Source: a virus
DNA length: 64,000 bases
Strand: one strand, 5' to 3'
IMG/VR virus record: IMGVR_UViG_3300017605_001118
Location: 3,332 to 67,331 of that record
Positions 1 through 64,000 of the stretch are shown here, one piece after another. The translations under genes and the position numbers were made by a program. Every line of letters starts with the position of its first letter. Position 1 is the stretch's first letter. The notes under the pieces were generated by a model that was not told the origin of the DNA, did not search any database, and saw only the letters and a list, made by a program, of their open reading frames with translations.

Positions 1-1
1 C

Positions 2-130
2 CTGGAGTCGTTCCACTACTTCGACGGCTCGTTCGCGGCGAACGCCGACTACGGCATCCTGCCTTGGACCACGCTGGAGCTGCTGGTGCAGGGAGACAAC
101 GAGATCCTGTGGAGAGGGACACCCCGGTGA
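2..130 (+). CDS. C-terminal fragment of a gene running in from the left edge (possibly a SAM-dependent methyltransferase)
   Basis: Open frame LESFHYFDGSFAANADYGILPWTT...GTPR ending at TGA 128-130, overlapping the next GTG start (GTGA coupling). Function is a guess. Confidence 0.45.
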   Translation: MESFHYFDGSFAANADYGILPWTTLELLVQGDNEILWRGTPR

Positions 131-567
131 GCGTCCGGGATCAGCTCTTTAACGACCTCTGGGACATGCGCACGCCGCAGCAGAAGAACGCGCTCATCGA
201 CGCCTACCGGGATGAGGTGGCGTTGGGAATCGGACGCGACGTGATGGAGGACGGTTTGGTTCCGACCCTGACGCGGCTGGTCGGAGTAATGAATGCCGCG
301 AAGCTGATGGCCGACACCGTAGGTCTCCTCGGTCCCCGGGACGAACCCCGGATTCATTCCGGGCTGACGGATGTCCTCCCTGACAACCATCCGCTGCGGA
401 ACCGGCACACGTACTGCGATCGGGACAAGTGCCGTGAGCTGCTGCACTGCTGCATCAACGAGAACATGCAGACGTGGGTGGAAGCGCACCGCGGCAACTA
501 CTGCCTGCCGTGCTTCGCCAAACTGGACGCCGACGATGGCAGCGACGCATGGGGAGTGCCGCAGTGA
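127..567 (+). CDS. hypothetical protein with Cys-rich C-terminus; N-terminus resembles small paralogs at 60.1-61.0 kb
   Basis: GTG at 127 coupled to upstream stop; SVRDQLF...ALIDAY resembles SARDDLF...ALIDAY (60101-60352); CxxxxC and CxxC motifs. Confidence 0.7.
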   Translation: MSVRDQLFNDLWDMRTPQQKNALIDAYRDEVALGIGRDVMEDGLVPTLTRLVGVMNAAKLMADTVGLLGPRDEPRIHSGLTDVLPDNHPLRNRHTYCDRDKCRELLHCCINENMQTWVEAHRGNYCLPCFAKLDADDGSDAWGVPQ

Positions 568-1142
568 CCGAACCCCTCGTCACCCTGGTAACGCCTTTCC
601 ATGCGGCCCGCGCGGCCAGTGGTCTGTTGGAGCGTGCGGCGGCCTCGGTGCGGGCGCAGACGGTTCCGGTGAAGCACATCATGGTTGAGGACACCGAACG
701 GCAAGGTGCGGCAGCGACACGGCAACGCGGCCTGGACATGGTGGAGACGCCGTGGACGGCGTTCCTGGACTCCGACGACACGATGGACCCGGACCACATC
801 GAACATCTGCTGCGCTGCGCGGAGGAGACCGGGGCGGACTACGTGTACCCCTGGTTCCGGGTGGTCGGGGGTACGGATCCGTTCCCGATGTTCTTCGGGA
901 AGCCGTGGGACAACGCGGCTCCGAACTCCACCACGATCACGATTTTGGTGAAGACAGAACTGGCCAAATCGGTTGGCTTCACCCGGGACCCTACGGTGCA
1001 AGTGTCCGGTGAGGACTTCCTGTTCACCCTCGGGTGCGTCGCGGCCGGCGCGAAGATCGTCCACCTGCCGCGTAGAAGCTGGGACTGGTTTCATGATCCA
1101 AAAATTAATTCCTCCGGGTTGCCGGGGCGAGGGGACGCGTGA
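564..1142 (+). CDS. glycosyltransferase family 2 (GT-A fold)
   Basis: VTLVTPFH start, SVRAQT, G-AATRQRG, AFLDSDD (DxD), GEDF motif; GTG 564 overlaps upstream stop. Confidence 0.85.
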   Translation: MTEPLVTLVTPFHAARAASGLLERAAASVRAQTVPVKHIMVEDTERQGAAATRQRGLDMVETPWTAFLDSDDTMDPDHIEHLLRCAEETGADYVYPWFRVVGGTDPFPMFFGKPWDNAAPNSTTITILVKTELAKSVGFTRDPTVQVSGEDFLFTLGCVAAGAKIVHLPRRSWDWFHDPKINSSGLPGRGDA

Positions 1143-1180
1143 GTTAATTAAATCGTCCAGGAACCGAGGGAAGGAACGCA

Positions 1181-1354
1181 GTGACCCCCGAATCAGTAGC
1201 GATCGTGCACGCGTCCGTGAGGTGCCCCCTGTGCGAGGAATCTGTCGATCTCGTCGTGGCCTTCCTGTTGCCCGGTGCGGACACGGCGGGCAAGTGGACC
1301 GCTGAAGTCGAGGACGGCTACCTCCGCCAGCACATGGATGCGGAGCACAACTAG
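1181..1354 (+). CDS. small zinc-finger-like protein (57 aa; not in ORF track)
   Basis: AAGGA RBS, GTG 1181; RCPLC...HMDAEH; TAG overlaps terminase GTG. Confidence 0.6.
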   Translation: MTPESVAIVHASVRCPLCEESVDLVVAFLLPGADTAGKWTAEVEDGYLRQHMDAEHN

Positions 1355-2715
1355 TGCACCCGGACGCCATTGAGATCCGGCGCCACGCAGCCGCTCTGCT
1401 TGCGGCACGTGTTAGCGCTCCGGCTCAATGGCGTCCGCTGCCGCATCAGGTACCTCCCCCCGGCGACTTCTACGGCTGGCTTCTGCTGGCCGGCCGAGGC
1501 GCCGGGAAAACGGATGCCTGTGCCGAGTACGTGAAACAACACGTGGCCGGACCTCCGTGCCTTCCCGGGTCAGCCCCCCATTGGATCAACATCGTGGCGC
1601 CAACTCTCGGCGATGCGGTCACTGCATGTGTGATCGGCCCCTCGGGAATCAAAGCCCACGATTCAACGGCCAAAGGGCCGATCGTTACTCCGGGCGGGAC
1701 TGTGGTCAGGTGGCCGAACGGGTCCCAGGCCAAGCTGTTCGGAACTGATACGGGGGACCCCGGGGACGTGGCCCGTCTCCGTGCCGGCGGAAATTCCTGC
1801 CTCACTTGGTGTGAGGAGTTGGCTGCGTGGCGTTACCTTGACGCAGCTTGGGATCAGATTCGATTCGGCCTGCGTTCAGGTCCGCGCCCCCATTGGATCG
1901 CGTCGACCACTCCCAAGCCAAGAACCCTGATCAAAAAGCTGGCCGCGGGCGGCATCGCCAATGTCGTCAGGACACACGCTACGACGTACGACAATCCGCA
2001 TCTTCCACAGCACATCAAGGAAGCCCTGGAAGACAGCTACGGCGGCACGCAGATCGGCGCCCAGGAACTGTACGGCCGACTGCTGGAAGAGGACGAGAAT
2101 GCCCTCTGGAAGCGCGAGCACATCGAAGCCGCGCGGGTCCTCCCCGACGAGGTGCCGGACCTTATCCGGGTCACGGTCGGCGTTGACCCTTCCGGCGGCG
2201 CCGGAGAACAGGGCATCGTCGTCGCCGGCAAGTCCGGCCTCATCGTCCCCGAAGGCGGGGGCCGCGGACTGCACCACGGATACGTCCTCGCTGACGAGAC
2301 CGTGCACCTGCCGCCGGACGGCTGGGGGCGCCGTGCGGTACAGGCGGCCGTCGACTGGGACGCGGATTCCGTGACGGTTGAAACTAACTACGGCGGGGCG
2401 ATGGCCGTGGCGGTCATTGCCGCCGCAGCCCAGAAGCTGGGCGTCAATATCCCCATCCGCACGGTTACGGCGACACGGGGCAAAACCGTCCGTGCGCAAC
2501 CCGTCGCGGCCCTCACGGCGCAAGGCCGTTGGCATCATGCGGGCGTTTTCGAACAGCTTGAGACGCAGATGTGCACCTGGTACGCAGAGATCGGCTGGTC
2601 ACCGGACCGTGTGGACGCGGCCACCTGGACCGCATGGTCTATGAAACTAGTTGGCACCACGGTCTCCGGACAAGGCCGCTTCGGCGGAGCGTTGGCCGGG
2701 CGGAAGATCGGCTGA
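1354..2715 (+). CDS. terL: terminase large subunit
   Basis: AGRGAGKT Walker A, WCEE Walker B, STTP motif III, TYDNPHL, GVDP nuclease, SPDRVDA C-terminal motif. Confidence 0.92.
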   Translation: MHPDAIEIRRHAAALLAARVSAPAQWRPLPHQVPPPGDFYGWLLLAGRGAGKTDACAEYVKQHVAGPPCLPGSAPHWINIVAPTLGDAVTACVIGPSGIKAHDSTAKGPIVTPGGTVVRWPNGSQAKLFGTDTGDPGDVARLRAGGNSCLTWCEELAAWRYLDAAWDQIRFGLRSGPRPHWIASTTPKPRTLIKKLAAGGIANVVRTHATTYDNPHLPQHIKEALEDSYGGTQIGAQELYGRLLEEDENALWKREHIEAARVLPDEVPDLIRVTVGVDPSGGAGEQGIVVAGKSGLIVPEGGGRGLHHGYVLADETVHLPPDGWGRRAVQAAVDWDADSVTVETNYGGAMAVAVIAAAAQKLGVNIPIRTVTATRGKTVRAQPVAALTAQGRWHHAGVFEQLETQMCTWYAEIGWSPDRVDAATWTAWSMKLVGTTVSGQGRFGGALAGRKIG

Positions 2716-2762
2716 CGCCGCCTTCGGATCGGGTAAACCCGCCCCTGGATCGGTTGAACGAT

Positions 2763-2792
2763 GAAGGCCCCGCAGCCGGATGCTGCGGGGCC
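2763..2792. terminator. GC-rich hairpin between convergent genes
   Basis: AGGCCCCGCAGC-cggat-GCTGCGGGGCCT; same stem as 11257-11288. Confidence 0.7.
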
Positions 2793-2807
2793 TCTCTGGG
2801 TTCGGGG

Positions 2808-3116
2808 TTACTCACCCCTTCGGGGCCGCAGGGCTGCCTCGAACCCGGACGGGTCCCCGGTGCGCCACTTCTGGACGCCGGCCATCGTCCAGTCGAACGG
2901 GTTCATGGGACCGATCTTGTCGGCTTCCTCGCGCGCCGCCTTACGGGTGGGGAAGCCGTCCTTGACCCGGAGCCCCTCGGCGTTGGCAATCTGCCAAACT
3001 CTTCCGAACTTCCACACGTACAGCTCGTGCTCGTTGACGGATGCGTCGACGATCTCTTCGGTGCCGTCGGCGCTGTTGTCCCGGTGAATCATCAGCCGCG
3101 TCTTCGTCCAGGTCAT
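2808..3116 (-). CDS. hypothetical protein
   Basis: ATG with GGGAG RBS; natural-looking 102 aa ORF. Confidence 0.7.
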   Translation of the reverse strand: MTWTKTRLMIHRDNSADGTEEIVDASVNEHELYVWKFGRVWQIANAEGLRVKDGFPTRKAAREEADKIGPMNPFDWTMAGVQKWRTGDPSGFEAALRPRRGE

Positions 3117-3135
3117 TCGTTTCTCCCAGTCGGTG

Positions 3136-3167
3136 AAGCCCGGCCCTGGGTCCCAGGGCCGGGCTTC
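3136..3167. terminator. hairpin downstream of 3172-3576
   Basis: GAAGCCCGGCCCTGGG-t-CCCAGGGCCGGGCTTC perfect inverted repeat. Confidence 0.7.
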
Positions 3168-3171
3168 GTGG

Positions 3172-3576
3172 TTATCGGTGGTCGTAGCGGAAGTTTGCTG
3201 CCATGCAAGCCCGGACGCCTTCGGAGCAGTCGTAGATCTCGCGCTTCAGCCAGCTCAGGCCCTCGTCGGCGTCGATGGTTTCGGCGACGTCCGGGAACGC
3301 GGCGGCGAAGTGAGCCCAGTTGGCCGTGCGCTCAATCATCTTGGCTTCGAACCAGAGAAGGCTCTGGGCTTCCTTGAGCGCCAGCGTCCATCCGGTGACC
3401 TTCTTACAGCAGGTGCGGCCCACGGTCATCGTCTTGCCGGTCACGTCGTTGTGGACCGTGTAGACGTGCTTCAGGGTCCGGTCGCAGTGTTCGCAGATCC
3501 CGCCCGTGTGGCCGATGCCCTTGAGGCTCCAGTCCGAGGTGCCGATCTGAAGGCGGCGTTCGCCGATCTGCGTCAT
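3172..3576 (-). CDS. hypothetical protein (CxxC...H...CC, possible metal binding)
   Basis: GGGAG RBS, directly downstream of repeated promoter 3598-3645. Confidence 0.75.
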   Translation of the reverse strand: MTQIGERRLQIGTSDWSLKGIGHTGGICEHCDRTLKHVYTVHNDVTGKTMTVGRTCCKKVTGWTLALKEAQSLLWFEAKMIERTANWAHFAAAFPDVAETIDADEGLSWLKREIYDCSEGVRACMAANFRYDHR

Positions 3577-3597
3577 GTCTGCTCCCTGGGTTCCTTG

Positions 3598-3645
3598 TTC
3601 CTTGCCTACGACTCAATTAAAGCATGGATTGTCAGTCGATGCAAG
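3598..3645 (-). promoter_or_regulatory. repeated strong sigma70/HrdB-type promoter, copy 1
   Basis: Minus strand TTGCAT-17 bp-TTTAAT with TGn extended -10; near-identical copies at 4153, 36955, 37385, 38062, 38788. Confidence 0.8.
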
Positions 3646-3680
3646 GTGCCCGGCCCTGGGTTCAGGACCGGGCCGGTTTC

Positions 3681-4136
3681 TCAGACCTTGGCGGTGGAGT
3701 TCAGGGCCCGGATAACGGGCAGTCCGAAGCCGTACCCCTCGTCGGCCGGGTCCCAGTCGGTGACGATCTCCACCGGCCACGCGATCCCCGGCAGCGTCAC
3801 GGTGACGGTGACCTCCATGACGGCGTACACCCCGCCGTCCGAGACGGTCCGCTCAACCTGCCGCACCTTCACCGTGCCGCCGTGACGGGTGTACAGCTCG
3901 TCCAGCTCGCGGATGGACCACACGAGACGGCGGACCGGGGTCTCTCCCTCGTCGGGCCGCACGGCGGTGACGTACCGGCCAAGGGCCTTGCGGACGCGAT
4001 CGGCGAGCCGCTGGGAGTGGACTCCGCCGTTGTTGGTCGGGTTGCCGTACTGCGCGTCGTGGCAGTCCTGGGCGCAGCCGGGGCAGCTCGTCGTGAACTG
4101 GCGGCCGGGGTGCTTGGAGCAGGTCTGGATCTTCAT
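3681..4136 (-). CDS. hypothetical protein
   Basis: AAGGA RBS, downstream of promoter copy 2, followed by hairpin 3649-3675. Confidence 0.75.
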   Translation of the reverse strand: MKIQTCSKHPGRQFTTSCPGCAQDCHDAQYGNPTNNGGVHSQRLADRVRKALGRYVTAVRPDEGETPVRRLVWSIRELDELYTRHGGTVKVRQVERTVSDGGVYAVMEVTVTVTLPGIAWPVEIVTDWDPADEGYGFGLPVIRALNSTAKV

Positions 4137-4152
4137 GGGGTTCCTTCCGCAG

Positions 4153-4200
4153 TTCCTTGCCTACAACTCAATTAAAGCATGGATTGTCAGTCGATGCAAG
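4153..4200 (-). promoter_or_regulatory. repeated promoter, copy 2
   Basis: One mismatch relative to 3598-3645. Confidence 0.8.
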
Positions 4201-4239
4201 TTCGCTACCCTCAGTCCAGGACCCAACGGAAGGAACACG

Positions 4240-4581
4240 ATGAAGGTACTCGGACGCGAACCGGCCCTCTGGCTCGGAGTCATCACCGCAGGGCTCGGCC
4301 TCGCGGTCACCCTCGGCTTCGGAGACCTGACCCGAGCCCAGGCGGCAGCCATCGTCGTCACCATCACCGCGATCGGAACCGCGGTCGCAGCGGCCATGAC
4401 CCGACCGGTCGCGCCCGCCGCGTTCACCGGCCTCGTAGCAGCCGGCTTCGACCTGCTCGCCGCGTTCCACTACGACGTCTCTCCCGAAACCATCGGAGCC
4501 GTCAACGCTGCCGTTCTCGCCACCTTGATGCTGCTCACCCGCGGCCAGGTCTCCCCGGTGCCCGCAAGGCTGGACCGTTGA
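4240..4581 (+). CDS. holin-like membrane protein
   Basis: AAGGA RBS, MKVLGREPALW start typical of actinophage holins, about four hydrophobic segments, TRGQVSP end. Confidence 0.7.
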   Translation: MKVLGREPALWLGVITAGLGLAVTLGFGDLTRAQAAAIVVTITAIGTAVAAAMTRPVAPAAFTGLVAAGFDLLAAFHYDVSPETIGAVNAAVLATLMLLTRGQVSPVPARLDR

Positions 4582-5234
4582 GCGTCATCCTCGCCTACGT
4601 CCACCCCGGAACCGTGACACAGATGTTCGCGGACTCCCTGGCCAGGTCCATCGCCCACGACCGGACCCCGCACTTCATCACCGGGACGCTGGCCATCCGT
4701 TTTCGCCCCGCCGGGATCTGCGACGCACGCAACGAAGGTGTGCGCGCCTTCCTCGACACCGACGACGAGTGGCTCTGGTTCGTGGACACGGACATGGGCT
4801 TCGCCCCCGATACACTGCCCCGGCTTCTGGACGCGGCAGACCCGGTAGAACGTCCCGTTGTCGGTGCCCTGTGCTACGGGGTGGAGGAGACCGAACGACG
4901 CGACGGCCTCGGGGGAATGGAGACCCGGACGTTCCCCACGATGTACAGGTGGGACGAGGGGGACAACAGCCTCGTTGAAATGGGGGCCTCCCCGGCAGAC
5001 ACGCTTGTCCAGGTAGAAGCGACCGGCGCAGCCTGCCTGCTGATCCACCGGTCTGCCCTGGGGACCGTCCGCGACAAGCTCGGCCCCACCTGGTTCTACA
5101 CAATCCCCGCCGGCGACGGGGAACCCATCGGGGAGGACCTGTCGTTCTGCCTGCGCCTGGCCGACGTCGGCCTTCCGGTCTATGTCCATACGGGCATCCG
5201 TACCCGGCACCAGAAGACCCAGTGGGTGGGTTGA
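4578..5234 (+). CDS. glycosyltransferase (GT-A fold)
   Basis: TTG coupled to holin stop; ARN, WLWFVDTDM (DxD), TGAACLLIHR, GEDLSFC, H-K terminal motif. Confidence 0.82.
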   Translation: MSVILAYVHPGTVTQMFADSLARSIAHDRTPHFITGTLAIRFRPAGICDARNEGVRAFLDTDDEWLWFVDTDMGFAPDTLPRLLDAADPVERPVVGALCYGVEETERRDGLGGMETRTFPTMYRWDEGDNSLVEMGASPADTLVQVEATGAACLLIHRSALGTVRDKLGPTWFYTIPAGDGEPIGEDLSFCLRLADVGLPVYVHTGIRTRHQKTQWVG

Positions 5235-5235
5235 C

Positions 5236-5616
5236 ATGGACCTTTGGCTCCTGTTGCTCGTAATGTCCTTGGCGACCTACCGCCTCGCGCGTTTGGTCGT
5301 CAAAGACACGTTTCCGCCGGTCCTCTGGGCACGGGACCGACTCGCCGGCGGGTGGCGTCCGCTGACGGAACCGGAGATGGAGAAGGGCCTCAGCGGCGTA
5401 GACGTCGACGGTGTTAAGCAGACCTACGTCCGCCGCGCCAAGTGGTCGCCGTACTGGCTCGCCGAACTGGTCTCCTGTTCGTGGTGCGCGTCGGGATGGA
5501 TCTCCCTGGGCGTCACCGCGGGAACCTGGGGCGCTGTCGGTCTCCCCGTACCGCTGCTGGTCTGGCCGGCTGTCTGGGCCGCGGGATCGCTGCTCGCCGC
5601 GCAGGAATGGGCGTAG
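5236..5616 (+). CDS. DUF1360-like membrane protein
   Basis: LATYRLARLVVKD and AELVSCSWCASGW motifs. Confidence 0.7.
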   Translation: MDLWLLLLVMSLATYRLARLVVKDTFPPVLWARDRLAGGWRPLTEPEMEKGLSGVDVDGVKQTYVRRAKWSPYWLAELVSCSWCASGWISLGVTAGTWGAVGLPVPLLVWPAVWAAGSLLAAQEWA

Positions 5617-5707
5617 GCTAGCTCTGCACTGCCGGAAGCCGACGCACACCAGCGTCGGCTTCCGTGCTTCGAAGCCCCGGTCACGGTGACCGGGGCTTCG
5701 TCGTTGT

Positions 5708-5929
5708 TCAGTGTCCGCAGGGCCATTCGGCGTCACGCAGCGACAGGCACTTGGCACATCTGTGCTGGCCGGGGTCAGGTGCGCGGGGAGGTTCCTGGAA
5801 GCGGAACCCGCAGAGCGCCTGGGAACCGGCAGCCCGGACCGGGTGGCAGAGGTCGCATACGAAATGCACCGGAAGGGGATCTTCGAGGCCGCCGAACATC
5901 AAACCGGCCAGATCTTTCATGGACGTCAC
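5708..5929 (-). CDS. small Cys-rich hypothetical protein
   Basis: ATGA-coupled to HU gene; CxxC pairs. Confidence 0.6.
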   Translation of the reverse strand: MTSMKDLAGLMFGGLEDPLPVHFVCDLCHPVRAAGSQALCGFRFQEPPRAPDPGQHRCAKCLSLRDAEWPCGH

Positions 5930-6252
5930 GACACGGCTCCTTTGGGGAGCTTGCGGATGGTCGCCGTCTCCGGGTCCGCCGCGCGGATGAGTTCCCGCAG
6001 CCGGTCCGACTGGATGAAGCTCATCTCCTGCCGTGCGGGGACGGTTATCGGGTCACCGTTGCGCGGGTCCCGGGCGGTGCGCTCGGGACGCTGTACCGGG
6101 AGCCACGTGCCGAAATTGGTCACGCGGACTGTTTCCCCGCCCGCGACGGTACGCGCGATGGCGTCAAGGACGGCTTCCACGGCGAGGAGTCCGTCTTCCT
6201 TGGAGCAGCCGAGATCATCGGCCACGGCTTCGCCTAGCTGAGTCTTGTTCAT
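5926..6252 (-). CDS. hup: HU/IHF-family histone-like DNA-binding protein
   Basis: MNKTQL...V.VTNFGTW....RPERTARDPRNG.PI.VPA; start placed at ATG 6252, 6 nt after a TATCAT -10. Confidence 0.9.
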   Translation of the reverse strand: MNKTQLGEAVADDLGCSKEDGLLAVEAVLDAIARTVAGGETVRVTNFGTWLPVQRPERTARDPRNGDPITVPARQEMSFIQSDRLRELIRAADPETATIRKLPKGAVS

Positions 6253-6376
6253 GGGGTCATGATACGCCAACACCCGCTGCCGTACTACGGGTTGAGGCCC
6301 GGGGTTATCGCATCCCCCGGGACGAACCGGACAGGTGACGGTTCGGCGCTACCCTGAGCGGGAACGGAGGTGGGCC

Positions 6377-8134
6377 GTGCCCTGGTACAACGCCTTCGGC
6401 CTGGGGCGGCGCTCCCCGGTCGACGTGAGCATGACCGCGCGGACCGAGGCGTTCGCCGCGCAGCAGGTACGGGGCCCGGACACGAAGTTCCTGCCGAAGA
6501 CGCAGAGCTGGCAGGAAGAGGTCTGGGGCTTCTACGACACGCTGGGCGAGTTCAACTACGCCGTGACGTGGCTCAGCAACATGATCTCCCGTGTCCGTCT
6601 CCGGGCCGCGGAGCTGAAGCCGGGGCAGGACGAGCCGACGATCGTGGACAGCGGCCCGGCCGCAGACCTCATGGACCGCCTTGCCGGCGGTGTCCCGGGG
6701 CAGTCGCAGATGATGGCCGCCCTGTCGGTGCAGTTGTCCGCACCGGGGGAGGGGTTCCTGATCGGCGAGGTGACGGGCCGGGCGGAGGACTGGACCGTAC
6801 GCTCCATTGATGAGGTGCGGGTGCAGTCGGGGAAGTACCAGGTGGTGGATTCCCGACTGCCGGGTATCGAGTGGCGGGATCTGAGTCCGGACTCGCTGGT
6901 GACCCGGGTGTGGCGGCAGCACAAGCGGTACTACCACCTGGCGGACTCCTCGGCCCGGTCGGCGCTGCCCACCATGAAGGAACTGGAGCTGGTCAACCGG
7001 CACATCGTCGCCCAGTACCTCTCCCGCTTGGCCTCCGCAGGCATCGTGATCCTTCCGGACGAAGTCCAGTTCCCCGTCCGGGAGGAGTTCGAGGACTCCG
7101 TCGACCCGTTCATGTCGGAGTGGGTCGAGATCGCTGCCGAGGCGATCCGGCAGCCGGGTACGGCTTCAGCTGTTATCCCGATGCCGATGCGCATGCCTGC
7201 CGAGTTCATCGGCAAAGTGCAGCATCTCGACTTCACGATGAGGATCGATGACAAGATCCTTGAGAAGCGTGAGTCCGCGATCAAGCGGCTTGCCACCCAG
7301 GTCAACATCCCCGCCGAAGTTCTCCTCGGCATGGGGGACGTCAACCACTGGGGCGCGTGGCAGCTCGAAGAAGGGGCCGTCAAAGCCAACGTCGTCCCCG
7401 ACGTGGAACTGATCTGTGACGCCCTGACCAAGGGATACCTTCAGCCGCGTCTCTCCGCGTCCGGTGAGTCGGACACCTCGAAATGGGTTGTCTGGTACGA
7501 CACGTCCGAGCTGACGCTCCGCCCGGACCGCACGGACAACGCAGTGCAGCTCTACGACCGGCTTGAACTGTCCGGCGCAGCCCTCCGCCGCGAGGGCGGC
7601 TTCAATGAGGACGACAAGCCGACTGACGGAGAGTTGAAGGAGCAGGGGCTCAAGGTCATCATCAACTCGCTGCCGTCTGGTGCGTCCAGCGCCCTCGCGC
7701 AACTTGTCGGTGAGGAAGCTGTGGACGTGGTCGTCCCGATCTCCGCTCAATCTCCGGAGGAGGCCGAAGCCGCCCCGGCACCCGCTGAAGAGCCGTCCCC
7801 AGCACAAGGTCCCCCAGAGCCTCCGAAGGAAACGGCAACGGCAACCCGCCAGGAACGCCTTCTCCGCCAATCCCGGCTCACCCATGCGGTGCGTCTCGGA
7901 CCGGGGAAAGCGTGGGAGCTGCTGCACCCGCAGGGTTGCGCGGGCCACGCGTACTCGTGTCCGTTCACCCATGCGACGTGGAACCTGTCCGATCGGGCGA
8001 GGCCCGGAACGTCCGGTGTCTATGAGTGCCGGCTCGACGCCTTCGGCGCCCCCGTCATCGGACCTCGGGCCCCGCACCTGGACACGACGGACTTCCTGAC
8101 CACGGTGGGGGGCAGCTATGTCCGTACGCGGTGA
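6377..8134 (+). CDS. portal protein
   Basis: Position after terminase; GGAGG RBS before GTG 6377; PAEVLLGMGDVNHWGAWQLEE motif of actinophage portals. Confidence 0.85.
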   Translation: MPWYNAFGLGRRSPVDVSMTARTEAFAAQQVRGPDTKFLPKTQSWQEEVWGFYDTLGEFNYAVTWLSNMISRVRLRAAELKPGQDEPTIVDSGPAADLMDRLAGGVPGQSQMMAALSVQLSAPGEGFLIGEVTGRAEDWTVRSIDEVRVQSGKYQVVDSRLPGIEWRDLSPDSLVTRVWRQHKRYYHLADSSARSALPTMKELELVNRHIVAQYLSRLASAGIVILPDEVQFPVREEFEDSVDPFMSEWVEIAAEAIRQPGTASAVIPMPMRMPAEFIGKVQHLDFTMRIDDKILEKRESAIKRLATQVNIPAEVLLGMGDVNHWGAWQLEEGAVKANVVPDVELICDALTKGYLQPRLSASGESDTSKWVVWYDTSELTLRPDRTDNAVQLYDRLELSGAALRREGGFNEDDKPTDGELKEQGLKVIINSLPSGASSALAQLVGEEAVDVVVPISAQSPEEAEAAPAPAEEPSPAQGPPEPPKETATATRQERLLRQSRLTHAVRLGPGKAWELLHPQGCAGHAYSCPFTHATWNLSDRARPGTSGVYECRLDAFGAPVIGPRAPHLDTTDFLTTVGGSYVRTR

Positions 8135-9476
8135 GTCCCACCTGGACGGGGCGATGATTGCCCTGATGCCGTCTGAGGCGGATGCGAAGCGGCTGGGGGT
8201 CTCCGGCGGGGAGAAGGCGTCCGAGCTGCACCTGACGCTGTTCTTCCTCGGTGACGACGGAAGTTCTTTCTCCGAAGAGGACCGGGCTGCGCTGACCGAA
8301 TGGCTCGGAGATACCTTCGGTGGGTCTGAGGGGCCCGTTCAGGCCAGGGTCTTCGGGGTGAGCCACTGGAACGGTGACGGGGACAAGCCGTGCTGGGTGT
8401 ACACGGTCGGCGACGACATGGAAAACGACAGCGTCTCTTTGACGGACGTCCGAGAAACCGTCGCCTACGCCCTGCGGAAGTCGGACGGAGCCTATCTGGA
8501 CCTCCCCGCCCAGCACACACCCTGGGCACCCCATTTGTGTGCCGCGTACACGGATGACCTGTCGCTGGCCGCTGAGATGGAGAAGCGGTTGGGCCCGGTC
8601 ACGTTCGACCGGGTACGCCTCGCGTTCGCCGGCGACTACACAGACTTTCCTCTCCAGTCCGCCGTGACTGCCGCAGCGGCTCCGTTGCGTAGATCGTTGA
8701 CGGAGCTGGAGACCAGGTCCATGGCGGACTTCGCCCAGATGGATCGTGCGTGGAAGGAAACCGTGAACGCCCTGGCCCGGGACTGGACGGAGATCCTGTC
8801 CGCCCAGCGCGGGGAGATCCGTCGGCAGATCGCGGCAGCCGTGGACTCCGGGGATCCGGACGCTTTGACCAAGGTCGACGTCGACACGGACAAAGGTGCC
8901 GCGTTGTTGACCCGATCCCTTCTCCGGTTCGCCCAGCGTGCCGGCGAGGCCCAGGCCAAAGAGGCTCGCGCTCAGGGGGCCAAGGTCCCGGAGTGGTCGA
9001 TCCCCGAAGACGGCAATGCGGTGACCGCAGCCGCCGGCCGTGAGTTGATCCGGACCATTGCGCAGACAACGGCACGTGCCCTGGGGCTCGGTCTGGTAGG
9101 TTCCGCGATCCGCCGGGCCCAAGCCTTGATCAGTTCACGGCGTACCGGAGCTCAGGTGGCCGACTCGGTTGACGAGCATCTCCGGTCCTTGTCGGACGCG
9201 TCGCTCAGGGAATCCCTGGGTGCTGCGGCGACCATCGCGCAGAACGAGGGGCGCATGGCTGTCCTCACCGTTGCGCCCCCGGCCACGTACGTGAGTACGG
9301 AAGTTTTTGACCGCAACTCATGCCGCCCGTGCAAAGGTGTAGACGGCACCGAGTACGACACCCTGTCGGCGGCGAGGGCCGACTACCCGACCGGCGGGTA
9401 CCGCGACTGTGACGGGTTCAGCCGGTGCCGTGGCACCATCGTGGCTGTATGGCCTCAGGTACCGGAGGGAAGCTAA
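8118..9476 (+). CDS. 2H-phosphoesterase domain fused to MuF-like minor head protein
   Basis: LHLTLFFLG and PHLCAAY (paired 2H motifs); C-terminal DRNSCRPC..DG..Y...C.G..RCRG MuF-like motif; position after portal. Confidence 0.75.
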   Translation: MSVRGESHLDGAMIALMPSEADAKRLGVSGGEKASELHLTLFFLGDDGSSFSEEDRAALTEWLGDTFGGSEGPVQARVFGVSHWNGDGDKPCWVYTVGDDMENDSVSLTDVRETVAYALRKSDGAYLDLPAQHTPWAPHLCAAYTDDLSLAAEMEKRLGPVTFDRVRLAFAGDYTDFPLQSAVTAAAAPLRRSLTELETRSMADFAQMDRAWKETVNALARDWTEILSAQRGEIRRQIAAAVDSGDPDALTKVDVDTDKGAALLTRSLLRFAQRAGEAQAKEARAQGAKVPEWSIPEDGNAVTAAAGRELIRTIAQTTARALGLGLVGSAIRRAQALISSRRTGAQVADSVDEHLRSLSDASLRESLGAAATIAQNEGRMAVLTVAPPATYVSTEVFDRNSCRPCKGVDGTEYDTLSAARADYPTGGYRDCDGFSRCRGTIVAVWPQVPEGS

Positions 9477-11191
9477 TGCCCTGGAATGTCCGTAAGGACC
9501 ACCCCGACTGCCCTGCGGACACTCCGTACGCCGTGGTCAAAGAAGCCGATGACAGCGTAGAGGGCTGCCACGCCACGCAGGAGGAAGCTGACGCTCAGGT
9601 CGCTGCGCTGTACGCGTCCGAAGGTGAGATGGCTGCGACGACCGCTCCGTGGGAAGGCGTCCTCGCTGTCGAGGGCATCACGACGGGGGACGGCCGCGAG
9701 TTCGCCCCCGACGCCCTGACGTGGGCGGAGCTTCCCATCCCGTTGCGCTGGAACAAGGAAGACTCCCACGGCGGCGAACCCCACACAGTAGCTGTCAACG
9801 TGGGCCGCATTGACAAGATCTGGCGGGACGGTTCTCAGATCATGGCCTCGGGCGTCCTGAATCTGAGGGTGGCGGACGGGCAGCAAGTCCACCAGATGAT
9901 CGAAGACAAGATGATCCGCGGCGTGTCCATCGACGCCGATTCCATCGCGGACCCAGACGTCGAGTACGTGTGGCCGGAGGACATGGCCACGGGTGACGAC
10001 GCGGACCCCCTGGAGATGCTGTTCGCCCAGCCGGAGAAGATCATCTTCCACGGTGGGCGGATCCGCGCCGCAACGCTGGTGGACATCCCCGCGTTCGCGG
10101 AAGCGTTCATCGCGTTGACCGCCGGAGGCTCTGTTGCGTTGACCGCCGTTGCGTCCCACGACACCGCAACGTCCGAGGCAACGTGGGACGGCCCCGCCAA
10201 CGAGGCTCGTCTCGATTCTCCGTTGAGCGTTGAGACGGCGCGCAACGCGTACGCGTGGATCGACATGGACCGCGTTGAGGACGGGACGGTCCCCAAGGAC
10301 GCGGGCCGTTTCATCCACCACGAGGTCAACGCCGATGGGACGCCCGGGGCAGCCAACCTCACCGCGTGCTCAACAGGCATCGGCGTCCTCAACGGGGGCC
10401 GCGGGGGAACGGCAATCCCGGACTCCGACATGCAAGGCGTCTACGACCACCTCGCGTCTCACCTCCGGGACGCCGACAAGGAACCGCCCGAGGCGACGTT
10501 CGGGATTCCCGCCGCAGTCGTTGCACACGCGGCCCCGGGCTGGACACCGCCCGCAGCCTGGTTCTCCGACCCCCGTCTGTCCGTCCCCACTCCGATCACG
10601 GTGTCCGCTGACGGGCGCCTATACGGACATGCGGCGCAGTGGGGCGAGTGTCACATCGGGCAGACAGGTGTCTGTGTCGCCCCGCCCCACGAGACGGAGC
10701 ACCCGTACTTCATGACCGGCTCGGTCACCCTGGACAACGGCACCGAAGTGTCCGTGGGACAGATCACGGTCGGCACCTCCCACGCCCCTCTGTCCATGGG
10801 GGCCGCCCCGGCGTCCCAGCACTACGACCACACCGGTTGGGCTGTTGCTGACGTGGTGGTCGGCAACGACGATCTCGGTATCTGGGTGGCCGGCGCTGTC
10901 CGCCCCAACGCGGACGCGATGAAGGTGCACGAGCTGAAGGCCGCCGGCCAGGTGTCCGGGGACTGGCGCCGCATCGGGGGCCAGCTCCGCATGGTCGGCC
11001 TGCTGGCCGTCAACGTCCCCGGGTTCCCCGTCCCGAAGATGCGGGCCCGTGTGGCGTCCGGCGTACAGCACGCGCTGGTGGCTGCGGGCCGGTTGAATCT
11101 GGGTACAGCTCTCAGTGAAGAGGAACAGGACGTGGCCGCGATGCGTCGTGTCCTGAATATGCTCAGCGTCCAAGTACATCAGGGGAGGTGA
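9476..11191 (+). CDS. capsid maturation protease / scaffold
   Basis: TAATG coupling; EG..TGDGR.F, PIPL, H, VGRIDKI, RGVSID, AATLVDIPAF of HK97-type protease; SGDWR...L..NVPGFP C-terminal domain. Confidence 0.8.
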   Translation: MPWNVRKDHPDCPADTPYAVVKEADDSVEGCHATQEEADAQVAALYASEGEMAATTAPWEGVLAVEGITTGDGREFAPDALTWAELPIPLRWNKEDSHGGEPHTVAVNVGRIDKIWRDGSQIMASGVLNLRVADGQQVHQMIEDKMIRGVSIDADSIADPDVEYVWPEDMATGDDADPLEMLFAQPEKIIFHGGRIRAATLVDIPAFAEAFIALTAGGSVALTAVASHDTATSEATWDGPANEARLDSPLSVETARNAYAWIDMDRVEDGTVPKDAGRFIHHEVNADGTPGAANLTACSTGIGVLNGGRGGTAIPDSDMQGVYDHLASHLRDADKEPPEATFGIPAAVVAHAAPGWTPPAAWFSDPRLSVPTPITVSADGRLYGHAAQWGECHIGQTGVCVAPPHETEHPYFMTGSVTLDNGTEVSVGQITVGTSHAPLSMGAAPASQHYDHTGWAVADVVVGNDDLGIWVAGAVRPNADAMKVHELKAAGQVSGDWRRIGGQLRMVGLLAVNVPGFPVPKMRARVASGVQHALVAAGRLNLGTALSEEEQDVAAMRRVLNMLSVQVHQGR

Positions 11192-11196
11192 TCCAT

Positions 11197-11250
11197 TTGT
11201 GTTCTTGTCGCCAGAAGCCCCCGCCCCCGCCCCCTCCGCCGGCTCAGTGA
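11197..11250 (+). CDS. 17-aa peptide MCSCRQKPPPPPPPPAQ
   Basis: Strong GGAGGTGA RBS, TTG start, stop just before terminator. Confidence 0.5.
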   Translation: MCSCRQKPPPPPPPPAQ

Positions 11251-11256
11251 ACAACG

Positions 11257-11288
11257 AAGGCCCCGCAGCACCCGGCTGCGGGGCCTTC
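11257..11288. terminator. hairpin between convergent genes
   Basis: GAAGGCCCCGCAGC...GCTGCGGGGCCTTC. Confidence 0.75.
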
Positions 11289-11298
11289 ACGGTTGCGG

Positions 11299-12075
11299 TC
11301 AGGATTCGTTCAACGTCAGGGACACCTCGGGCCACGCCTTCCCCTCAGCGGGCATCAGCGTCACGGCCGTGACGCGCCAGCCGCTCAGCTCGGTCTCGAA
11401 GAGATCGAGTCCCGAGGCATCGATCGGCAGTGCCGCCACTTCCTCCTTGGACAGGACTCGCCCCTGATGGAGGAGCTTCATCCCGTCTTCAGCGATGTTG
11501 TCGGCGTCGAGTGCTCCGACGATTCGCCCGGCCCGGATGTCCGAGCGGGTCTTCTCCGCATCCGGATGGCTGTCGTTGAGCCGGCCGCTGTAGCGGATCA
11601 GATCTCCGTCCCGCCACATGCGGTCAATGTGCCCGATACCGGACTCTCCGGGACGAACGAGGGGGAGAGGCAGCGGACGCGTAAGTTCCGGACCAGGTTC
11701 GCCGAGGCGGCGCCGGTCTGAAGAGGTGGTGTGGAGGACGGCAAGGATTCCCGTGAAGCCGGTCGGGTGCATCCGCAGACCGGGCGGGGCCTTCGGCGGC
11801 CACGTTCCCCCTTGAGCCTCGACCCGTTCCCGCATGGACGCGAAGACGTCGTCCAGCGACATGCGCTCATCCGCAAGAACTGCTTCGTCCCAGGAGTAGC
11901 GGCAACGGGTGCACTCGCGGTGCAGGCGCTCGTTCGGTTCGTAGCCGAGGACGTCATCGATCGCGTCATGAAGGCACATGCCGTGGGCTCGATACCGGAC
12001 GGTTGCCTCGGTGTTCCCGCACTTGATGCAGACGGTCTCTTCGCCGCTGAACGGCGGAAGGTCGGGATCTGTCAT
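11299..12075 (-). CDS. Zn-ribbon protein with C-terminal domain paralogous to the capsid protease
   Basis: CIKC/CTRC N-terminus; PLPL..GHIDRMWRDG...SGRLN...DADNIA...RVTAVTL aligns with 9476-11191. Confidence 0.7.
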   Translation of the reverse strand: MTDPDLPPFSGEETVCIKCGNTEATVRYRAHGMCLHDAIDDVLGYEPNERLHRECTRCRYSWDEAVLADERMSLDDVFASMRERVEAQGGTWPPKAPPGLRMHPTGFTGILAVLHTTSSDRRRLGEPGPELTRPLPLPLVRPGESGIGHIDRMWRDGDLIRYSGRLNDSHPDAEKTRSDIRAGRIVGALDADNIAEDGMKLLHQGRVLSKEEVAALPIDASGLDLFETELSGWRVTAVTLMPAEGKAWPEVSLTLNES

Positions 12076-12091
12076 TCCTCGCTCCTTCGGG

Positions 12092-12532
12092 TCAGGCTCC
12101 GTTGTGGAGCCACTTGCCCACGTCGCTGCCCAGCGCCGCTCGTTCACTCGCGGCCCGGTACGCCTCAATTTCCCCCATCATCGCGGAGTGCTTTCGACGC
12201 TCTTCCCGAATGAACTCCGCCACGCCGGGCAGCACCTGGAACTGCGGGTCCGAGAACACCGGGATTGTGTAGCCGATCTGCTTCGGGCCGTCCAGGAAGT
12301 ACAACTGGTTGTGGCCGAGGCCGCCGCTTACGTACCGGAGCCCGGCGGGCACGATGATGCGCACGGCGCGGGCGCCGCACTCGTCCCCGAGGGTGAAGTC
12401 GCGGGTGGCTGTGAGCCAGACCTGCCGGGACCAGGGGTAGTCGTAGGAGTGGGTCGGCTGGTTGCCTTTGTTGATCCAGGCGCGCAGCCAGGTCAGGTAT
12501 TCGTCAAGGTCTGCGGGTCGCAGGGCGCTCAT
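12092..12532 (-). CDS. hypothetical protein
   Basis: AGGAG RBS before ATG 12532; downstream of diverged promoter copy. Confidence 0.7.
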   Translation of the reverse strand: MSALRPADLDEYLTWLRAWINKGNQPTHSYDYPWSRQVWLTATRDFTLGDECGARAVRIIVPAGLRYVSGGLGHNQLYFLDGPKQIGYTIPVFSDPQFQVLPGVAEFIREERRKHSAMMGEIEAYRAASERAALGSDVGKWLHNGA

Positions 12533-12607
12533 CTGGTCTCCTAGGTCTGATCGGTCGGCAGTCCGGCGCCTTGCGCTGCCATCCAGTGGCTCTCGTCGGC
12601 GCCGGAC

Positions 12608-12650
12608 TTCCTTACGAGTCAATTAAAACACAGATTCTCAGCCAGGTCTA
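12608..12650 (-). promoter_or_regulatory. diverged copy of repeated promoter
   Basis: TCAATTAAAACACAGATTcTCAG matches 38062 and 38788 copies. Confidence 0.65.
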
Positions 12651-12765
12651 CTCCCGTCTTTGATTTAGTCGCATTGATTAAAGAAAGTCCGTTCTTTGCC
12701 GGTTTGGGTTTCGCTGCTACCTTGGCGCTGTACAGGACCCATAGCTGACGCAAGCGGAGGCCGGA

Positions 12766-14565
12766 GTGCCGGAGCACGAGCTTTTCAAAGCACCCCAGGA
12801 TCTCAAGCAGGTCAGTGATGCGGACCTGGCTAATCTGGAGACCCAGGGCGTAGCCGAGTTCGATCGGATCAAGGCGTCGGAGCAGGTCACCCCCGAAGCC
12901 CTCACGTACGCCATGGGTATCCCCGGAGACCTGGACCGCGTCCGCGCCGAACTCGCCGCGCGCAAGGTCCGCAACGACACAGCTGCCGAAGCGGAACGGC
13001 TCCGAGTCGAAAGTGCGATGGCAGGCGCAAGCGCCCGTGTCCACGGCACCGAAGTCCCCGGCCTGATCCCCGCGGCTCCGGGGGCCGCTCCTGCGACCGG
13101 TTCCGTCGACGTCGAAGCCATCGCAGCCGCCGCAGCCAAGGGCGCCACCGCCGCACTGTTCACGGTTATCAGTGACCGCGGCGGGCGCATGGACGCGGGT
13201 ACCGCGCAACAGCGCGTGGCCGCCAGTCTCGGTGAGACCGCCCGTATCGCCCCGGTCCCGAACGTCCCCAAGGCCCAGCTCACGGTGACCGCCGCGCTGG
13301 AGATCCCCGGCGTCGTACAGGGGCAGAAGCTCCCGTCCATCTCGTCCCTGGCAGAAGCGTTCCAGAAGCGAGCCAAGTCCCTGTCGGTGTCCCGCTCCGG
13401 TGCCCCCGAGGGCCCCGTCGTAGCGACGATCCGCAACGAGTTCACCGACACGGTGGACGACCGCACCTCCCCCGCCCAGGTGGAGGAGTTGTTCCGTTCC
13501 CTGCGGTCCAAGTCCAACCAGGACGCGCTGGTGGCCGGCGGTGGTTGGTGCGCCCCCTCCGAGATCCGGTACGACTTCTTCAACGTCTCCTGTTCGGACG
13601 GTCTCATCGACCTGCCGACCTTCGGTGTCTCTCGCGGCGGCATCCGCTTCCCCGTGTCCCCGTCGCTGGCCAGCGCCGTGTGGACCGTGGGTGGCGTCGC
13701 CAACCAGAACCTCGCAGGGTTCGGGACCACGTTCTCCAACACCTCCATGCCGTGGCTGTGGACCGAGGCGGATGACATCCTCACCGTCACTGGTTCGGTG
13801 AACAAGCCGTGTGTCCGGGTTCCTTGTCCTTCGTTTTCCGAGGCCCGGCTGGAGTGCTACGGCATCTGCCTCACCGCCGGAAACCTCACCGACGACGCCT
13901 ACCCCGAGGCGACAGAGAACACGATTCGCCTCCTGATGGCCGCCCACGACAGGGCCATCAACGGGCGCCTGATCTCCCAGATGGTGGCTCTGTCGACCAC
14001 TGTCGCAACGGGCATCGGCGTGGACACCGGCGGCCCGGTGTACCAGCAGGTACTGGGCTCGGTGAACCTCGCGGCGACCGACTACCGCGAATCCCTCGGC
14101 ATGTGCATCGATGACGTGCTTGAGGTGATCCTCCCCCACTGGATCGTCCCCATGATCCAGTCGGACCTGGCCTGGCGTACCGGCGCGGACACCATGCTCT
14201 CGGTCACCAAGGCCCAGATCATCAGCTACTTCGCCGACCGTAACGTCCGCGTCCAGTTCGTGGACGACTGGCAAGTGCGCGCAGCCGGACTCCCCGGTGC
14301 GACTACGCCGCTCATCGCATGGCCCACCACGGTCAACATGATGATCTACGCAGCCGGTACGTTCATGCGCGGCACGGGCCTGTCCCTGGACCTCGGTGTC
14401 ATCCGTGACTCGGTCCTGAACGCGGAGAACGACTACACCGCGGCCTGGACCGAAGAGTGCAACCTGATCGCGCTGGTCGGCCACTCGTCCCGGATCTACC
14501 CGATCAACTTCGCGGTCACCGGTCAGACCGGGGCCGCAGCCGCACCCGCCACTGCCGCTGTCTGA
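12766..14565 (+). CDS. major capsid protein (hexamer-type, N-terminal scaffold-like region)
   Basis: GGAGG RBS; ALVAGGGWCAPSEIRYD motif, SRGGIRF, KPCVRVPCP, DSVLNAENDY. Confidence 0.88.
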   Translation: MPEHELFKAPQDLKQVSDADLANLETQGVAEFDRIKASEQVTPEALTYAMGIPGDLDRVRAELAARKVRNDTAAEAERLRVESAMAGASARVHGTEVPGLIPAAPGAAPATGSVDVEAIAAAAAKGATAALFTVISDRGGRMDAGTAQQRVAASLGETARIAPVPNVPKAQLTVTAALEIPGVVQGQKLPSISSLAEAFQKRAKSLSVSRSGAPEGPVVATIRNEFTDTVDDRTSPAQVEELFRSLRSKSNQDALVAGGGWCAPSEIRYDFFNVSCSDGLIDLPTFGVSRGGIRFPVSPSLASAVWTVGGVANQNLAGFGTTFSNTSMPWLWTEADDILTVTGSVNKPCVRVPCPSFSEARLECYGICLTAGNLTDDAYPEATENTIRLLMAAHDRAINGRLISQMVALSTTVATGIGVDTGGPVYQQVLGSVNLAATDYRESLGMCIDDVLEVILPHWIVPMIQSDLAWRTGADTMLSVTKAQIISYFADRNVRVQFVDDWQVRAAGLPGATTPLIAWPTTVNMMIYAAGTFMRGTGLSLDLGVIRDSVLNAENDYTAAWTEECNLIALVGHSSRIYPINFAVTGQTGAAAAPATAAV

Positions 14566-14625
14566 TCCCCCTGACCGAGTCGGGGCAAGCCCCTCACTTG
14601 CCCCGGCTTACAGAAGGGAGGGGGC

Positions 14626-15513
14626 ATGGCAGGAGCACGGCCGATCGTGGCCGGGCCGACGTTCACCGCTCTGCCCTACGGTCTGTGGGACGCGGTGCAG
14701 AAGCCGTCCCCGGACCCTCACTGGCGGCAGGGAATCACGTACATCGACCGCTGCCCGGACCTGGCGACCACGTACGACGAATGTCTGACGGTCACGGGAA
14801 CCGGTGGCCCTCCGCCGGCCCCGCCCCTGAAGACAGACAACGTCGATCAACGGTTCCGGGGGGCGACCCCATTCACGGTGTACGCAGAGTTCGATTGCTC
14901 ACCGATCGGACTGACCGACGCTGAACGGGCCGCGGTCGATGCTCTGGACCGCATGGAGTCCTGGCAGGTCGAACGCGTCTTCTCCACCGGGATGATTGAC
15001 GGCATCACGGGTCAGTTCCCTCACCTGGCCGCCAACGCGGAAGTCCTTGACGCGCAAGGACTGGTTCTCCAGACTGCTGCCTCTGTCCTGGTCACCGGTT
15101 CCGGTGTCGACGTCGCGGACGGGCTCGGGCGTGTCGAGGCCGAACTGGCAGCCTGCTATGGGGGCCAGGGGCTTATCCACATCCCTGCTTCCGCGCTGCC
15201 GACGTTCGCAGCCTGGGGCCTCGCCGTGGTCCGGGACGGAGCGTTGTTCACCCCTCGGGGTAACCGGCTGGTGGTGGGCAACGGGTACGCCAACACCTCT
15301 CCGGCCGGCGTTGCAGCACCTGCCGGGTCAGCCTGGATTTACGCAACCGGGGCCATGTTCGGGTACCGCTCCGAGGTGTTCGTCACCCAGGCCGCGGAGT
15401 CGTTCGACCGGGCCGAGAACACGATGAAAATGCTTGCCGAGCGCACGTACTTGCTGGCGTTCTCTTGCTGCCATATCGCCGCCCTGGTCGACCTGGGCGT
15501 TCCCGTCACCTAG
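14626..15513 (+). CDS. second capsid protein (pentamer-type) or capsid accessory protein
   Basis: Follows MCP; PYGLW, HW..G, PFTVYA..DCS motifs, AERTY end. Confidence 0.65.
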   Translation: MAGARPIVAGPTFTALPYGLWDAVQKPSPDPHWRQGITYIDRCPDLATTYDECLTVTGTGGPPPAPPLKTDNVDQRFRGATPFTVYAEFDCSPIGLTDAERAAVDALDRMESWQVERVFSTGMIDGITGQFPHLAANAEVLDAQGLVLQTAASVLVTGSGVDVADGLGRVEAELAACYGGQGLIHIPASALPTFAAWGLAVVRDGALFTPRGNRLVVGNGYANTSPAGVAAPAGSAWIYATGAMFGYRSEVFVTQAAESFDRAENTMKMLAERTYLLAFSCCHIAALVDLGVPVT

Positions 15514-15525
15514 AAGGGGTCAATC

Positions 15526-16215
15526 ATGGCCACGTCAAGCTGTGCAACCCCGATCAAGGGGACGGCGCTCCGTATCGTCAAGCTGGACGCCTGCGGCAAC
15601 CCGGTCACCGGGGCCTCCTCCCTGGTAGTCGTCACCAAATCGTTCGTCCAGGTCCAGATGGAGCCGCAGTACGAGGACGGCGTCGAGTTCTTCGAGCGGA
15701 CCGCCGACGGGTCGATCTGCGTCAACCAGAAGGACGACCCGGCGCTGAAAAGGTTCAACCTGACCATCGACTTTTGTGAGGTCAACGTCTCCGGCGTTGC
15801 CTTCGTGACATCTGCCCGGGAACTGACTCTGGGTACGCCGACCACGGGTTACGGTTTCGCGGTCGCCGAAGGCGTGGCCGCCAACCGGTTCTCCCTTGAG
15901 GTGTGGCAGCAGGTAGCCGGCTCCGGGGCCTGCGACGCCTCGGGGGCGCAGCGGTACATCTACAACGCCTGGCCGAACGTGGGCGCCGCACAGTTCGGCA
16001 GCTACACGATCGAGAACGGCCGGTCCACGCTCCAGATCACCGCGGAGACCCGGGCAGCATCCGCAACAGTGATCACAGGGTGGCTGGACGGCCCGGGAAC
16101 GGGAACCTCGTGGCTACCCGCCGGAATCACGGCGGAGAGTGATGAGCACTGGCTGTGGAACATCACAACGACGGCACCTCCGACACCTCAGTGCAACCCG
16201 ACGCTGCTGACCTGA
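15526..16215 (+). CDS. major tail protein
   Basis: IKG..LRIVKLDACG.PV, E..ERTADG.ICV, FSLEVW, T..PP end. Confidence 0.8.
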   Translation: MATSSCATPIKGTALRIVKLDACGNPVTGASSLVVVTKSFVQVQMEPQYEDGVEFFERTADGSICVNQKDDPALKRFNLTIDFCEVNVSGVAFVTSARELTLGTPTTGYGFAVAEGVAANRFSLEVWQQVAGSGACDASGAQRYIYNAWPNVGAAQFGSYTIENGRSTLQITAETRAASATVITGWLDGPGTGTSWLPAGITAESDEHWLWNITTTAPPTPQCNPTLLT

Positions 16216-16216
16216 G

Positions 16217-16678
16217 ATGACGCTGCCTCTGTACTCCGTGGCGCTGTTCTTCCCCGGCGGGAACGAAGCGGCGAACTGGCCCGTGCCCATCTCGGTGCGG
16301 GCCTCCAACCAGGACGCCCTCGTCTTCGCCGACGCCGCCGGGGACGAACCGCTGGACAACCCGGTGACCACGGACTCGATGGGTGTCGCCTCGTTCTACG
16401 CGGCCCCGGGGGACTATGTCGCCTTTTTGGCCGGGGAGTTCTTCCAGGTACAGGTGGACGAATCGGAAACGGAGCCGGTGTACCCGGGTCTGTACGTCCA
16501 CGAACAGGCGACGCCGGCAACGGCGTGGATCATCGCCCACCACTTCGGCGTGGAACCCGCCGTGGACGTCCTGCTGGCCGGGGAAGCCACGGAAGGTGCC
16601 GTGTCCCACACGGACGCGGAGCACACCGTCATCACGTTCGGGTCGGCCGTAGCAGGCACAGCACATCTGCGGAGGTGA
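16217..16678 (+). CDS. virion structural protein
   Basis: In structural operon; NPVTTD..G...FYA and HEQATPATAW.I.H..G..P motifs. Confidence 0.65.
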   Translation: MTLPLYSVALFFPGGNEAANWPVPISVRASNQDALVFADAAGDEPLDNPVTTDSMGVASFYAAPGDYVAFLAGEFFQVQVDESETEPVYPGLYVHEQATPATAWIIAHHFGVEPAVDVLLAGEATEGAVSHTDAEHTVITFGSAVAGTAHLRR

Positions 16679-16681
16679 GTC

Positions 16682-17020
16682 ATGTCCGGAATCCAGTTCG
16701 GTAACCAGATCGACATGAACGGGTTCAAGGTCACTGAACTCGGTCCGGGTGTCGCGGGCACCGACGCTGTCAACGTGAACCAGCTCAGTGCGGGTTCACC
16801 GCAAGGATTCGCGCAAGATATCGGCAACGGGTCCGCAACATCTTTCACGGTCACGCACGGCTTCAGCACCTTCGACGTAATCGTGCAGGTCTATCAGAAC
16901 TCCGACGGCGCCGAGATCTACGCGGACGTGAAACGCAACGCCGAGGACGACGTGACGATCGCTTTCGGGTCCGCTCCGACCACCAACCAGTACCGCGTCC
17001 TGATCATCCCGGTTCCCTGA
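16682..17020 (+). CDS. virion structural protein (fibre/whisker-like)
   Basis: IDMNG.KVT.L..G...TDAVN..QL motif; FTVTH. Confidence 0.65.
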   Translation: MSGIQFGNQIDMNGFKVTELGPGVAGTDAVNVNQLSAGSPQGFAQDIGNGSATSFTVTHGFSTFDVIVQVYQNSDGAEIYADVKRNAEDDVTIAFGSAPTTNQYRVLIIPVP

Positions 17021-17691
17021 TGTCCGTACTCCTGCGGCACCTGGCCCGCCTTTTCGCCACCGCGTCCAATCCGGCGTCCCCGGCAGCCGGGGACCTGTGG
17101 TGGCGGTCCAATGTGGCCCAGGTACACGCCTCTGACGGAGGGTCCGGGCTCCCTATCCAGGTGGGTCCCTTCGGGAACCTGCCCGTGATCCGGTCCACCG
17201 CGTGGCACAACCTGCCGCCGCAGGGGAACCCGGGAACCGCGACCGTACCTGCTGACCGCCTGTTCGCCCTTCCCTTCTGGCCCGGAAGGTCGTGCACGCT
17301 GACAGCGGCCGCGGTGAACGTGACGCTGGCTCTGGTGGGAGGGAACATCCGCATGGGCCTGTACGCCTCGGACGGGGTCCTGCCGACGTCCCTGGTCGCC
17401 GACTACGGAACGGTCACCGTCGGCGTCACCGGAATCCGCCAGATCTCCGGGCTGTCCACCGCAGTGAGACCGGTCCTCCACTACCTGGGCATCGCCCGGC
17501 AGGGCGGAGTCCTGAACCTCGGCCTGTCAGCGAGGGACACCTGGGAACCGATCGTCTCCGAAACCAGCCCCATCCTGGACTCCAACCGGAACGCCTTTTA
17601 CCGGGACGGGGTCAGCGGCGCCCTTCCGTCCACCTTCGGCGCCCCGGTCGGAACAGCCCAGGGACCCTCGGCCTCGGTCCAGCTCACGTAA
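17020..17691 (+). CDS. virion structural protein
   Basis: TGATG coupling; P.SPAAGDLW repeat motif typical of fibre proteins. Confidence 0.65.
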   Translation: MSVLLRHLARLFATASNPASPAAGDLWWRSNVAQVHASDGGSGLPIQVGPFGNLPVIRSTAWHNLPPQGNPGTATVPADRLFALPFWPGRSCTLTAAAVNVTLALVGGNIRMGLYASDGVLPTSLVADYGTVTVGVTGIRQISGLSTAVRPVLHYLGIARQGGVLNLGLSARDTWEPIVSETSPILDSNRNAFYRDGVSGALPSTFGAPVGTAQGPSASVQLT

Positions 17692-17700
17692 GGGAAGGTC

Positions 17701-18882
17701 ATGGCGCTCGCCCAGTACAGCGACAGGTTTTGGTTCCCCTCGGGAGTCCTGGCCACGTCGCTGCCTGCCCGGATCTTCCCCAGGGGCAGCAACGGACTTG
17801 CGTCCCTGTTCGCCGACGCCGCCGGGACAATTCCGCTGCCCAACCCCCTGAACACAGACGGCGGGGGGAACCTGACGTTCTACGCCACTGTGGGGGAGTA
17901 TTGGGTCCACTTGGACACCGAGACGTTCCTCGTGGACGTCGGCATGTCACAGGAGCAGTCCGACCTGTCCACCGGCATCTCGTCGGGCGGAGACCTGAAC
18001 CCCAACGGACTGAACCCGAAGGCCGTCGATATAACGGCTCTGATCGGGTTCGTCGTGGACAACACGCAGACCGGGCCGGAATCCCCGTCCGTGGTCCGGG
18101 TGGACTCGCCGACGCAGACGGTCGTCCTGGACGCCGCCGCGCAACTGAGGTCGATCACATGGTGGCTGATGGACAGTTCCGGCGTGGTGACGCAGCAGGC
18201 GACAACTCCGACCAACGTGCAGCGGCGCACCCACCTGGTACTGGGCGCCACCATCTACGACACTGTTGCGGGGGTCATCTTGGAGGCACAGACACTCCAA
18301 GTGCTGCTGGGGCAGCCGGCCAACGGCTTCGCCGACCTCACCGACTCCCTCGGGCCGTTCACCACGTCGGGGAACCTGATCGCGGCAGACGGGGCGAATC
18401 TGACCTTCAACAAGGCGGTCGGACAACTCTTTGCCCGGTCGTTCAACCGCTTCGGGCCCGGCATCACCGAAGACCCCAATCTCGTCACCTCCCCGGCCCA
18501 TACGCCGGCGCAGTTCCGCCGGGTCACTCAGGTGGTCGTACCGACACCCCCTGTGGTCACCACGGTCGACCCGGCGAACTACGACGTGGGCGGCGTGCTC
18601 ACCCCGGTCGGCGGGGGAACCAATACGGCGACGGTGCAGAGGGTTTTCCTGTTCGCGACGTCGCTGACCGTCAACCAGATTCTGGTGCAGTACGGGCAGA
18701 CCACTCACGCGTCCCTGGCTGCGGCGGCGTCGGCGATCGGCGCCACCTCTTTCGTCCCCAACCCGCTGACCGTGTCGGGAACATTCATCGGGCACATTGC
18801 GATGATCCGCACCGCCACCAACCTGTCGGACCCGACACAGGCCACATTCCTTCCGGCGGCGTCCAAGTTCACCCGGCCGTAG
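17701..18882 (+). CDS. virion structural protein
   Basis: N-terminal LFADAAGT.PL.NPL.TD..G...FYA paralogous to 16217 gene; Thr/Val-rich. Confidence 0.7.
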   Translation: MALAQYSDRFWFPSGVLATSLPARIFPRGSNGLASLFADAAGTIPLPNPLNTDGGGNLTFYATVGEYWVHLDTETFLVDVGMSQEQSDLSTGISSGGDLNPNGLNPKAVDITALIGFVVDNTQTGPESPSVVRVDSPTQTVVLDAAAQLRSITWWLMDSSGVVTQQATTPTNVQRRTHLVLGATIYDTVAGVILEAQTLQVLLGQPANGFADLTDSLGPFTTSGNLIAADGANLTFNKAVGQLFARSFNRFGPGITEDPNLVTSPAHTPAQFRRVTQVVVPTPPVVTTVDPANYDVGGVLTPVGGGTNTATVQRVFLFATSLTVNQILVQYGQTTHASLAAAASAIGATSFVPNPLTVSGTFIGHIAMIRTATNLSDPTQATFLPAASKFTRP

Positions 18883-18894
18883 GGGAGGTGTCCG

Positions 18895-19725
18895 ATGCCC
18901 GTCATCAACGATCAGCCCCCGGTACCCCCGGTACCAACGGATTCACAGGCGCCGTGCGCTGACTGGCCGATCCAGTGGACCTGTGATGTCTCGACCGCGT
19001 CTCCTGCGGTGACGGCGCTGGCGGTGGCGTCGGCGACGGAGATCCTGTACGCCCTGTCAGGGCGCCGCTTCGGGCTCTGTGAGGTCACGTCCCGGCCCTG
19101 TCGGTACGACTGCTACTCGGAGCCGTTCTACACGTCCCTGGCCCCGTGGACCGGTGGTTCATACCCCCAACCGGCTTTGATCGGGGGTTCCTGGTTCAAC
19201 CTGACGTGCGGGTCCTGCGGCCGGGACTGCTCTTGTACCTCGATATCGGAGGTCATCCTTCCGTCCCCTGTGTTCCGGATCGTCCGGGTGATGATCGACG
19301 GAGGGATCGTTCCGACCGGGTCCTACCGGCTGGACGACAACCGGCGCCTGGTACGGACCGACGGCGGTGAATGGCCGCACTGCAACGACCTGACCCGGAA
19401 CGACACCGAAGTCGGTACGTGGTCGATCACAGCCCTGTACGGGGAGCCGATTCCGGATTCGGCCCGTCTCGCCATGGGGGAACTGGCCTGTGAGATCGTC
19501 CGGGCGGCGACCGGGGGAGACTGCCGGCTACCCGCAGGAGTCAAGGAACTCGCCAGACAAGGGGTGACGATCACATACCCCGACGTCGGTTCCCTGTGGC
19601 TGAAAGGAAGAACCGGCCTGTGGCTGGTGGACGCCTTCCTGTCCACATACAACCCGGCCGGTCTCACCCGTCGTTCCCGTACCTACTCCGTGGACCGGCC
19701 GCCGTTCCGCAGGGCCGGGACGTGA
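18895..19725 (+). CDS. head-to-tail adaptor
   Basis: ATEILYALSGRRFG.C....RPC, ELACE....G..CRLP, RQGV, TGL..VD..L...NP. Confidence 0.75.
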   Translation: MPVINDQPPVPPVPTDSQAPCADWPIQWTCDVSTASPAVTALAVASATEILYALSGRRFGLCEVTSRPCRYDCYSEPFYTSLAPWTGGSYPQPALIGGSWFNLTCGSCGRDCSCTSISEVILPSPVFRIVRVMIDGGIVPTGSYRLDDNRRLVRTDGGEWPHCNDLTRNDTEVGTWSITALYGEPIPDSARLAMGELACEIVRAATGGDCRLPAGVKELARQGVTITYPDVGSLWLKGRTGLWLVDAFLSTYNPAGLTRRSRTYSVDRPPFRRAGT

Positions 19726-19955
19726 GACACGCAGCGTTCCACGATCCGGTCAACGGACTTCGGACCGAGACCCGTGACGTCCAGGAGGTAGTCCCGACCC
19801 CAGGCGTACAGCCGCATCAGGTCGGCCACGGTGTGCACTTTCTCCTTCCTGGCCAGGAAACCCGCAGCCCGGGTCGCCAGAACATCTCCGCCCAGGAACT
19901 CGATCAGCTCCGAGTGCTCTTTCAGAAGGTCGCGATCGGCTTTGTACATGGTCAT
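19683..19955 (-). CDS. RNA polymerase alpha-CTD-like helix-hairpin-helix protein
   Basis: L.TRA...L.R...HTV.DL......LL.V.GLG.KS...I resembles RpoA CTD. Confidence 0.65.
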   Translation of the reverse strand: MTMYKADRDLLKEHSELIEFLGGDVLATRAAGFLARKEKVHTVADLMRLYAWGRDYLLDVTGLGPKSVDRIVERCVSHVPALRNGGRSTE

Positions 19956-19964
19956 TGGCCCCTT

Positions 19965-20357
19965 TCAGACCAGGAAGACGTTCGCCGGGTCCACGCTGTC
20001 GTACCCGCCGGACCGCTGGCTCCGGATACTGAGCCGTCCGTTCGGAAACGCTTCTACGAAGGCGCCCGCGTACTCCCACACGTGCCCTTCGAGGTGCTCA
20101 CGGACCTTGACGAAGTCACCCACGGCCAGCATCTCCGGATCAACGGGGTCCGCGGTAAAGACGGCCGGTGCCTTGCCCGCCCAGACGCTGACGACGCGCG
20201 CGCAGCCGAGGACCGACGCTTCGTCCCGGGCCAGGGTCTCCAGCTCACTGACGGAAGAACTTCTCGCCACCGGGACCCAGCGGCCTTCGTCCCAGACCTG
20301 CACCCAGGCCTCGAAGGGGAGGATTCCGTCAACGGACAATTTGTGCAGGTCGGACAT
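19965..20357 (-). CDS. hypothetical protein
   Basis: GAGGA RBS; TTTAAT-containing promoter-like site at ~20381-20391. Confidence 0.7.
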   Translation of the reverse strand: MSDLHKLSVDGILPFEAWVQVWDEGRWVPVARSSSVSELETLARDEASVLGCARVVSVWAGKAPAVFTADPVDPEMLAVGDFVKVREHLEGHVWEYAGAFVEAFPNGRLSIRSQRSGGYDSVDPANVFLV

Positions 20358-20415
20358 CGCTTCCTCGTTTCGTCGGGGACTTAATTAAATCAGATCTAGG
20401 AACGGTGGGGAAGAC

Positions 20416-20937
20416 ATGCCGCTGATCTCGGGAGTGCTGCGCTGGTACACGGTGGCGGAGGAGCTGCGGGCCGCGGCCTATGCGGCCATGGCCGGAAGCT
20501 CTGTGGGGGCGCCTGACAGGTCCTGCGTGGTTCCCGGGGCCATCGCCTGGGACGAGTGCGACTGCGGTCTCCTGGCCGTCTCTGTGGCCCGTACGTACTA
20601 CTCCGACGACTTCCCTGCGGAGCAGACGGCGAAGGTGGGGGCAGGATCGTGCCGGCCTGCGTGGGATGTGGCGGAGATCAGGATCCAGGCGATCCGCTGC
20701 GCGCCTTCCCCCCAGGGGGAGGACCTGTCGCCCACCTGTGCCGCCCTGAACACCTCCGCTCAAGAGGTGGCCATCGATGCCTCCACGGTGAAGTCGGCCG
20801 TCTCTTTGAAGCTGTGCCAGATGGAGGAGTCGAACGAGGTCATCGACTACCTCATCCAGGGGCAGACCGTGGAGGGTCCCCAGGGCGGGTGTGTGGGCTC
20901 CGAACTCCGTGTTCTGGTGGCGCTGCCGGCGGCGTAG
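20416..20937 (+). CDS. tail terminator-like protein
   Basis: P.R.CVVPG..AWD.CDCG.L.V, IRC.P, GPQGGCVG motifs; position. Confidence 0.7.
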   Translation: MPLISGVLRWYTVAEELRAAAYAAMAGSSVGAPDRSCVVPGAIAWDECDCGLLAVSVARTYYSDDFPAEQTAKVGAGSCRPAWDVAEIRIQAIRCAPSPQGEDLSPTCAALNTSAQEVAIDASTVKSAVSLKLCQMEESNEVIDYLIQGQTVEGPQGGCVGSELRVLVALPAA

Positions 20938-20939
20938 TC

Positions 20940-21571
20940 CGTTCAGTACCTGTCCCACTATGCCCCCGGTATGTACCTCTTTGTGAGGATGTAAAGCCGT
21001 TCCGAGCATGTCCCATTTCGTCTCTGGTACGTACTGCTTCCTCCTTCGGAGTCCCAAGTTACTGAGATGTCCGAGTCAAGATCGTTGTTTTTCGTTCCGA
21101 AGTGGGCCAAACCAGGACTTCAAGATGTCCCAGCTTGTCACAGAAAAGAGGGGTCGGGAGGGACGGAGGTAGCGGGAGGGAAGGTTCCAGGCACCTCCCA
21201 CTCACGTAAAAACACACGTTTCCTAATACCCGTAAGTAACATATACGCAGAGTTACATGTTACGCTACAGTACGTATAACGTATTATTTTCAGCTCGTGC
21301 ACCTAGGTTGTAGAAAACCTCCGTTACCTCCCTCCCTCCGGACCGTAGTTTTTCGTAGCCTAAACGGACATTTTGAGGTCCGGGTCTGTACCGATTCGGA
21401 ACGAAAAACAACGATCTTGAACCAAGCTATTTCGTACATACCTGCGTGTCGGTTCCCTTACCCCCACAAACCAGAGACAAAGTAGGACATGCTCGGAACG
21501 GCTCAGACTCCCCACAGACCAGGACAAACCAGAGACGAAGTGGGACATGCGTTGAACGAGTCGTTCCGCTT
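20940..21571. repeat. ~630-bp non-coding nested-palindrome element, copy A (candidate origin)
   Basis: Reverse complement of most of 61722-62366; internal inverted arms around an AT-rich core. Confidence 0.9.
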
Positions 21572-21690
21572 CCCGGACGTCGATTCAAGGTCCTGAGACA
21601 TCGCCGACACGCCTTTGGAGACCACGATCGACGGGGTTCCCTCCCCCCACCCCTCCGTCCAACCGGCAAAGGACACGCCCAGCCCTTTCA

Positions 21691-21749
21691 GAAAAGCCTG
21701 TCCCACCTGCGGAAAGATGTCTTTGGAGGGACGCTGGAGGGTACCCTCC
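21691..21749 (+). repeat. 59-bp box, direct repeat of 62508-62566
   Basis: GAAAAGCCTGTCCCACCTGCG...TTTGGAGGGA.G..GGAGGGTACCCTCC. Confidence 0.85.
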
Positions 21750-21766
21750 GTGCGACGATGGGCCCC

Positions 21767-22150
21767 GTGACAACGGTGAGCGTGAACGTGGACCCGGGCC
21801 GTATCGCCCGGCTGATCCGCCTCCCAGGAGGGATCGTGGACCGGGATCTCCGACGCAGGGCGGACCGCGTAGCCGCTACAGCGCGGTCTCTGGCCCCGGG
21901 AAGCCTGAAGGGGGCCATCACCACCGAGCTGACCGGTTCGGGCCGTCAGAGGCACGCTAAGATCCTTCTCAACCACCCCGCAGCGGCCTTCGTCACCAAA
22001 GGGACCCGGCCGCACGTGATCCGCCCCCGCACCGCCCGGGCACTGAAGTTCACCGGGTCCGGCGGACAGAACGTCTTCGCCTCCAAGACCAACCATCCGG
22101 GGACTCGACCGAATCCGTTTATGGTCCGGGCTCTGCGGGCGGCCGGCTAG
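21767..22150 (+). CDS. neck / HK97 gp10-like protein
   Basis: A..AR..AP.G.L..I, GTRPH.IRPR.A.AL.F, HPGT.PNPF...AL. Confidence 0.75.
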   Translation: MTTVSVNVDPGRIARLIRLPGGIVDRDLRRRADRVAATARSLAPGSLKGAITTELTGSGRQRHAKILLNHPAAAFVTKGTRPHVIRPRTARALKFTGSGGQNVFASKTNHPGTRPNPFMVRALRAAG

Positions 22151-22191
22151 GTCCGGAAAGATCTTGATCCGGTCGCGCCTACCCTGGCCCC

Positions 22192-22617
22192 ATGACCGAG
22201 CCGATGAAGGACTTCAGCCGCCCCAGGAAGAAGATCGCGTTCACCATCGACGGAGACGTCTTCGAAGGCGCTCCCGTCATGCCCGCCGAGACGCTGATGC
22301 AGTTCGGCAGCAAACTCGCGGTGGGGGAGACGTCCGAAGAGAACTTCCGCACCATGAGCCGTCTCCTGGAGATGGTGCTCCTCCCCGACTCCTACAAGCG
22401 CATCATGGAACGCCTGAGCAGCCGAGAGAACCCCATAGACATCGAACAGCTCAGCGACCTCGTGCCGTGGCTGCTGGAGCAGTACGGGCTGCGCCCTACA
22501 CAGCCATCGTCCAGCTCTGCGGATGGGCCGCCCAGCCCGGAGTCTGGCACCAGCTCGACGGAGACCACCTCGGCCGCGGAGTCGATCTCCTCGATCTCCC
22601 CGCTGAACGTTTTCTGA
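22192..22617 (+). CDS. tail assembly chaperone (short form)
   Basis: Precedes tape measure; acidic; overlapping -1 frame ORF runs to 22844. Confidence 0.75.
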   Translation: MTEPMKDFSRPRKKIAFTIDGDVFEGAPVMPAETLMQFGSKLAVGETSEENFRTMSRLLEMVLLPDSYKRIMERLSSRENPIDIEQLSDLVPWLLEQYGLRPTQPSSSSADGPPSPESGTSSTETTSAAESISSISPLNVF

Positions 22618-22844
22618 ACCTGGTCTACGCCGTGATGTGCTCCCGTCTCCGCGTCCCCGAAGGGCAGACCCACGAGTCCGCTCTCCGGCAGTTCGACGTG
22701 CGCCTGGGAGTAGCCGGCTGGGGGCTCCCCGGGTCGGTTCCCCGGGAGGTGGTCCGGGAAGAGGGGGCGCCGTGGTGGTGGGAGAGCGAAGCGGAAGCCT
22801 CGGACTCCTTCCTCGCCTCCATGGGGGTGGTGCTGGATGGCTGA
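22490..22844 (+). CDS. tail assembly chaperone extension (probable -1 frameshift product)
   Basis: -1 frame PYTAIVQLCGWA...LPAERFLNLVY lacks its own good start and ends overlapping the TMP start. Confidence 0.55.
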
Positions 22845-25800
22845 TGTCGTCGGCTCCGTAGAAGTCCGGATCACGGTTGACGAGGATCCCGCCGAACGGG
22901 CTTTCCGGGAGATGCGCGCCGCGGCCCGGGAAGCGTCCCGGCAGACCGTGCGCAGCCTGGATCAGATCTCCGACGCCATCGGCAACATCTCTGTCGACAC
23001 GGAGCAGACTGCGGAGTCCCTGAGCCGGGGTCTCAACAACGCGGTCGAAGTAGCGCAGGCCCGTATCCGGGCCGTCGACGTCCAAGCCACCGTGGACGCC
23101 GGAGCGCAGGCCCAGGTCAGCCGGCAACTGCGGGCAGTTGTTCAGCAGTCCCAGGCCGCGATCCGGGCGGTACGGGTCAACGCGGATCTGGACGACAACG
23201 CCCGGACCCAGCTCACGGCGGATCTTCAGGCCACAGTCCGCGCCGCTCAGGGGCAGCTCAGGGACATTCAGCTCGGGGTCGATGAAGCGGCCCTGGCGGA
23301 GGACGTTCGGCAGGCGGTCCGTGTTGCCGAAGCTACGGCTCCTCCGGTCGAGATTGAAACCCGGGTCGACACGGACCGCCTTTCCAGGGTCGGCGCCGCA
23401 CTGCGGGCGATCGGGGAGGCTGCGCGGTCCACGGAAGGACCGGCAGCCAGGTCCGGATCCTTGCTGCAATCGATCGGGTTCTCCGAACGAGCCCTGTCCC
23501 GGGTGAAGCTCGTGGTGGCAGGTATCGGAGCCGCGTTCGCCACCCTGACGCCTTCCGTTGCCGGCCTTGCGGCTGCGCTGGCCCAGATCGCCCCTGCCGC
23601 CGCAGTAGGAGCAACCGCCGTCCTCGCCCTGGGTTCGGCGGTAGGCGCCATCGGTATCGGTACCCGGGGTGTCGGGGACGCGATCAAGGCGGTGTTCGCC
23701 CCCGCGACGGCCGCGGCGGGAAGCGCTGCCGGAGCGTCCAACGCCTACGCCAACGCCCAGCGTGCCGTCAAAGACGCCGTGGAACAGGCGGCCCTGGCCA
23801 ATGAGCGGGCCGCCCGGCAGATCAAAGACGCTGAACGGGCCCTGTCGGATGCGCAGAAAGAAGCTCTGCGTGCGCAGGAAGATCTGAACGACGCACGCAA
23901 ACAAGCAGCCAGAGATCTGGAAGATCTCAACAGTCAACTGGCCGGAGCCCAACTGGACCAGCGCGGCGCGATCCTGGACCTGAAGGAAGCCGAAGCCGAA
24001 CTGGCCGCTGTCCGCGCCAAGGGACGCAAGGCCTCCGCACAGGAACTCGCCGAAGCCGAACTGGCCCGGGACCGGGCCATACAGCGGCTCAAGGACCAGG
24101 GCGTGGAAACCAAGCGCCTGACCTCGGACACGGCCGAGGCCAACCGGGTCGGGGCCGCCGGGTCCGACACCGTACGGGAGGCGCAGGACCGCGTGGCCGC
24201 CTCCCAGCGGGCAGTGGGAGATCAGACGCAGGCCCTGCGGGACGCACAGGCCGAGGCGGCCCGTACCGCGAGGCAGGGGCTGGAGAGCATCCGGCAGGCG
24301 CAGGAGTCCCTGACCCAGTCCGTGGGGGGGTCAACGGGCGGAGTCAACAAGCTCGCCGAAGCCATGGCCAGGCTCTCCCCCAACGCAAGGGCGTTCGTTC
24401 AGGAGATCATCGCCCTGAAGGGCGCGTTCAGCGCCGTCCGGGTCGACGTCCAGGAAGCCCTGTTCGAAGACCTGGCAAGGGAACTGAGGATCACCGCGGC
24501 CTCCGTCCTCCCCGTCCTGCGTAAAGGGCTCGTGGACAGCGCTGCGGCCCTGAACGACATGACCCAAGGTGTAGCCGCATCGGCCCGGGAACTGGCGGAC
24601 AACGGAACCCTGGGCAAGGCGCTGAAGTCCGCCAACCAGGGGTTGCGAAACCTGTCCGAGACCCCCGGGATCCTGACTACGGCTTTCGTCCGGCTGGCAG
24701 CCGCTGCGGGACCGGCCTTCGAAAAACTCACCGCAGCTGCTGCGGAGTCCGCAGAAGACATCGGGAACCGGCTCGGAGCGGCCTTCGAATCAGGCCGTCT
24801 CGAAACCGCCATCGAACAGGCCATCGACCTGATCGGGCAGCTCTTCAGCGTCCTGGGCAACGTCGGGGAGATCCTCGGGTCGATCTTCGACGCCGCGAAC
24901 ACCAGCGGGGCCGGGTTCCTCAGCACGCTGGAGACCATCACCCAGTCCATCGCGAACGCCTTCGCCTCACCCCAGGCACAGGCCGGCCTTACGGCACTGT
25001 TCTCCCTTGGCGCCGTAGTGGCCCACACGCTGGGAACAGTCCTAGTGGCTGCTCTGAAGGCCGTGGGGCCCGTTGTCGCCGCCCTGGGACCGTCGCTGGA
25101 AATACTGGTGTCCGCCTTCGGCACAGCCCTGGTAACGGCCTTCACGGCCCTTGGACCGGTCCTGGTCTCCGCAGCCGATGCCCTAGGAACCCTGATTGTC
25201 GCGATCTCCCCGCTCATCCCCGTTCTCGGTGATCTGATCTCGTTCGTGCTGCCCGTTCTGATCCCGCTGCTGGACGGGGTAGGAGCCGCCTTCGAAAAAG
25301 CCTCCCCGTTCATCCAGTCCGCGGCCGACGCACTTTCCCAGAACCTTGCGCCCGCAATGCGGCGGGTCCATGAGTTTCTGGACCCCCTGCTGGAAAACCT
25401 CCGCCCTCTGGCCGGGGAAGTCCTCCCCCGGGTGACCGAGTTCGCAAACGGAGCCGCAGCGTCTCTGGGGCCGCTGGCGGCGTCCTTCGGGGACCTGTTG
25501 TCTTCGATTGCCCCCGTGGCCGTGGAACTCGCGACGTTCGCCGGAGGGGTTCTTCTCGGTCTGGCCGCCGAAGTGCTGCCGGTCGTGATTTCTTTGATGG
25601 ATGGTCTAGCAGAGATCTTCCGGCAGACCGCTCCGGTGCTCCAGACGCTGGCAGGGATTCTGACCAGGGCGTTCCTCCCCGTGATCAGCCAACTTGATCA
25701 AATCCTTCCTCCGATCATCCGCGCGTTCACAACCTTGACCGGGGCAGTTCTCCCCTTGGTCGATCGGCTGCTCAAAACCATCGGCCCGTCAGTGGAGAAC

Positions 25801-26841
25801 CTGGTTCAGACGCTGGGGGACCTCCTTGTAGTAGCGGCCCCTGCGGTTGAAGAACTGGCCGGAGCCATTGCTGAGACCGGGGTTGCCCTGGGTCCTGTGA
25901 TCGATCTTGCGGGACGGCTCGTGTCGATCTTCACAGACGAGCTTGCAGCCACGATTCAGACAGTCGTCATTCCGGCCATCCAGCTCGTTTCGGACATCCT
26001 GAAAGGAAATTTCTCCGCCGCCCTGGGAGACGCGCGCCGCCTTGTCTCCGGGATCGTAGATACGATCAAGCGCCGTTTCATCGACCTTCCCCAGCAGATT
26101 TTCCAGGCGCTCAGTTCGTTCGGCACGGTCCTGCGCAGGGCGGTGCGGGACGCAGGGGCGGCCATGCTGAACGCGGTCGGAGAACGGCTGGCTCAGGTCA
26201 GGGATGCGTTCGGTCGGCTGGCCGGCCGGATTGCAGCCGCTCTGTCCAGTCTGGCCGGGACACTGCGCAGCATCGCGTCCGGTGCCCTGAACGCGATGCT
26301 GCGGTCCGTCTCGGACGGGCTCCGCAGGATTGTTTCGGAGATCAAGGCACTTCCGGGTAGGGCCCGGGACGCTCTCGGAGACCTGTCGACTTTCCTGTAC
26401 AAAGCAGGCCGGTCCCTGATCAACGGCTTCATCGACGGCATCAAGGACGTGGACGTAACGGGCGCCGTCTCCGGGATCCTGAGTGATGCCCGGGACCTCT
26501 TCCCGTTCTCCCCTGCCAAGAAAGGTCCTTTCTCTGGACAGGGGTGGACGTTTCACTCCGGTGAAGCGCTGGCCGAGGACTTCGCCGCGGGCATCACGGA
26601 GTCCCAGGGCTCCGCTGTGCGGGCCACGAACCGTCTGGTGGTCCAGTCCTCCGCCGCTCTGGTGGGAAGTCCTCTGAGGGCCGCAGGGGCAGTTTCCGGA
26701 CCCGTTGGATCGGTATCTCCGACCGAGGTCCACGTGACCCTGGTCAACCAGGGAGTTCTCGGGTCCCGGAACGAAGTCTTGGACTGGCTGTCCACGTCCC
26801 TGGAGACCCTGCGTCTCCAGGGACGGCTGGCGGTGAACTGA
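22837..26841 (+). CDS. tape measure protein
   Basis: 1334 aa Ala/Leu-rich helical protein, hydrophobic repeats, FPFSPAKKGP motif near C-terminus. Confidence 0.93.
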   Translation: MADVVGSVEVRITVDEDPAERAFREMRAAAREASRQTVRSLDQISDAIGNISVDTEQTAESLSRGLNNAVEVAQARIRAVDVQATVDAGAQAQVSRQLRAVVQQSQAAIRAVRVNADLDDNARTQLTADLQATVRAAQGQLRDIQLGVDEAALAEDVRQAVRVAEATAPPVEIETRVDTDRLSRVGAALRAIGEAARSTEGPAARSGSLLQSIGFSERALSRVKLVVAGIGAAFATLTPSVAGLAAALAQIAPAAAVGATAVLALGSAVGAIGIGTRGVGDAIKAVFAPATAAAGSAAGASNAYANAQRAVKDAVEQAALANERAARQIKDAERALSDAQKEALRAQEDLNDARKQAARDLEDLNSQLAGAQLDQRGAILDLKEAEAELAAVRAKGRKASAQELAEAELARDRAIQRLKDQGVETKRLTSDTAEANRVGAAGSDTVREAQDRVAASQRAVGDQTQALRDAQAEAARTARQGLESIRQAQESLTQSVGGSTGGVNKLAEAMARLSPNARAFVQEIIALKGAFSAVRVDVQEALFEDLARELRITAASVLPVLRKGLVDSAAALNDMTQGVAASARELADNGTLGKALKSANQGLRNLSETPGILTTAFVRLAAAAGPAFEKLTAAAAESAEDIGNRLGAAFESGRLETAIEQAIDLIGQLFSVLGNVGEILGSIFDAANTSGAGFLSTLETITQSIANAFASPQAQAGLTALFSLGAVVAHTLGTVLVAALKAVGPVVAALGPSLEILVSAFGTALVTAFTALGPVLVSAADALGTLIVAISPLIPVLGDLISFVLPVLIPLLDGVGAAFEKASPFIQSAADALSQNLAPAMRRVHEFLDPLLENLRPLAGEVLPRVTEFANGAAASLGPLAASFGDLLSSIAPVAVELATFAGGVLLGLAAEVLPVVISLMDGLAEIFRQTAPVLQTLAGILTRAFLPVISQLDQILPPIIRAFTTLTGAVLPLVDRLLKTIGPSVENLVQTLGDLLVVAAPAVEELAGAIAETGVALGPVIDLAGRLVSIFTDELAATIQTVVIPAIQLVSDILKGNFSAALGDARRLVSGIVDTIKRRFIDLPQQIFQALSSFGTVLRRAVRDAGAAMLNAVGERLAQVRDAFGRLAGRIAAALSSLAGTLRSIASGALNAMLRSVSDGLRRIVSEIKALPGRARDALGDLSTFLYKAGRSLINGFIDGIKDVDVTGAVSGILSDARDLFPFSPAKKGPFSGQGWTFHSGEALAEDFAAGITESQGSAVRATNRLVVQSSAALVGSPLRAAGAVSGPVGSVSPTEVHVTLVNQGVLGSRNEVLDWLSTSLETLRLQGRLAVN

Positions 26842-26842
26842 C

Positions 26843-29005
26843 GTGGCGCTTCTGGGCAGCCTCCAGGACAACTTCGATGACAACACCGTCAACACGGCAA
26901 TCTGGGCGGGCAATTTCGGAACCGTGTCCGAGACCGGCGGCCGTGCCCGGGTCCAGGTGTCCACGGGCACCAGCGGATTCAACACGGCCGCTCTGCACAC
27001 CCTGGCCAACACCCATGCCCGGGTCCAGGTCTTCCCCCCGGCCCCCGGTGGCGGGGCCGTAGAGGCGTACGGACGCCTCCTGATCACGACCACCACGATG
27101 GGGACCGACGCGCTGATCCAGGTCAACGCCGTGGCGAACACAGTCAGGATGATGTCCCGGGTCGGCTTTGCTGACGCGGGCGACCTGTCGATCCCCTACG
27201 ACCCGTTCCACCATGCGTGGCTGGGGATCCGGGAGACCGCGGGAACCCTGTACTGGGAGACGTCCTCGGACGGGGTTACCTGGACCGTCCGGCGCAGCGT
27301 CGTCTCCCCGACCTGGGTCAACGACCTGACACTCCGGGCACAGTTGGTAGGTCACCGGGACAGCGGCGTCACGGATTTTGTGGAGTACGACAACTTCAAC
27401 GTCCTCGGCTGTCCCGGTGGGGCCCAGTACACGGCCGCGGTCGACTGGTCCGGGGACGGAGTCTTCACCGGAACCGGGGAGGACATCACCGCGGACGTCC
27501 TGGACGGGGGACGGTGGACCTTCGGATACGGGCGTGACCAGACCCGGCAGTTGTCCCCCGGGTCGATCGGAAGGGCCGCCTTCACCCTGTGCAACGCGGA
27601 CCGCGTCTACTCCCCGGAGAACACGGCCTCGCCCCTGAACGACTTCCTCCAGCCGGGCCGCAGGGTCCAGATGGACGCGGATTTCCAGGGGACGGACTAT
27701 CCCCTGTTCCGGGGGCGCCTGGACGACTTTACCGTGGTCCCGGACCGGTCGAACCGGACCGCGGACTTCACCGTCCTGGACGACCTGTACACGCTTCAGA
27801 ACCGGAACCTGTCCACGGCGGTGTTCGCGGGTCAGAGGACCGGGACCCTGATCAACCAGATCCTGGACGAGGTCGATTGGCCGATCGGTCAAAGGGACCT
27901 GGACGTCGGCGGCACGTTCGTCCCGTGGTGGTGGATCGAAGGGCAGGACGCCCTCTCCGCCATTCAGGACCTGGTCGCATCCGAGGGCCCGCCGGCCATC
28001 GCGTACATCGCCCCCAACGGCGTCTTCACCTTCAAAGACCGGCATCACCGGCTGATCGACCCGGCCTCGGTGACGTCTCAGGCGGCGTTCGCGGCGAGGC
28101 GTGTCGCCTGTGATACAGCGGCCGTCACCGGATTTTCGTACACCGACCCGTTCGTCTACGAGCACGGCTGGCGCGACGTGGTCAACACGTTCGATGTCAC
28201 GATCCCGGTATATACGCCGGACCCGGGGCCCTCCGTCGTTGTGTCCCTGACGGACCCGTTTACGATCGCGGGCGGAGACACGGTGATGATCCAGCTCGTA
28301 TCCAGCGGGGCGTTCATCAATGCCATCACGCCGACCACCGGACCTCCGGGCTCGGGCGCGGACATCATCTTCACCGGGGCAGGTGCACTGAACAGGGGCC
28401 TGAGCCGGACGTCCGGGCAGAGCACGATTCTGACCCTGACCGCCGTGGGCCCCAAGACGATCCTGTCGGTCCAGCTACGGGCCACGGCGGTACCTCAGTC
28501 CGGATCGGCCCGTGCCACGGAGCAGGACCCGGGGGCGGTCTTCGACGGCATCGTGAAGTCGTACCCGGTGCAGATCACCTGGTCCACGTTCAACGACCTG
28601 GAAGCCGTCGGTGATGTCGTCATCGGCAGGTACAGCACCCGGAAACCGATCGTGAAAATGCGTGTCGTGGTCTGCGACGATGCGCATCTGACCCAGATCC
28701 TGTCCCGGACGATTTCGGACCGGGTGACGATCCGCAACGGTGAACTCGGCCTGGACGGAGACTTCTTCGTTGAACGGGTCGACCACACGATTTCCAGGAT
28801 CGGGACGGAGACCCTTCCGCAGCATGCGCTGGTGGCCGGCTGCGAGAAGTCCTTCGACGAGTTCGTCGTCAACCCGTTCACCTTCGACAAGGCGGGAGCC
28901 GGGTTCAACGACGGGTACTTCGGCGCGGTCGGCCTGGACAACCCGGCCATGGTGTGGATCTGGGACACGCAGTCGCAGTTCAGCGTCAACGAGTTCGGAA
29001 CGTGA
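26843..29005 (+). CDS. minor tail protein (baseplate/hub with N-terminal lectin-like region)
   Basis: Follows TMP; VDW.GDG.F, GR...L.N.DR.YSP.N, LF.G..DD. Confidence 0.8.
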   Translation: MALLGSLQDNFDDNTVNTAIWAGNFGTVSETGGRARVQVSTGTSGFNTAALHTLANTHARVQVFPPAPGGGAVEAYGRLLITTTTMGTDALIQVNAVANTVRMMSRVGFADAGDLSIPYDPFHHAWLGIRETAGTLYWETSSDGVTWTVRRSVVSPTWVNDLTLRAQLVGHRDSGVTDFVEYDNFNVLGCPGGAQYTAAVDWSGDGVFTGTGEDITADVLDGGRWTFGYGRDQTRQLSPGSIGRAAFTLCNADRVYSPENTASPLNDFLQPGRRVQMDADFQGTDYPLFRGRLDDFTVVPDRSNRTADFTVLDDLYTLQNRNLSTAVFAGQRTGTLINQILDEVDWPIGQRDLDVGGTFVPWWWIEGQDALSAIQDLVASEGPPAIAYIAPNGVFTFKDRHHRLIDPASVTSQAAFAARRVACDTAAVTGFSYTDPFVYEHGWRDVVNTFDVTIPVYTPDPGPSVVVSLTDPFTIAGGDTVMIQLVSSGAFINAITPTTGPPGSGADIIFTGAGALNRGLSRTSGQSTILTLTAVGPKTILSVQLRATAVPQSGSARATEQDPGAVFDGIVKSYPVQITWSTFNDLEAVGDVVIGRYSTRKPIVKMRVVVCDDAHLTQILSRTISDRVTIRNGELGLDGDFFVERVDHTISRIGTETLPQHALVAGCEKSFDEFVVNPFTFDKAGAGFNDGYFGAVGLDNPAMVWIWDTQSQFSVNEFGT

Positions 29006-29014
29006 GGAGAAGGA

Positions 29015-29335
29015 ATGGTGGATCAAGCTCTGGCGTACGTGTACCGGGGTACCTGGGTGGCGGAGTGCCCCACCGACTGCGGAAATGTGCAGAAGATCTT
29101 CAGAGAAGACTCCTCTCTGTACCGGTGCGTGCACTGCGAACAGCTTGCCTCGGTCAAGTGGCCGGACAGCGGGTTCATGGAGATGATGACCGCCGTTCTG
29201 GACCGGCGCCCGAACCCGGACAACCGCAACTGGTACCCGGAAGATCATCCGGTCGCGGTCCGGTTCGGCCTCCCCCACGGACAGGGCGTCCAGGATCTGC
29301 TGGACGAGAACGCCGAACACGGGATTCCGGGCTAG
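29015..29335 (+). CDS. Cys-containing tail-region protein
   Basis: AGGAG RBS; WVAECP..C, CxxC, RP....RNW.P. Confidence 0.7.
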   Translation: MVDQALAYVYRGTWVAECPTDCGNVQKIFREDSSLYRCVHCEQLASVKWPDSGFMEMMTAVLDRRPNPDNRNWYPEDHPVAVRFGLPHGQGVQDLLDENAEHGIPG

Positions 29336-29847
29336 TGGCGACTATCACGCTCACGCTGGCGTCGCGCTTTTTGCGCAACCCGCATGCGTTCCCGGGACTC
29401 GGGGGTGTGGGTGCGCTTGAGTCCGTGCTCCCGCGCGTGCTTGGACTGAGTCGTCTTCTCCAGGTTCTCCAGCCGGTCGTCCGTTCGGTCCTCGTTGATG
29501 TGGTGAATCACGTCGCCCGGAAGTACGGGGTCCTCCGGATGCGCCGTGTTCCAGACGTACTGGTAGCGCTGGATGTACCCGTCTTTGCGCATCGTGGGGT
29601 GCAGGTGCCGTTCTGCGTTGGGGATCCGAACGAACACGCGGCCTTCGTTGCTGACCCACGAACCGCCTTTCCACGAGGGGTGGGCGTCACCTTGGACGCC
29701 CTTGGAGATCTTCGCACGGACTTCTTGGGTCATTCGACCAGGGGCTTTGTTGGCGCATCCCCGGGAGCAGTAAGTGGGGGGCTGCCAACTCGAATGAACT
29801 CGGGTGAACTCAGTTCCGCAAATGGGGCATTCCTTGGTCGTTTTCAT
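29332..29847 (-). CDS. HNH homing endonuclease (NUMOD3-like repeats)
   Basis: HP.WKGG, VIHHINEDRTDDRLENL, HTPESRERM; antisense insertion in tail operon. Confidence 0.88.
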   Translation of the reverse strand: MKTTKECPICGTEFTRVHSSWQPPTYCSRGCANKAPGRMTQEVRAKISKGVQGDAHPSWKGGSWVSNEGRVFVRIPNAERHLHPTMRKDGYIQRYQYVWNTAHPEDPVLPGDVIHHINEDRTDDRLENLEKTTQSKHAREHGLKRTHTPESRERMRVAQKARRQRERDSRH

Positions 29848-29887
29848 AAGGCCAGTCTAGCACACAGTGGGAAAGGGAGTGGTCCAT

Positions 29888-30427
29888 TTGTCGTGGACAA
29901 GTCCAATGACGGCGGTAGCTAACACCATTTTTACCGCAGCACAGTTCAATACTCACGTACGGGACAACCTGAACGAAACAGCCCCGGCCAAGGCCACGAC
30001 GTCCGGCGCTCTCTTCGTCGCCACGGGCACCAACGCCATTGCAGAGCGGTACCCGAACCTTCAGTTCACCGGGGCCGCGGAGACCACGACGTCCACGTCG
30101 TTCGTAGACTTGGCCACGGTCGGGCCCGCTGTCACCTCGGTGACCGGAACCCGGGCCATCGTTTTTATCCGGTCGGGTATGGAGAACAGCGCGAACAACT
30201 CCGCCAGTCACATGAGCTTCGAGGTCAGCGGGGCCACGTCGACGGCAGCCACCCTGAACCGGGCCATCTCGATTGCGGGAATCACGGCGGCTTCCCGGGC
30301 CCGTCTCGGAGCAGCGATCTTCGTGGACAACCTGGTAGCCGGCTCCAACACGTTCACTGCCAAATATTCCGTGTCCGCGAACACCGGAACCTTCGTCGCC
30401 CGGGAACTGTCGGTGATCCCGCTGTGA
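29888..30427 (+). CDS. minor tail protein
   Basis: SWTSPMTAVA....TAAQFN..VRDNL N-terminus typical of actinophage fibre proteins. Confidence 0.75.
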   Translation: MSWTSPMTAVANTIFTAAQFNTHVRDNLNETAPAKATTSGALFVATGTNAIAERYPNLQFTGAAETTTSTSFVDLATVGPAVTSVTGTRAIVFIRSGMENSANNSASHMSFEVSGATSTAATLNRAISIAGITAASRARLGAAIFVDNLVAGSNTFTAKYSVSANTGTFVARELSVIPL

Positions 30428-31236
30428 GCCTTTACCCCGCAGCCGTGAAAATGCTGCTCCCCGAAAATGAAGCGCAGCCGAAGATCACCCCAACGCAGGT
30501 GATCTTCCATTCCCTCGCGGCCCCGTGGACGATCCGCCGGACATACGAACACTGGCAGTCGGTGAATCTGGAATCTCATTTCGGTGTCGACTATTCAGGG
30601 GCCGTGGGGCAGTACGTCGACACCGAGACCCGGGCCGACGCCAACTATGGCGCCAACCGACGTTCCGACGGAACCGGGGCGATTTCTGTCGAAACGGCTT
30701 CGGACACCAAGCATTCCGACCCCTGGACTTCGGAACAGATTCAGTCGCTGATCACACTGGGCGCGTGGGCCCACGGGGAACACGGAGTCCCGCTGCGGAT
30801 CTGCCGAACCCAGGACGATCCCGGGTTCGGGGTGCACCGGATGTTCCCGCAGTGGTCCACCAGCGACACCGCTTGCCCCGGAGACGCCCGGTTCCACCAG
30901 TTCATGGACGAGGTCTTCCCGGGCATCGTCCGCGCAGTAAACGGAGAGGACAACATGCCGACACCCCAAGAGGTCGCCACCGCAGTGTGGGAACACGGAC
31001 TGGCCGACAAATACCGGGTGAACCCGGACGGGACACCGCAGATCGTCCCCGCGAGGGCGCTTCAGGTGGCCGAGGACGGCCACTACGACAAGGTGATGGC
31101 CGAACTGGCGGTTCTGAAAGCTCAGGTGAGAATCCTCACCGAGAGGAAGGGCCCGGACGCAGCAGCTCTGGTCGCTGCCGGCGAGGCGGGTGCACGGGCG
31201 GTCCTCGCCGCTCTGGTGGCGGAGGTGAAGGCGTGA
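30424..31236 (+). CDS. endolysin, N-acetylmuramoyl-L-alanine amidase
   Basis: IFHS, SHF, AN, ISVE, GVHR, TACPG Amidase_2 motifs. Confidence 0.88.
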   Translation: MSLYPAAVKMLLPENEAQPKITPTQVIFHSLAAPWTIRRTYEHWQSVNLESHFGVDYSGAVGQYVDTETRADANYGANRRSDGTGAISVETASDTKHSDPWTSEQIQSLITLGAWAHGEHGVPLRICRTQDDPGFGVHRMFPQWSTSDTACPGDARFHQFMDEVFPGIVRAVNGEDNMPTPQEVATAVWEHGLADKYRVNPDGTPQIVPARALQVAEDGHYDKVMAELAVLKAQVRILTERKGPDAAALVAAGEAGARAVLAALVAEVKA

Positions 31237-31448
31237 TGGACCGCGTCTTCGTACTGTCGGCAGGTTTCACTGCCATGTGCGCGGCCCTCGTCCTCCTGTG
31301 GCGGATCATGACCGCCGTGGTCTGCGTGGCGCATCACCTGGACAGAGCGTGGGACGACTGGTCAGGTACCGGCGGCAGACCCGGCGTCATTCCCCGGCTG
31401 ACTCAGGCAGAGGGGCGCATCACCGCCCTGGAACAACCACCCGCGTAG
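31236..31448 (+). CDS. small membrane protein (lysis cassette)
   Basis: TGATG coupling; N-terminal TM; DW.G...RPGV..RL. Confidence 0.65.
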   Translation: MDRVFVLSAGFTAMCAALVLLWRIMTAVVCVAHHLDRAWDDWSGTGGRPGVIPRLTQAEGRITALEQPPA

Positions 31449-31458
31449 AGGAGTAGGC

Positions 31459-31635
31459 ATGTCGCTGGACGGAAGGCTCCGCGAGATCGCGGAAGCGGCC
31501 GTGGTCCGGGTTACCGGGCTGGTGTATGTACACCGCCGGGAGAACGAGGCGGCACTCAAGGCTCTGTCGGAACGGGTGGCCCGGCTGGAAGCGGCACCGG
31601 GTCCGGTGAACAGAGGGCGGAAGGAGACGACCTGA
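31459..31635 (+). CDS. small coiled-coil protein (not in ORF track)
   Basis: GAGGAG RBS; MSLDGRLREIA...LSERVARLEAA. Confidence 0.55.
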   Translation: MSLDGRLREIAEAAVVRVTGLVYVHRRENEAALKALSERVARLEAAPGPVNRGRKETT

Positions 31636-31702
31636 TTTCGTCACAGGTGCTTGACCGGACAACGTCTAGGAGAAGGGGTCCGCTGACGCGGGTGATTTGT
31701 CC

Positions 31703-32777
31703 ATGAAAATTGTGACGTATGCTGCCGACTCGTACGGGTGTGGACACTTTTAGGATGATTTGGCCTGCACAGATTCTTCGGGACCAAGGCCACGACGTGG
31801 TCATCACGGAGCCGAAGGACCGCAGCGTGGAGATCGTCCTGGAAGGAGACACCGTCCGGGACGTCAAGGTCGATGCCGACGTGGTCGTCTTCCAGCGGGT
31901 GACCCACCAGTGGATCGCGGACGCCATCCCCGCCCTGCGGAAAAGAGGTGTGGCCGTCGTCGTGGACATTGACGACGACCTGACTGCGGTGCACCCCAGC
32001 AACCCGGCATGGGAATCCATGCACCCGAAGAACCTCGGGCGGCCCATGGCGGGCGGAGGGATCAACAGGCACGCCTGGTCCCACCTGAACCGGGCTTGCC
32101 GGGAGGCCACCCTGGTCACGGTTTCCACGCCAGCCCTACTGGACGTCTACGCGCGGCACGGGAGAGGACACGTCCTCCCCAACTACCTTCCCGACGCGTA
32201 CTACGGCGTCCCGCACGAGGACTCGGACCTCCTGGGCTGGCCGGCGTCTCTGCACTCCCACCCGGACGACCCCTCTGTCATGGGCGGTGCCGTCGCACGG
32301 CTGGTCTCCGACGGATACGCCTTCCGCACGGTCGGAGACCCCAAGGGTGCGGGACCTGCGTTCGGTCTTTCTGAAGATCCGCCGGGGGCGCCTGTGGACA
32401 TGGACTTGTGGCCGGCTGCGGTTGCCCAGATCGGTGTCGGCATCGCACCCCTGGCAGACACCCGGTTCAACAGGTCCAAGTCCCATCTGAAGATTCTGGA
32501 GATGTCCGCCCTGGGCATTCCGTGGGTGGCCTCACCGAGAGCCGAATACGCAGCTTTCTACAAACGAGGCGCCGGAGCCCTCGCGGATACCCCGCGCCGC
32601 TGGCACAAGGAACTCAGCCGACTGCTCTCGTCCCCGGCCCTACGGACTGAACGCGCCGAAGCCGGAAGAGCCCTCGCGGAGAAGATGCGGATCCGGGACC
32701 AGGCGTGGCGTTGGATGGAGGCATGGAACAGGGCTGCTCTCCTCCAGAAGGAGAGCAGCCCCATGGCTGTGCGGTGA
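31703..32777 (+). CDS. glycosyltransferase (GT-B/GT4-like), reading frame broken by +1 shift at 31748-31753
   Basis: MKIVTYAADSYGCGHF-stop in one frame, RMIWPA... VVFQR, DIDDDL, VTVST, PN, GIAPL....FN.SKS.LK.LE in the next. Confidence 0.8.
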
Positions 32778-32781
32778 GAGG

Positions 32782-33300
32782 TTACAGCAGACCCAACGCC
32801 CTCGCCATGACCAGGTTGTGCCTGGCATCCGCGAGGGCGTTGTGCTGCCCGGACGCCTGCTCAGGGAGCTTCGGGTTACCGAGCCGGACCGCTTCCTGCT
32901 TCAGGTCCCGGGTGAACATCGGGACATCGTCCGGAAGGTCGATCATCCGACCCCAGAGCTGACACAGGGCTACGTGGTCGTACGCCGCGTAGTACGCCCA
33001 CAACTCCGAGCCAGGGGTCGCCCGGAGGAAGTCCAGGACGAGGGCGGAGATTTCGATGCGAGGCATGACCGAGCCGAAGTCCGGGTGGTGCAGATCCCAC
33101 GGACCGCCTTCGTTGATGAACCTCAGAGGCAGCGACGGGGCGACGTTGGCCATCAGCCAGGGGTTGCGTTGGAGAGCACTGAGTGAGAACTCAGAGCTGA
33201 TGCAGTACAGCTCCCGCCCGTCTTCCGCCACCATCCCGATGCTGATCAGGTCGATGGTGGAGCCGTCCTCAATAAACTCGGTGTCGTACAGGATTTTCAC
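32782..33300 (-). CDS. DEDDh 3'-5' exo(ribo)nuclease, Rv2179c/RNase AS-like
   Basis: YDTEF, LISIGMV, AYDHV, HNALADA. Confidence 0.85.
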   Translation of the reverse strand: MKILYDTEFIEDGSTIDLISIGMVAEDGRELYCISSEFSLSALQRNPWLMANVAPSLPLRFINEGGPWDLHHPDFGSVMPRIEISALVLDFLRATPGSELWAYYAAYDHVALCQLWGRMIDLPDDVPMFTRDLKQEAVRLGNPKLPEQASGQHNALADARHNLVMARALGLL

Positions 33301-33303
33301 TGG

Positions 33304-33537
33304 TCAGTTCTCCTCGTGGCAGGCGGGGCAGAAGTCCCCTTCGGCGTCGCACGTCCAGCCTTCGGTGCGGAGGTGGGCCCGCGCGACTTCCAGGCGTTCC
33401 ATTTTGGTCTGCTCGGTACTCACCATGTAGTCGTGATCACGAGTTGTACCGCAGTCGTCGCAGAAGACGCCGATGCGGGACGGATACAACGGGCTGTCCG
33501 GATCCCGGAGGATTGCGGAGACGAGATCAGGGTCCAT
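33304..33537 (-). CDS. small Cys-rich hypothetical protein
   Basis: FCDDC...GW....D.CPAC. Confidence 0.6.
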   Translation of the reverse strand: MDPDLVSAILRDPDSPLYPSRIGVFCDDCGTTRDHDYMVSTEQTKMERLEVARAHLRTEGWTCDAEGDFCPACHEEN

Positions 33538-33660
33538 GTCAGTTCTCCTCGGTCGTTTCTTCGGGAACCCGGTGTTGGCAGTCGCACCGGGTTCCATCCT
33601 GGTTGCAGTGCTCTTCCCGGGGCGCCTTGCGGTCGGCCGCGTCCATACAGACCCGACAGA

Positions 33661-33837
33661 TCAACGGGTCCTCCCCAGAGACCAGAGCAGCGCGGCCATG
33701 AACACGGTGACCGTAGCCATGACTCCCAGTGCGTACAGCGTCGGGCGGGGCCAGCACACGAGGCCGATGACGGCCAGGGAACCGGCTGACGCCCCGGCCC
33801 ACCCTGCCCAGGTAGCAGTCCAATCGGGCATGGTCAT
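33661..33837 (-). CDS. small membrane protein
   Basis: ATGA-coupled; two hydrophobic segments. Confidence 0.5.
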   Translation of the reverse strand: MTMPDWTATWAGWAGASAGSLAVIGLVCWPRPTLYALGVMATVTVFMAALLWSLGRTR

Positions 33838-34259
33838 TCCTCCGGTTCGTGGGTGTTGAGCAGGTGCTCCTGCCAGGACGTCTCGACCACACCGCGCCAC
33901 CGGGCCGGGATGCTCTCCCAGCCACAGGCGCAGTTCCCCCGGAGGACGGTTTCGACCCGCGTCCACGTGAAGCGGTGCACCTTCACCAACCACGCGTGGT
34001 CCGGGCAGACGTACCCGGAGAGGATCGTAGGCCGCACGTGGAACCAGCCCTTGCCATTGGCAGAGTTCCCGCTCTGACCGGCCACGTCGAACGTCTGTTG
34101 GCACCCGGGATAGACGCAGTGCCGCCAGACAGGGACGCGGTTGAACGCCTCCGCGTCCGAGAGAACCTCGCTGAGGGCGTCCAGGTCCAGTTTGCCGAGA
34201 TCCTTGGGAAACTCGTCCAGCCAAGAGCGGACCCTTTCCGCTGAGCCGGCCACGGTCAT
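33834..34259 (-). CDS. hypothetical Cys/His-rich protein
   Basis: GGAGG RBS; C..PGC, CPDH, CACGW. Confidence 0.65.
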   Translation of the reverse strand: MTVAGSAERVRSWLDEFPKDLGKLDLDALSEVLSDAEAFNRVPVWRHCVYPGCQQTFDVAGQSGNSANGKGWFHVRPTILSGYVCPDHAWLVKVHRFTWTRVETVLRGNCACGWESIPARWRGVVETSWQEHLLNTHEPEE

Positions 34260-34279
34260 TCCTCCGGTTCGATAGAGGG

Positions 34280-34312
34280 TGCCCCGGGGCCTCTTTCACT
34301 GCGGCCCCGGGG
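34280..34312. terminator. hairpin
   Basis: GCCCCGGGGCC...GGCCCCGGGGC downstream of 34326 gene. Confidence 0.55.
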
Positions 34313-34325
34313 CTGACAGGTTCGA

Positions 34326-34604
34326 TCAGACCCAACTGCGTTCGAATGCCTCACGCTCCGCGTCACGGGCGTGAAGGGCGCGGAACAGGTCGCGGAGGCC
34401 GATGTATCCAGCCCACTGCGCTTCGTTCCGGGGAATTCCGCCAACTGAGTCGATGCCGTCGTTGCCCGCTTCGAGGTCGTCGGCGAACGCCCGGAGATTG
34501 GTGACGAGGACCGCGGGGTCGATGGGCTCAGTGCGGGGCTTGCGGGCAAGACCGGCGGCGAGCAGGAGCACGGCGCCTGCGGCTACGACGGGAGACTTGG
34601 ACAT
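34326..34604 (-). CDS. hypothetical protein
   Basis: AAGGGA RBS, MSKSPVVAAG start. Confidence 0.55.
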   Translation of the reverse strand: MSKSPVVAAGAVLLLAAGLARKPRTEPIDPAVLVTNLRAFADDLEAGNDGIDSVGGIPRNEAQWAGYIGLRDLFRALHARDAEREAFERSWV

Positions 34605-34630
34605 GATTTTCCCTTTCGGTTGGAGATGGA

Positions 34631-34756
34631 TCACTTGAGTGCTTCGGCCTGGAGACGAGCAGCTTCGGCAGCCTCGGCCGCGGCCTGCGCGGCGGCAAGG
34701 TGCTGCTGAGTGTCTGCTTCCAGGGCGGCGTGGGCCAGGTCTTCGATTACGGTCAT
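34631..34756 (-). CDS. small Ala-rich protein (41 aa)
   Basis: ATGA-coupled; MTVIEDLAHAALEAD... Confidence 0.5.
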   Translation of the reverse strand: MTVIEDLAHAALEADTQQHLAAAQAAAEAAEAARLQAEALK

Positions 34757-34932
34757 CGTCTTCCTTCTTCCTCGGGCTGTTCGGTGGCGTGGGCGGCGTC
34801 CTCGTAGGCACCGCGGATCAGTTCCTGCGTATAGGCCAGATCAGAACCGGTTGGCGCGGGGTCCTGCTTGACCACTTCGGTCATCAGGTCATCGGCCAGT
34901 TTCTGGAGGGTCCAGTCGATGGGGTCGGTCAT
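34753..34932 (-). CDS. small hypothetical protein
   Basis: ATGA-coupled; MTDPIDWTLQKLADDL. Confidence 0.55.
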   Translation of the reverse strand: MTDPIDWTLQKLADDLMTEVVKQDPAPTGSDLAYTQELIRGAYEDAAHATEQPEEEGRR

Positions 34933-35222
34933 CGGAACTCCCCCTTCTCCCCGATGTATCGGATGTAGATCCGGTTCTCTCCGCACAGGACCGTGGAAGA
35001 CGTCTCGAACGAGCCGGCGGGGGCGAACGCCGCGCCCGGGTTGCCCATCGCGGAGCGCACGTGCCAGGCCCGGGTGCGGGCAGTACCGGGGGTTGTCTCC
35101 ACACCCATCAGAGCCCAGTCCCCGGGACGCTCCTTCAGGGCCGCCGCGAAGGCTTCCAGTTCCCCCGTGGTACGGGGAACGTCCGGGGTGGGCTCTTCGA
35201 AACGGACCTTGATCTTGATCAT
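34929..35222 (-). CDS. hypothetical protein
   Basis: GGAGGAG RBS; A.ALK.RPG.WA...IY.RY.G. Confidence 0.7.
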   Translation of the reverse strand: MIKIKVRFEEPTPDVPRTTGELEAFAAALKERPGDWALMGVETTPGTARTRAWHVRSAMGNPGAAFAPAGSFETSSTVLCGENRIYIRYIGEKGEFR

Positions 35223-35662
35223 GCTCCTCCTCCTTCTGACAGGACGCCGGCCAGAACAACCGGGACGTCGACAACGGGCTTGTCCCCCTTGGGGACGGGT
35301 TTCTTCGGAGACCTCTCTTCGGTGACGGGTTCAGGGTCATTCCGGACGGCACGCCACGAATGGCCGCACCCGACACACGCCTGAGAACCGTCTTCGATTT
35401 CGGCCACCGGGGTTCCTTGGCAGACGGGGCACTTGACCCGGGGCCTGACGCTCTTTATCCGGTCGCGCTGGCTGCGGGTGGTTCCGCCCCAGTACCCGGC
35501 AACCGGGTTCTTCAGGGCGAACTTGAGGCAGGCAACCCGCACCGGACAGATCCGGCACAGTTGCAGGGCCTTCGCGTCAGGGGACTCCCCGCCCGTGGGG
35601 ATCCACTCGATATCCGTTCTTCCTGCGCAGGCCGCGTCGTGGTGCCACTGCGGGGTTGTCAT
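35219..35662 (-). CDS. whiB: WhiB-family transcription factor with C-terminal Zn ribbon
   Basis: W...AAC, C..CPVR..C, G.WGG.T..QR. Confidence 0.9.
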   Translation of the reverse strand: MTTPQWHHDAACAGRTDIEWIPTGGESPDAKALQLCRICPVRVACLKFALKNPVAGYWGGTTRSQRDRIKSVRPRVKCPVCQGTPVAEIEDGSQACVGCGHSWRAVRNDPEPVTEERSPKKPVPKGDKPVVDVPVVLAGVLSEGGGA

Positions 35663-36048
35663 GCCTCCTCCGTTCCGTACGATCCGATGAAGTCGGCAAG
35701 TGCGATCAGCCGGTCCTCGTCCCGGTTCCAGGGGGAGTCGAAGTTCGGGGCGACCTTCGCCTCCCGGAGCACTTTTTCTGCGGCGGAGACTCGCTGTTCC
35801 CAGAGGAGTTGAGCCTCGGTGACGAATCGGGTCAGGGAGTTGTAAGTTCCACCTCCCTGGGTGTCAAGGCGGAGCCTCCACGTCTCCCGGAAAGAGCTGA
35901 CCTCGTTGATCTCCTCTACGGTGATCCAGACGCGGGCCACCTTGGTGACGACCACCCGGGCCGTCAGCGTGCTGCGGTATCGGTGTCCGGGGTGGATGAC
36001 GAACAGGGTGTCCCCGACAGATACCCTGCCGAGTTCGGGCTTGGGCAT
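35659..36048 (-). CDS. hypothetical protein
   Basis: AAGGA RBS; VGD.L, V.KV.R.W. Confidence 0.7.
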   Translation of the reverse strand: MPKPELGRVSVGDTLFVIHPGHRYRSTLTARVVVTKVARVWITVEEINEVSSFRETWRLRLDTQGGGTYNSLTRFVTEAQLLWEQRVSAAEKVLREAKVAPNFDSPWNRDEDRLIALADFIGSYGTEEA

Positions 36049-36060
36049 TTCGTTCCTTTC

Positions 36061-36122
36061 GTCTGAGTACCTCGCAGGATGCACGGAGGTGAGGCCGTGC
36101 ACCCGGGTGGTGATCAGGCGTT
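36061..36122 (-). repeat. 62-bp structured intergenic repeat, copy 1
   Basis: Near-identical to 43640-43701; stem G(G)GTGCACGG/CCGTGCA(T/C)CC. Confidence 0.8.
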
Positions 36123-36287
36123 GTGGATCGTGACGCGTCCCTGGGCGGGAACGCGGTAGCAGTCGTACGACGTGTAGACGCGGACTTCGGGACCGTCCTG
36201 CACGGCCGAGGACACGGAGTGCATTTCACCGTTGATGGTGACCACGTCCCCGGGCTGGAGCTGATTGGCGCGGATCTGGAGTGTCAT
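36114..36287 (-). CDS. small SH3/KOW-like protein
   Basis: A.QLQPGDVV.ING. Confidence 0.6.
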   Translation of the reverse strand: MTLQIRANQLQPGDVVTINGEMHSVSSAVQDGPEVRVYTSYDCYRVPAQGRVTIHNA

Positions 36288-36300
36288 GGGTTGGTTCCTT

Positions 36301-36579
36301 TCAGGCCGGGGTCTCGGTGCGGGCTGCGTACAGCGCTTCACGGTGCTGGTTCCGGGCTTCTTTTCGGGTGGACGAAAAGATCTGGGTAAAGTCGACGACG
36401 TAAGGGCCGTAAGTGCGGTACTCGAACTCATGACCCGGGAGGGTCTTCCCGGCGTGCTCCATGTCGGCGCTCTGGTCAACCACGACCGTGACGTAGCGAC
36501 GGAATCCTGTCTTGGCCGTGGACACGAGCAGGTCCACGGTGTCGAACTTCACGGGCGTTTGGTAGAGAACCCTGGGCAT
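36301..36579 (-). CDS. hypothetical protein
   Basis: AAGGA RBS in early operon. Confidence 0.65.
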   Translation of the reverse strand: MPRVLYQTPVKFDTVDLLVSTAKTGFRRYVTVVVDQSADMEHAGKTLPGHEFEYRTYGPYVVDFTQIFSSTRKEARNQHREALYAARTETPA

Positions 36580-36593
36580 GTCGTCGGTTCCTT

Positions 36594-36932
36594 TCAGGCC
36601 GCGAGGCGCAGGGCGTCGGCGGCGAGCTTGTAGGCGGGGACGCGGGGGCGGTAGGTCTTGGCGGCTGCGGCGACCTGTTCCGGGGTGTAGCGAGCAACGT
36701 CGCGCATCCGGCGGCCAGCGTGGACCCGGCCCGGGGTGGCGGTGAGGTTCAGCTTGGCGGCGTTGCGACGGAGCGAGCCGGCCACGGTGCGGGCCTCCCT
36801 CGGACCGAGGCCGGCGGCCATGGCGTGGGTGGCAAGGGACGCCGACCCCTTCCGGGCAATCTTCGCTGCGGCGCGGTTGGTGCGGACACGGGCCTTGAGG
36901 GCGCTGCGCTCGGTGCGGGCCTTGGCGTTCAT
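36594..36932 (-). CDS. highly basic Ala/Arg-rich protein (possible DNA binding)
   Basis: First gene after promoter 36955; GGGAG RBS. Confidence 0.7.
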   Translation of the reverse strand: MNAKARTERSALKARVRTNRAAAKIARKGSASLATHAMAAGLGPREARTVAGSLRRNAAKLNLTATPGRVHAGRRMRDVARYTPEQVAAAAKTYRPRVPAYKLAADALRLAA

Positions 36933-36954
36933 TTCGTTCTCCCTGCGTTCCTGG

Positions 36955-37003
36955 TTCCTTGCCTACGACTCAATTAAAGCATGGATTGTCAGTCCGGTGC
37001 AAG
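36955..37003 (-). promoter_or_regulatory. repeated promoter copy
   Basis: TTGCAC-18-TTTAAT; preceded by hairpin 37006-37036. Confidence 0.8.
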
Positions 37004-37049
37004 GGGAAACCCCGGACCAAGTTGGCCCGGGGTTTCTGTGGATCTTGAT

Positions 37050-37361
37050 TCAGCTGACGAGGGCTTCGAAGCGAGCTACCGTCTCGGCGTGGCCCCGCAG
37101 AGCCTCCGCCTCAGTGGAGTACCTGGTGCAGTCCAGCTCGGTGCTGAAGTCCCCCGCGGGAAACACCATGGTCTCGAAGAGGATTGGCACGCTGCCGAAC
37201 CCGTGATCGATGCCCAGCCACACAGTGGAGACCAGGTAGCGAACCTTTCCTGAAGAGTCGTTGATCTCGGCGTGGCCGACTTTCCGGTAATCACGGTCCT
37301 TGAGCAGGGCCGACATTGCGTCTAGATTCAACGGGTTCCCCCGGCGGTCGAGGTAGGTCAT
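37050..37361 (-). CDS. hypothetical protein
   Basis: VSTVWLG.DH.FG..P.LFETMVF...RY.T..EA..GH motif common in actinophages. Confidence 0.75.
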   Translation of the reverse strand: MTYLDRRGNPLNLDAMSALLKDRDYRKVGHAEINDSSGKVRYLVSTVWLGIDHGFGSVPILFETMVFPAGDFSTELDCTRYSTEAEALRGHAETVARFEALVS

Positions 37362-37384
37362 CGGTTCCTCTCCTTCGTCGTCCG

Positions 37385-37433
37385 TTCCTTGCCTACGACT
37401 CAATTAAAGCATGGGTTGTCAGTTCAACACAAG
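37385..37433 (-). promoter_or_regulatory. repeated promoter copy
   Basis: TTGTGT-18-TTTAAT; preceded by hairpin 37433-37460. Confidence 0.8.
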
Positions 37434-37474
37434 GGGCCCGATCCAAGTGGACCGGGCCCCGAGGTCGGTTCAAC

Positions 37475-38041
37475 CTAGTGCTCCATCACCGAGGCCCAAG
37501 GTCCGTACAGGGTGTTGAAGTGCTCTTCGGTGATCAGGTCCTTGACGATCAGTGCGAGAACCGCATCGCTGACGGAATCCCGCACGATGCGAGGAGTGAC
37601 CTCCCAAACGGCCTCGTTCGTGGGGATTGCGAGATCTTCCCCGAAGGGCCAGGCAGCCTCCCAGGCGGAGAACCGCACCAATCCCTCCGCGCTCTCCTGA
37701 GCGACAAGGAGAGCCGCCTGTTCTTCGGAATCTATGCGGGACGCTCGCTCGATCAGCTCCGTTACCTGTTTGCCCCGCGGACCGAAGACCCGGTGCGCAT
37801 CGATCTCACGGACCACGCGAAGGACCGGAGGGTTCGTCAGACCTGGGTTGATTAGGGCGGATTCCACCTCGAACAGCCGACACGGCCAACGGCCTTCGGA
37901 CAAGGCCCGCGGCGGGGATTCGAAGAGGGACTGGTACTCGGACGGGAAGGTCCCCCCGCTGAACAGTGCCGCCGCATAGTTGACTCGGCCGGTGAGGAAA
38001 TCGACTCCGTCCGGGCTGGTCGTCTTGTAGTACGCCTTCAC
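37475..38041 (-). CDS. hypothetical protein; C-terminus paralogous to 50542-50835
   Basis: YYK....G.DF.TG, WPCRLFEVE, VFGP.G, DL..EEHFNTLYGPWASVME. Confidence 0.75.
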   Translation of the reverse strand: MKAYYKTTSPDGVDFLTGRVNYAAALFSGGTFPSEYQSLFESPPRALSEGRWPCRLFEVESALINPGLTNPPVLRVVREIDAHRVFGPRGKQVTELIERASRIDSEEQAALLVAQESAEGLVRFSAWEAAWPFGEDLAIPTNEAVWEVTPRIVRDSVSDAVLALIVKDLITEEHFNTLYGPWASVMEH

Positions 38042-38061
38042 GTTCTCTCCTTCGTCGTCCG

Positions 38062-38110
38062 TTCCTTGCCTACAGCTCAATTAAAACACAGATTGTCAGT
38101 TCAACACAAG
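38062..38110 (-). promoter_or_regulatory. repeated promoter copy
   Basis: TTGTGT-18-TTTAAT; preceded by hairpin 38110-38137. Confidence 0.8.
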
Positions 38111-38158
38111 GGGCCCGGTCCACTTGGACCGGGCCCCGGGACTGCGGAGTGGAATCAA

Positions 38159-38767
38159 TCAGCCGGCGAAGCAGTCCTCGCAGCCGTTCCGGGGCTGCCC
38201 CTCGTGATCCGAGCACTTCTCGCCCCACGTGCTGACCGGGTCGTCGGCGTCGGCCTCTTCTTCCTCGTTCGTCTTGGCGGATTCGTTGGCGACATCGACG
38301 GCGCAGTCGTAGGCGTAGTAGCAGCCTTCGTCATTGAAGGCGCCCCACTCGGTGCCGCCGTGACCCTTGGCGCATGCCGCGATCGGGTCGCCGGTCACGT
38401 CCGGGCGGGGAGTGTTGCCGTGAAGACACTGCGCAGCCGGCTGCGGCCAGTTCGGCAGACCCACCACGCTGGTGTCCCGGCGCATTTGGTCCGCGTACTC
38501 CAGCGCTTCCTCCAGGGACAGGCGGATGTTCTCCTCCGCCGATTCCTTGACCGTCGTCAGCTCGTCCACGAACTCCATGAAGGGCTCCCCTCCGGGGATT
38601 TCCGGGGTGGGGTCCCAGTGCACGGAGACGAACGCGCGGCCGTAGTTCTCGTGCTCCGGGTTGGTCACGGTGCCGCGGTTGCCTTTCTGCACGGTGCCGA
38701 ACTGACCGGCGTACCGGCCGACCGCGGTGGTGACCCGAGTACCGGCTTTGATCTCCGTGATCTGCAC
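38159..38767 (-). CDS. acidic hypothetical protein
   Basis: GGAG RBS after repeated leader; SH3-like N-terminus, Cys-containing acidic C-terminus. Confidence 0.7.
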   Translation of the reverse strand: MQITEIKAGTRVTTAVGRYAGQFGTVQKGNRGTVTNPEHENYGRAFVSVHWDPTPEIPGGEPFMEFVDELTTVKESAEENIRLSLEEALEYADQMRRDTSVVGLPNWPQPAAQCLHGNTPRPDVTGDPIAACAKGHGGTEWGAFNDEGCYYAYDCAVDVANESAKTNEEEEADADDPVSTWGEKCSDHEGQPRNGCEDCFAG

Positions 38768-38787
38768 GTTCTCTCCTTCGTCGTCCG

Positions 38788-38835
38788 TTCCTTGCCTACA
38801 GCTCAATTAAAACACAGATTGTCAGTCGATACAAG
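38788..38835 (-). promoter_or_regulatory. repeated promoter copy
   Basis: TTGTAT-17-TTTAAT. Confidence 0.8.
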
Positions 38836-38971
38836 TCTCACCGCTTCCGTCCCAACGTCACGCTGAGACCGACGCTGGCCGGAACCAGCGCGGCCAGGGC
38901 GTTGACCAGGTGCGTCAGCAGGACGATCAGAACCCCGATCCCAACGGTTCCGCAGGCGATGACCAGGAGAA

Positions 38972-39172
38972 CTACCGCCTGGTCAACTTCAACGTGACCC
39001 GGAAGCACAACTCGCCGATGCCCAGGCCGAGAGCCCCCATGACCAGGAAGACCCACACAGGAGCACTCCGGTCGGTGGGTGTCAGGCAGATCAGAAGGCA
39101 GACCGCCGCGCACCCCCGCCCCAGCGTCTGGATCACCCAGGCGGTCTCCTCCGCGATACGCAGATACCTCAC
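38972..39172 (-). CDS. small membrane protein downstream of traB-like gene
   Basis: GGAGGAG RBS; two hydrophobic segments. Confidence 0.55.
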   Translation of the reverse strand: MRYLRIAEETAWVIQTLGRGCAAVCLLICLTPTDRSAPVWVFLVMGALGLGIGELCFRVTLKLTRR

Positions 39173-39178
39173 GTTCCA

Positions 39179-41215
39179 TCACTCCTCCGTTTCGGGACGA
39201 ACGGCGTAACGACCGTTCTTCGGCTTGTGGATCCGGGGGTCCGCGTTCAGCCACCTGGCGATGACATCCGGATGCGGCGCCTTGACCTCGAGGTGCAGCC
39301 GCTTCACGACGTCGAGGATCGCGGCGGGACCTATCCCTTCGGGACCGGCTTGGGCGACGATGCCGAAGACGATCTCTTTGCGACGATCGGCTGACGCCGC
39401 CTGCGGATCACCCTCCACCGAAGGCGGGGGCGTCCAGACGGCTCCGCCCTCCGAAAGAATCTCCTGGAACCTCCGCTCCAGCTCCGGGTCATTGGCGGAC
39501 GTCTCGTTCAAGGCCTCGTGCAGCCGGTCCCGGACCGCGTCCGCGTCGTTCAAAGCGGCCTGGACGTCGGCGTCACGGACAACCGCCCCCGGCTGACCCC
39601 ACCCGTCGGTGACTCCGGTACGGGTGGGGGTAGTCGGCTGCTGAACCGGGGCCGTCCCCTTGCCGAACAAGTGGTCCGTGTTGTCCCACCGGTTGGTGTA
39701 CGCGTCGCCAGCTGCTTGGCGGGACAGTTCGTCCAGCGTCGGGTGCCGACCGACAGTGGCGTTGACGACGTCGGCGATCTGGCTGGGGCGGATCCGGTAG
39801 ATCTTGAACGGGGCCGCGGGTTCGTCCAGGACCTTGATGCCAGCCGTTCCCGGGTACGGGGTGTCCTCTGCGGTCAGCTTGTTGGACCACCCGAACGCGT
39901 AATTCATTTCGGTGTCGTCGGACTTCACCACGATCTTCAGTCCGGACTGCTTCAGGAACTGCGGCTCGGACAGCACGTCCTGGGTCACGCGCAGGGCGGA
40001 GATCAGGGCGTTGACCGCCACGGCGCGGGCCAGTTCCACCACGCGCAGCAGGATGTCCCCCGTTTCCCGGATGACCGGGTCCCGGCGGGCCTTGGGGGAG
40101 TACAGCTCCGCGATCTCGTCCCCCGCGATCAAGATCCCGGGGACCTGGGGGCTGACCGGCAGCTTGTCGTCGTTGGCCTGGATCTCCAGGTGCTTGTACC
40201 CGGGCTTCCTTGCGAGGGCAATGGCCAGGGCTGCCTTCGCCATCAGGAGAGCCTTCTCCGGGGTGTCCGCAACCCAGTCGATGGGGGACCGGTCTGGGGT
40301 CCCTGCGGCGTGCAGCCACGGCAGCGCAAGGTTGCCGCCGTTCAGGTCGATCACCCAGACCAGGTTGTCGTTCATCCGGGCGTACCCGGAGATCATCACC
40401 TGCATCAGGTTCGTCTTTCCGGACCCCTTACGACCGGATACCAGCGCCGTCAACTGCCGGGTGTTGGGGGCAACGACGCTCGCGTCCCGGTACACCCCCA
40501 GAGGGAGAGGACCGTTCAACGTCAGCGGCGAATAGTCCTCGGGGTAGAAGACATCGTCCTTCAGGGCATTGACCGTGGACACGTCGAAGAGAACCGCGCC
40601 TCGGTGGGCTCCCGGTTTCACGATGACGCCGCAACCCTCGGGGAGCTGCGCCTCCGAAGAGAGGCGGTCCTGGTAGGCGGCGAAATCCTTCCAGTGGGTC
40701 CCCCCGGAACAGTTGCCGTCCAGGGTGTACCCGGCGCCGGACTCCCACTTCTCGACACCGACGATTTCCACCTTGAGTTGAGGACAGACGTCCTTCAGAC
40801 GTTCCTCCCATTCCGCTGCCAGGCCGGTGCGCCACCGGGAAGACGCCTCCTTTTCGGCGGCCGTCTCCGCGTTGCGGTTGGAGACGTTCACCCCGGCCAT
40901 GGCCGTACCCAGGCCCAGCGTCAGAGACGCCAACGAGACCAGGCCCCCTGTTGACCACGGGCCGGCGGCCATGGCCCAGGAACACCACGACCCGGCACCG
41001 AGCCACGCCGCGGCCCGGAGACCCGCGGTGGCTTTTGTGACGTGATTCCGGAGACCCGCGATGTGTGTACCGACCATCCCCGCACCCGCCGCAAGAGCCG
41101 CCCAGCCCGGCGGAGCCCCTGTCGCGTGACCCGCCCAGGAAACCGTCAGCGCAGCCACGCCGCAGTTCAGCGGCCCCGTGAGGGGTCCGTGTCCCGCGTC
41201 CCAGTCCAGCTTCAT
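39179..41215 (-). CDS. traB: FtsK/SpoIIIE-family DNA translocase, Streptomyces plasmid TraB-like
   Basis: N-terminal TM helices, SGRKGSGKT Walker A, VWVIDL.GG, IAGDE Walker B, C-terminal winged helix. Confidence 0.8.
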   Translation of the reverse strand: MKLDWDAGHGPLTGPLNCGVAALTVSWAGHATGAPPGWAALAAGAGMVGTHIAGLRNHVTKATAGLRAAAWLGAGSWCSWAMAAGPWSTGGLVSLASLTLGLGTAMAGVNVSNRNAETAAEKEASSRWRTGLAAEWEERLKDVCPQLKVEIVGVEKWESGAGYTLDGNCSGGTHWKDFAAYQDRLSSEAQLPEGCGVIVKPGAHRGAVLFDVSTVNALKDDVFYPEDYSPLTLNGPLPLGVYRDASVVAPNTRQLTALVSGRKGSGKTNLMQVMISGYARMNDNLVWVIDLNGGNLALPWLHAAGTPDRSPIDWVADTPEKALLMAKAALAIALARKPGYKHLEIQANDDKLPVSPQVPGILIAGDEIAELYSPKARRDPVIRETGDILLRVVELARAVAVNALISALRVTQDVLSEPQFLKQSGLKIVVKSDDTEMNYAFGWSNKLTAEDTPYPGTAGIKVLDEPAAPFKIYRIRPSQIADVVNATVGRHPTLDELSRQAAGDAYTNRWDNTDHLFGKGTAPVQQPTTPTRTGVTDGWGQPGAVVRDADVQAALNDADAVRDRLHEALNETSANDPELERRFQEILSEGGAVWTPPPSVEGDPQAASADRRKEIVFGIVAQAGPEGIGPAAILDVVKRLHLEVKAPHPDVIARWLNADPRIHKPKNGRYAVRPETEE

Positions 41216-41217
41216 GG

Positions 41218-42507
41218 TCAGTAGCTCCCGTCATTGGACGCGATGTCCCACATGCGCTCGCCCGTGCGCGGGTTGCGGTGACGCTCCAGGTCGGGGAGGT
41301 GCAGCTTCTCGAACGCGGGCTTCAGCTCGGAAGCCATCTCCGCGGCCCGGATCTGAAGCATGTAGACCTGCTCCATCATCTGGACGATCTGAGGATCCAA
41401 GGGCTGCTTCGCGTTGGCGTTCTCAACAGTCACCTTCAGGGCTTCGGCCACCAGACGGAGGGCCTCTTCCAGGCCGATGAAGTCCTGCCCGACTTGAAGC
41501 ATTCCCTGCGGGTCGTACTGGGCTGCGGCTGCGGCCATTTGTTCGGCCGGCGCGACGAAGTGGTGTCCGGGCATCGTGATTCCTTGTGTGGAAGAGGTCG
41601 GTTCGGTGGACGGGGCTGTAGTTCCGCGGACGGAGTCCGTTACTTCCTTCGGGACCCGTTCGGCACGGGCCTTACGCCGACGAGTCCAGGCTTCCCTCAG
41701 TCGGGTCAAGGCAGCGCGGAGACTCCGGCGGCGTACTGCGGTCCAGAGTGCGGGGACCGCGGCCTTGATTCCGTCCGCGACCGCACCCCGCGCCTTCCTG
41801 GACCGGTCCGCAGTCCAGGTCTTCTGGACGCCGCGGCCCATGGCCTTGACGGCAGCAGGCGCCTTCTCCCGGGCAGCCTTCACAACGGCTGCCTTCAGCG
41901 CAGCGGACTTCCCTCCGCCACCGAAACGTTGACCGTTGCGCCGTTGCGTTGCGTCGTTAAGCTTCTGGTTCCCGTTGGCGTCGGCGTTGCGCCGCCGACT
42001 CTTGCGCGTTGAGTTGAGACGCTGAGACGCAACGCCGTTGAGCGTTGACCCGTTGCGTTGACCGTTGGGAGTCCCGGCGTTGCGTTGCCGGGACGTTGAC
42101 CGTTGACCGTTGGGCGTCCCGGCGTTGCGCAACGGCCGTTGCGTCTGGGAGTTGAGCGTCCCAGCGTTGCGTTGCCGGGACGTTGGGGCGTCGTGTCGAA
42201 GCGTTGTGTCGTTGCGGTGTACCCGGTTCCGGCGAACGGTGTGCCGGCGCTTCGCAACGGCCGTTGCACCCCCCACAACGGCCAGGGCGCCGACTACGGC
42301 AACGGCCGTTGCACCTCCCAGTTCGTAGGTTCCGGTCGCAGCGAGGCCAACTGCGTTACCCGCGGCCGCCAGGGCCGGCGCCACAGGCATACCCCGCTGA
42401 GCCTTGGAGCGTCGCTCCGGGACCGGTTCAGCGACGGGACGGGCTGGGGTCCAGTCCGCCGTGGGTGCCTTGACAGGGGCCTCCGGTACGGCCGTCTTCG
42501 TGGTCAC
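41218..42507 (-). CDS. TraA-like plasmid transfer accessory protein
   Basis: Directly upstream of traB-like gene; TM segment, repeat-derived basic region, helical C-domain ending H..DL.R...PR.GE..WD. Confidence 0.6.
   Translation of the reverse strand: MTTKTAVPEAPVKAPTADWTPARPVAEPVPERRSKAQRGMPVAPALAAAGNAVGLAATGTYELGGATAVAVVGALAVVGGATAVAKRRHTVRRNRVHRNDTTLRHDAPTSRQRNAGTLNSQTQRPLRNAGTPNGQRSTSRQRNAGTPNGQRNGSTLNGVASQRLNSTRKSRRRNADANGNQKLNDATQRRNGQRFGGGGKSAALKAAVVKAAREKAPAAVKAMGRGVQKTWTADRSRKARGAVADGIKAAVPALWTAVRRRSLRAALTRLREAWTRRRKARAERVPKEVTDSVRGTTAPSTEPTSSTQGITMPGHHFVAPAEQMAAAAAQYDPQGMLQVGQDFIGLEEALRLVAEALKVTVENANAKQPLDPQIVQMMEQVYMLQIRAAEMASELKPAFEKLHLPDLERHRNPRTGERMWDIASNDGSY
41925..42215. repeat. 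dense CGTTG/CAACG microrepeat array (clt-like)
   Basis: About two dozen CGTTG in ~290 bp; further clusters at 43890-44115 and 44555-44785. Confidence 0.8.
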
Positions 42508-42866
42508 TGGGTCACCTCGTGGTTCTCTCGCGGCTCGTGACAACCAGCGCACAGATCTGGAGCCACCGGGTTCCCCTCGAAGCCGGGGCACCGGGCGTCT
42601 GCCTCGAAATTGATGGCCGGATACAGGTCCGGAAAGGCGAGACAAGCGGTGACGACCGTAGAGAGGACCCAACTGTCCTTCGGGTGCTTCTCTCCCTGCG
42701 GATGCATCTTGCCCTGGACGTAGCCCATAACCGCGGCGTCCTTGACGAGGGCGCGCTCCCGGTCAGTGAGTGAAGCGAAGAAGGCGGCCGAAGCCGCGGT
42801 GCGGTCCGCGTCCCGCTGCTCCAGGTAGTCGATCAGAAACTCGTCGGTGAAGTTGTTCTCGGTCAC
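42504..42866 (-). CDS. hypothetical protein
   Basis: GTGA-coupled; LTDRERALVKDAAVMGYVQG. Confidence 0.65.
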   Translation of the reverse strand: MTENNFTDEFLIDYLEQRDADRTAASAAFFASLTDRERALVKDAAVMGYVQGKMHPQGEKHPKDSWVLSTVVTACLAFPDLYPAINFEADARCPGFEGNPVAPDLCAGCHEPRENHEVTQ

Positions 42867-43195
42867 GGCGTCACCCCGCGGAGGATTGCGTCGGCCAGGG
42901 CGAGGGCGGCGCGGTCCCGATCTGACACAAGCAACCTCGCCCTGTCCCTGACCCCCCAATAACGAGCTGTCGACTCCAGCCACGCGGCGAGTGCTCCCCC
43001 GATCCCCGGGTACATGAGCGCGATCCACGTGGCGTCGGCCCGGCTACAGGGGTGCGGGTGTCCGCCCCGGATGACGCGGGAATCTCCGCCTTCGATCGAC
43101 TCAACCGCGGTCCAGGGCCCCTGCGTGGCGGTCTCAGCGGCCTCGCGGATCAGGGTGGCGGCTTCGCGGAGCCTGATTGCGGGATCTTCGGTCAT
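42863..43195 (-). CDS. hypothetical protein (Ead/Ea22-like N-terminus)
   Basis: A..AT.GPW ... ADA.WIA.M.P....ALA.WL. Confidence 0.7.
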   Translation of the reverse strand: MTEDPAIRLREAATLIREAAETATQGPWTAVESIEGGDSRVIRGGHPHPCSRADATWIALMYPGIGGALAAWLESTARYWGVRDRARLLVSDRDRAALALADAILRGVTP

Positions 43196-43256
43196 GACTT
43201 CTCTCCTCGGTTCCTACTCCGACTCCGACCGGTCGGGTATGGGGTCTATGCGCAGG

Positions 43257-43625
43257 TCAGGAGGTACACGGGTTCCTACTCCGACCGGTCGGAGTCGGCC
43301 CGTACAGACGGGCCAGCCGGGCGGATACTGTCAACAGATTTCGGATCTCGCGGAACGTTCGGCCGGGAGCGGCCTCCCACAGGACGTAATCGATCATCGG
43401 TGCCTCTGATCCGGCGTCCAGCAAGAACTCGATACACCTTCCGGCGACACGCTGAAGGTCGACGTCACCACCTAGTGCCTCGAATATCCCGAACGGGTTG
43501 GCTCCGTTCGGCTCCCAGCCGTCCCTCTCCAGGACTGCGAGCGCTGCTTCCAGGTGCACGGCCACATCTTCTCCGGCGACGAGACGACCCGTGGGTCCGG
43601 TCCAGATCCAGTCGTGCGGTTGCAT
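43257..43625 (-). CDS. hypothetical protein
   Basis: GGGAG RBS after structured repeat; L...GW...W...PGRT..E. Confidence 0.65.
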   Translation of the reverse strand: MQPHDWIWTGPTGRLVAGEDVAVHLEAALAVLERDGWEPNGANPFGIFEALGGDVDLQRVAGRCIEFLLDAGSEAPMIDYVLWEAAPGRTFREIRNLLTVSARLARLYGPTPTGRSRNPCTS

Positions 43626-43639
43626 GACGTCTCTCCCTT

Positions 43640-43701
43640 GTCTGAGTACCTCGCAGGGTGCACGGAGGTGAGGCCGTGCACCCGGGCGGTCGTCAGGCGT
43701 T
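43640..43701 (-). repeat. 62-bp structured intergenic repeat, copy 2
   Basis: Near-identical to 36061-36122. Confidence 0.8.
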
Positions 43702-44700
43702 CTTGCGGGTGGCCAGCTTTTCCAACAGGAACACCTCCACGACATCCCTGTCATGGAGGGCTCCGTCGACCTCGACTGCCGTGGGAAGCTTTTTGTTGTG
43801 GCGCCAACTCCGGACGGTTGACTCCGCGGTCGGCATCCCCAGCTCGGCGGCACGCTTCACGACATCCGCAGTAGTCATGTACTGGGACGTCTCAACGTTG
43901 ACCGCGGGACGCTGCACCGGGACGGGCGTTGACGGCAACGCAACGGGTGTCTCAACAGCGGGACGCTGCACCTCAACGGGCGTTGCAGTCTTCTCAACGA
44001 CCGTTGACGGCAACGCAACGGGCGTTGCAGTCTCTTCAACGCTGGGACGCTGCACCTCAACGGTCGTCTCAACGGGACGAGACGCGTTGAGCGCGAGGCG
44101 TTCGGCGTTCGTTGCGTCCTGCGTCCGCATCAACTGGCGTTGCACGGTGGCCAACGCCTTCTGGGCGTGGACGTCGGCCAGTTCTCCGTCCACCCACGCC
44201 TGTTGCACGGGGAGCAGCTCGCGGACCGTGTACCGCATCAGGACCAGCCACATGCCCTTGGCAATGGCGGAGACCAGGGCGCCGACGACCCCTACGATCA
44301 AGGCGCCCTGTTCGTAGCCGTGGATCGTGATGGCCGACATGGACAGGAACAGAGCGCCCCAGCCTGCACGTCGCGGCAGGGCTGCCTTGGCCGGCTCGTA
44401 GCGGCTCAGCCACTCCACCGTGAGGCAGGTGATCCAGGCCAGGTCGAAAACGCCGGCCACCAGGAAAGCTGCCCACGAGGGGGCCGAGGCCGACAACAGG
44501 GAGCCGATGGACACCGTGGACCAGATCACGGAGCCGAGGACGACGGCCGTTGTCATCAACACGGCCGCTCGCAACGCAACGCGGTCCAGGTCCCGGGGTG
44601 CAACGGCCACCTCAACGCTGTAGGTCTCCGGGACGCTTCGCGTTGTGCCGTTGACGGTGTACTCCACCATCCGCGTGCGCTGCTCGGTGCGTGTCTTCAC
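43693..44700 (-). CDS. SpdB-like plasmid spread membrane protein
   Basis: Four TM segments (WST.SIG.LL, FDLAW....EW..RY, VS..AKG.W), repetitive linker, C-terminal HTH (STVRSW). Confidence 0.65.
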   Translation of the reverse strand: MKTRTEQRTRMVEYTVNGTTRSVPETYSVEVAVAPRDLDRVALRAAVLMTTAVVLGSVIWSTVSIGSLLSASAPSWAAFLVAGVFDLAWITCLTVEWLSRYEPAKAALPRRAGWGALFLSMSAITIHGYEQGALIVGVVGALVSAIAKGMWLVLMRYTVRELLPVQQAWVDGELADVHAQKALATVQRQLMRTQDATNAERLALNASRPVETTVEVQRPSVEETATPVALPSTVVEKTATPVEVQRPAVETPVALPSTPVPVQRPAVNVETSQYMTTADVVKRAAELGMPTAESTVRSWRHNKKLPTAVEVDGALHDRDVVEVFLLEKLATRKNA

Positions 44701-44840
44701 GATCTCTCCTCCTTGGCATTCGTTGAACCGAATTAATTATTTCACAACGCAACGCGTCCCGTCCAGACCGTTGACCGTTGCGTCCCGGAGACGACGAAAC
44801 GCCCGACGCGTTCCGCCGGGCGTTTCAGAGGTGTTGCGTT

Positions 44841-45095
44841 CTACTCGGTCCAGCCGGGAGGACACCACACCGGGTTTCCCTTCGCGTCCAGGCACTTATC
44901 CACCAGACCCTTGGACCGCAGACGGGTCAGGGACAGGTACGTCAGCGGAGCCGTCAGGTCCAACCGGTGCATGATGTCGTTCCGGCTGAGAGGTCCCCGC
45001 TCCTCGACCACGATGAGGCGCCGCACCGCTTCGTCCCGGGCCGCCACCTTCAGATCCTTCGGCCGGCCCCGCTTCACCTGAGTCTCGGTCTCCAT
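44841..45095 (-). CDS. winged-helix DNA-binding protein
   Basis: RGRP, SRNDI...L.L....YLSL.RLR..GLV. Confidence 0.75.
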   Translation of the reverse strand: METETQVKRGRPKDLKVAARDEAVRRLIVVEERGPLSRNDIMHRLDLTAPLTYLSLTRLRSKGLVDKCLDAKGNPVWCPPGWTE

Positions 45096-45169
45096 CGCTT
45101 CCTCTCCTCTACACAGAACGGCGCCGCACCGGGACCAATCCTCCGGTGCGGCGTCGTGTCACAGGGTTA

Positions 45170-45679
45170 CTACTCCATCAGGGCCGCGTCGGCCGCGGCC
45201 TGCCCAACCGGCACGTACACGGCCGAGTACAGCTTCGGCGGCTTCAGGTTCCCCGTCTTCTGCCCCTTACCCGTGTATGTCACGGTGAGCACGCCGCCCA
45301 GCTCCAGCGTCTTCGCCCCGGCCTTCAGGACCGCGTCCCGGATGGCGGCCTGCATCTTGCCCTTCACGTACAGGGTGCGCTTGCCGTCGTCGTCGAGAAG
45401 GGGCACCTTCTGCCCCTCGTCATCGAACTTGTACCCCGTGGGCTCGCACTGGATCTCCACGGGCATGTGCATTTTGGGCGCGCCGTCATCCCAGAACAGA
45501 GGGGAGTTGTCATCGAAGTTCCGCTGCTGCTGGACTCGCTTGGACAGCACGGTGCCGGTGTACGAGTGGCCGATCTCAGGGAACTGAGCTCCCGTGGCTC
45601 CCCCCGACATGAGGAAGGCGTCGGGGTCCGACTGGGCAGCGGGCTTCGGGGCGAAGGGGTTCTGGAGGGGACTGGTCAT
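45170..45679 (-). CDS. single-stranded DNA-binding protein (probable)
   Basis: Q...F.....L.WDDG.PK, DDG.R.LYVKG, L..GG.L.V.YTG, K.Y.A.Y. Confidence 0.7.
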   Translation of the reverse strand: MTSPLQNPFAPKPAAQSDPDAFLMSGGATGAQFPEIGHSYTGTVLSKRVQQQRNFDDNSPLFWDDGAPKMHMPVEIQCEPTGYKFDDEGQKVPLLDDDGKRTLYVKGKMQAAIRDAVLKAGAKTLELGGVLTVTYTGKGQKTGNLKPPKLYSAVYVPVGQAAADAALME

Positions 45680-45722
45680 GAGTTCTTGAGTCCTTTGTGA
45701 GTCGGTCGTTTGGGGTATTGCG

Positions 45723-45795
45723 TGGATCTGGCGGGAATCGAACCCGCGACCCGTCCTTTTTAAGGGGACTGCTCTGCCATTGGAGCTACAGATCC
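45723..45795 (-). tRNA. tRNA with anticodon UAA (nominally Leu), short variable loop
   Basis: GGATCTG/CAGATCC acceptor, GCTC/GAGC D-stem, GTCCC-CTTAAAA-AGGAC, GCGGG-TTCGATT-CCCGC, A73; no encoded CCA. Confidence 0.85.
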
Positions 45796-45901
45796 GTGGG
45801 AGTGAAGGATTCGGACCTTCTCGGGAACCGCGCGCTCCCTTTACCGTGCCGTGGCCACCGGCCTCCCTGGTTCCGATTTAATCAAATCGGAGCGTCCTCC
45901 G

Positions 45902-47971
45902 TCAACCGCCCAGCGAAGCCAACCGCTCCTGGCCGATCTTCACCAGTGACTGAAGCCGCTTCTCGCTCAGACCTGCCGCAACGGCAGCCTGGAACAGGGA
46001 CGACAGCGCGGCCCTGGAACCGGCCTGCGCGAAGCGCTCCTCCCAGGTCGGTTCCGGCACGGAGACGGGTTCCCCCAGCATCTTGAAGCCGACCTTCCGG
46101 GACCGCCGCTTACGGACCGTGCCGGACAGGGCAGCGTCCTCCCAGCCCCCGTCCAGCGGCACCTCATACAGCGTGCACACCGCCTTCCCGTATGGCATGT
46201 GCATCACGATGCCGATGTCCGTGCGGACCTCAGGCCCCGGCTCCCATCGTTCCTCGCCCGGGTTCCACAGGCCCGAGGCGTTGACGCCGTGGGCGTACAG
46301 AGCGAGTTGGATCGCGATCTCGAGCTGTTTGTAGTCGAGGCTTCCGGGTGTGTTATGTGTGGGGATCATCCGATCTCCGCACAGGTACGTGCGCGTTGAA
46401 GAATCCACAGCGATGCACGCGGTGTCGACATCGGGGCCTGGGTCCACAGAGACGATCAACCTCCGACGGGAGCGCACGAGAGGCTTCTTTGAAGCGGCTG
46501 CCTGGTCCGCCTTCCTGGGAAGACGGAAGGGATTCAGGTCCACCGGAGTGAACTCGACGTGATAGCACATCACCTGCTTGCCAAACCCTTTGGTCCGGAC
46601 TCCCGCCAGACAAGGTCGCTGACCCAGGCTCAACAGGAGTTCCTCGGTTTGAAGAGCCAGAGCCTTATCTGTGCTGTAGAACACGGCCGTCTTCCGAGCC
46701 GTGTTCCAGGTGCCATCCGTGTCCAGGAGACCCTGGAGAAGTCGCAACCTCTGAGGCACGGAAGCCCGTAGGTAAATTTCCGGAATGTGCTTGTTGTCCA
46801 AAACGCCGAGTTCGCGGAGCTGCGTCACAAGGCCCAGGACAGTCCGCGTCACGCACTTATCGGAGTGGCATTTCTTGGGCAGCCCGAGGCGGTGTCCGTC
46901 TGACTCCAGGATCTCGAACAAATCGGAGCCTTTGGTGATCGAACCTGCCTTCGCAGTGCCGTCCCCCAGCCAGCACCCCAAAAGGTACGGGTCCACGGGC
47001 AGGTCCGCGTCAGGAAGGTTCAGTGGACCTGCCACGGGGACTCGGTGATGTTTTTGTCCTTGAGAGCTCACGAGAGTGGCTCTCACTTCTTCGATGGACT
47101 TAGCCGTAGGGGTTCCTGGACGAAGCCCTGCCGCGGTCCACCAGATGTGCTCCGTGTCGCAAACTACGGAGGAGCCATCGTCAAACCTGACGATGTAGGT
47201 ACCGATCCTCTTGGCCTCCGATTTGGCCGTCACCCGACAAACCTCACCGTACGCGTCGAATACCCGATCCCCCACCACGACGTCCTTCATGGTCGTCCAC
47301 CCCGAAGGGGTTGGGATCCGTTCGGTAAGCGCGAGGCCCTTCACATCCCCGATGGCGTAGGTCCCGTCAGCAAGTCGGAGGACCCGGTCCAGCTTGCCGG
47401 CCACGCCCAGCTCGGGGATCGCAGTGACCCGTTCGATCAGGTGGGGGAAGACCTCAACCCCACTCGCCTTCAGAGCCGCCCGGTAAGCGAGGACATCTGG
47501 GCGTTCTTTGACCGGGGCCCGGTCCAGGGTGCCGCCTCCGTCCAGGACTTCGGTGTGCGTGTGCATCCGGGTGCCCCGGTCCGCGGCCTCTTCGCCGCCG
47601 GCGGACCGCTTCAGCTTCTTGACGATCCGGTTCAGCTTTTCCCGGTCCGTCTTCACGTCCAGGCCAGTTGCCTCGGCCACCAGGTCCGGCCGCAGCGTCG
47701 CCCCCACCAGTGCCATACGCAGCTCCCACTCCGACAGGGCGAACCTGTCGCTGAGCGTCGGAGCGAAGTTGGTGGCCCGTGTCCAGGACTGCCACTTCCC
47801 CGTTTCCGGGTGAGGGAGCCAGTACCGGCCGTTCTTCATCAGCGGCTGCTTGTCCGGTTGCATGAGAAGGTCGTCTACGGGGTCGACAACCCTCTCATGC
47901 TCCCCGGAACGACACAGGACGCAGTGCACCGTTTCGGGACCGCTGTGTTTGATGCGGGCTGGGTCGGTCAT
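45902..47971 (-). CDS. PD-(D/E)XK (Cas4/RecB-like) exonuclease interrupted by an intein
   Basis: RGT.MH...E, AGKLDR, IGDVK|T, QLALYA; intein between K and T. Confidence 0.85.
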   Translation of the reverse strand: MTDPARIKHSGPETVHCVLCRSGEHERVVDPVDDLLMQPDKQPLMKNGRYWLPHPETGKWQSWTRATNFAPTLSDRFALSEWELRMALVGATLRPDLVAEATGLDVKTDREKLNRIVKKLKRSAGGEEAADRGTRMHTHTEVLDGGGTLDRAPVKERPDVLAYRAALKASGVEVFPHLIERVTAIPELGVAGKLDRVLRLADGTYAIGDVKGLALTERIPTPSGWTTMKDVVVGDRVFDAYGEVCRVTAKSEAKRIGTYIVRFDDGSSVVCDTEHIWWTAAGLRPGTPTAKSIEEVRATLVSSQGQKHHRVPVAGPLNLPDADLPVDPYLLGCWLGDGTAKAGSITKGSDLFEILESDGHRLGLPKKCHSDKCVTRTVLGLVTQLRELGVLDNKHIPEIYLRASVPQRLRLLQGLLDTDGTWNTARKTAVFYSTDKALALQTEELLLSLGQRPCLAGVRTKGFGKQVMCYHVEFTPVDLNPFRLPRKADQAAASKKPLVRSRRRLIVSVDPGPDVDTACIAVDSSTRTYLCGDRMIPTHNTPGSLDYKQLEIAIQLALYAHGVNASGLWNPGEERWEPGPEVRTDIGIVMHMPYGKAVCTLYEVPLDGGWEDAALSGTVRKRRSRKVGFKMLGEPVSVPEPTWEERFAQAGSRAALSSLFQAAVAAGLSEKRLQSLVKIGQERLASLGG
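46352..47338 (-). mobile_element. intein with LAGLIDADG homing endonuclease (329 aa, class 3-like)
   Basis: GLALTERIPTP start, EHIW, YLLGCWLGDG, LQGLLDTDG, TACIAVD, PTHN|T. Confidence 0.88.
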
Positions 47972-48186
47972 GCTCCCTCTTCCTGAATCAGTTTGTTGAC
48001 GACCGCGTCGGCCATTGACTCGATCTGTCCGAGCGGTCCGGTCTCTGATTCGTTGTAATTCCAGCTCTGGGCCTTCCCCGCGGCCTCGCTCAGGGACTGA
48101 AACGCCTTTCGGATCTCGTCCCGGACGATGCGGCGAATCTCCGCTTCCAGCGGGTTGGTCTGTTCTTCCTCGAACGGGTTGTCCAT
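47968..48186 (-). CDS. small hypothetical protein
   Basis: EIRRIVRDEI; coupled to exonuclease. Confidence 0.6.
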   Translation of the reverse strand: MDNPFEEEQTNPLEAEIRRIVRDEIRKAFQSLSEAAGKAQSWNYNESETGPLGQIESMADAVVNKLIQEEGA

Positions 48187-48191
48187 CTTCC

Positions 48192-48908
48192 TCACTCCTT
48201 CACAAACAGGCGCTCTTGCGTCGATCGTCGGTCAGTGGTTTTCGCCACGGACATTCGGTGATCAAACTCCGCTATGCACGTGAAGTCTTCCGGAGCGGAG
48301 TATTCGCTGACCAGAACCAGAGCTCCGCTCTTCGCTTGGTCTCGGCACCAAGACCAGAACTTGTCGTGGTCAAAACCTCCGGAGTCCCGGTACCCCAAGG
48401 TTCCCTGGTAGGGCGGGTCGCAGTAGACGACGAATCGTTCGTTTGCCTGTCCGGTGTCGTAGCCGGCGTTCTTGAACTGGACGTCTGTGCCTTTTAGTTC
48501 AGCCATCCTGGACGAGGCTGCCCGGATGGATTCTGCTTGATGGTCCCGAGGAGCGCCGTCCGAATTGAAGCCGCCTCGGGCGTATCCTCCGAACCACTTG
48601 CCTCCGAACGAACCTCCGAAACCCGCCAGCCCACGAATCGCGCTGGGTTCTGCGCTCTTGAGGTCCGCGTACTCCTGTTCAGAGATCGTCTCTGGGGGAG
48701 CCCACCCCGAGTGCAGGGCGGACCAGAGTTCGATCAAATCCGGGTGGGCGTCACTCGCCACGGCCTTCTGAAAACTGGGGGCGATCATGGAGAATGAATT
48801 CAACCCTCCGCAGAAGGGCTCCCAGTAGACGTCTCGGTCACCTCGGCGAGACAGGATCTCCGAGAGAATCCTCTTGGCAATTCGTTTCTTACTGCCGACG
48901 TAACGCAT
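48192..48908 (-). CDS. dam: DNA adenine methyltransferase (Dam/D12 class)
   Basis: RYVGSK, EPFCGG, YCDPPY, FDH, VSEY. Confidence 0.88.
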   Translation of the reverse strand: MRYVGSKKRIAKRILSEILSRRGDRDVYWEPFCGGLNSFSMIAPSFQKAVASDAHPDLIELWSALHSGWAPPETISEQEYADLKSAEPSAIRGLAGFGGSFGGKWFGGYARGGFNSDGAPRDHQAESIRAASSRMAELKGTDVQFKNAGYDTGQANERFVVYCDPPYQGTLGYRDSGGFDHDKFWSWCRDQAKSGALVLVSEYSAPEDFTCIAEFDHRMSVAKTTDRRSTQERLFVKE

Positions 48909-48911
48909 TCC

Positions 48912-50549
48912 TCACTCCTTCAGAAATCGGTCGATCTTCCTTGACGCCTTGACCACGGAGATCAAGTCCCCCATGTCGCCCTTCCGGATCCCGTCCGGGA
49001 CCTGGATTCGTAGGTACCCGGCTTGTTTGAGCTGGGCTTCGCTTGCCGGGTCGCGGCGCCACTTGGCCTTGCGCCGGGTCAGGACGCCGCCCAGTTCCTC
49101 AGCCTCCGCTTCGGCCCAGGCTTTGGCCGTGTCCAGGGGCTGGGGTGATCCATTGAGCTTCGTCCACCCGCCCTGCGGCGGGGCCAAGGCGATGACGTAT
49201 CCGCCTTTCTCGGGCCACAGGAGAACCTCTCCGGCCGTTCCGCAGGGGATGAACCAGATCCCACTCTCCGTCTGGAGCCACGCGGACGACGATGCGGCGA
49301 ACAGCTCCAGGGACTTCCCAGAACCGGTCAGCTTCAGTTCAACGGCTTCCTTTTCACAGGTGCACCGCAGCCGTTTATTTCCACAATTCCCGCAGAGGCA
49401 GACACAGGGCAGCCGGCGGCAGTCTTTACAGGGCTTGGGATCCGGGAACAGTCCTTCTTCCAGGTCGATCAGCGTCCGCAGCCGGTTGTCCTGGGACGCA
49501 CCCACCAGGTCCAGAATCAAAGCGCTGGTCTTACCGGGGTAAGGGCGGAGTACGCGTCCAATAATTTGGGTGTAAAGAGGCTGGGACTGTGTGGGGCGGG
49601 CCATGACCAGGACTTCCGCGTGCGGTGCATCCCAGCCTTCTGTAAGGACCATACAATTGCACAGTACACGGATCTTCCCGGCTTCGTAGTCGGCGAAGAT
49701 CCGGAGTCGTTCCTCCCGGGGAGTTTCACCGGAGACGACGGCCGCAGAGACGCCACGAAATTCCAGTTCCTTCATCGCCTCGTGGGCCGTGGCCACGGTG
49801 GGGGTGAACACGACGCCGGGCTTTCCGTTGCCGTGTTCCACGTAGGCGGCAGCGGCGACGGCCATGGCGCCGGATTCCGTCAGCTCCTCCCCGAGGGCGC
49901 CCACCGCGTAGTCGCCGGCGGACTTCCTCAGCTTGGACAGGTCCAGTCCGTCGACCGCCACGGAGATCCCCGTCGGTTCGACCAGGTACCCGTTGCGGAT
50001 GCCCCACAGGATCGACTTGGTATAGACGACGTCGTCCACCACCGTGCCGAGTCCCTTGCCGTCGCCGCGGGCCAGGGTCGCGGTGACCCCCAGCATCCGG
50101 GCCCCGTCCTCGGCGAAACAGCCCAGCCCTTCAAGGACCCCTTTGTACGTTTTGCTCAGAAAATGATGTACCTCGTCGGCAATGACCAGACCGACCGGGC
50201 CCGCGTTCAGGAGCCGGTTCATCCGGCGCTTCCTGGCCAGGGTCTGCACCGAGGCGACGACGACGTCGGCGTCCACTTCGTCGTCGCCCGCCTTCACCTT
50301 GCCGGTGATCAGCTCAGGGGCGACGGACCGCACTTTGGTGATCGCTTGGTCCACCAGTTCGTCGCGGTGGGCCAGGATCACAACGCGCTGCCCCGGATGG
50401 CCCTGCATGTACTCCCGGGCGGTATGGGTGAACATGACCGTTTTTCCTAGACCCGTGGCCATTACAACTACCGGCCGCTGCATCCCCTCCGCCCACGCCG
50501 ACGTCACCGCGTCGATGGCTTCACGCTGGTAAGGACGCGGTTCAAGCAC
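48912..50549 (-). CDS. superfamily 2 DEAH helicase
   Basis: RPYQ, ATGLGKT, DEVHH, TAT, LTEGWD, QIIGRVLR. Confidence 0.92.
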   Translation of the reverse strand: MLEPRPYQREAIDAVTSAWAEGMQRPVVVMATGLGKTVMFTHTAREYMQGHPGQRVVILAHRDELVDQAITKVRSVAPELITGKVKAGDDEVDADVVVASVQTLARKRRMNRLLNAGPVGLVIADEVHHFLSKTYKGVLEGLGCFAEDGARMLGVTATLARGDGKGLGTVVDDVVYTKSILWGIRNGYLVEPTGISVAVDGLDLSKLRKSAGDYAVGALGEELTESGAMAVAAAAYVEHGNGKPGVVFTPTVATAHEAMKELEFRGVSAAVVSGETPREERLRIFADYEAGKIRVLCNCMVLTEGWDAPHAEVLVMARPTQSQPLYTQIIGRVLRPYPGKTSALILDLVGASQDNRLRTLIDLEEGLFPDPKPCKDCRRLPCVCLCGNCGNKRLRCTCEKEAVELKLTGSGKSLELFAASSSAWLQTESGIWFIPCGTAGEVLLWPEKGGYVIALAPPQGGWTKLNGSPQPLDTAKAWAEAEAEELGGVLTRRKAKWRRDPASEAQLKQAGYLRIQVPDGIRKGDMGDLISVVKASRKIDRFLKE

Positions 50550-50835
50550 GCTCCATCACCGAGGCCCACGGACCGTACAGGGTGTTGAAGTGCTCTTCGC
50601 TGAGCAGGTCCCGCGCCAGCAGCGCGGTGACCACCGGCCAGATCGCCGGGCCCACTTCGCGGTGCGCCTGCTTCCAGAGCTCACTCCGGCCGGTTACGCG
50701 GATGATCGAACCGGCCGCGCCCAAAGCTTCCTCCCAGGCGGTACCTCCGGCTACGGCCCAGGCGACCCTCACCCCGTGGTGTTCGTCGTCCGTCAGCCGG
50801 GACGCCTTCTCGATCAGTTCTTCGACGGTCGTCAT
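50542..50835 (-). CDS. hypothetical protein paralogous to C-terminal half of 37475-38041
   Basis: V.ELIE.ASR and EEHFNTLYGPWASVME shared, also at DNA level. Confidence 0.7.
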   Translation of the reverse strand: MTTVEELIEKASRLTDDEHHGVRVAWAVAGGTAWEEALGAAGSIIRVTGRSELWKQAHREVGPAIWPVVTALLARDLLSEEHFNTLYGPWASVMERA

Positions 50836-50939
50836 CGTTTCCTCGTTTCCTTGTCGAGGCTCCAGTCAAGCAGTAGACAGACAACGACGCAAGTAGCTGT
50901 GACTGGACGAACATAGACGTTGGGAGTAGCGTCTCCGTC

Positions 50940-51131
50940 ATGGCAACCAACCTTCTCAGCCGGGCCGAAGCGGCCCGGCTCACTGGCGCATCCCTGCGCA
51001 CGGTCGACCGGTGGCGCAAGGACGGCAAACTGACCACCTACCGCAACCGGCGCGGAGCCATCCGCATCGACCCCGAAGAGCTGGACCGGCTCTCCGCCTA
51101 CCAGCCCGCATCCGCAGGAACCGAGGGCTGA
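50940..51131 (+). CDS. MerR/excisionase-like HTH protein
   Basis: LLSR.EAA...G.S.RTV.RW...GKL. Confidence 0.85.
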   Translation: MATNLLSRAEAARLTGASLRTVDRWRKDGKLTTYRNRRGAIRIDPEELDRLSAYQPASAGTEG

Positions 51132-51133
51132 CC

Positions 51134-51868
51134 GTGCAATACATGGGAGGAAAGGCCAAGATCGCTCGACGCCTCGTGGCCGCGATCTTGGACGACACAG
51201 CCAATCGACTGAACTGGTTCGAGCCCTTCGTGGGCGGTGGAAACGTCCTCGAACAGGCCGCGCCCCACTTCACGCGGTCTGTCGCCATGGACGCGCACGA
51301 GGATTTGATCCTCATGTGGTCCGCAGTCAACGGCGGGTGGGGTCCGCCCGAGTTCGTCTCCAAAGATCTGTACGCGGAGCTGCGTCACGCCGCACCTTCG
51401 GCGCTTCGCGGGTACGCCGGCTTCGCCGCGTCCTTCGGGGGCAAGTGGTTCGGAGGGTACGCCGCCGGCCACGTCCGGCCCGGAGAGAGACAGACCATCG
51501 CAGCGGGTTCCCGGAGAGTGGTCCTCCGCCAATCCTCCGTGATCCGAGCTAACTCGGTCGTCTTCCGGCACGGACCTTTCGGGTCCCTGACGCCTCCCGC
51601 GGGGACGGTTGTCTACTGCGACCCTCCTTACGCGGGGACCACGCGGTACAACGGGATGGCCCCGTTCGACCACGCTCTGTTCTACAAGACCTTGGGCATC
51701 TGGGCTGACTCGGGGCGCGACGTCTACGTCTCCGAGTACGCGATTCCGGACGAGGTGCCCCACTTGATCCTTTGGTCTGGGGAACAGCGGAATGGGTCCC
51801 TCAAAAAAACCGCCAACTCTCGGGTAACGGTCGAGAAGCTGTTCAAGATCACAGGAACCGAGGGCTGA
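51134..51868 (+). CDS. dam: second DNA adenine methyltransferase (Dam/D12 class)
   Basis: QYMGGK, EPFVGGG, YCDPPY, FDH, VSEY. Confidence 0.88.
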   Translation: MQYMGGKAKIARRLVAAILDDTANRLNWFEPFVGGGNVLEQAAPHFTRSVAMDAHEDLILMWSAVNGGWGPPEFVSKDLYAELRHAAPSALRGYAGFAASFGGKWFGGYAAGHVRPGERQTIAAGSRRVVLRQSSVIRANSVVFRHGPFGSLTPPAGTVVYCDPPYAGTTRYNGMAPFDHALFYKTLGIWADSGRDVYVSEYAIPDEVPHLILWSGEQRNGSLKKTANSRVTVEKLFKITGTEG

Positions 51869-51870
51869 CC

Positions 51871-54800
51871 GTGGCAACCGAGACGCCGACACTCACCCCC
51901 GAACACCGCGAGTACCTGAACAACGCGGCCATCACCGACCCCATCATCGAGGCCGCCGGCGTCTACTCCACCGATGACGGGATCATGTTCCCGTACCGCG
52001 ACGGGAACACCGAGGTTCAGTACTTCCGCCACGACGACCCCCCGGAGGGAACGCCCAAGTACCTCGGGCCCAAGGACATCTCCCCCATCTTCAACGTGCT
52101 CCGCGAGCACGGAGACCACGGACCGGTCCTCGTCGTGGAAGGTACGAAGCAGGCGCTCAGTTGCGGATCCTGGGCGCCCCCGGAGTACTCCGTGTACGGC
52201 ATGAACGGGTGCTGGGGATGGACGAAGGCAGATCGGGACCCCCTGGAGGGGAGAACGGTCTTCGTCGTCCTGGACAAGGACGCGCAGGAGAACCCGGACG
52301 TCTACAACGCGGGCGCATCCCTGGCCGAAGACCTGCGGTCCATGGGATCGACAGTTCTGTTCGTCCGGCTCCCCGTCCGGGGGAAGGAAGGTCTGGACGA
52401 CTGGTTGGCAGCCACAAAGGCGGACCGGCGCACCGAACGCTTCGCTCTCCTGATCGCCGGCGCCAAGCCGAAACCGGCCGACCGGAAGCCGGACGCGAAG
52501 AAAAAGAGCAGGGAGCTGCGCACTGCGGAGGAGTCCGCGTCGATGGTGGAGACGGCCGCGGAACGGGGCATGAAGCCCATCGCCGTGAACCGAGGCCTGC
52601 TCATCGACGTGATCGACCAGATCACCGATGGGCTTCTGACCCGCGACGGAACAACCCTGTTCAACCACGGCGGGGCCCTGTCGGAGTTCGACCGCGATGA
52701 GCACATGATGGTGCAGGTGACCGAGGGCCGGTTCCGGGATGTCCTTGTACAGACCTGCCTCACTGTGAACGTGAAAGACGACGGATCGATGGTGTCCGGC
52801 TGGCCCGACGGCAACACGATGAAGGCCGTGTCCTCCCGGGCGAAGCGGTTCGTGAAGGTCCGCCGCATCATGCGTGCGCCGTTCGTCCGTGCGGACGGCA
52901 CGATCTGCTCAACACCCGGCTACGACGTTTCTTCATCGACTTTTTTGGACATCGAAGAAGACTTCAAGATCAACGTCCCGGACGAACCAACCGCAGACCA
53001 GGTCAAGGAAGCCGTGTCCCTTCTCTTGGACGAGTGGCTGTGTGACATGGCGTTCCCGGAAGACTCCGACCGGGCCAACGCCCTCGCCATGCTGCTGACC
53101 CCCTTCGTCCGGGACAGCGTCAACGTCGTTCCACTTGCCGTCGTCACAGGTCTTCAGATGGGGTCGGCGAAGAACCTTCTAGCGGACTGCTGTTCCCTGG
53201 TCTTCCAGGGGACCGTCACCCAGCCGGGTCTTCTCCCCGAGAACGACGACAACGAGGTCCGGAAGCAAGTCACGTCGATCCTGCGGAAGGCGCCGGCGGT
53301 CATCGTCTTCGATGAAACGCACCTGATCGAAAGCAAGGCTCTGGCCGGGGTCCTCACGGCGGAAACCTGGACGGACCGCCTCCTAGGAGTCTCGGACCAA
53401 CTCGCACTCCCCAACCAGGCTACGTGGATCTCGCTGGGCAACAACGTCGCCGTCAACGGGGACATGCGCCGCCGGTACTACCCGATCCGGCTGCACCCCA
53501 CCGACCCCAATCCGCAGGACAAGCCCACGTCCGCCTTCCGGCACCCGGACCTCAAGGCGTGGACGGAGGAGAACCGCTCCGAGCTGCTCAGCGCGGTACT
53601 GACGCTGATCCGGGCGTGGCACGTGGCCGGGAAGCCGTACACACCCGGCTCGTTCTCCTTCGGGTCTTTCGAGCGGTGGCAGAGAACAGTCGGGGGAGTC
53701 CTTCAGATCGCGGGTGTCGAAGGCTTCCTGGGCGGACTCCAGGAAGCCCGGGACGAAGGCGACTTCACCACCGGCTGGTGGATCGCTCACTTGGCCTGGC
53801 TGCTGAAGACCTTCGGCGGAGCCGAGTTCATCGTCCGCGCCGTGAAGGCCAGGGCCCTGGCTGCCGACGACTTCGAAGCGCCCCCCGGCAAAGACCTCGC
53901 CGACCCCTCCGAGCCGAACTGGGCCAAGAGGACCGGGCAGGAGTACGCCCGGATCAAGGGCCGCTGGTTCGGGGAAACCCGGTTGGTCAAGGTCGGCCTG
54001 GGCCACGGGTCCACGGTCAAGTGGCGCGTGGACGTCCGCGGGGAGGAGAAGGAACCGCCCCCTTTCGTTCAGCCGGATCCTGATCCACCGACCCCCGACG
54101 AAGGAACCGAGGAAGCTGTGGAGACGACGTTCAAATCTGTCGGGTTCGACCTGGAGACCGCCGGCGCTGATGAGCTGTATCTCGGACGGCACGAGGGTCC
54201 GTTCATCCGGCTGGGGGGGTCCATCGACGCCGCCGGAGTCTCCCAGACGTCCCCGTCGTCCCAGGATCTGATCCGGACCCTGACCGACGCCGACGAGATC
54301 TACGGGCACGGCATCTTCCGTTTCGACATCCCGGCGCTGGCCCGCCATAAGGGAACCAGCGCCGACTTCGACGCCCTCGCCGACAAGGCCGTGGACACGA
54401 TCATCAACGCCCGCCTGCTGGACCCGCCGGCAGCGAAGGGGGCAAACGTCAGCTACACCCTGGACGCGGTGGCGGCCCGGCTGGGGGTCGCACGGAAGAC
54501 GGATGACATCAAGGCCCTCGCCGACAAACACGGGGGTTTCGACAAGATCCCCGTGGACGACCCGGACTACGTCTCCTATCTGGAAGGCGACCTGGTCTCC
54601 ACCCGTGCGGTGTATGAGGCGCAGAAGCCTCTTCTCAGGGACCGCGGCCTGGACGACTACGCGGCCCGCGAAATGCGGATTGCCGCGATCCAAAACCGCA
54701 TGACCTTCAACGGCTTCCGGATCGACGTACCTCTCCTCGAGGAGCGCGTCCGGGCCGAAGAGAACAAACGGCAGGAAGCCCTCCGCACACTCGCCGACAC

Positions 54801-55923
54801 GTACGGCGTACCCCTGGACAAGGAAGTGACCCGGGGCCGGGGAAAGAACAAGGTGACGTTTCGGGAACCGCTCCTTTCCCCGTTGGCCTCCAACGCGGGC
54901 AAGGCCGCCCTGATCGCGGCCTTCAAGGCGGCCGGTGCGGACTGCTACCCGCCGACCGCCACGGGGGGTCTGGCGACGTCCTCGGAGGCTCTGGGGGAGG
55001 GGTTCTACTTCCTCGGCAAGGGTCAGAAGATGCGGAAGGTCCCCGGCATGCTGCGAGCTTATCCGGATCTTCCCGGGGTGCGGGACATCTGCGAACTGGT
55101 CTCCGTCGTGACGGGCGTAACGGCCAAGTACGCGGAGATCCAGAAGTACGTGGTCAAAGGGCGCGTGTACCCGGGAATCGGGGAAGACCAGGCTTCCGGT
55201 CGGTGGGCTATGACCCGCCCGTCCATCACCAACCTGGGCAAGCGTGGCGGCAAAGTGGTCCAGCGCGCGGTCTTCCTCCCCGAGGAAGGGCACGTCATCA
55301 TTGCCGCAGACTTCTCCCAGGTCGACATGCGGGCGGTCGCCGGCCTGTGCCAGGACCCCTTGTACATGGCGATGTTCGAGCCCGGCAAAGACATGCACAC
55401 GGAGATCGCGGCCATGATGGGCGTCTCTCGGGACGCAGCCAAACCGTTGAACCACGGAGCCAACTACGGTCTGGGCGCCAAGGCGATGATCCTTCAGGGT
55501 CACGACCCCGAGCTGGTGGCCAAGTTCTTCGAGGTGATGTCCCGGTTCAAGGCCAAGGACATCTGGACCGAAGACGTCCGGAGGAGGGCTACCTCCGGTC
55601 TGCTGTACAACAGCTTCGGCCGCCCGATGCGCTGCGACCCGAAGCGGGCGTACACCCAGGGACCGGCTCTCATGGGCCAGGGCGAGGCCCGGGACATCAT
55701 GACGAAAGGTCTACTGCGGGCGGTGAAGTTGCTGCCGGACATCCGCGACATGCTGCGTGTCGTAGTCCACGATGAGGCCGTCAACTCCGTACCTATTGAC
55801 AGGGTTGAGGAGGTTACGTCCGTTCTCCACGAGGCGATGACCTTCACCCATAACGGTGTCCAGATCATCGCGGAGATCTCCGCGCCGGGGTCGGACTGGG
55901 CCGCGGCCTACGGCGCCAAGTGA
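51871..55923 (+). CDS. TOPRIM primase - P-loop helicase-like - family A DNA polymerase fusion
   Basis: VVEG.K, VLDKD, GLDDW; MGSAKNLL and IVFDE; GFDLET exonuclease; QASGRW, ADFSQVDMR, AK..NHG.NYG, QG.ARD, VHDE. Confidence 0.9.
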   Translation: MATETPTLTPEHREYLNNAAITDPIIEAAGVYSTDDGIMFPYRDGNTEVQYFRHDDPPEGTPKYLGPKDISPIFNVLREHGDHGPVLVVEGTKQALSCGSWAPPEYSVYGMNGCWGWTKADRDPLEGRTVFVVLDKDAQENPDVYNAGASLAEDLRSMGSTVLFVRLPVRGKEGLDDWLAATKADRRTERFALLIAGAKPKPADRKPDAKKKSRELRTAEESASMVETAAERGMKPIAVNRGLLIDVIDQITDGLLTRDGTTLFNHGGALSEFDRDEHMMVQVTEGRFRDVLVQTCLTVNVKDDGSMVSGWPDGNTMKAVSSRAKRFVKVRRIMRAPFVRADGTICSTPGYDVSSSTFLDIEEDFKINVPDEPTADQVKEAVSLLLDEWLCDMAFPEDSDRANALAMLLTPFVRDSVNVVPLAVVTGLQMGSAKNLLADCCSLVFQGTVTQPGLLPENDDNEVRKQVTSILRKAPAVIVFDETHLIESKALAGVLTAETWTDRLLGVSDQLALPNQATWISLGNNVAVNGDMRRRYYPIRLHPTDPNPQDKPTSAFRHPDLKAWTEENRSELLSAVLTLIRAWHVAGKPYTPGSFSFGSFERWQRTVGGVLQIAGVEGFLGGLQEARDEGDFTTGWWIAHLAWLLKTFGGAEFIVRAVKARALAADDFEAPPGKDLADPSEPNWAKRTGQEYARIKGRWFGETRLVKVGLGHGSTVKWRVDVRGEEKEPPPFVQPDPDPPTPDEGTEEAVETTFKSVGFDLETAGADELYLGRHEGPFIRLGGSIDAAGVSQTSPSSQDLIRTLTDADEIYGHGIFRFDIPALARHKGTSADFDALADKAVDTIINARLLDPPAAKGANVSYTLDAVAARLGVARKTDDIKALADKHGGFDKIPVDDPDYVSYLEGDLVSTRAVYEAQKPLLRDRGLDDYAAREMRIAAIQNRMTFNGFRIDVPLLEERVRAEENKRQEALRTLADTYGVPLDKEVTRGRGKNKVTFREPLLSPLASNAGKAALIAAFKAAGADCYPPTATGGLATSSEALGEGFYFLGKGQKMRKVPGMLRAYPDLPGVRDICELVSVVTGVTAKYAEIQKYVVKGRVYPGIGEDQASGRWAMTRPSITNLGKRGGKVVQRAVFLPEEGHVIIAADFSQVDMRAVAGLCQDPLYMAMFEPGKDMHTEIAAMMGVSRDAAKPLNHGANYGLGAKAMILQGHDPELVAKFFEVMSRFKAKDIWTEDVRRRATSGLLYNSFGRPMRCDPKRAYTQGPALMGQGEARDIMTKGLLRAVKLLPDIRDMLRVVVHDEAVNSVPIDRVEEVTSVLHEAMTFTHNGVQIIAEISAPGSDWAAAYGAK

Positions 55924-55971
55924 CGAAAGCTGTGATTTAATTAAATCCAAGGAACCGAGGAAGAGGAACAC

Positions 55972-57198
55972 ATGACGCTACGACTTGGATCCCTGTGCAC
56001 GGGGTACGGCGGCCTCGACGCCGCCGTGGAACGGGTCCTGGGAACAACCACGGCGTGGACCGCTGAACGCGACCCGTTCGCCTCCGCCGTCCTGGCTCGC
56101 AATGATCCCGGGGTACCCAACCTGGGTGACATCACCGCCGTCGACTGGACCTCCGTGGAACCGGTCGACGTCCTGACCGCGGGCTTTCCGTGCCAGGACA
56201 TCAGCAACGCCGGTCTTCGCGTCGGTATCACGGGTCCACGGTCCGGCATCTGGAAGAACGTGGCCGAAGCCGTCCGCGTCCTGCGTCCGAAGATCGTCCT
56301 CCTGGAGAACGTGGCGGCCATCAAGAACCGCGGTCTGGACGTGGTCACCGAAGACCTGGAGAACATCGGTTACGGGATCCGCTGGTGCATCGTCAAAGCG
56401 TCCGACGTGGGAGCGCCCCACCAGCGGCGCCGCTGGTTCGCAGTCGCCGAACCGATGCCGTCAGGAACCGGTCCGGTCGAAACGGGCGTCCTGGAAATCC
56501 CCGCCGGGCCGCTGCTGAAGACGCCGACGTCCAACCTGGGGCGCAACGGCGGACCGCAGGACCCGGTCAAGCGCAAGGCCGGCGGCCACGGTCCGACGCT
56601 GGAAGACGAGGTCTCGGCTCTGCTGCCCACGCCGGCAGCCCGTGACTGGAAGTCCTCCGCGTCCAACCTGCACGGAACCAACTCCCGGCCCCTGAACGAG
56701 GTCGCGGTCTTGCTGCCGACCCCTACGGCGTCCAGCTACGGGCGCAACAAATCCGCGAGCTCCGGGGCTTCGATCCGGCCGTCTCTGGAGCATTTGGCGC
56801 CAACTCTGCTCCCAACACCGAAGGCGTCCGACGGTCCGCATGGCGGACCCAACGGCCGTGACGGGAAAGGAAACCTCTACCTCCCGGGTACCGCGATCCG
56901 GACTGACGCGTCTTGGACCTGTTCGGACGGCCGTGACTTCGGACCGGCTGTACGCCGCTGGGAGGACCTGACGGGACGCCTCGCACCCGATCCCGTGGCC
57001 GTGGGCCCGAGGGGCGGCAAACGGGTCTCCCCGGCCTTTGTCGAGTGGCTGATGGGCCTTCCGTCCGGCCGGGTCACCGACGTACCCGGGATCCCGTTCC
57101 GGGAACAGTTGAAGATCCTCGGCAACGGGGTTGTACCCCAACAGGCCGAGTACGCCTACCGGACCATGCTGAACGAGTCAAGGAACGAGGAAGTATGA
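55972..57198 (+). CDS. dcm: DNA cytosine-5 methyltransferase
   Basis: SLCTGYGG, GDI, GFPCQD, LENV, HQRRRWF, LLPTP repeats, EWLMG, LGNGVVP. Confidence 0.92.
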   Translation: MTLRLGSLCTGYGGLDAAVERVLGTTTAWTAERDPFASAVLARNDPGVPNLGDITAVDWTSVEPVDVLTAGFPCQDISNAGLRVGITGPRSGIWKNVAEAVRVLRPKIVLLENVAAIKNRGLDVVTEDLENIGYGIRWCIVKASDVGAPHQRRRWFAVAEPMPSGTGPVETGVLEIPAGPLLKTPTSNLGRNGGPQDPVKRKAGGHGPTLEDEVSALLPTPAARDWKSSASNLHGTNSRPLNEVAVLLPTPTASSYGRNKSASSGASIRPSLEHLAPTLLPTPKASDGPHGGPNGRDGKGNLYLPGTAIRTDASWTCSDGRDFGPAVRRWEDLTGRLAPDPVAVGPRGGKRVSPAFVEWLMGLPSGRVTDVPGIPFREQLKILGNGVVPQQAEYAYRTMLNESRNEEV

Positions 57199-57734
57199 CA
57201 CCGAAGTTGAAAGTTCTCGGGCTGGATTTGTCGATCACAGCCACCGGCATCGCCCACCCCAACGGGGTGACAGAGACCATCAAAACCCGATCTGACGACG
57301 GAGACCGGCGCCTGCTCCAGATCCGCGGATACCTCCGCAAGGCGGTCGACGCCGGAATCGACCTGGCCGTCCTTGAAGACCTCCCCACTCACGCGCACGG
57401 CGCGGGGATCACCGGCATGGTGCACGGCGCCGTCCGGGCCGTCCTCATGGGGGCCTCGGTCCCCTATGTCCTGGTCACCCCGGCCACGCTGAAGTCGTAC
57501 GCCACGGGCAAGGGCAACGCGGGTAAGCCGGACATGGCCGTGGCTGCGTTCAAGCGGTCCGGAGCCGAGTTCGGCGACGACAACCAGGTGGATTCCTGGT
57601 GGCTGAGGCACGCCGGGTTGGACCACTACGGCTTCGCCGAGTTCGAGCTGCCCCAGACGCAGCGGTCCCGACTGGACAAGGTGGACTGGCCCGACATGAG
57701 CTGGCTGGCCAACCTCGATAAGGAGATCTTCTGA
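57195..57734 (+). CDS. ruvC: RuvC-like Holliday junction resolvase
   Basis: LGLDLS.T.TG, VLE, P.TLK.YATGKGNA.K, DN..DS. Confidence 0.85.
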   Translation: MTPKLKVLGLDLSITATGIAHPNGVTETIKTRSDDGDRRLLQIRGYLRKAVDAGIDLAVLEDLPTHAHGAGITGMVHGAVRAVLMGASVPYVLVTPATLKSYATGKGNAGKPDMAVAAFKRSGAEFGDDNQVDSWWLRHAGLDHYGFAEFELPQTQRSRLDKVDWPDMSWLANLDKEIF

Positions 57735-58651
57735 TGGAGCGAATCACTCTCGGACAATTGTCCCCAGACGACGTCGCTCGTATGACGAAGTGGCAGCGCG
57801 AGGACCGTGTACGCGATCTCATCCGCGTGTCCCACCGCATCGTGGATGCAGCCCTGATCAATCACTTCAAGGGGCGGCGCGTCGCCGCTACCTGCATCCT
57901 GTTCTCCGGCGGCAACGACTCCACCACGCTGGCGCATCTCTTCAAGGATCGTGCCGATGTGGCGATCCACGCCAACACGGGTATAGGGGTAGAGCAGACG
58001 CGGGCCTTCGTGCGCGCGACCTGTGCGGAGTGGGGTCTCCCGCTGATCGAGAAGTCTCCCCCCGTGGGTGACACGTACCGCGAACTGGTTCTTGACCGTG
58101 GCTTCCCAGGACCCGGGCAGCACTTCAAGATGTACCAGCGTCTCAAGGAGCGTTGCCTGCGGCAGGCCCGCGCCGATCTAGTGAAGAACCCTCGCAAAGA
58201 GCGCGTACTGTTCCTCGCTGGCCGCAGGCGAACGGAGTCCGTCCGCCGGGCTGCCGTGCCCGCGTCTGGACGCGAGGGGTCCACGGTGTGGGCCTCCCCC
58301 CTGGTCCTGTGGACCAAGCCTGACCTGAACACATACCGCTTGATGTGCGGCGACGTACCGGTCAACGAAGTCTCCGATCTCATTCACATGTCGGGGGAGT
58401 GCCTGTGCGGCTCTTTCGCCGAGAAAGATGAGTTGGAGATGATCGGTATGTGGTTCCCGCAGGCTCGGGAACAGATCGAAGCTCTGGAGTCCGAGATCGC
58501 CGACCGGGGGGACATTCCGGAGATCCGACGCAAGTGGGGGTGGGGTGCGTACCGCGCCGACCCTGCGGCACTGAAGCGTCGGCCGAAGTCCGGGCCGCTG
58601 TGCACTTCGTGCGATGCGAGGGCCCACGGCGGCGTCGTAATTACTCGCTGA
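57734..58651 (+). CDS. PAPS-reductase-family (PP-loop) protein
   Basis: FSGGNDS PP-loop, NTGIG, GFPGP, LKER, GRR..ES..R, SGECLCG. Confidence 0.85.
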   Translation: MERITLGQLSPDDVARMTKWQREDRVRDLIRVSHRIVDAALINHFKGRRVAATCILFSGGNDSTTLAHLFKDRADVAIHANTGIGVEQTRAFVRATCAEWGLPLIEKSPPVGDTYRELVLDRGFPGPGQHFKMYQRLKERCLRQARADLVKNPRKERVLFLAGRRRTESVRRAAVPASGREGSTVWASPLVLWTKPDLNTYRLMCGDVPVNEVSDLIHMSGECLCGSFAEKDELEMIGMWFPQAREQIEALESEIADRGDIPEIRRKWGWGAYRADPAALKRRPKSGPLCTSCDARAHGGVVITR

Positions 58652-58672
58652 AACCGACAAGGAGTCAAGGCA

Positions 58673-58873
58673 ATGACAGACAAACAGATCAACCTCCATT
58701 TGGTGGACACCTCCGTAGATCGGGATGAGCGTGTCGTCCCGAATGTTCACAGCGGGAATCTCATCGCCACCGACGAGAACGCTCTCCGCGCAGCCGGGGG
58801 GATCCTGGATGCGCTGTCGAATCTCCAGGACGACGAGGCTCTGGTGATTTGGAGGGGCAACCACCCGCTGTAA
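58673..58873 (+). CDS. small hypothetical protein
   Basis: AAGGAG RBS. Confidence 0.6.
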   Translation: MTDKQINLHLVDTSVDRDERVVPNVHSGNLIATDENALRAAGGILDALSNLQDDEALVIWRGNHPL

Positions 58874-58881
58874 ACCTCCCA

Positions 58882-58932
58882 GGACACACAGAACCGCCCC
58901 GCAGACTGTCTGCGGGGCGGTTCTGTGTGTCC
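58882..58932. terminator. long perfect hairpin between convergent arms
   Basis: GGACACACAGAACCGCCCCGCAGAC-t-GTCTGCGGGGCGGTTCTGTGTGTCC. Confidence 0.85.
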
Positions 58933-58933
58933 T

Positions 58934-59416
58934 CTACCCGGCCAGCTTTCCCAAGCGGTTCTGATACGCCACGCGCAGTTCGTCATCGAAGGCGGACGCC
59001 TGTGCCAGGACCCGGCTCGCCGGCATGGTCAGGAACGCGTCCTGTGACCCGTTGGGAAGAGACCGCCGGGTCACCATGACCGCGATCACTTCTTCACCTG
59101 TGAGGGCGTATTCAAGACGTATCCGGTTGGTCTCCCCGGGGACGATGGAGACGCCGGTCTGGTGGAGAAGAAACCGCTTCGGCTCGTCCGTCTCGCGGAA
59201 GATGCGAGGTTCGAACCACCGGCACGCCGAACACCGGATTCCCTGGGGGGCGAACTCGGTGTCGTCATGCCCCCTGTGCTCCGTCCTGCGGGACGAACTC
59301 ATCCCCAGGAAGGTCCCGTCCAGGATGATCGGTTCCCCGACCCCCGGGAGGATCCAGTGGTCGATCCATCCGACCTGATCGAAGCCGGGCGCTGTGACTA
59401 CGTCTTCCTGGGTCAT
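58934..59416 (-). CDS. hypothetical protein
   Basis: ATGA-coupled; RCSACRW.E..I, G.S..PGE. Confidence 0.7.
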   Translation of the reverse strand: MTQEDVVTAPGFDQVGWIDHWILPGVGEPIILDGTFLGMSSSRRTEHRGHDDTEFAPQGIRCSACRWFEPRIFRETDEPKRFLLHQTGVSIVPGETNRIRLEYALTGEEVIAVMVTRRSLPNGSQDAFLTMPASRVLAQASAFDDELRVAYQNRLGKLAG

Positions 59417-59880
59417 CCGTGTTCTCCGTGCTCGAAGCGAGCGGACCTGGCAGCGGTGAGGGCTCGGTCCACGGCAGGTGCGGAGGGCGACACCACCCAC
59501 AGGGACGGAACCAGTTCAGGTGTTCCGTCCTGTTTCGGGGCCCAGCACTTGATCCCGCCGACGGTCCGCGTGAACGACTCCCGGGGAAGATCCCCCTGGA
59601 GTACGGCAACCGTAGCCGTCCCCTTCACGGCAGCGGCCAGCCGCAGCACCTTGTCCGCGTCAATCTCGTTGATGGGCGGACCCTTGATCTCCAGGTACTT
59701 GGCGGTTTCGGGGAGGTAGAAGTCCGGAAGGTAGGCGACGCCGCTCAGGTCGAAGCCCTGTTCCTCGTAGACCCAGGGGATGGACAGGTGGTCCAGGAAC
59801 TTTGCCCAGCGCGCCTCCGTCCGGGACCTGAACCGGCAGCCGGCGTACCTGGTTTCGATAGCGCGGATGCGGGGTGTCAC
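59413..59880 (-). CDS. PD-(D/E)XK nuclease
   Basis: T.Y.G..FRSR.EARWA, YE..G, YLPDF.LP, LEIKG. Confidence 0.82.
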   Translation of the reverse strand: MTPRIRAIETRYAGCRFRSRTEARWAKFLDHLSIPWVYEEQGFDLSGVAYLPDFYLPETAKYLEIKGPPINEIDADKVLRLAAAVKGTATVAVLQGDLPRESFTRTVGGIKCWAPKQDGTPELVPSLWVVSPSAPAVDRALTAARSARFEHGEHG

Positions 59881-60104
59881 CGCGGCACCTCCGACTCAAG
59901 AGCCGTTCCCGCGGGGAGCTCCCGGTACGCGATGGCCAGGGCCACTAGGTGCGTAGTCGACGTGGCGCCCATGATCTTGGCGGCGTGCCGGAGCTGCGTC
60001 TTGACGGTATGGGCCGACATGCGCAGGGACGCGGCCGTCTCCGCCGTACTGAGGCCGCGGGCCTTGGCCGCGACGACCCGCACCTGAGAAGGGCTGAGCT
60101 TCAT
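59877..60104 (-). CDS. LuxR-type HTH protein
   Basis: LSP.Q..V....A.GLS..E.A..L.MS..TVK. Confidence 0.8.
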   Translation of the reverse strand: MKLSPSQVRVVAAKARGLSTAETAASLRMSAHTVKTQLRHAAKIMGATSTTHLVALAIAYRELPAGTALESEVPR

Positions 60105-60352
60105 CCCGTCACGTCCGGGTCGATCATGTCCGCGCACTTGTCCACGGCCCGGTTCCACCGCGAATCATCCGTCCGGCGCAGCCGTACCCGGATCATCTCC
60201 GCGGCCTCCTTCAGGGCATCCCGCTCCAGGAGCAGCGAGGCCGCGGCGGCCTGCCGGAGGATCTCCTGTGCGTACGCGTCGATCAGGGCGCTCTGCTGAT
60301 CAGCCGAAAGGTGTTGGGACATCCCTTCGAACAGATCATCCCGGGCGCTCAT
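60101..60352 (-). CDS. small hypothetical protein (paralog family)
   Basis: SARDDLF...LIDAY...ADMIDP. Confidence 0.7.
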   Translation of the reverse strand: MSARDDLFEGMSQHLSADQQSALIDAYAQEILRQAAAASLLLERDALKEAAEMIRVRLRRTDDSRWNRAVDKCADMIDPDVTG

Positions 60353-60603
60353 CTCTTCACCTCCGGATCGGGTGAACCCGCCGAAGGATCGGGTGAACCC
60401 GCCTGCAGATCGATGAGGTCGGCGGCGTACCGCAGCCCTTGTACGACGCCGGGCGTCGCCTGGTGCAAGTCGTCCGCCGCGGCCCGGATCTCCTCCGCCA
60501 GCTCCTTGGCTACGGCCGCCGTGATCCTGGCATGCCGTTCATCGCAAATCTCGCACTCGCCCGGCTTCTGGTGAGCGACCGTGTGGAACCGCGCCGCGCT
60601 CAT
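60349..60603 (-). CDS. small hypothetical protein (paralog family)
   Basis: ELAEEIR...AADLID. Confidence 0.65.
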   Translation of the reverse strand: MSAARFHTVAHQKPGECEICDERHARITAAVAKELAEEIRAAADDLHQATPGVVQGLRYAADLIDLQAGSPDPSAGSPDPEVKR

Positions 60604-60839
60604 GACTCCTCCAAAAGCGCGGTCACTACGTTCATGGCGTCGCGGAGTGGACCGCCCTCCGCGTCCCTCAGGGCGGTCCACACCTCGTTCAGAACCGCCC
60701 CACGGTAACGGACCCAATCCGCCTTGAGGATGTCCGCCTCATGCGCCGACAGGATCGCGTCGGCCTTCTCACGTGCTCCGTGGCCGGACTTCAGGCCCCC
60801 TTCGGCCATGAGCTGGAGCAAGTCGTCCCGCGCGTCCAT
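60600..60839 (-). CDS. small hypothetical protein (paralog family)
   Basis: MDARDDLL...A..IL.AH. Confidence 0.65.
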   Translation of the reverse strand: MDARDDLLQLMAEGGLKSGHGAREKADAILSAHEADILKADWVRYRGAVLNEVWTALRDAEGGPLRDAMNVVTALLEES

Positions 60840-61045
60840 CACTTCACCGCCGGGTCGATGAGGTCGGCGGCTTCGCTGTACGCGGTTTCCCGGTTGGCTA
60901 CTGTCCGGCCGTCCATGGCGCGGATCTCTGCTGCCAACAGGTGGGCGTGGCGGTCCAGGAAGTCCTTCGCCCAGTCCTTGGCCTGAACCTGGTCTCCGCT
61001 GATGCGGTACTGGGTGGACCACAGTTCTTCGAACAACTCGTCCAT
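60839..61045 (-). CDS. small hypothetical protein (paralog family)
   Basis: LAAEIR...AADLIDP; AAGGA RBS. Confidence 0.7.
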   Translation of the reverse strand: MDELFEELWSTQYRISGDQVQAKDWAKDFLDRHAHLLAAEIRAMDGRTVANRETAYSEAADLIDPAVK

Positions 61046-61135
61046 ATCGTCCTTCTCTCCTCGTTCCTGATTCCATCATACCCGGTCTGACCTGCACTGA
61101 CACGGTTATGCGCACGCGCGCAACAAAATGGACGC

Positions 61136-61723
61136 ATGACGTGGAAGACGGGGCGGAGCATGCGCCGCCGGACGGGGTGGACCGAAGGCGTCAGGTGCCC
61201 CGCTGAGAGCCGTTCGGGCAAGCCGTGCGGGTACTACGCCGGGGAAGGCACGGGGCACCGGGGGTACGGCTCCTGTGCCTTCCACAAGGGCGCCTGGCCG
61301 CAGATCGAGGAAGCGTGGGGAAGAGCTATGGAACTGGCCGCGGAACTGGACGTGAGCCCGTACGAGGCGCTGCTGCTGTCGGTGCGGCAGGCCGCCGGCC
61401 GGGTGGCGTGGACGGACCTGCAACTGCGGGACGCGGAAGCCGGCCATCGGGGGGATGGAGGGACCTCTTCGGTTCCCTCCAAGGACGTGAAGTTCTGGCT
61501 GGGGGAGTCCCGGAAGGAACGGTCTCTGCTGGTCAAGGCGGCTCAGACGGCGGTGCAGGCGGGTGTCGCGGCGGCCCTGGTACAGCGGATGGAGCTGGAA
61601 GGTGCGGCAGTGGCGGACGCGGTAACGGCCGCCCTGGACGCCTTGGACCTGACCGACGAGCAGCGGATGTCCGCTTTGGGCGCTGCACAGGAGCGCCTCC
61701 TGGCCCTGGGGCCCGCCGACTAA
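61136..61723 (+). CDS. probable terminase small subunit
   Basis: C.A..RSG.PC...AG.GT.H.G.G.C.FH.G N-terminus plus helical body; would precede terL in a circular map. Confidence 0.6.
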   Translation: MTWKTGRSMRRRTGWTEGVRCPAESRSGKPCGYYAGEGTGHRGYGSCAFHKGAWPQIEEAWGRAMELAAELDVSPYEALLLSVRQAAGRVAWTDLQLRDAEAGHRGDGGTSSVPSKDVKFWLGESRKERSLLVKAAQTAVQAGVAAALVQRMELEGAAVADAVTAALDALDLTDEQRMSALGAAQERLLALGPAD

Positions 61724-62366
61724 GCGGAACGACTCGTTCAACGCATGTCCCGCTTCGTCCCTGGTTTGTACCTGTTTGTGGGGAGTCTGGGCCGTTCCGA
61801 GCATGTCCTACTTTGTCTCTGGTTTGTGGGGGTAAGGGAACCGACACGCAGGTATGTACGAAATAGTTTGGTTCAAGATCGTTGTTTTTCGTTCTCAACC
61901 CGGACAGACCAGGACTTCAAAATGTCCGTTTAAGCTATGAAAAACTACGGTCCGGAGGGATGGAGGTAACGGAGGTTTTCTACAACCTAGGTGCACGAGC
62001 TGAAAACAATACGTTATACGTACTGTAGCGTAACATGTAACTCTGCGTATATGTTACTTACAGGTATTAGGAAACGTGTGTTTTTACGTGAGTGAGAGTT
62101 ACCTGGAACCTTCCCTCCCGCTACCTCCGTCCCTCCCGACCGTACTTTTCTGTGACAGATAGGTACATCTTGAAGTCCGAATTTGTACCAATCAGGAACG
62201 AAAAACAACGATCTTGATTCGGACATCTCGGTAACTTGGGCCATCGAGGAAGGAAGAGGTACATATCAGAGACGAAATGGGACATGCCCGGAACGGCTTT
62301 ACATCCACCCATCCACGGACATACCGGGGGCATAGTGGGACAGGTGCTGAACGAGTCATTCCGCTT
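61722..62366. repeat. ~645-bp non-coding nested-palindrome element, copy B
   Basis: Ends AAGCGGAACGACTCGTTCA / TGAACGAGTCATTCCGCTT; reverse complement of 20940-21571. Confidence 0.9.
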
Positions 62367-62507
62367 GGCGGAGGGCCCGACGCGGCCGTATCCATGGCCC
62401 CGGGCCGGCTGAGGCCTCCGTGTTCCCTCCCCCATCCTTCCGCTCATCGTCACTTAACAGACAAAGGTGACGGAGTGGGACACCTGCTGAACGGCTTCTC
62501 CGTTTCG

Positions 62508-62566
62508 GAAAAGCCTGTCCCACCTGCGAAAAGGTGCCTTTGGAGGGATGCAGGAGGGTACCCTCC
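62508..62566 (+). repeat. 59-bp box, direct repeat of 21691-21749
   Basis: See 21691. Confidence 0.85.
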
Positions 62567-62594
62567 TAGCTCTGATTCCCGGTAGACTGGGGGC

Positions 62595-62822
62595 ATGGAC
62601 CAACAGATGCACGCGGCATCCGCAGAGCACATCGCGTTCCTGCTGTTCGCCGAGCAGGGCGACCTGGGAGCGCTGGTATCCGCCAACGTCAACGAGCTGG
62701 GGAACGTCGTCCTGGAGTTGACCCCCGAGGCGGCTTGCGAGCTGCGGGACACGCTGATCCTCGCCTCGGAGGAAGGCTTTGAGGACCGTTGCTACGGCAG
62801 CAGCAAGACCCCGCTCTTCTGA
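62595..62822 (+). CDS. small hypothetical protein (probably leaderless)
   Basis: TAGACT-6 nt-ATG. Confidence 0.65.
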   Translation: MDQQMHAASAEHIAFLLFAEQGDLGALVSANVNELGNVVLELTPEAACELRDTLILASEEGFEDRCYGSSKTPLF

Positions 62823-62837
62823 CTCGGAAGGAACTTC

Positions 62838-63842
62838 ATGACACACGCGCTACTGACCGGTGCGTCCGGATTTGTGGGCAGTCACGTACTTCGCCACCTG
62901 CTCCAGTACACGGATTACACGTTCGCCCTCCCGGTGACCTTCAGGCACCGCGGTGTGCCGGCGCGCATCACCGCCGCGATCCACGGGAGGAAGGACTGGG
63001 AAGACAGGTGCGACGTCATCGTCTGCGACCTGACGGCCCCGGTCGATTCCATCACCGCTCATCGGTTCGGCCGTGTCGACGTGATGCTGAACATGGCGTC
63101 CGAGTCCCACGTGGACCGATCCATCACCGACTCCGGGCCGTTCATCGACAACAACACCCGGCTGATGGTCAACGTCCTGGAGTACGCCCTGCGGGCCAAT
63201 CCGGACGTCTTCCTGCATATGAGTACCGACGAGGTCTACGGGCCCGCCTACGGGGCGTACAAGCACGCTGAGTGGGACACCATCGCCCCCTCCAACCCGT
63301 ACGCCGCGTCCAAGGCGGCACAGGAGGCCATCGCCTTCAGCTACTGGCGCACTTTTGGGCTGCCGGTCGTCATCACCAACTGCATGAACCTCATTGGTCC
63401 AGGCCAATCCGGGGAGAAGTTCGTTCCCTCCACCATCCGGAAGATCCTCGCCGGGGAGACCGTGAAGATCCACGCCTCCCCCGAAGGCGTCTCCGGGTCC
63501 CGCTGCTGGATCGACGCGCAGGAGTTCGCCGCCGCGTGGCTGTTCCTTCTGGAGAACCACAACCCGGCCACGTTCCCCAAGGACACCCGCCCCTCCCGGT
63601 TCCACATCGCCGGTCAGGAGAAGTCCAACTCCTGGATCGCGTCCACCCTCGCCGAACTCCTGGATCGCCCCCTGAAGGCCGAACTGGAGTCCTTCCACTC
63701 CCAGCGGCCCGGCCACGATCTGCGGTACGCCCTGGACGACACGAAGCTGCGCAACGCCGGCTGGGCGCCCACCAAAGATCTCCGCGACACCCTCTCCGAG
63801 ATCGTGGACTGGTCGGTGGCGAATCCGGAATGGCTGACATGA
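62838..63842 (+). CDS. NDP-glucose 4,6-dehydratase (RmlB-like SDR)
   Basis: TGASGFVG, ASESHVDRS, STDEVYG, NPYAASK, RPGHDLRYA. Confidence 0.92.
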   Translation: MTHALLTGASGFVGSHVLRHLLQYTDYTFALPVTFRHRGVPARITAAIHGRKDWEDRCDVIVCDLTAPVDSITAHRFGRVDVMLNMASESHVDRSITDSGPFIDNNTRLMVNVLEYALRANPDVFLHMSTDEVYGPAYGAYKHAEWDTIAPSNPYAASKAAQEAIAFSYWRTFGLPVVITNCMNLIGPGQSGEKFVPSTIRKILAGETVKIHASPEGVSGSRCWIDAQEFAAAWLFLLENHNPATFPKDTRPSRFHIAGQEKSNSWIASTLAELLDRPLKAELESFHSQRPGHDLRYALDDTKLRNAGWAPTKDLRDTLSEIVDWSVANPEWLT

Positions 63843-64000
63843 CGCGCCCCCTGTTCACCCCGGCCCAGGTGAAAGTCCTCGCAGCCGCAGCCGAAGGCGG
63901 CACCGTGGCCGAGATCGCCGAACGCATGGGGCAGACACGCACCTATGTCGCAGCCCGGCTCTCCGAGGCGTACGTGCGACTGGACATCCAGATCTTCCCC
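63839..64000 (+). CDS. LuxR-type HTH protein, truncated by window edge
   Basis: ATGA-coupled; FTPAQVKVL...AEG.TV.EIA.RMG. Confidence 0.7.
   Translation, partial: MTRPLFTPAQVKVLAAAAEGGTVAEIAERMGQTRTYVAARLSEAYVRLDIQIFP

Follow-up and report, generated by a model that had tools for sequence, protein, structure and literature searches.

Two kinds of leucine tRNA coexist in Streptomyces coelicolor, a type I tRNALeu(CAA) standing beside the type II bldA tRNALeu(UAA), and the accessible text of Fan et al. (2019, PMC6614811) describes a single LeuRS that charges both types. The same text names a variable loop no shorter than 5 nt, C74 and U8:A14 as identity elements for this enzyme, with A73 not required, and reports that the enzyme failed to charge a human mitochondrial type I tRNALeu. 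In our literature searches, no paper joining type I tRNALeu with bacteriophages was found; a study that, in its abstract and matching passages, treats UUA codons in phage terminase genes (PMC10732093) nowhere uses the term 'phage-encoded'.

We found that short-armed leucine tRNAs, versions with the UAA anticodon included, are widespread in Actinomycetota and in phages. A pattern scan for a UAA-type anticodon loop followed by a T arm was positive in 265 of 401 Actinomycetota genomes (nine of the 401 being flagged as unpublished), and among 30 tRNA(UAA) genes from Actinomycetota, a set selected by the search tool and not a random sample, 19 were 74-77 nt and 11 were 83-90 nt long. One cellular short tRNA-Leu(UAA) matched 308 phage records. 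Genes annotated as tRNA-Leu(taa), 74-75 nt in length, are carried by Streptomyces phage Yaboi, Gordonia phage Sixama and Mycobacterium phage Kykar, and short tRNA-Leu genes with CAA, CAG and UAG anticodons are annotated in other phages. Since short tRNA-Leu is common in both groups, a tRNA cannot be set apart from leucine by its short arm alone. Two features do mark the family. U48 is present in all 37 distinct short tRNA-Leu sequences (cellular and phage), compared with 55 of 180 further tRNAs of like length, and position 13:22 is unpaired in 35 of the 37, compared with 26 of the 180. In addition, the D stem is GCCC/AGGC in 27 of the 37.

The phage and its single tRNA gene

The tRNA analyzed here comes from a virus record of 67,331 bp with identical ends of 141 bp (terminal repeats) and a G+C content of 65.1%; the window, that is, the whole stretch of 64,000 nt under analysis, corresponds to bases 3332-67331 of this record. 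Our own gene calling yielded 95 genes, 86 of which were taken into a PHROG scan. The scan revealed genes of a long-tailed phage, including those for portal, major head and major tail proteins and a tape measure protein of 1334 aa, together with a WhiB-like regulator, an FtsK-like protein, a primase-polymerase fusion, and several DNA methyltransferases and glycosyltransferases. The capsid protein matched 877 phage records, all at below 60% identity (27.8-38.9% in the 25 matches listed), and the matched phages infect Mycobacterium, Gordonia, Microbacterium, Arthrobacter and Streptomyces. By these protein similarities the phage looks like an actinophage with a host in Actinomycetota, and nothing points to Streptomyces specifically. 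Because the capsid matches span several host genera, the genus cannot be deduced and a link to bldA is not established; developmental control of UUA decoding belongs to Streptomyces and should not be presumed for this phage.

Within the window, ARAGORN called a single tRNA (minus strand, 45722-45795, anticodon taa). Rfam family RF00005 matched from 45795 to 45723 over the whole model (positions 1-71 of 71) with 59.6 bits (E = 2.2e-10), above the gathering score of 29, and this was the sole RF00005 match in the 67,331-bp record. The gene (45723-45795, 73 nt) and its fold are thus real. Its acceptor stem is GGAUCUG/CAGAUCC with discriminator A73; the D arm is GCUC-CAAUGGCA-GAGC, with the stem paired throughout, C13-G22 included; the anticodon stem is GUCCC/AGGAC with C31.A39 unpaired, enclosing the loop C-U-UAA-A-A; the variable loop is GGGUC (5 nt); and the T arm is GCGGG-UUCGAUU-CCCGC. 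The anticodon U34 A35 A36 lies at 45760-45762 and reads TTA on the plus strand. The D loop starts with C where A14 is usual, followed by AA, while U8 is present; A15 stands opposite C48; and the gene lacks an encoded CCA, its 3' trailer being CGC. The cloverleaf, the loop CT-TAA-AA, the variable loop GGGTC, A73 and the C-A mismatch in the anticodon stem, all of which had been described in the original prediction, were recovered by ARAGORN, Rfam and our drawing of the structure. That prediction left the strand unstated and mentioned neither the first D-loop C nor the missing CCA.

The minimum-free-energy fold is the cloverleaf with four pairs in the anticodon stem (-28.3 kcal/mol, z = -2.56), and 2 of 200 shuffled sequences reached equal folding. 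For comparison, 149 tRNA matches in five actinophage records ranged from 29.9 to 71.9 bits against RF00005, and in two genomes of Actinomycetota the hits measuring roughly 70-76 nt lay mostly between 55 and 75 bits, with one at 49.3; on these ranges, 59.6 bits is ordinary for a phage tRNA.

Two other identities for the gene were considered and rejected. It is not an ochre suppressor, since the anticodon 5'-UAA-3' pairs with UUA and not with the stop codon UAA. Nor is it the remnant of an integration site, given that none of the 86 phage proteins in the PHROG scan matched an integrase family and that the cloverleaf is complete.

The tRNA gene sits in a 222-bp gap within a leftward block of replication genes, and both flanking genes are on the same minus strand. 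The upstream gene (45902-47971) encodes an exonuclease/helicase-primase-like protein of 689 aa (phrog_466 and other PHROG matches), which has a LAGLIDADG-like insert (Pfam LAGLIDADG_3 at residues 407-452). The downstream gene (45170-45679) encodes a protein of 169 aa matching phrog_1911, with no function assigned. A leader of 106 nt (45796-45901, minus strand) extends from the stop codon of the upstream gene to the tRNA; a terminator-like hairpin follows that stop codon at 45901-45888, and no sigma-70-like promoter was found before the tRNA. Relatives of the upstream gene were found at two viral and four metagenome loci, four of these being distinct, with 44-57% protein identity; in the flanks examined, none of the four distinct loci carried a tRNA beside the homologous gene, which indicates that the tRNA gene is not essential to the lineage. 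No relatives of the 169-aa downstream gene were found, and it was also absent from the loci of the upstream-gene relatives.

The lack of the tRNA in all four distinct relatives and the lack of conservation of the downstream gene would fit a neutral passenger, that is, a gene acquired in a variable region, folded and perhaps expressed, which brings no selected benefit. The oddities of the molecule (C31.A39, the C at the place of A14, and A15 opposite C48) lend the same idea some support, but its Rfam score is of the order usual for functional tRNAs of phages, and the comparisons of D arms and of variant contigs given below also bear on it.

Disagreement between body and anticodon

The phage tRNA has in common with the short-armed tRNA-Leu family the leucine anticodon UAA and a variable loop of about 5 nt. 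However, it has C48 and a paired 13:22, and thus both marks of the family are missing; its D stem is GCUC/GAGC in place of the prevailing GCCC/AGGC. Judged by these features, it is not a member of that family. The best counterparts in kind, gene 115 of Yaboi, gene 148 of Sixama and gene 27 of Kykar, are likewise phage-borne, 74-75 nt long, and equipped with the loop CUUAAAA and a short variable loop, but U48 and the unpaired 13:22 are found in every one of them. Their D arms also differ from the GCUC...GAGC found here, being GCCC...AGGC in Yaboi and Kykar, with a D stem of CGCU/AGCG in Sixama, and over the whole length just 49-50 of 73 bases match. A BLAST search with the phage tRNA against 50,697 phage records matched six records, and Yaboi, Sixama and Kykar were not among these.

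The original prediction had started from the premise that bacterial tRNA-Leu normally has a long variable arm. The body is indeed not of the leucine type, as C48 and the paired 13:22 indicate, but the short arm that had been taken as the sign does not exclude leucine. Likewise, the description as a bldA anticodon on a class I body is right for the anticodon UAA and the short loop, but bldA itself, in the accessible text of PMC6614811, is a type II tRNA with a long arm, compared with the 5-nt loop here. The type I species described there for S. coelicolor has the anticodon CAA, whereas the present tRNA has UAA, is phage-borne and is without the Leu-type core.

To which amino-acid class the body belongs was approached in several ways. 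BLAST of the phage tRNA gave matches at E <= 1e-4 in 72 of 401 Actinomycetota genomes. Among the 30 loci listed, the tRNAs sharing 52 or more bases with it comprised 10 Thr(UGU), 5 Gly(UCC), 3 Ala, 1 Met and 1 Gly(GCC), and no Phe or Leu tRNA was among these listed matches from the 401 genomes. We also compared the tRNA with 201 tRNAs of class I length from one complete Actinomycetota genome (45 tRNAs) and six actinophages. With the anticodon masked, the tRNA-Ala(UGC) of Streptomyces phage pSt2308 came nearest, 57 bases being shared, in a test whose leave-one-out accuracy was 107 of 201. Per-class profiles, which were correct for 141 of 199 tRNAs in leave-one-out trials, ranked Ala first (33.9) among 18 classes, followed by Met (31.8), with Phe 10th (22.1) and Leu 15th (13.3); the margin of 2.1 between Ala and Met is close to the median for tRNAs that the profiles assigned wrongly (2.3) and far below the 10.4 of those assigned rightly. 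At the 5' end, 24 of the first 26 nt match the pSt2308 tRNA-Ala(UGC), the next best of the 201 tRNAs matching 21.

The unusual D loop was followed separately. Of the 201 tRNAs, eight start their D loop with C; all eight are phage tRNAs and three are Ala. A D arm identical to that of the phage tRNA is present in 32 cellular tRNA genes, namely 28 Lys(UUU), three Trp and one Thr. The C-starting D arm is therefore a natural form that is compatible with a working fold, which argues against the neutral-passenger explanation. The Lys(UUU) genes with this D arm came mostly from assemblies of Acidimicrobiia and other Actinomycetota.

Actinophage tRNA-Ala(UGC) genes, such as those of pSt2308 (PV588686, 28249-28322) and Mycobacterium phage BeanWater, are thus the nearest bodies known to us from these comparisons. 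The pSt2308 tRNA-Ala and the phage tRNA share a D loop that opens with CAAU, as well as CAGAUCC as the 3' strand of the acceptor stem, and their identity of 77.9% compares with 78.4% between the pSt2308 and mycobacteriophage tRNA-Ala genes. The two acceptor stems differ at position 3 only, where the phage tRNA has A3-U70 and the pSt2308 tRNA-Ala has G3.U70, the AlaRS determinant; no change at 45793 or 45726, the positions of A3-U70, is listed in the variant contigs described below. The anticodon is UGC in the pSt2308 tRNA-Ala and UAA here, and the anticodon stem is wholly different. We consider the body to be a generic class I body that appears most like actinophage tRNA-Ala, with the class assignment itself uncertain.

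In the original prediction, the body had been attributed to tRNA-Phe. This origin is not borne out, with Phe ranking 10th of 18 in the profiles, an anticodon other than GAA, and no Phe tRNA among the listed genome matches. A related explanation, also raised there as a way in which the prediction could fail, is that one wrong base at position 34, introduced in sequencing or assembly, disguises a tRNA-Phe(GAA). The sole point in its favor is that the loop CU-GAA-AA is one base away from CU-UAA-AA; the body is not Phe-like, and independently assembled contigs from three other runs keep the gene and list no change in the anticodon, which makes such an error scarcely credible.

Taken as a whole, the molecule appears to be a phage tRNA in which anticodon and body disagree, and which resembles the short tRNA-Leu(UAA) genes of actinophages in its work and actinophage tRNA-Ala in its body but lacks the full set of defining features of either, as it does those of bldA and of tRNA-Phe. 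We read it as a tRNA whose anticodon has shifted from that of its original amino-acid class, the bases altered relative to tRNA-Ala(UGC) being 35 and 36. Searches by exact pattern for near relatives, whatever their anticodon, gave no hits in viral contigs and none in metagenome contigs. A looser scan keyed to the acceptor stem turned up 24 viral loci with unrelated tRNAs throughout; ARAGORN called 13 Met and three Asn, with single calls of Phe, Ile, Cys and Lys, and found nothing in three.

Codon usage of the phage and readings aimed at the host

In the 94 called genes of at least 40 aa, which together contain 20,320 codons, we found no in-frame TTA, along with 138 TTG, 25 CTA, 14 ATA and 30 AGA codons. 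The other two frames of the same strand of the called genes contain 58 TTA triplets. In 14 genes, TTA is present in the open frame upstream of the chosen start, and the longest-start forms of five of these genes would each include one TTA; the N-terminal parts added in this way gained no PHROG match, and one that was examined looks non-coding. Open reading frames with TTA in two AT-rich gaps had no PHROG match either. The TTA count of the phage is thus zero, and at most five. TTA counts in relatives were made on stop-to-stop frames and are upper bounds only.

About 60 TTA codons would be expected from position-specific base frequencies, compared with 3.6 from the ratio CTA x TTG/CTG, for which the Poisson probability of finding none is about 0.03. 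We consider the latter ratio the more telling predictor, by which the absence of TTA is only mildly unusual. Since UUA is absent from the called genes, the UAA tRNA does not serve the UUA decoding of the phage itself, and the suggestion made in the original prediction that it could bypass bldA control is, for phage genes, not supported by the in-frame TTA count of 0 in 20,320.

According to one explanation aimed at the host, the tRNA carries an amino acid other than leucine (Phe, as the original prediction proposed, or another) or is uncharged, and misreads or stalls at host UUA codons, the phage escaping through the removal of UUA from its own genes. This agrees with a body that is not Leu-like, with the absence of TTA from 20,320 phage codons and with the anticodon kept in variant contigs. 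For the variant of this explanation in which the amino acid is Phe, the bases A35, A36, A37, A38, A73, U59, U60, G10-C25, A26 and G44 are all present, and these we take to belong to the E. coli PheRS recognition set; but G34 is missing, in addition to the 10th rank of the Phe profile. More generally, the absence of TTA is only mildly unusual (3.6 expected, Poisson about 0.03), and the 138 UUG codons of the phage would be misread too unless a modification of U34 prevents it. We regard a host-aimed non-leucine tRNA as rather doubtful. A sharper form, in which an Ala-type tRNA has been re-aimed at UUA in a UUA-free phage as a codon-targeted weapon against the host, appears very improbable; if true, and if the tRNA had a charge other than leucine or none, only host messages with UUA, such as those of regulators, defence and secondary-metabolism genes, would be garbled or stalled, and phage proteins would be spared.

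A different relation to the host would be counter-defence, with the tRNA serving as a replacement or decoy for a host tRNA(UAA) cut by an anticodon nuclease, to which its odd anticodon arm would be resistant. This idea has been published for mycobacteriophage tRNAs (van den Berg et al. 2023, PMC10264068), and, as far as the accessible text of that paper goes, those tRNAs likewise have an unusual anticodon arm and a presence that codon supply does not explain. The arm is unusual here as well, with C31.A39 in this phage and U31-A39 together with C38 in variants, and a lone tRNA fits a single target better than it fits general codon supply. Unlike the published case, however, the present one has no target nuclease, no host tRNA as a counterpart and no phage codon in need of rescue. 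A replacement would be pointless in a phage without UUA codons; no nuclease targeting tRNA-Leu(UAA) is known for its host; and the accessible text of PMC10264068 places tRNA-Leu(tta), in its notation, among the tRNAs that phages avoid encoding. On balance, counter-defence seems distinctly unlikely.

UUG, the codon that the tRNA would probably read in the phage itself, is unevenly distributed. It accounts for 92 of 969 leucine codons (9.5%) outside the structural block and for 46 of 783 (5.9%) inside it, for one of 47 in the major capsid gene and for none of 14 in the major tail gene. The higher share outside the structural block speaks in favor of the leucine reading given below, and the scarcity of UUG in the most highly expressed phage genes counts against it.

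Variant contigs and possible role of the tRNA

Small shares of a 1.2-kb stretch around the gene are present in nine public runs, and four of them were compared. Contigs that are 90-98% alike carry the tRNA in the same context in three runs, covering 45718-45995 in X1, 45677-45911 in X3 and 45749-45912 in X8; the fourth, X2, is without cover over the tRNA, and uncovered stretches are evidence neither for nor against its presence. X1 and X8 are labelled as watershed or sediment metagenomes, and X3 is unlabelled. Six differences within the tRNA gene are listed across X1, X3 and X8. All three of those in stems keep or restore pairing: A67G gives U6.G67, C11U gives U11.G24, and C31U, found in X3 and X8, turns the C31.A39 mismatch into U31-A39. 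The remaining three, A38C, C48U and U60C, are in loops, U48 appearing in the X3 contig. No change in the anticodon is listed in any of the three contigs; all three differences of X8 are listed, and two differences each in X1 and X3 are not, so for these two contigs the anticodon is one with no change listed and not one proven to be the same.

The pattern of these changes points to selection that acts, within a population of related phages, on the fold as well as on the anticodon. Such constraint, with every stem change keeping or restoring pairing and no anticodon change listed, argues against the neutral-passenger explanation, which also has in its favor that the phage does not use the cognate codon; a gene without selected benefit is in our view unlikely. 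X8 is an RNA library, and its contig (45749-45912) spans the tRNA and the leader, which is a weak hint of a precursor and no proof of transcription.

The reading that we tentatively favor, while holding it to fall somewhat short of an even chance, is that of a leucine-accepting decoder of UUR codons whose practical targets would be UUG codons. The tRNA would be transcribed together with its same-strand neighbors, then presumably cut out by host RNase P and 3' processing enzymes, and supplied with CCA by a host enzyme. Its anticodon UAA reads UUA and, by U.G wobble, probably UUG too; the host LeuRS would, as a best guess, charge it with leucine; and the product may add to UUR decoding, in practice to that of the 138 UUG codons of the phage. 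Leucine on a short-armed body is possible because, according to the accessible text of PMC6614811, the LeuRS of S. coelicolor charges type I tRNALeu. A non-leucine charge, on the other hand, would be expected to hurt the phage, since its 138 UUG codons are readable by a UAA anticodon. Against leucine charging, we count C48, the paired 13:22, the GCUC/GAGC D stem and the 15th place of 18 in the Leu profile, as well as the C at the first D-loop base, where the identity pair of the S. coelicolor LeuRS is U8:A14, and the failure of that enzyme with the human mitochondrial type I tRNALeu (PMC6614811); against codon compensation, we count the cognate codon TTA at 0 of 20,320.

The usual explanations for phage tRNAs are codon supply and resistance to nucleases of the host, and the UAA tRNA fits neither well: the cognate codon is absent and the class of the body differs from that of the anticodon, yet in related phages fold and anticodon alike are kept. 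One common assumption is corrected by the comparisons made here, in that a short arm is not proof of a non-leucine tRNA. The amino acid that this tRNA carries would show either a tolerance of LeuRS beyond the known family of short tRNA-Leu or a deliberate misreading tRNA, and in the latter case the phage would have imported a tRNA against a rare, regulatory codon of its host.

Short-armed tRNA genes in Actinomycetota and phages

Genes for short-armed tRNA(UAA), 74-77 nt in length, occur commonly among Actinomycetota genomes (L127 and L134-L161): we found them at 19 of 30 fetched loci, a non-random set. For example, the gene at locus L127 (G171:C1:3733903-3733976) is the sole UAA tRNA among the 45 tRNAs of Actinomycetota genome G171. 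The published case that we found describes the type I, short-armed form solely for the tRNALeu(CAA) of S. coelicolor (PMC6614811).

In phages, short-armed tRNA-Leu genes belonging to a single sequence family matched 308 records, including KM236239 (62520-62596) and MH727564 (77008-77081), with hosts ranging from Mycobacterium and Streptomyces through Citrobacter, Escherichia, Erwinia, Pseudomonas, Vibrio, Bacillus and Lactobacillus. The D arm of this family, GCCC-AAUUGGCA-GAGGC, is near-constant, and the anticodons UAA, UAG, CAG and CAA were all present among the members fetched.

A separate tRNA-like stretch of 96 nt, matching the Rfam tRNA model at 41.9 bits, was observed in a related phage record of 59,432 bp (positions 1501-1596 of the fetched locus L004, corresponding to G001:C1:23981-24076); it lies apart from the homologous locus, and ARAGORN called no tRNA at this match.

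Neighboring gene and AT-rich gaps

The gene adjoining the tRNA under study (window 45902-47968, minus strand) encodes an exonuclease/helicase-primase-like protein, in which residues 407-452 form a LAGLIDADG-like domain, possibly an intein or an inserted homing endonuclease.

Within the structural module, an AT-rich gap of approximately 820 bp (window 20938-21757; 51-55% G+C) contains no convincing gene. It holds an imperfect, nested palindrome, with one pair of 89-nt arms at 20940-21028 and 21470-21558 (73% complementary) and a second pair of 55-nt arms at 21076-21130 and 21366-21420 (85% complementary), as well as a 35-nt direct repeat with copies at 21466 and 21524. This gap could serve as an origin or as a regulatory region, or it could represent an inserted element. 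Another AT-rich gap, of 871 bp and 53% G+C, is located at 61724-62594; it contains 16 TTA/TAA triplets, and none of its ORFs had a PHROG match.

Putative modification genes

The PHROG scan located three DNA methyltransferase genes and one phosphoadenosine-phosphosulfate-reductase-like gene (48192-48905, 51134-51865, 55972-57195 and 57734-58648) and, at other sites in the phage, three glycosyltransferases and one nucleotide-sugar epimerase. Taken jointly, these predicted products hint at functions in DNA or cell-surface modification.
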